Shown piece after piece: positions 1 to 21,552 of a stretch of 21,552 nt of DNA. The DNA lies in the NCBI GenBank assembly GCA_031364845.1, contig JANLWX010000094.1, forward strand, positions 1 to 21,552, written 5' to 3'. Source of the stretch: Candidatus Eiseniibacteriota bacterium. GTDB lineage: Bacteria > Eisenbacteria > RBG-16-71-46. Every line of letters begins with the position of its first letter. Within the stretch, counting starts at the first letter, position 1. The notes beneath the pieces are model-generated. The model made no database searches. It had not been told where the DNA came from and was given only the letters and a program-made list of their open reading frames with translations. Made by a program: the position numbers and the translations under genes.

Positions 1-181
1 ACCAGAACCGACGGAAGCTAGCACAGACCTTTGGCGGACGTCTACATGCTGCGCGATGCCGCGAGGCCCGAAAGGGCCTCGCCGGGGCCGGGGGCTGGGC
101 GGCCGCCCCCCCACCAGCGTTGCATTTTGCACGAAACGACCGCCCGCGCCGCCTTTCCCGCCCCGAACGGGGTGCAAACCC

Positions 182-209
182 TCAATTTCCCGACGCGCCG
201 GGCCGATAT
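182..209 (+). promoter_or_regulatory. Putative sigma28 (FliA/SigD) promoter
   Basis: TCAA (182-185), 16-nt spacer, then GCCGATAT (202-209). This resembles the TAAA/TCAA-N15-16-GCCGATAA consensus and lies ~70 nt upstream of a motA-like start, a typical sigma28 target. Confidence 0.55.
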
Positions 210-280
210 CGTCCTTAGATCAGAGACCTGGCCCTCGTGGGCTGCGCCCGCGGGGGTTCACCACCTTTCGGGGAACCTGG

Positions 281-469
281 ATGTTCGCCATCATCGGCAT
301 CGTGGTCGTGATCGGATCGGTTCTCGGCGGCTTCACCATCGCCGGCGGCAAGATCCCGGCCCTGTTCCATGTCTCGGAAATCGTGGTGATCTGCGTGACC
401 GCGCTCGGGATCGTGGTGATCTCGACGCCACTCGGCATTCTGAAGTCGCTGTTCGCGAAGATCCTCGGC
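281..469 (+). pseudogene. motA: Flagellar stator MotA N-terminal fragment (~63 aa, first two TM helices only)
   Basis: ATG281 gives MFAIIGIVVVIGSVLGGFTIAGGKIPALFHVSEIVVICVTALGIVVISTPLGILKSLFAKILG, which follows the MotA N-terminal pattern (IIG..VV.GSV.GG...GG...L....E..II). After 469 the frame turns into non-protein-like Arg-rich sequence. Confidence 0.75.
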
Positions 470-470
470 C

Positions 471-990
471 CTCGTCGTGTACGTGCAGCCGCCGATCACG
501 CGCCTGATGGCCGCGTCGTTTCCCGGACTCGAGATCGTCACGGCTCTCGACGGCGTGGAGTACGACGCGTGGTGCGGACACATGAGCCTGCCGCTGCGTC
601 TCGGAATCCGCGAGGTGGGCGACATCCCGCTCGAGCCGTGGCTCGGAAACTTCGGCCCGCGCTCGCCGCGCGAGCGGCCGCGCGTCGGTATCAACTGGGC
701 CGGCAATCCGTCGTTCACCTACGACTTCATCCGCTCCGCGCATCTCGAAGAGTTGAGCCTGCTGCTGCAGGTCGGTGAAGTCGAGTGGTGCTCGCTCCAT
801 CGCGGGCATCTGGAGCACGAAGTACGCGCCTACGGGCTCGCGCAGCCGCTGGCGGAGGCCGCCGACTTCCTCGACACCGCACGCGTGATCGCCCGTAACC
901 GTGTGCTCTCAGAGTGAGCCGGGCAACTGGTTCGGGGCGATCGCTCAGGCGCTGGAAGTGATCCGCGCGGAGCTGCTGCCCGCCGCGTAG
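471..990 (+). pseudogene. C-terminal remnant of a GT9-like/TPR-associated glycosyltransferase; 5'-truncated and internally deleted or frameshifted
   Basis: The 471-917 frame has LVVYVQPPITRLM, MSLPLRLG, RVGINWAGNP...D..RS and DFLDTARVIA. The family-type C-terminus (SQSEPGNWFGAIAQALEVIRAELLPAA*) is in a different frame (895-990). The usual intervening LDLVISVDT...SPWYP segment is absent. Confidence 0.65.
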
Positions 991-1014
991 GCTGGCGTCA
1001 TCTCGGAGGCGCGC

Positions 1015-1764
1015 TCACCACAGACGGCGGCCCGCGGCGCGAAACCGGCGGACCGAGTCGGCATCGGGCCACGAGAAATACGATCCCGCCTCAAGATCGA
1101 GCGGCTGGCGCACGAGCGTGCCCTGCTCGACTCCCTCCAGCACTTCGAGCAGCAGCTCGGCGGCGATGCCTTTGGAGCGTGTGATGAATCGGTCGAGGGT
1201 TTCGTGCGGGCCGATTTCGAACGTCCGCAACCCGACGCGCTCGCCGGAATCGATGCGTTCGTCCACGAAGTAGATCGAAACGCCGGCCTGGCGCTCGCCG
1301 TTGGCCATCATCCAGAAACTCGGCATCACGCCGCGATATTGCGGCAGGATCGCACCATGGATGTTGAGAATTCCCAGGCGCGGGATCGTGATCAGCTCGC
1401 GCTTATAGATTTGCGGAGTACTGACCGAGACCAGCACGTCGGCGGCTTCGGCGCGCAGGCGGTCCATGAAGCGGGAATCATTGACGTCTGCGATCTCCTC
1501 GCACTGCACACCCCATCGCGCGCAGCACGATGCGATCGACCGGCGCCGCAGTTTCGCTCCCGCAACGCGCGCCGCGAGTTTGCCGGCGGCTCCGAGGCCG
1601 AACGTGCGCGCGTAGCGAACGGCGGCATCGGCGGGGGTCTGCTTACGGTAGAGCGGAGGCACCACGTAGACGGCGACCGTGTCCGCCGCGCGCTGCGCGA
1701 GCACCTGGTCGTAGAACGCGGGCAGGTAGATCGGATCGTCGGTCGTGAGGAACGTGAGCTTCAC
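1015..1764 (-). CDS. Formyltransferase (Formyl_trans_N family, Fmt-like; probable glycan N-formyltransferase)
   Basis: ILNIHGAILPQYRG (N-x-H...LPxYRG motif) and GVSIYFVDERIDSG. The GTG start overlaps the upstream TGA (GTGA 1761-1764). Confidence 0.85.
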   Translation of the reverse strand: MKLTFLTTDDPIYLPAFYDQVLAQRAADTVAVYVVPPLYRKQTPADAAVRYARTFGLGAAGKLAARVAGAKLRRRSIASCCARWGVQCEEIADVNDSRFMDRLRAEAADVLVSVSTPQIYKRELITIPRLGILNIHGAILPQYRGVMPSFWMMANGERQAGVSIYFVDERIDSGERVGLRTFEIGPHETLDRFITRSKGIAAELLLEVLEGVEQGTLVRQPLDLEAGSYFSWPDADSVRRFRAAGRRLW

Positions 1765-2711
1765 GGGTTCCTCCAGCCCGCGATCACATCGTCGAAGCGT
1801 CCGAACGGCAGCGCGTGCATGAGGTGCCGCAGCCGTCCGACCAGCGACACGCGCCCGAGGCTCTGGTGCATGCGGTACAGCGGCGAGACGGTGTCGCGAT
1901 AATCGTCCATCTCGCGCGGGCTGAATTCATAGGGGTGGCAATAGATCACCACCGGACGGCCTTCGTCGAGCACCGAGCGCAGTGCGACTTCGAGCAGCGC
2001 CTGCGGCATCAATCGGAAGTAACCGCCGCCGGCGACGGGAACGCGCACCTTCCCGATGCGGCCGATCGCCACCGGGACCTCGAAGATCTCACCGCCGTTC
2101 GCGAGCGGCACCGACCGCGGCGAATCGCCCCAGCCCTCGATTCCATAGCGGCGCGTCTTGAGCGGGAAGATCGAGGAGTCGATCGTGAAGCCGGACTCCG
2201 CCAGCACTTCGAGTGCCCACAGATTCTGGGACAGGATCGAGAAGTCGGGCGCCCGGAACGACGAAACGCGCGTGCCGCAGGCATCCTCGACCGACTTGCG
2301 CGAGGCGTCGATCTCCTGACGGAGCGCCGCGCGATCCATCGAGTACAGAGGCCGGTGGCTGTAGGCGTGCGACTGGATTTCGTGTCCCTGGCGCTGGACG
2401 TCCTGAACCAGGCGCGGAAACGCTTCGGCGACCTTGCCCTGGAAGAAGAACGTGCCCTTGACGCCGCAATCGTCGAGCAGCTTGCACACACGATCGACGT
2501 TACGGACCACACGCTCGCTGATCGCGGCATCGAAGTCGACGTTGGACTGATACCAGTCCTCGACATCGACCGTGAACGCGCACGTCGGCGCCACACCCGC
2601 ACGTACCGTGGCCATCGTGCGGCCGAGCCGCGCGCCGCCGAGCAGCGCCGTGCCGACAGCGAATGCGTTCGCGAGGGCAGATTGAGGTTCGGGAGGTGAC
2701 GCCGAAGCCAT
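1761..2711 (-). CDS. Polysaccharide deacetylase (CE4/NodB) with DUF3473-type C-terminus, similar to the PEP-CTERM-locus subfamily
   Basis: FTVDVEDWYQ, KGTFF, GHEIQSHAYSH, FRAPDFSI, DSSIFP, PVAGGGYFRL, YCHPYEF. The start is uncertain (2711, 2758 or 2834). Confidence 0.88.
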   Translation of the reverse strand: MASASPPEPQSALANAFAVGTALLGGARLGRTMATVRAGVAPTCAFTVDVEDWYQSNVDFDAAISERVVRNVDRVCKLLDDCGVKGTFFFQGKVAEAFPRLVQDVQRQGHEIQSHAYSHRPLYSMDRAALRQEIDASRKSVEDACGTRVSSFRAPDFSILSQNLWALEVLAESGFTIDSSIFPLKTRRYGIEGWGDSPRSVPLANGGEIFEVPVAIGRIGKVRVPVAGGGYFRLMPQALLEVALRSVLDEGRPVVIYCHPYEFSPREMDDYRDTVSPLYRMHQSLGRVSLVGRLRHLMHALPFGRFDDVIAGWRNP

Positions 2712-3027
2712 GGCAAAACTGCTGCCGCCGCGAGCGGCAGGCAGAACCCGCGAGTTCATTTCGAACTCGTGTCCGAGCGCGGCGAGGCACAGACCCGGGA
2801 AGAACGAGGAGATACAGCGCGAGGTGAGGGTCATGTCGACCTACGATGGTAACGGACAGTGAGCCTCACACCCTAAAGGAATCGTGGCGGACCGATCCGC
2901 CGGTACCCGTCCGAGGCCCGAATTTGGCGGGCGAAACCACCCAGCGCGCGGCGCTCGGAGTCGAGGGACGTTGGAAACCCCACGGTCCCGCGGGCACGTT
3001 CTGCTCGAACGCGCCCGCGGGCAGAGG

Positions 3028-3450
3028 TCAGCGCGCGAGGGCCGCGACGCCGAAGAACAGCTTCACTTCACGCTCGGCGCTTGCGGGGCTGTCCGAAGCG
3101 TGAACGGAGTTCATTTGTTTGCTCTCACCGAACACCTTGCGGATCGTGCCCGGACCGGCTTGAGCCGGGTCGGTCGCGCCGACAACTTCGCGGAGCGTGG
3201 TGATCGCCTTCTCACGCTCGAGGCACGTCAGCATCACCGGGCCCGACGTCATGTAGCCGACGAGGTCATTGAAGAACGGCTTGCCGTTGTGCTCCGCATA
3301 GAACTCCTGGCACTGCTCGCGCGTGAGCTGCGCGAGCCGCGCCTCCGCGATCCGAAAGCCTTCGCCTTCGACGTGCGCGAGAATCCTGCCGATCAGGTTG
3401 CGGCTCACCCCGTCGGGTTTGACGATGAACAGCGTGCGTTCCAACACCAA
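3028..3450 (-). CDS. ndk: Nucleoside diphosphate kinase
   Basis: ERTLFIVKPDGV, FYAEH.GKPFF..LV.YMTSGP, GATDP..A.PGTIR, and catalytic NSVHASDS. A GGAGG RBS lies just upstream of the TTG/GTG start. Confidence 0.97.
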   Translation of the reverse strand: MVLERTLFIVKPDGVSRNLIGRILAHVEGEGFRIAEARLAQLTREQCQEFYAEHNGKPFFNDLVGYMTSGPVMLTCLEREKAITTLREVVGATDPAQAGPGTIRKVFGESKQMNSVHASDSPASAEREVKLFFGVAALAR

Positions 3451-3505
3451 AGTTTCCTCCTTGGTCGATCACCCGGATGTCCGTCCGGCGGAATGATGTG
3501 TTCGT

Positions 3506-4621
3506 TCAGCGACGACCGCTGCGGCTCACCGGACGCGCGCGTCCTGCGCGGCCCGGCCGCGATGCAGCCGTATGACTGCGTGATGCTGCCGTGCGTTTCT
3601 TTCCGTTGCGGCTCGGTGCCGCGGCTTTCGCCCGCCGCGCCGGCACCGTCTTCTTCTTGGCGGGCGCGGACCTTGTGCGTATCGCCGCGGGCTTCACGCG
3701 CTTCGCGGGCTTCGCCGCGCGCACGCGACGACGTCCCATGAGATCTTTGACCAGCCCCGGAATCTCGGACGGGATGCGCGCGACCGGCACGCCGGCCGCC
3801 TCGAACGCCGCCATCTTCTCGGCCGCGGTCCCGGTGCCGCCCGAGATGATCGCACCGGCGTGCCCCATGCGCTTGCCGGGCGGTGCCGTCTGGCCCGCGA
3901 TGAAGGCGACGACCGGCTTCTTCACATGGCGCTTGATGAAGCGCGCGGCGTCTTCCTCGTCGGTGCCGCCGATTTCGCCCATGAGCACGATCGCCTCGGT
4001 CAGCGGATCCGCTTCGTAGAGTTCGAGCGCGTCGATGAAGTTGGTCCCGATCACCGGATCGCCGCCGATGCCGAGGCACGTCGACTGTCCGAGCCCGGCG
4101 TACGTGAGCTGATGGATCACTTCATAGGTGAGCGTTCCGCTGCGCGACACGACGCCGATCGGTCCGGTCTTGCAGATATGACCCGGAAGGATCCCGACCT
4201 TGCTCGCTCCGGGGCTGATGAGGCCCGGACAGTTGGGTCCGATCAGCCGCGGGCGGATGCCGCCGTTCGCCGCCCGGATGGCGGCCACATGATGGAAGGC
4301 CCCGAGCGCGTCGCGCACCGGCACGCCTTCGGTGATGCACACGATGAGCGCGACGCCCGCATCGGCCGCTTCGAGCACCGCGTCGCCGGCGAACGGGGCG
4401 GGAACGTAGATCACCGAAGTGTTGGCGCGGGTCGCAGCGACCGCCTCGGCCACGCTGTCGAACACCGGCACACCGTGGACCTGCTCGCCACCCTTGCCCG
4501 GTGTGACCCCTGCCACCACCTTCGTGCCGTAGTCGATCATCTGGCGGGTATGGAATCCGCCGTCGCGCCCGGTGATGCCCTGCACCACGAGGCGGGTGTT
4601 CTTGTCGATGAGGATGCTCAC
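3506..4621 (-). CDS. sucD: Succinyl-CoA synthetase alpha subunit with a 75-aa basic C-terminal extension
   Basis: [43 protein letters not shown], phospho-His motif [11 protein letters not shown]4621 overlaps the sucC TGA. Confidence 0.96.
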
Positions 4622-5757
4622 GCCGTCACCTCCTGGGCCTTCTCGATCACCATGCGAACCGCCTCGTCCATGCTGGTCGTGGCACCGAGACCGTGATCGG
4701 CCAGAATCTTGCGCGCGAGTTCCTCGTTGGTGCCGGTGAGCCGGATCACGAGCGGCACGTCGAGCGGCGATTCCTTGAGCGACTGAACAATGCCGTTCGC
4801 GACATCGTCGCACCGCGTGATGCCGCCGAAGATGTTGAACAATATCGCGCGCACATGCGAATCGCCGGTGATGATGCGGAACGCCGCGGTCACCTTTTCG
4901 GGATTCGACGAACCGCCGATGTCGAGGAAGTTCGCCGGTTCGCCGCCATAGTGCTTGACCAGATCCATCGTCGCCATCGCGAGCCCGGCGCCGTTGACCA
5001 CGCAGCCGATGTCGCCGTCGAGCTTCACGTACGACAGACCCTTCTCGCGCGCGAGCCTCGCCCCCGGCGTCTCGTCATCGGGATCGCGCCACGTCTCCCA
5101 CTCGCGATGACGGAATTCCGCGTTGTCGTCGAGGATGACTTTTGCATCGAGTGCCAGAACGCGCCCTTCGGGCGTGACGGCGAGCGGGTTGATCTCCGCG
5201 AGCGAGCAGTCGCCCTCCCAGTACACGCGCCACAGCTTCATCAGGATGTCGGCGGCCTGTGCGGTCTGCTTCGGATCCGGCAGCAGCGGCTTCATCAGCG
5301 CGCGCGCTTCGTAGGAACGCAAACCGCGCAAAGGAATGTGATGCCGAACGATCTTCTCGGGAGCGGTGCGCGCGACTTCTTCGATGTCCACACCGCCCTC
5401 GGCCGACATCATGATCAACGGCAGCTTCTTTGCGCGATCGAGCACGATCGAGAGGTACAGCTCCTTCGCGATGTCGGCCGCCTGCGCCACGAGCACGTTG
5501 CGCACCGGCAGGCCCTTGATCGTGAGTGCCAGGATGTCGCGCGCGCGCTCGAACGCCTCATCCGGCGTGTGCGCGAGTTTGACGCCACCCGCCTTGCCGC
5601 GCCCACCCGCCTGCACCTGTGCCTTGATCACGACCGTGGTCCCGATCGTGGTCGCGATCGAGCGCGCCTCTTCGGGGGTCGAGGCGACCTGCCCCGGCAG
5701 CAGCGGCAACCCGAAGCGCGCGAACAGTTCCTTCGCCTGGTATTCGTGAAGGTTCAT
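4618..5757 (-). CDS. sucC: Succinyl-CoA synthetase beta subunit
   Basis: [63 protein letters not shown]. The true start is ATG5757, not the ORF-track start at 6447. Confidence 0.97.
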
Positions 5758-5777
5758 CCGTATCCCCCGCCAGGTGC

Positions 5778-7262
5778 CTAGTTGTTGTCGATCTGCGCCC
5801 GCTGCAGGCGGCCGCTGAAGTCGACGTAGATGCTCTTCCATTCGGTGAACGCGTCGAGCAGCGTGTGTCCCGCTTCGCGATGGCCGTTGCCGGTGCCGCG
5901 CACGCCGCCGAATGGCAGATGCGTCTCGGCGCCGGTCGTGCCGTGATTCACGTAGACGATTCCGGTCTCGAGATCGCGCATCGCCTGGAATGCGCGATTC
6001 ACGTCGGCGGTGAAGATCGACGACGACAGTCCAAACGCGACGCGGTTGTTGACTTCGATCGCCTCCTCCAGCGAACCGACACTGAGGAACGACAGCACCG
6101 GACCGAAGATCTCCTCCTGCGCGATGCGCATGGCCGGCTTCACTCCGGAGAACACCGTCGGCTGATAGAACGATCCCTTGCCGAGCGTGGTGCCGGTCGC
6201 GCGTTCGCCGCCCGCGGCGAGCGTGGCGCCTTCGCCGGTGCCGATGCCGACATACTGATGCACGCGCTCGAGCTGCTTTTGACTTACGACCGGTCCCATC
6301 TGAGTCGCGGGATCGAGCCCGTCGCCGATGCGCAGGGCGCGCGCGCGCTGGACCACCAGCTGCAGCAGCTCGTCGTGGATCTTCTCGTGCACGATCGCGC
6401 GGCTGCACGCCGTGCAGCGCTGACCGGTGGTGCCGAACGCACTCCACGACAGGGCGTCGGCCGCGAGTGCGAGATCAGCGTCTTCCATCACGATCACCGC
6501 GTTCTTGCCGCCCATCTCGAGTGACACGCGCTTGCCGGTGCGGGCGCATTCGCCGGCGATCCAGGTGCCCACCGCGTTCGAGCCGGTGAATGACATCAGA
6601 TCGATGCCCGGATGCTGGACCAGCGGCTGACCGCAGCGGCCGCCGTCGCCGTGCACCAGATTGAACACGCCCGGCGGGAATCCTGCTTCCTCGATCAGCT
6701 TCGCCATGTTGACACCGGTCTCGGGCGACAGCTCGGACGGCTTGAAGACGATCGTGTTGCCGGCCAGCAGCGCGGGGAAGATCTTCCACGACGGCACCGC
6801 GAACGGAAAGTTCCACGCGGTGATCACGCCGACCACGCCGACCGGAACGCGCACCGACATCGCCCACTTGTTCGGCATTTCGCTCGGCGTCGTGACGCCG
6901 TACATGCGGCGCCCCTCGCCCGCGGCGAGATAGGCCATGTCGACGCCTTCCTGCACGTCACCGAGCGTCTCGATCAGGATCTTGCCCATCTCGCGCGTCG
7001 CCGCCTGCGCAAGCGACTCCTTGCGCTCCGCGATCAGCGCGCCCAACCGGTAGAGCATCTCGCCGCGCTTGGGCGCCGGTGTGAGCTGCCAGCCGCGCTT
7101 CGCCGCCTGCGCCGCCTCGACCGCGGCCGCGACGTCGGCGGCATCGGAATCGGGGAACTCGCCGATCGAAGCACCCGTCGCCGGATTCACATTGGAAAAC
7201 GTGCGGCCGGATTGCGCGGGCACCCAGCGGCCGCCGATGAAGTTGAGGAACGGTTCGGACAT
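5778..7262 (-). CDS. NAD(P)-dependent aldehyde dehydrogenase (substrate unknown)
   Basis: ITAWNFP, FKPSE, FTGS, catalytic LEMGGKN and GQRCTA, EEIFGP, PFGG. Start taken at MSEPFLNFIGG. Confidence 0.93.
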   Translation of the reverse strand: MSEPFLNFIGGRWVPAQSGRTFSNVNPATGASIGEFPDSDAADVAAAVEAAQAAKRGWQLTPAPKRGEMLYRLGALIAERKESLAQAATREMGKILIETLGDVQEGVDMAYLAAGEGRRMYGVTTPSEMPNKWAMSVRVPVGVVGVITAWNFPFAVPSWKIFPALLAGNTIVFKPSELSPETGVNMAKLIEEAGFPPGVFNLVHGDGGRCGQPLVQHPGIDLMSFTGSNAVGTWIAGECARTGKRVSLEMGGKNAVIVMEDADLALAADALSWSAFGTTGQRCTACSRAIVHEKIHDELLQLVVQRARALRIGDGLDPATQMGPVVSQKQLERVHQYVGIGTGEGATLAAGGERATGTTLGKGSFYQPTVFSGVKPAMRIAQEEIFGPVLSFLSVGSLEEAIEVNNRVAFGLSSSIFTADVNRAFQAMRDLETGIVYVNHGTTGAETHLPFGGVRGTGNGHREAGHTLLDAFTEWKSIYVDFSGRLQRAQIDNN

Positions 7263-7385
7263 CGATCGTCTCCGAGGCACGGGCCGGGATCGCTCACGAC
7301 CGCGTTCGGCCCCGGAGAGTTTCCGGGCGAACGGGCAGTCTGGAGAGTCGCGGACGCAGCATGCCGGAAGGGAAAAAGGACGAAT

Positions 7386-7415
7386 ACCTTAAGGTGGCGT
7401 GCCCGGCGGAATCAA
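7386..7415 (-). promoter_or_regulatory. Putative sigma70-type promoter of the aldh-sucCD-ndk operon
   Basis: On the - strand, TTGATT (7415-7410), an 18-nt spacer, then TAAGGT (7391-7386), ~125 nt upstream of the ALDH start. Confidence 0.35.
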
Positions 7416-7492
7416 GCGGGGGAAACCGCCGCGGGAATCGCGCCCTCGGATCAACACGGCCGCGGCTGCCCACGGCGTGAACACCCTGATTG

Positions 7493-10400
7493 TTAGGCGG
7501 TCCCCTTCGGACGTGCAGCGGAGTCACGTTCTCCTGTGAACCCGGCGAACCGCGTACGAATGAACTCTCGTGCGCTGTCAGCGGAGAGTTTCACGGTCCC
7601 AGGGCCGCTCCTGACGAAGAAGTCGCCGTCCGCAACCGCTTCGACTCCCATCCACTTCAGGAAGACTGGTTCCGGGCTTCGTTGGCAGCTCACGAGGCAA
7701 ACAGTCCTTCCTTGCACGGCCTGCGTCTTGGGATCGATGCAGGTTCCAGCCCTGTCGCCCAGGCCGTTCCGAACCACCTGCGCCAAGTGCCGCATGAACT
7801 TGTCGTCGCTCTCCAGTTGGTCTCGCTCGATGCCGACGATCGAGCCGTCGTCGGCCACCCCGAGCAGGAGGTCACCGCCCTCAGTGTTGAGGAACGCGGC
7901 AATGGTCTTGAGCACGGCGTGCGTGACGCCATTGTCATCCCGCCGGTCTTCCCTGAGGCTCCAGCGCAGCGTGGACTTGAACTCCAGCGTCTTCGACTCG
8001 CCGGCCTTGATCAGCTCCTCGGCATTGCGGTGTGCACGCAGGTACTGGTCGAAGAGGAAATTCTTGATTGCATCACCGAAGGCGCGGTCGTCGGTAATGC
8101 GCTTGTAGAGATCGAAATTCGAGTCGACGATTTCCTGGATCACATGCTCGACCTTCTGATCGAAGGTGAGCCGCACGTTCTCGCGCGTGTTGACCCGGGC
8201 CGCCGCATCGAGCGCAGCATCGTCGTCGAGCTTCTCCATCATCTGGCCGAGCGTCACGCGGTGCTCAGGACCCAGGTTTAGCCCGAAGCGCTCGTTCAAA
8301 TCGGAGATGATCCGGGAGAGCGTCTCCAATTCCTCCGGAGTGACGCCGTGCCCCTGCTTGGTGCTCACGGGTTCGAGCACACCGGGCCTGCGCTCCAGGG
8401 CGATCTTGCCGCCGCCCGTCTGCTGGATCCGGTACGACTCCATGTCGATGTTCTGCTGCACCTCGCGCGGCAGTTCGGCCGGGTCGGCAGGGAGGAGTCG
8501 GCGGAGGTACCGCGCGAAGACGTAGAGCTTCTCGAGATCGGCGTCCGCAAAGGTCAGCACCTGTGCGAGGAACGCGTATAGCCGCACGTAGTCGGTGAGC
8601 TGCCCACGAAAGTCGGGCTGTTCCTCGGGTGGGAGAAGCCGAAAGCGTTCGACGACCGGGGCGAGCACGGAATAGAGCCGGTCCTGGGTCGCCTTGGGAT
8701 CGAAGTACGCCTTCGCGAAGGCATCCACGTCTGCCTCGTTGTAGATCGGAAAGGCGGCGAGGCGCGTTTGGATTTCATAGAGGAGATTCGGATCCGTCGC
8801 CTCGGAGAGCAATGTCGACTCGTAGTAGGGCTCAAAGGCAGCCCGGATCTCGTCCGACTCGTTGGCGAAGTCGAGCACCATCGTGCCCTTTTTCTCCGGA
8901 GGCAGCGTGCGGTTGAGGCGCGAGAGCGTCTGCACCGCGTTCACGCCACCGAGCTTCTTGTCCACGTACATCGTGTGGAGCAGCGGCTGGTCGAAGCCGG
9001 TCTGGAATTTGTTGGCGACGATCAGGAAGCGATATTCGGAGCGCTCGAAAGCCTTGGCGGTCTGCGATTCGCTGATCGCCCGAGGTTCTCCCACAGAGTT
9101 CATCTTCGTCTCCGTGTAATCCTTCCCGCCGTCCTTGACCGTGCCGGAGAAGGCGACGAGAGCCTTGAACGGAAAGCCGCGTTCGGCCAGGTACTTGTCG
9201 ACCGCCTGCTTGTAACGCACGGCGTGCAGGCGCGAACGAGTGACGATCATCGCTTTGGCCCTCCCGCCGATTTCACCCTGTACGCTGGCAGCGAAGTGCT
9301 CGACGCAGATCCTCACCTTCTCGCCGATGGCGTGCGGGTGCAGCTCTACGAACGACTTGAGCAGGTACGCTGCTTTGTTCTTGTCGTAGTGCGGATCGTC
9401 TTCGACTTTCTTGAGCAAACGCCAGTACGCCTTGTATGTGGAGTAGTTTGCCAGCACGTCGAGTATGAACTTCTCCTCGATCGCCTGGCGCATGCTGTAG
9501 AGGTGGAAGGGCTCGAACTTCCCGTCGGGTCGCTTCGTGCCGAACAGCTCGATCGTCTTAGGCTTCGGCGTGGCCGTGAAAGCAAACAGCGACAGGTTCT
9601 TGACGTGCCCGCGCTTGATGGCCTCGGCGAGCGCCAGCTTGTCGACTTCGCTGCGGTCTTCCTCCGTTTCGTCCTCGGTCTCGGCGTCCTCGAGTGACCC
9701 GACGGAGAGGACCTCCTTCAAGGGCTTCGTGCCTTCGCCCGATTGCGAGGAGTGCGCCTCGTCCACGATCAGAGCGAAGCGCTTGCCCGGCAGCTCACCA
9801 ATCTGCTTTGCGATCACGGGAAACTTCTGCAGCGTGGTGACGATGATCGTCTTGCCCGCCTCGAGCGCCTCTTTGAGCTGGCGCGAGGTAGTATCGATGT
9901 TCTCGACGACCCCCAGCGTTTGCTCGAACTGACGCATCGTGGTCTGGAGCTGGCGGTCGAGGATGCGCCGGTCGGTGATGACGACGATCGAGTCGAAGAC
10001 GCGCCGATCTGCCGAATCGTGGAGCGTGGCGAGCTGGTGGGCGAGCCAGGCGATGGTGAAGCTCTTGCCGCTGCCGGCCGAGTGCTGAATCAAGTAGCGC
10101 TGTCCCGGGCCCTTGGTGCGCGCATCGGTCACGAGCTTGCGCACGCAGTCGAGCTGCTGATAGCGCGGGAAGATCAGGAAGCGCTTGCCGGTCTTCTTCC
10201 CCTTCTCGTCCTCCTCCTCGACTTCGTGGATGAACTGGCGCACGAGGTCGAGCACGCTGTCGCGTGACCAGGTCTCTTCCCAGAGATAGCCGGTCGCGTA
10301 GCCGCTTCGTGTGGGAGGCACGGGCGGGTTGCCGGCGCCGCCGAACTTGCCCTGGTTGAGCGGCAGGAAGCGCGTCTTCGGACCGGCAAGCTGCGAGGTG

Positions 10401-11068
10401 ACGTAGACCAAATCGGGGTCCACCGCGAAGTGCGCGAGGCAGCGTCCGTATCCGAGGAGCGGCTCGCGCGGGTCGCGGTCGGTCATGTACTGGCGAATCG
10501 CGTCCTCGACATCCTGGCCGTTGAGCCGGTTCTTGAGTTCGGCGGTGAAGATCGGGATACCGTTCAGGAATAGCACCAGGTCGAGGCTCTTCTCGTTCTT
10601 CGTGCTGTAGCGGACCTGGCGCACAGCGGAGAAGAGATTCGCCGCGTGCAGCCGCCGCGTCTCCTCGTTGAGCCCGCTCGCGGGGCGGAAATAGGCGAGC
10701 CGGAATTTACAGCCAGAATCCTTGATGTCGCCGCGCAGAACGGCGAGCGCGCCGCGCCGCTCGATCTCGGCGGCGAGGCGCTTGAGGAACTGCTCGCGGA
10801 CCGCCGGGCCGTGGTGCTGCTCGAGCTTCTTCCACTCCTTGGGCTGCGTCGCGAGTACGAAGTCCACCACATCGCGTGGCAGCAGGCAGAGGGAACGGTC
10901 GTAATCCTCGGGCTTGCGTTTGCGGTAGCCACCCGCTGGCGTGTCGCCATACGGCGGTGGCGTTTCGCTGACGGCACTCGCCTCGCCCGCGCAGGCGTCC
11001 GGGCCGTGCTGGAGAAGTCCGCACTCAATCGCTTCCTCGAATGAGCGTTCGGAGATCTCGGGGCTCAT
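7493..11068 (-). CDS. hsdR: Type I restriction enzyme R subunit fused to a C-terminal Schlafen/AlbA_2 domain
   Basis: Nuclease motif LDLVLFLNGIPIFTAELKN, Walker A HSAGSGKS, DEAH, FTATPK, NKFQTGFDQP, VQTLSRLNR. The last ~170 aa (GESKTLEFKS...KTIAAFLNTEGGDLLLGVADDG...FFVRSG) match AlbA_2/Schlafen. Confidence 0.95.
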   Translation of the reverse strand: MSPEISERSFEEAIECGLLQHGPDACAGEASAVSETPPPYGDTPAGGYRKRKPEDYDRSLCLLPRDVVDFVLATQPKEWKKLEQHHGPAVREQFLKRLAAEIERRGALAVLRGDIKDSGCKFRLAYFRPASGLNEETRRLHAANLFSAVRQVRYSTKNEKSLDLVLFLNGIPIFTAELKNRLNGQDVEDAIRQYMTDRDPREPLLGYGRCLAHFAVDPDLVYVTSQLAGPKTRFLPLNQGKFGGAGNPPVPPTRSGYATGYLWEETWSRDSVLDLVRQFIHEVEEEDEKGKKTGKRFLIFPRYQQLDCVRKLVTDARTKGPGQRYLIQHSAGSGKSFTIAWLAHQLATLHDSADRRVFDSIVVITDRRILDRQLQTTMRQFEQTLGVVENIDTTSRQLKEALEAGKTIIVTTLQKFPVIAKQIGELPGKRFALIVDEAHSSQSGEGTKPLKEVLSVGSLEDAETEDETEEDRSEVDKLALAEAIKRGHVKNLSLFAFTATPKPKTIELFGTKRPDGKFEPFHLYSMRQAIEEKFILDVLANYSTYKAYWRLLKKVEDDPHYDKNKAAYLLKSFVELHPHAIGEKVRICVEHFAASVQGEIGGRAKAMIVTRSRLHAVRYKQAVDKYLAERGFPFKALVAFSGTVKDGGKDYTETKMNSVGEPRAISESQTAKAFERSEYRFLIVANKFQTGFDQPLLHTMYVDKKLGGVNAVQTLSRLNRTLPPEKKGTMVLDFANESDEIRAAFEPYYESTLLSEATDPNLLYEIQTRLAAFPIYNEADVDAFAKAYFDPKATQDRLYSVLAPVVERFRLLPPEEQPDFRGQLTDYVRLYAFLAQVLTFADADLEKLYVFARYLRRLLPADPAELPREVQQNIDMESYRIQQTGGGKIALERRPGVLEPVSTKQGHGVTPEELETLSRIISDLNERFGLNLGPEHRVTLGQMMEKLDDDAALDAAARVNTRENVRLTFDQKVEHVIQEIVDSNFDLYKRITDDRAFGDAIKNFLFDQYLRAHRNAEELIKAGESKTLEFKSTLRWSLREDRRDDNGVTHAVLKTIAAFLNTEGGDLLLGVADDGSIVGIERDQLESDDKFMRHLAQVVRNGLGDRAGTCIDPKTQAVQGRTVCLVSCQRSPEPVFLKWMGVEAVADGDFFVRSGPGTVKLSADSAREFIRTRFAGFTGERDSAARPKGTA

Positions 11069-12459
11069 GCGACCTCCTCCCGCACGTCGATCTTGCCCGT
11101 CACCGCGGCGGAGATGAGCGCGGTGCGGAGTTCCTTGAGGCGCTCGATGGCATCGCAGACTTTGGCAGCGAGGGCGTCAAGCTTGGCGACATGCCGCGAC
11201 ACCTCGCCTTGAATCTGAAGCATCTCGTCATGTGGAGGTACAGCCATGACAAGATTTCGGACGTCCTCTCCTGAAATCTTCCAGATTCCTGAGGCCGTTT
11301 GCGCCAGTAACTCGATCTGAAATCGGACTGCAGCCGAGTTCAAGCTGTTCACAAGAAACCAAGGGGTCACGAGGCGTGATGGCCGAACTCGGATCAGTAT
11401 GTCAGGATAGATGCAGCCCATCGGGGGCTCTTTCTTTAGGATCCCAACGCGGCCGACGACTTTCCGACTGCCGCTGCCCCTGAGCAAGAAGATGTCTCCA
11501 ATCGCCACAATGTATGGCTGAGCTTCTCGCTGCTCCAACATCGTGTACTTAACGTTTTCATCAATGAGCACTTCGCCATCGTTTACCGCAGCTGTCGAGA
11601 ACGTTGGGACATTGCCCACCGGTCCAATCGGAGGCGAAATACCGTTCCGCGGTCGAGCACTCAACGCATGACGGAGTCTCTTGAGTTCCCAATGCGCCGG
11701 AATCTCCCCCAGCCACTCGACGCCGGAGTCCTTCATGGGGACGTTCGCGTCGAGGCCCTTAGTGACGGCGCGGGTGACGAGGGCGGCACGACGCTCCTGG
11801 AGCAGATTGATTAGCCGCTCCTTCTTCACCACCAGTACATCGATTCTCGCCGTCTCTCGGTCGAGGAAGGCGGCGATGGCGCGTTGCTCGGGCTCCGGCG
11901 GGATCGCGAATACTCCGGTAGCAATAGCATCACCGCCAAGGCCAAATCGAGTGATGCCGTTGGCCGCCACCTGAAACTGATCTCGTGGGCCAACCGCGCT
12001 GAAGGCCCTGGCCAGAAACGGTCCGTGGTAGGTACGCTTCGGTCTGATGTGCGCTAGGTGGTATCCACACAGGACACCTGGCAAATCCTCGGCAACGACC
12101 GCCGGCACGGCGATGTCAGTCCAAGACTCTGAGTCTTTGGTGATGAGCACGTCACTTTCGCAAAGCGTGAACTTGCGCACTTGCTCCGGCGTCGCTGTAG
12201 CGGCCATGAAGTCCAAGACGGCTGTAATGCGCTCGTGGTAGTAGACGTCTGTGTAGTTGCAGAGGCGCACCGGCTCTTGCCCGTCGAGTGACTTCTTGTC
12301 GACGTTGCTGAGCTGAACCGCGGCGATGGTCTTCAAACGCTTCGGGACCCAATGCGCCGGAATCTCCCCCAACCACTCGACGCCGGAGTGCTTGTACGAC
12401 GGATACGGCTTGAACCGCCGCCGCGCTTCCGTCCCGTCGGCGTTCTTCGCCCCGCTCAT
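11065..12459 (-). CDS. hsdS: Type I R-M specificity subunit (two TRDs)
   Basis: Repeated conserved blocks YKHSGVEWLGEIPAHW / MKDSGVEWLGEIPAHW, PPEPEQRAIAAFLDRETARID, and C-terminal RTALISAAVTGKIDVR. Confidence 0.95.
   Translation of the reverse strand: MSGAKNADGTEARRRFKPYPSYKHSGVEWLGEIPAHWVPKRLKTIAAVQLSNVDKKSLDGQEPVRLCNYTDVYYHERITAVLDFMAATATPEQVRKFTLCESDVLITKDSESWTDIAVPAVVAEDLPGVLCGYHLAHIRPKRTYHGPFLARAFSAVGPRDQFQVAANGITRFGLGGDAIATGVFAIPPEPEQRAIAAFLDRETARIDVLVVKKERLINLLQERRAALVTRAVTKGLDANVPMKDSGVEWLGEIPAHWELKRLRHALSARPRNGISPPIGPVGNVPTFSTAAVNDGEVLIDENVKYTMLEQREAQPYIVAIGDIFLLRGSGSRKVVGRVGILKKEPPMGCIYPDILIRVRPSRLVTPWFLVNSLNSAAVRFQIELLAQTASGIWKISGEDVRNLVMAVPPHDEMLQIQGEVSRHVAKLDALAAKVCDAIERLKELRTALISAAVTGKIDVREEVA
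11688..12389. repeat. 42-bp direct repeat inside hsdS (11688-11729 and 12348-12389), 41/42 identical
   Basis: CCCAATGCGCCGGAATCTCCCCCA[G/A]CCACTCGACGCCGGAGT occurs twice, 660 bp apart, encoding SGVEWLGEIPAHW before each TRD. Confidence 0.9.
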
Positions 12460-14306
12460 GACGCCGCCTCCTCGTTCAACAGCTCGGGGATCCAGATCCG
12501 CTCGGCCATCTGTTGGTAGAGCACTTGCCGCGCATCGAGGTCAGACTTCTTGAACTTCACATGCGCGCGGAATGGCAGTTGGCTCTCCCCTATGAACCGT
12601 CGGAAGCCCGGGTTGTGGTCGTACGCGCGCTCATGAAGGCTCTTCGCGAGCAGATTTTGCCCGATGTAGTGCTCGCGCTTCTCGGAATACGGCAGATCGC
12701 CGTAGCTGGCGTTGAAGCTCTTGGGTAGGAGCAACAGGCCGCCGATCCGGTTGCGGTATTCCTGGAACTCGCTCGGGTGGGCGAACTCGTCCGTGTGCCG
12801 TTCGGGATGGTCCGCCCAGACGTGCTCGATCTCGTAGCCCTTACGGCCACGCTGGGCATACTCCGCATAGCGCGACGCCATCCCCGATTGCGTTTCCATG
12901 TAGTCCGTCATGCGCGCGAGCAGGCGATGGATCTGGCGGCCGTTCATTCCATGTAGCCGGAAGCGGTCGTTGCCGGCGAAGGTCTCGGCTTCGGCATCGA
13001 GTCGCTCGCGCAGCAGGGCAGCGAGATCGGCGGCGCTCATGCCGCGAATGTCTCGCATCACGAGGAACATCTGGTACTGCATCGTCGAGTAGTCGATCGC
13101 GCGCCAGTTCCAAATGCGGCGGTGGATCAGGATGTCGAGGTACGCCGTCACGACGCGGATCTTGCGCAGCACGGCGGCCTCGCCGTCCTCCACGCGAAGC
13201 GGCGCCAGCAGCACCGGGTACTGGAGCGTGAAGTTGTGCTGGGCGTTGAAGTGGACGCGCTCGAGCCCGGGTGTCAGCGTCTCCGCTGCCTGGCGCAGGC
13301 GCACATACCAGCCGCTGTAGAAGGCGAAGTCACGCTCGATGAAGCGGGCGAACTCGGCGCTGACGTCGAGACCGAGGCGGTCTTCATGGTCGCGCACCCA
13401 GCGGTGGAATTCGGTACCGATCAGGTCGAAGTCCTGTGGTGCTGCTCCACGCTTGCGTTCGCGGATGCTCTCGGCGTACTGGCTGCGTAGCCACGACTTG
13501 ATGCCGTCGGCGTCCTCGTCCTTGCCGAGATCGGCCAGTGCCTGCACCCGCTCCTTCCAAGTACGGCTCGCGCGCGTGCGCCTCTCGGCGTCGGTGATGT
13601 TCGCCAGCAGGTAGCCCTTCAGCATGTCCGCGGGTGTGAGCGAGAGTCCGCGGTCGTTCATCGTCTCGAAGATGGTATAGGCGTCGCCATCGGAGTATGC
13701 CGTGATCTCGACAAGGTGCACATTCTCAACTAGCCAGTCTACGAAGTATGGGAGCGCCGGGCCGGCGAGCTCTTCGGGGAAGAGGTCGTCCAGGTCGGCG
13801 AAACGCGCCAGGATATTGGCGATCGACTCCGGCGCGTCGGCATCAACGAACTCCTCGCCCTTGTAGAGCGCCTCCATGCAAGCGGCCCTCTCGGGGATGT
13901 CGAGGTTGAACGAGCGCTTGCCGAACTTTTGCGAGAAGATCAGATCGGCGATCTGCCCTTTCTGCTCGGTGTCTGGGAGCTTGTGATGGAGGAAGATCAG
14001 AAGCAGGGTCAGCGTGGTCAGACGCTGTTGCCCATCGATGATGAATTTCTGGCCGTCCTTGTCGCTGACGATGATCGAGCCGAGGAAATAGTGGCCGTAC
14101 TCGGCCACCGCGCTGCGCTCGTTGCCGTCCTCATGGCTCTCCAGGAACTTGGCTGCGAGGTCTTCGAGCAGCTCGGCGACCTGTTTCTGCTGCCACTTGT
14201 ACTCTCGCTGGTAGTAGTCGATCGAGTACTTGCGACCGGCGAGCAACTCGCGGACGGTGCGGCCCTTGCCGTCGATCTCGCGGGAGGGATGTTGTGTGTT
14301 GCTCAT
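12456..14306 (-). CDS. DUF262 (ParB/Srx-like) + DUF1524 (HNH-like) protein, GmrSD/SspE-family putative modification-dependent nuclease
   Basis: N-terminal YQREYKW, YFLGSII, IIDGQQRLTTL, IFETMNDRGLSLT; C-terminal YEIEHVW...NRIGGLLLLPKSFNAS...YSEK. ATG14306 overlaps the upstream TGA. Confidence 0.9.
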   Translation of the reverse strand: MSNTQHPSREIDGKGRTVRELLAGRKYSIDYYQREYKWQQKQVAELLEDLAAKFLESHEDGNERSAVAEYGHYFLGSIIVSDKDGQKFIIDGQQRLTTLTLLLIFLHHKLPDTEQKGQIADLIFSQKFGKRSFNLDIPERAACMEALYKGEEFVDADAPESIANILARFADLDDLFPEELAGPALPYFVDWLVENVHLVEITAYSDGDAYTIFETMNDRGLSLTPADMLKGYLLANITDAERRTRASRTWKERVQALADLGKDEDADGIKSWLRSQYAESIRERKRGAAPQDFDLIGTEFHRWVRDHEDRLGLDVSAEFARFIERDFAFYSGWYVRLRQAAETLTPGLERVHFNAQHNFTLQYPVLLAPLRVEDGEAAVLRKIRVVTAYLDILIHRRIWNWRAIDYSTMQYQMFLVMRDIRGMSAADLAALLRERLDAEAETFAGNDRFRLHGMNGRQIHRLLARMTDYMETQSGMASRYAEYAQRGRKGYEIEHVWADHPERHTDEFAHPSEFQEYRNRIGGLLLLPKSFNASYGDLPYSEKREHYIGQNLLAKSLHERAYDHNPGFRRFIGESQLPFRAHVKFKKSDLDARQVLYQQMAERIWIPELLNEEAAS

Positions 14307-15247
14307 GTGAGCGGCTCCTGTGCAGGCGTCGATGCAGTCCATGGACCAGCAGGCTGCCATCTGCCGGTGAGTGTGTCACCCGCCCCCAGTGAGGCCCATA
14401 CCGGGCCAAGGAAGTTCTGGAGCACTTCACCGACGACGCCGAAGTCCGCCGGTGCGCCGGGCATAGCATTGCGGGTGAGGTAGGCGCGCCACTGCCCTGC
14501 ACGAGCGCCGTCGGCGTAGAAGCGCGGCGCGAGGGCTGCGGGAAGCGCGGCGTCGATCTTGGTTCGGCGGCGCTCGAATGTCGCCGCGATCGACCTTGCG
14601 AGCGTTGCGCCATCGAACGCGAACTGTCGCGCCAACACGTGGAGGTCGTAGAAGTCCTTGTAGCGACTGTTGAGCTCGCCGAGCACGACCATCGCATGGA
14701 GCTTCTCGGCGACCACGGCCTCGTGCGGGTATGCACGGATGCGTGGAGCGGGTGCGTCGAGGAGTGTAGGGTAGTCGGCGTCGGTCGCTCCTGGCTCAAT
14801 GGCATTGCCGAAACCGATGTCGATCTGCATGCGAATCTGCGCGCTGCCGAGCCACGCCTCGAACACAATGCGGACTCCGCCGTACTCAGCTTCTTCCCGG
14901 ATGGGTTCCGTACGCAGGGTCGTAGCGTCGAAGGACATCCCGTCCTCCGGAGCGCTAACCAAGCAGATTTCCCTGATGCGATCGAGGACCGCTCCGATCT
15001 CGTTGCTGCCGTAGCCGGTGAAGTCGAGATCGCGCGTCGGCCGGTAGACCGAGCCTCCCCAGAGGGCGAAGAGCAGCGCACCCTTGAGTACGAACTGCTC
15101 GCGGTGTGGGGACTCGCCAAGTCGGTAGAGGAACCGCTCTGCGGCGTAGCGCTGGAGGATGAACTGCCGGTCCTCCCCACGGGCGAGCGCACCATTGAGC
15201 AGGCGCCTGTGAATCGAGGCGGCCAGGTTGCTCAGCGGACGGCTCAT
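14303..15247 (-). CDS. abiEii: AbiEii/AbiGii-family nucleotidyltransferase toxin (type IV TA)
   Basis: QRYAAERFLYRL, FVLKGALLF, RPTRDLDF (G...DxD motif), IQ/MQIDIGFG, VAEKLHAM, NSRYKDFYDL. ATG15247 overlaps the antitoxin TGA. Confidence 0.92.
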   Translation of the reverse strand: MSRPLSNLAASIHRRLLNGALARGEDRQFILQRYAAERFLYRLGESPHREQFVLKGALLFALWGGSVYRPTRDLDFTGYGSNEIGAVLDRIREICLVSAPEDGMSFDATTLRTEPIREEAEYGGVRIVFEAWLGSAQIRMQIDIGFGNAIEPGATDADYPTLLDAPAPRIRAYPHEAVVAEKLHAMVVLGELNSRYKDFYDLHVLARQFAFDGATLARSIAATFERRRTKIDAALPAALAPRFYADGARAGQWRAYLTRNAMPGAPADFGVVGEVLQNFLGPVWASLGAGDTLTGRWQPAGPWTASTPAQEPLT

Positions 15248-15852
15248 GGTGCGAGCGCTTCTAGATAGGCCCGCATCACGGTGCGGGCGCGGCACACCTC
15301 TGCGGCGCGCACGATCTCGCTTACGGTGGTGATCCGGGAGCGGACCGCCTCGCGCAGGGCTTCCATCGCCACGTCGATTCCCACTTTGTTCCGGTAGCGG
15401 AAGCAATCGACGACGGTTCTGGCGGGCGAGGTGATCGAGACAGGGACACCGAGCATCGGGCGCTGGAGCACACCGTAGGTAAGCATCGCGCCGGAAAAGC
15501 GCACGATGCGCAGGCGGGTGGGAACCCGCCTGGGCTTGCGGGCTTTGCGATCGAGCGCGATCCAGACCTCGTGCGGCGACTGCGTACCGATCCCGTGGAC
15601 GCGCAGCGCGGTGAGCAGGCAGACGATAGCGTTGGGAGCGGCGGAGGCCACCATTGCGATGGTCTCGAGCTCGTTCGGCTCGACTTCGGCGAGTCGATAG
15701 ACACCGCCACCGAGGTTCTCGACCGTGCCCTCGGCGGCGAGCCGCTGGAGCTGGCGGAACGACACGCCGAGCGAAAGGAGGTCGCGTGGCCGGAAGAAGG
15801 CTCCGACCCCCGCGGCCTTCAGGCGTGCCTTGGTCAGCGATGGCTTATCCAT
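15244..15852 (-). CDS. abiEi: AbiEi-family antitoxin / transcriptional regulator (N-terminal wHTH)
   Basis: FRPRDLLSLGVS...LQRLAAEG.V..LGGGVY, IVCLLTAL..HG..TQ.PHEVWIA, TSPARTVVDCFRYRNKVG.DVAMEAL. It lies directly upstream of abiEii. Start taken at ATG15852. Confidence 0.9.
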   Translation of the reverse strand: MDKPSLTKARLKAAGVGAFFRPRDLLSLGVSFRQLQRLAAEGTVENLGGGVYRLAEVEPNELETIAMVASAAPNAIVCLLTALRVHGIGTQSPHEVWIALDRKARKPRRVPTRLRIVRFSGAMLTYGVLQRPMLGVPVSITSPARTVVDCFRYRNKVGIDVAMEALREAVRSRITTVSEIVRAAEVCRARTVMRAYLEALAP

Positions 15853-15858
15853 TGCCGG

Positions 15859-15888
15859 ACGGTAATCGATGTCGGCACATCCATGCAA
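15859..15888 (-). promoter_or_regulatory. Putative internal promoter for abiEi (likely leaderless transcript)
   Basis: TTGCAT (15888-15883), an 18-nt spacer, TACCGT (15864-15859), then 6 nt to ATG15852. No Shine-Dalgarno is visible. Confidence 0.55.
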
Positions 15889-15946
15889 GTGCCGACATTT
15901 GGCGGCGCCGCCGGGGATGTCGGCACATCCCACCAAGTGCCGGCTT
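15869..15946. promoter_or_regulatory. Two tandem palindromic operators (probable AbiEi binding sites)
   Basis: IR1 is ATGTCGGCAC-N10-GTGCCGACAT (15869-15898, perfect). IR2 is ATGTCGGCAC-N10-GTGCCGGCTT (15917-15946, 2 mismatches). The period is 48 bp and the spacers are similar (ATCCnnnCAA). Confidence 0.8.
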
Positions 15947-15949
15947 CTG

Positions 15950-18067
15950 CTACTCCGGCCGGCCCACCGTCACCTCAGCCAGCATCCGCAAAATGTCCTG
16001 CTCAATGTCGCGGATCTCGCGCTCGATTACTTCCAATTCGCGGGGCGGGGTGTAGCGGTAGAAGTAGCGATTGAAATTGATCTCGTAGCCCACAAGACCA
16101 ACTTGGCCATCCTTGGGGTCACGCTTGGATGTGTCGATCCAGGCGTCGTCGACGTGGGGCCGAACCTCGCGCTCAAAGAAGGTTTCGACAGATTCGGCGA
16201 GCGGCACGCTCTCCGTGTCGCGCTGTTCCGGATCAGGCTCGGGATTACCGTCCTTGTCGCGGCAGACGGCAGCCTTCTCGTCGCGTTCAGAGAGCGCGGA
16301 GAGGATAGCTTTTCTGGCAGGGGCCGGGATCTTTACATCGGCCTTCATCGAGGCGGCATCGAGCATACGCTCAAACTCGGCGCGGTCATTAACGAGCCCG
16401 TCGGGCAACGCGAGCACGAGCTTGCGGATCGTCTCCTGCAACTCGCGCCCTTCAGCCTGCTCCTTCGCGCCTGCAGCGCCCTTCTTCTTCGATTGCGCGA
16501 GGGCTTGGAAGCCCTTCTCCTCTTCGAGCCGTGCAATGCGTTCCGCGCTTGCCTGAAAGTTGAGCTTGAGTGGTCGTTCGACGGTGACCTTGCGGAAACC
16601 GAAGTGGGTGGTCGGGAAGATGCGGCTGACGACGACGTCCTCTTCCCTTCCGTCCCTAGTCACCTTGCGCGTCTCGCCGTCCTTGAAGTCGGACAGGATC
16701 CGCAGAATGTCCTGGGAGCGCTCGAGCGGGATCACACGGCGCTTGTCACCCAGGCTCTTGGGCATCGGGACCCAGAATGAAGTGGCGTCGACGAGCTGAA
16801 CCCTTCCTTTGCGCGCAGACACCTTGCGGTTGGTCACGACCCACACATAGGTTGCGATCCCCGTGTTGTAGAAGAGTTGCTCAGGAAGCGCGATCAGCGC
16901 CTCCAGCAGGTCGTTCTCCAAAATGAAGCGACGGATCTCGCTCTCGCCGCTGCCGGCATCGCCCGTGAAGAGCGGCGAACCGTTCATGATGATGGCAATG
17001 CGCGAACCGCCGTCCTTCGGCTGTTTCGCGTGCGCGAGCATGTGCAGGAGGAACAGGAGCTGGCCGTCGCTGATGCGCGGCACACCCGGGCCGAAACGCC
17101 CTGTGGCTCCGCGCTCATGCTCGGCACGCACCGCGGCTTCGTCGCGCTTCCAGTCCTTGCCATAGGGGGGATTCGCGATGAGGTAATCGAAGGTTTTGCC
17201 AGCATGGCGGTCGTTGGAGAGCGTACTTCCGTAGCTGATGTTGTCCGCGTCGCGACCGGTCGGCTCCTTCATGAACAGGTCAGACTTCGAGACTGCCCAG
17301 GTCTCGGGGTTCACTTCTTGACCAAACAGATGGATCTCCGCGCTTGCGTTGATCGCGGGTCGGAGAAGACCGCCATTCTTCCGGAGGCCAACGGTGATGT
17401 GCTCCTTCGTGATCATCAGCATCCCACCGGAGCCACAGCACGGGTCGTAGACGGTTCGGATCGCCTTCTTGGCGCGAATCTCCTTCTCGTCGCCAGCGAG
17501 CATAAGATCTACCATCAGGTGCACAACGTCACGCGGCGTGAAGTGCTCACCAGGGTTTTCGTTCAGCGCCTCGTTGAACTTGCGGATCAGCTCCTCGAAG
17601 ATCGTACCCATCGTCGGATTGTCAATCTTGTCCGGGTGCAGATCGAGGCTCTTGAAGCGCTCCAGCACTTGGAACAGCAGCCCTGCTTCATCGAGCTTGC
17701 TGATGGTGTTGTCGAAGTCGAACTTCTCCAGCACCTCGCGCATGTTTGGGCTGAAGCCTGCAATGTAGTTGCGCAGGTTCGCCGCTAAGTGGGGAGCATC
17801 GGCGAGAAGTTTTTCGAAGTCGTATCGGGACGTGTTGTAGAAAGCAAAGCCCGAGGCCTTGCGGAGTTGTCCGCCGAGGTCGTCGAGCTTGCTCCCGAAT
17901 CTTCCTTGAGTTTCGAGGACCTTGGTTTTGGTCGGGGCCAACACGCAGTCGAGGCGACGGAGGACCGTGAGCGGAAGGATGATGTCCTGGTACTTGCCGC
18001 GTTTGAAGGTGTCGCGGATAAGGTCCGCAACGCCCCAGAGAAAGCTGACGATCTCACTATGGTTCAC
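15950..18067 (-). CDS. hsdM: Type I R-M methyltransferase subunit (N6-adenine)
   Basis: FLWGVADLIRD, GTIFEELIRKFNE...GEHFTPRDVV, motif I VYDPCCGSGGML, motif IV ANPPY, LFYNTGIATY. The GTG start overlaps the upstream TGA. Confidence 0.96.
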   Translation of the reverse strand: MNHSEIVSFLWGVADLIRDTFKRGKYQDIILPLTVLRRLDCVLAPTKTKVLETQGRFGSKLDDLGGQLRKASGFAFYNTSRYDFEKLLADAPHLAANLRNYIAGFSPNMREVLEKFDFDNTISKLDEAGLLFQVLERFKSLDLHPDKIDNPTMGTIFEELIRKFNEALNENPGEHFTPRDVVHLMVDLMLAGDEKEIRAKKAIRTVYDPCCGSGGMLMITKEHITVGLRKNGGLLRPAINASAEIHLFGQEVNPETWAVSKSDLFMKEPTGRDADNISYGSTLSNDRHAGKTFDYLIANPPYGKDWKRDEAAVRAEHERGATGRFGPGVPRISDGQLLFLLHMLAHAKQPKDGGSRIAIIMNGSPLFTGDAGSGESEIRRFILENDLLEALIALPEQLFYNTGIATYVWVVTNRKVSARKGRVQLVDATSFWVPMPKSLGDKRRVIPLERSQDILRILSDFKDGETRKVTRDGREEDVVVSRIFPTTHFGFRKVTVERPLKLNFQASAERIARLEEEKGFQALAQSKKKGAAGAKEQAEGRELQETIRKLVLALPDGLVNDRAEFERMLDAASMKADVKIPAPARKAILSALSERDEKAAVCRDKDGNPEPDPEQRDTESVPLAESVETFFEREVRPHVDDAWIDTSKRDPKDGQVGLVGYEINFNRYFYRYTPPRELEVIEREIRDIEQDILRMLAEVTVGRPE

Positions 18068-18654
18068 TCGGTTCGCTCTCCCTTAACGTCCATGTCGGCT
18101 GCGGCATCAACAGCATTGGCGACGCCGCGCATCGCCGATGCGTGCAGTGGCGCGACGCTGCCAATGACCCCCTCGATCCATCCGAAGCAGCTCTCGAACT
18201 CTCGCGAACGCGCGGCCGCATCGCTTCCCCAGTGGTCAAATTGGCGCGCTATGAAAGGAGTTTTGCCTACCATTCGCGTTTGCACCCACTCCCACAGGTT
18301 GCGATGAGATCCGTAGCTATTCCAATTGGAAAAGTGCGCCAGTACGATTGGGCGCGTAGGAGCCTTCTCAAGCTCGCCCAAGATGTACGGCCAGTACTTG
18401 ACGAGATTGTGGACGGCGATTGCCCCTGACTCGAATTCGACAACTAGAGTATGGGAAGTCAATTCGCTGCGTAGATCGCCAAGTTCAAAGCACTCGCCAA
18501 GCTTCACGCAGCCGTCCCGCCGTACTTTCGGGTGCGGCGCCAAGGCCGCGACGTTTGACTGACGCTGGCCGCCGCTCCAAATGAAGGAGGCAGCGAACCG
18601 AGTCTCGAACGCCGCCTTGAACTCCTTGATAAACGCGGCCTGAGGAAGTCCCAT
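18064..18654 (-). CDS. Hypothetical protein (196 aa), possibly PD-(D/E)XK-like nuclease fold
   Basis: The ORF is coupled to hsdM by a GTGA overlap, has an AAGGA RBS-like element upstream and a protein-like composition. It contains GDLRS...TLVVEFES....HN.VKYW. Confidence 0.7.
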   Translation of the reverse strand: MGLPQAAFIKEFKAAFETRFAASFIWSGGQRQSNVAALAPHPKVRRDGCVKLGECFELGDLRSELTSHTLVVEFESGAIAVHNLVKYWPYILGELEKAPTRPIVLAHFSNWNSYGSHRNLWEWVQTRMVGKTPFIARQFDHWGSDAAARSREFESCFGWIEGVIGSVAPLHASAMRGVANAVDAAADMDVKGERTE

Positions 18655-18754
18655 CCCAACATCCTTCTATCTGCGCAAAGAACAGTCTTAAGACCGGGTC
18701 ATCTGCGTGGCCAACCCAATCAATTGCACTGAACGGTCGTATGCAACCGCTATG

Positions 18755-18783
18755 ATTCTATGCGCACGAGCGGGTTCGGGGAA
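18755..18783 (-). promoter_or_regulatory. Putative sigma70-type promoter for the defence operon
   Basis: TTCCCC (18783-18778), a 17-nt spacer, then TAGAAT (18760-18755), ~100 nt upstream of ATG18654. The -10 is good and the -35 is weak. Confidence 0.4.
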
Positions 18784-18821
18784 GCGGTTGTGAAGTCTCA
18801 AACCGTTTACTACCGCCGCTT

Positions 18822-19304
18822 TCACGGATCGAGCGCGCTCCTGCCCTCGAGAATGCGCTCGACGATTGTCGTCGTGCTGCGACCCTCGCGCAGCCGCACG
18901 CTCACGACCTTGCCTCCGCGGGCTTCGACGAACTCGCGGCCCACGATCCGGTCGAGCGCCCAGTCGCCGCCTTTGGCGAGCACGTCGGGCGCGACTTCCT
19001 CGATCAGCGTGAGCGGGGTGTCGTCCTCGAAGATCGCGACCATGTCGACCGACTCGAGTGCTGCCAGCAATTCGGCGCGCTCGTGTTCGGGAATCAGTGG
19101 CCGCGCGGGGCCTTTGAGCCGGCGCACTGACGCATCAGAATTGACCCCGACCACCAGCCGGTCGCCGAGCGCGCGGGCGTCCTCGAGGTATTCGACATGG
19201 CCGTAGTGCAGCAGATCGAACACGCCGTTGGTGAACACGATGCGCTCACCCGCCGTGCGCCACGCCGCGAGCGTCTCCTGCTGTACCCGGTCGAGCAGAC
19301 TCAT
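18822..19304 (-). CDS. rfaE2: D-glycero-beta-D-manno-heptose 1-phosphate adenylyltransferase (HldE domain II / HldC)
   Basis: [44 protein letters not shown]...[22 protein letters not shown]19304 overlaps the rfaE1 TGA. Confidence 0.93.
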
Positions 19305-20365
19305 CCGCCGCTGCCGGCCAGCGACTCGATCAACTGCGGGGCCGTGCAGGTCCCGGTGCCGACCTCGCGGATCACGATGCCGGCCGCGTGATTCGAGAGA
19401 TAGCACGCGCTCGGATAGTCGCCGCCCGCCGCGAGCGCGATCGCCACCACGCTCACCACCGTGTCGCCCGCGCCGGTGACATCGTAGACCTCGCGCGCCA
19501 CGGTCGGCAGATACGTGTAGCGGCCGCCGCGCTCGAACAGGCTCATGCCTTCGGGGCCGCGCGTCACCAGCACCGCCTCGGCGCCGAGCCGCTGCTGCAA
19601 TCCCCACCCCACTTCGGCGAGGCTCGCATCGTCGACGATCCGCTTGCCCTGCACCCAGCCCGCTTCGTGCTGATTCGGCGTGAGGATGCTGACCCCGCGG
19701 TAGTGCTCGATGTGGCTCTCCTTGGGATCGACGCACACCGGAATCCCCGCGCGCCGCGCCGCACCGAGCGCCGCCTCGAGCGTGGCCGGATGGATCACGC
19801 CCTTGCCGTAGTCGCTCACGATCAGCGCTTCGCATTTCGGCAGTTCGCGCTCGAGCGCCGCGGACAACTTCGCCAGTGCATCGCCGGCGATGTCGGCGCG
19901 CGATTCGCGATCGGCGCGGACCACCTGCTGCGAGTGGGCGATGATGCGCGTCTTGACCGTGGTCGGCCGCGAGGAGTCTTCGATCAGCGCGGCGACGTCG
20001 ACCTTGCGATTCTCGAGTTCGCCGCGCAGCGTGCGACCCGGCTCATCGGCGCCCGCAACCGCGAACAACATCGCCTGGCCGCCCAGCGCGCGCAGATTCG
20101 CGGCGACGTTGCCCGCACCGCCGAGCGAGAACGTCTCGCGCTCGACCTCGACCACCGGCACCGGCGCCTCGGGCGAGATCCGATCGACGTGTCCCCATAG
20201 ATAACGGTCGAGCATCACGTCACCGAGCACCGCGATCCGGCGCCCCGAGAAACGAGCGATCAACGCCGTGAGGCGCTCGCGATCGAAGCGCGCGGACGCG
20301 TCCGGGGAAGCGGCGGGAGTCGTGGTAGCCGCGGGAACCGCGGGCTGCGCGGGGGTGTGTGACAT
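19301..20365 (-). CDS. rfaE1: D-glycero-beta-D-manno-heptose 7-phosphate kinase (HldE domain I / HldA, PfkB family)
   Basis: [63 protein letters not shown]. Confidence 0.94.
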
Positions 20366-20441
20366 GGCTTCGAACGCTACACCGCGCATTGTGGACGGTC
20401 AACGCGCATGGCATCTTCCCGCCCATACCTTCGGAGGTTCC

Positions 20442-21338
20442 ATGCCGCTCACGGTCGCCCACGAAACCCAGCTCGATGCACTCGCCGTGCTGGTCTCGCA
20501 TCCTTCGCTCGTCGCCGAGTTCGAACTGTGGCAAGGCCGCGTCGCCTCGGCGTTCGAGGATCCGTTCCATCCGCGCGAGCTGACGTGGGTCGCGCGCGAA
20601 GACGGGGTACCGGTCGCCTTCGCACTGGCCTATGTGCTGCCGAGCGCGCGCGAGTGCTTCGCGATGATCCGGGTCGGAGTGCTCGAGTCTCATCGCCGCC
20701 GAGGCATCGGAACGCAGTTGCTCGAACGGGCGCTTCCGGCCGTGCACGCCTACGCGCCTGACTGTCACGAGGTGTCGATCAGCGCCTGGCTTCCGAACGA
20801 AGGCGCCAGCGGATTCGCGGAACGACACGGGCTCGCGCACGCGCGCTATTTCTGGCTGATGGAGCGCCCGCGCGGCGCGGCCCCCGAGGTGGCATTACCC
20901 GAGGGCGTCGAGCTCAAGTTGTACGACGGCAGCGAGGAGTCGTTGCGCGACTGGAACGAGGTCTACAACGCTTCGTTCGCCAAGCACTATCACTTCGTGC
21001 GGTCGTCGTTGGACGACGCGCGCCAGCTGGCCTCACGTCCGGAGTTCCGCCGCGACGGCCTGGCGCTCGCGTATCGCGAGGGGCGTTGCGTGGGGCTCTG
21101 CCGCAACGAGTTGATGGATCACCGTGGAGAGATCGGGGTGCTCGGAACGGCACCTGAAGCACGCCGCATCGGACTCGGGCGGGCGTTGTTGCGCTGGGGT
21201 GTTGGGTGGCTCGAGGCGCAGAATGCTCCGCAAGTGACGTTGCTGGTCGACGGAGAAAACGAAGACGCGCTGGCGCTGTATCGATCGGAAGGCTTTGCGG
21301 TGACGAAGACTCGCGAGGTGTGGTCGAAGACGTTCTGA
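20442..21338 (+). CDS. Tandem-domain GNAT acetyltransferase (MshD-like architecture)
   Basis: Two acetyl-CoA-binding motifs (V..SHRRRGIGTQLL and APEARRIGLGRALL) and C-terminal L.VD.EN..ALALY.SEGF. A GGAGG RBS (20433-20437) precedes ATG20442. Confidence 0.85.
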   Translation: MPLTVAHETQLDALAVLVSHPSLVAEFELWQGRVASAFEDPFHPRELTWVAREDGVPVAFALAYVLPSARECFAMIRVGVLESHRRRGIGTQLLERALPAVHAYAPDCHEVSISAWLPNEGASGFAERHGLAHARYFWLMERPRGAAPEVALPEGVELKLYDGSEESLRDWNEVYNASFAKHYHFVRSSLDDARQLASRPEFRRDGLALAYREGRCVGLCRNELMDHRGEIGVLGTAPEARRIGLGRALLRWGVGWLEAQNAPQVTLLVDGENEDALALYRSEGFAVTKTREVWSKTF

Positions 21339-21366
21339 CTTCCTATCGAAGGCTGGGGCTCTCGGT

Positions 21367-21413
21367 CGGAGGCGGAGGGAGACCCGCTGCGCGCGAGACG
21401 GAGGCGGAGGGAG
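21367..21413. repeat. 15-bp exact direct repeat CGGAGGCGGAGGGAG
   Basis: Copies at 21367-21381 and 21399-21413. Confidence 0.7.
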
Positions 21414-21453
21414 CGAGCGGTTCGAAGTCCAAACCTGCGATCGGAGTCCTTGG

Positions 21454-21482
21454 TGCTGAACTGTCCGCATGGACAGTTCGCA
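21454..21482. other. Stem-loop (GAACTGTCC-GCAT-GGACAGTTC core)
   Basis: Perfect 9-bp inverted repeat at 21458-21466 / 21471-21479, extendable by TGC/GCA with one bulge. No U-tract follows. Confidence 0.55.
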
Positions 21483-21552
21483 GGCCATCGGTTTCGGGCC
21501 TTGGAGTGTGATCGTCCGCGCGGCGGGAGTGAGTGGCGATCGCGCAGCGACG

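Follow-up and report, generated by a model that had tools for sequence, protein, structure and literature searches.

The last gene of a type I restriction-modification (R-M) cassette in a Candidatus Eiseniibacteriota genome encodes an HsdR restriction subunit that continues, in the same frame, into a Schlafen domain. This HsdR-Schlafen fusion is real, conserved and widespread, and it is apparently undescribed as a system. By analogy with related proteins we tentatively propose, with confidence that stops a little short of even, that it is an R-M-gated Schlafen tRNase, normally silent, which would be fired by a jammed restriction complex and would then slow translation, giving a second line after restriction. 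In textbooks, type I enzymes act as weapons against DNA alone. If the built-in RNase is true, restriction and translation arrest would be united in one polypeptide across a widespread clade. The cassette would then allow the question of how an R-M complex reports that it has failed, which work on PrrC has approached indirectly, to be put cleanly in a single operon, and it would add a further way of switching a bacterial Schlafen. The window denotes throughout the whole stretch of DNA analysed (21,552 nucleotides).

A Schlafen domain behind a complete HsdR

The gene and the motifs of its HsdR portion, the latter placed by motif location, lie in the window as follows.

7493..11068 (-), hsdR::slfn, type I restriction subunit with a C-terminal Schlafen domain, 1,191 aa in a single open frame
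10532..10582 (-), HsdR PD-(D/E)xK nuclease residues D163, E177 and K179 (E177-L-K179)
9752..10084 (-), motor motifs from Walker A (HSAGSGKS, 329-336) to DEAH (436-439)

A Pfam scan of the product returned HSDR_N, ResIII, SWI2_SNF2, T1R_D3-like and SLFN_AlbA_2. An earlier reading, made from the sequence only, had described the nuclease D...ELK, Walker A and DEAH as intact, and all were found at the positions listed; with these motifs, and with hsdM and hsdS at the locus, the protein has the features of the HsdR class. The same reading had described an extra in-frame domain after a complete HsdR, which agrees with the single frame and with the plasmid-borne, unfused HsdR relatives, whose alignment reaches ∼aa 1005-1016 of the window's HsdR. 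The Schlafen domain is thus appended behind a complete HsdR. Chance or an assembly artefact was ruled out as the origin of the fusion, since the best 120 matches to aa 880-1191 all carry PF04326.

Fold and predicted active site

The domain and the residues of its predicted site are given below, with the evidence for each in brackets.

7496..8026 (-), Schlafen/AlbA_2 domain, aa 1015-1191, 177 aa (Pfam, AlphaFold2 model, Foldseek)
7976..7999 (-), E1024-x4-E1029-x-K1031, predicted nuclease site (motif search, conservation, bacterial Schlafen motif)
7850..7852 (-), D1073, counterpart of the acid that follows the SLFN box in mammalian Schlafens, likely D248 of SLFN13 (profile alignment)

The region first assigned to the domain, 7493..8030, does contain it, but its end at 8030 is 4 bases too wide, the domain running from 8026 to 7496 on the minus strand. 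The SLFN_AlbA_2 (PF04326) match covers aa 1024-1161 (7586-7999) at 64.9-69.7 bits against a cut-off of 25.3, and in a genome-wide scan hsdR::slfn was the sole PF04326 match in the window's genome. An AlphaFold2 model of aa 1012-1180, made from an 86-row alignment, has a pLDDT of 94.9. Its top Foldseek matches are DIP2311, 2kyy, the tRNase domain of SAMD9 (TMq 0.63) and SLFN13/14/11/12/5, with E values from 5e-7 to 1e-3. The domain therefore models as a Schlafen fold, as had been supposed from the sequence, and has the Schlafen C-lobe expected of pSlfn proteins.

In a profile search, ESKTLEFK and GVADD align with C-lobe motifs of solved mammalian Schlafens, and a SAFAN-like box is present as IAAFLN (1056-1061). 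The active site of SLFN13 consists of E205, E210 and D248 (PMC5862951); the triad E1024/E1029/D1073 named by the sequence-only reading was located and fits it, with D1074 directly beside D1073 in the GVADD stretch. That reading overlooked K1031, which belongs to the predicted site because the catalytic motif of bacterial Schlafens, as defined by mutagenesis, is E-x4-(E/D)-x-K (PMC13056530; PMC13462974; RzAgo, bioRxiv 10.64898/2026.05.29.728809). With 22 K+R against 25 D+E the domain has no net basic charge, which weighs against a tRNase.

Conservation and selection

Conservation was assessed in 131 fusions of at least 1,140 aa, out of 167 proteins and with the window's protein included. The E/E/K/D site is intact in 127 of them, and in 73 of 76 locus-derived sequences, so the proposed triad is indeed conserved among fusions. 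The HsdR nuclease D/E/K is intact in 130 of the 131, and the motor motifs are invariant. Since the nuclease is kept, the Schlafen domain supplements restriction rather than replacing it. The domain is evolving under purifying selection, with a median dN/dS of 0.09 versus 0.13 in two HsdR regions, values that are rough because synonymous sites are close to saturation (513 of 600 sampled pairs were unsaturated). Conservation covers the whole domain: 29 of 157 positions never vary, and the four catalytic positions, which vary once or twice each, are no more invariant than those 29. The relatives in the set are ∼85% identical throughout, which cautions against over-reading the conservation of the site. 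E-x4-E-x-K persists in distant fusions, where the domain is 45-50% identical or belongs to another branch.

Altered copies also occur. The site is changed and the remainder of the domain kept in L048, L117 and P0238, which may be natural inactive controls or assembly errors; in the hsdR tail of L048 three catalytic residues are changed together. The HsdR proteins P0125 and L085 end right at the start of the Schlafen domain.

Distribution of the fusion

When relatives were searched with scoring on aa 560-1012 alone, so that the Schlafen domain was excluded from the score, PF04326 was present in 118 of the 119 nearest HsdR relatives, and the lone exception terminates exactly at the domain start. 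Among 217 confirmed GTDB loci, the best 80 are all fused and come from 14 named phyla, a set biased toward fusions by a query that contained the Schlafen domain. In the window's phylum the HsdR family was found in 26 of 206 genomes; the 26 places outside the window comprise 12 fused and 11 unfused genes, one truncated at the junction (a close relative), one with an S24 tail and one cut by a contig end. An unfused HsdR used as query against another phylum gave matches in 22 of 401 genomes. A fusion is present at 21 of the 23 places examined (of 24), and E-x4-E-x-K is retained in all 21; in two of these hsdR is interrupted upstream.

Presence is patchy and identity is 75-93% across loci of the 14 phyla, which points to horizontal spread of the fusion. 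It was not found on plasmids among the matches listed (40 of 766 plasmid records with an HsdR match), nor in a search of phage records. Cultured, non-pathogenic carriers with intact loci include a Cyanobium sp. (L041) and a Pelomicrobium sp. (L030).

Recruitment of the domain and other HsdR tails

A tree of 79 HsdR rows, for which 22 of the closest fused rows were taken at random, places the window's protein within a 37-row clade (SH-aLRT 97) of 35 fused and 2 truncated proteins, adjoined by unfused clades at ∼60% identity. The fusions L160/L161/L164 and P0225 are placed elsewhere on this tree. A single clade of all fused HsdRs was rejected (p-AU 0.001; 54 rows, 25 omitted) with quick, unrooted trees that have long branches, in a topology test posed after the tree had been seen. 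In the outlying fusions, and in L212, the Schlafen domain lies outside the main Schlafen group, which favours repeated recruitment over one gain followed by losses and suggests that Schlafen joined HsdR repeatedly. The closest non-HsdR relatives of the domain are mostly proteins of 380-450 aa with an N-terminal part that matches Atu1473 by profile and that we take to be ATP12-like. This label is also present in the catalogue of PMC13056530.

The same HsdR tail position can bear an S24 peptidase-like domain, alone or behind Schlafen, and both HsdR-Schlafen-S24 triple fusions and HsdR-S24 proteins without Schlafen exist (P0225, of 1,329 aa, P0178 and P0209; L110/L096). The S24 domains keep Ser and Lys motifs like those of LexA, and a self-cleaving switch is possible in these proteins. 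In L173, from the sister clade, HsdR ends in a 117-aa domain that resembles, read by eye, a minimal nucleotidyltransferase. The HsdR tail is a promiscuous position, since domains of these two kinds also occupy it, which weighs against the role proposed below. Related Schlafen domains also terminate other proteins, P0184, P0250, P0272 and P0245 (an 816-aa protein, RNase HII, a PLD-like and a TPR protein); the 816-aa protein has no other Pfam match, and its Schlafen domain is 62% identical and belongs to the HsdR-fused group.

The cassette and its cargo

The other features of the cassette are listed in order from hsdR::slfn outward.

11065..12459 (-), hsdS, 464 aa, ATGA overlap with hsdR
12456..14306 (-), GmrSD/DUF262-type gene, 616 aa, variable cargo slot
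14303..15247 (-), abiEii, nucleotidyltransferase toxin gene
15244..15852 (-), abiEi, antitoxin/repressor gene
15868..15949 (no strand), two related palindromic boxes, 48 bp apart, likely the AbiEi operator before abiEi-abiEii-gmrSD-hsdS-hsdR
15950..18067 (-), hsdM, 705 aa

The cassette thus reads hsdM-abiEi-abiEii-GmrSD-type gene-hsdS-hsdR, and its last five genes, abiEi to hsdR, are linked by ATGA overlaps. Since the boxes ahead of abiEi recur in similar form in most relatives and AbiEi autorepression works through inverted repeats (PMC3985639), AbiEi likely controls hsdS and hsdR::slfn. No conserved gene was found 3' of hsdR::slfn, 73 of 81 flanks being unique, and control of the protein is therefore likely to come from the R-M complex itself.

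Of 42 main-clade fused loci with both ends visible, 33 have an AbiE pair between hsdM and hsdR, and 5 more have AbiEi alone. The pair is present in 4 of 11 unfused sister loci and in none of 5 distant unfused or 2 distant fused loci; a second sample had it in 13 of 16 new fused loci and in the one unfused sister. Because kin are non-independent and the pair also occurs without the fusion, we regard it as cargo of a wider clade. Identity between loci is 40-81% for AbiEi and mostly 76-92% for HsdR, a difference that suggests swapping. In L004 and L005 AbiEi is followed by DarTG in place of AbiEii, and in L006 directly by hsdS. Other cargo includes Fic, DarTG, GmrSD, DUF3644 and IrrE-like/DUF4411 genes, and a Fic/DOC gene of ∼387 aa often stands between hsdS and hsdR in many fused loci (for example L028, L029, L032 and L035, at about 6220-7380).

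Four further observations concern single loci. A 1,021-aa open frame at L036:3156-6218 matches AbiEii plus HsdS, a possible toxin-HsdS fusion or lost stop codon. In the window, a 196-aa ORF at 18064-18654 (-) overlaps the hsdM start and matches nothing in Pfam, PADLOC, NCBIfam or the 80 related loci. At ∼3506-4500 (-) there is an ORF that looks, named by eye, like succinyl-CoA synthetase alpha with a long Lys/Arg/Ala-rich tail at its end. A short hydrophobic stretch near the contig start (∼280-420, +), which we take to resemble the start of the flagellar stator MotA, runs into unrelated sequence and is possibly a gene remnant or a misjoin.

A proposed role and its alternatives

The tRNase chemistry and the control by oligomer state in our proposal are borrowed from related proteins. 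RorSlfn5, CbCash and RzAgo are tRNases with the E-x4-(E/D)-x-K motif that are off until triggered (PMC13056530; PMC13462974; bioRxiv 10.64898/2026.05.29.728809), and CbCash and RzAgo are activated via oligomer changes (PMC13462974; bioRxiv 10.64898/2026.05.29.728809). Partner domains, besides the oligomer state, act as switches of bacterial Schlafens. For the window's protein itself we infer the latency, the trigger, the tRNA target and the benefit to defence. The Schlafen domain would be a metal-dependent tRNase that is silent by default, with the state of the restriction complex as its switch and the R-M complex as sensor and scaffold. The most likely trigger would be jamming by a phage DNA mimic or stalled translocation, upon which the activated domain would cut tRNA and slow translation, a second line after restriction.

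We favour a jammed complex as the trigger because successful restriction needs no back-up and because HsdM- and HsdS-type fusions without the motor exist; the latter also mean that a motor-specific trigger is not required. PrrC with EcoprrI is a precedent for the guard logic. Stoichiometry argues against it, with four Schlafen domains in RzAgo versus two HsdR in an R2M2S1 enzyme. RorSlfn5 reduces burst size without aborting infection, and 5 of the 7 bacterial Schlafen systems assayed in E. coli failed to protect it (PMC13056530), so an abortive outcome should not be assumed. We consider doubtful a fuller version, in which a repeatedly recruited Schlafen tRNase would make the enzyme its own guard, reading the conformation or oligomer state of R2M2S1 and stopping translation once restriction is overcome by phage DNA mimics or by blocked translocation; the S24-peptidase variants would add a further switch.

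The evidence so far fits a jammed-complex trigger and plain activation on unmodified DNA alike. In the latter case every encounter of the enzyme with unmodified DNA would trigger the tRNase, R2 assembly or collision gathering two to four domains. RzAgo rebuilds a two-lobed cleft through dimer and tetramer formation and is licensed by target DNA and ATP (bioRxiv 10.64898/2026.05.29.728809), collision of two translocating complexes would bring four domains together, and the fusions show no variation in the motor motifs. We nevertheless judge such co-activation unlikely, as Schlafen also occurs on the motor-less HsdM- and HsdS-type proteins and a tRNase that fired at each restricted phage would come at the expense of cells which restriction saves by itself.

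It is similarly improbable, in our estimate, that the domain has a role other than tRNA cleavage, for instance in binding nucleic acid, in oligomerisation, in regulating the restriction enzyme or in cutting a different RNA. A protein with the catalytic acids need not cleave tRNA: human SLFN5-N and mouse SLFN1 keep the acidic residues and did not cut it (PMC5862951). The conservation of the entire domain rather than the site alone, the other accessory tails at the same HsdR position and the 'DNA binding' or 'RNA-binding domain' labels that NCBI gives some members also speak for such a role. However, main-clade proteins retain all four predicted catalytic residues, distant fusions retain E-x4-E-x-K, and each bacterial Schlafen assayed in the cited papers (RorSlfn5, CbCash and RzAgo) cuts tRNA.

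Patchy spread at high identity, a cassette rich in toxin-antitoxin cargo (AbiE, Fic, DarTG) and the site-dead or truncated natural copies (L048, L117, P0238, P0125, L085) would suit an addiction module, in which the RNase punishes loss or decay of a mobile cassette, for example loss of HsdM or HsdS, with phage defence secondary. This we hold to be very unlikely, given the plasmid and phage results above and the rarity of dead copies (4 of 131). A neutral passenger or annotation artefact, to which the few truncations exactly at the domain start (P0125, L085) might point, is largely refuted by the low dN/dS, the retention of the domain in nearly all nearest relatives and its repeated recruitment, and its probability is negligible.

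Comparison with known systems

The sequence-only reading knew of no characterised HsdR-Schlafen fusion, and none was found described in the accessible text of the literature or in the accessible parts of the catalogue of PMC13056530, whose 55 prokaryotic Schlafen architectures contain no full-length HsdR fusion. No HSDR_N, ResIII, SWI2_SNF2 or DEAD entries were found among the 5,930 pSlfn proteins of its supplementary file 21. The nearest rows are one 516-aa T1R_D3-like plus Slfn protein (filed as a P-loop NTPase), one N6_Mtase-Slfn, two Methylase_S-Slfn and TRD groups; the 516-aa row is probably a fragment of an HsdR-Schlafen fusion. Four pSlfn architectures were tested in that work, the R-M-type rows not among them.

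The window's protein resembles the pSlfn proteins RorSlfn5 and EcoSlfn7 (Perez Taboada et al. 2026, PMC13056530) in its PF04326 domain, its E-x4-(E/D)-x-K motif, its fusion to another module and its defence locus, and differs from those catalogued in that the partner is a whole HsdR. In RzAgo (SLFN-pAgo) and CbCash too, a Schlafen of one lobe is joined to, or governed by, a defence machine that targets DNA, and the output of these two is tRNA cleavage (bioRxiv 10.64898/2026.05.29.728809; PMC13462974). Those systems set the oligomer state by a GHKL ATPase or a cA4 sensor, whereas the hsdR::slfn product has neither. The RzAgo preprint describes a Schlafen-GHKL module on a type I S subunit rather than on HsdR (bioRxiv 10.64898/2026.05.29.728809); the Cash paper reports methyltransferase fusions and R-M neighbours, and HsdR was not found in its supplements as available (PMC13462974).

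As in PrrC with the type IC enzyme EcoprrI, a tRNase (here predicted) is tied to a type I R-M system as a proposed second line (PMC1484252; PMC3710099; PMC12707154). PrrC, however, is a separate ABC-ATPase plus HEPN protein (PMC3710099; PMC12707154), while the window's protein carries an unrelated fold, Schlafen, within the HsdR chain itself. A PrrC or RloC homologue was rejected, as neither the hsdR::slfn product nor the scanned cassette genes contain an ABC-ATPase or HEPN domain; of the PrrC-like idea first put forward, the covalent link to a type I R-M subunit stands. With EcoR124I HsdR and its kind the protein shares the HSDR_N nuclease, the RecA-like motor and hsdM and hsdS in the operon, and it differs as a distant subfamily (E ∼1e-13; below the TIGR00348 cut-off) with a 177-aa extra domain. 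Schlafen fusions to HsdM and HsdS-type proteins were already known from the catalogue (PMC13056530); what appears new is the full HsdR as partner.
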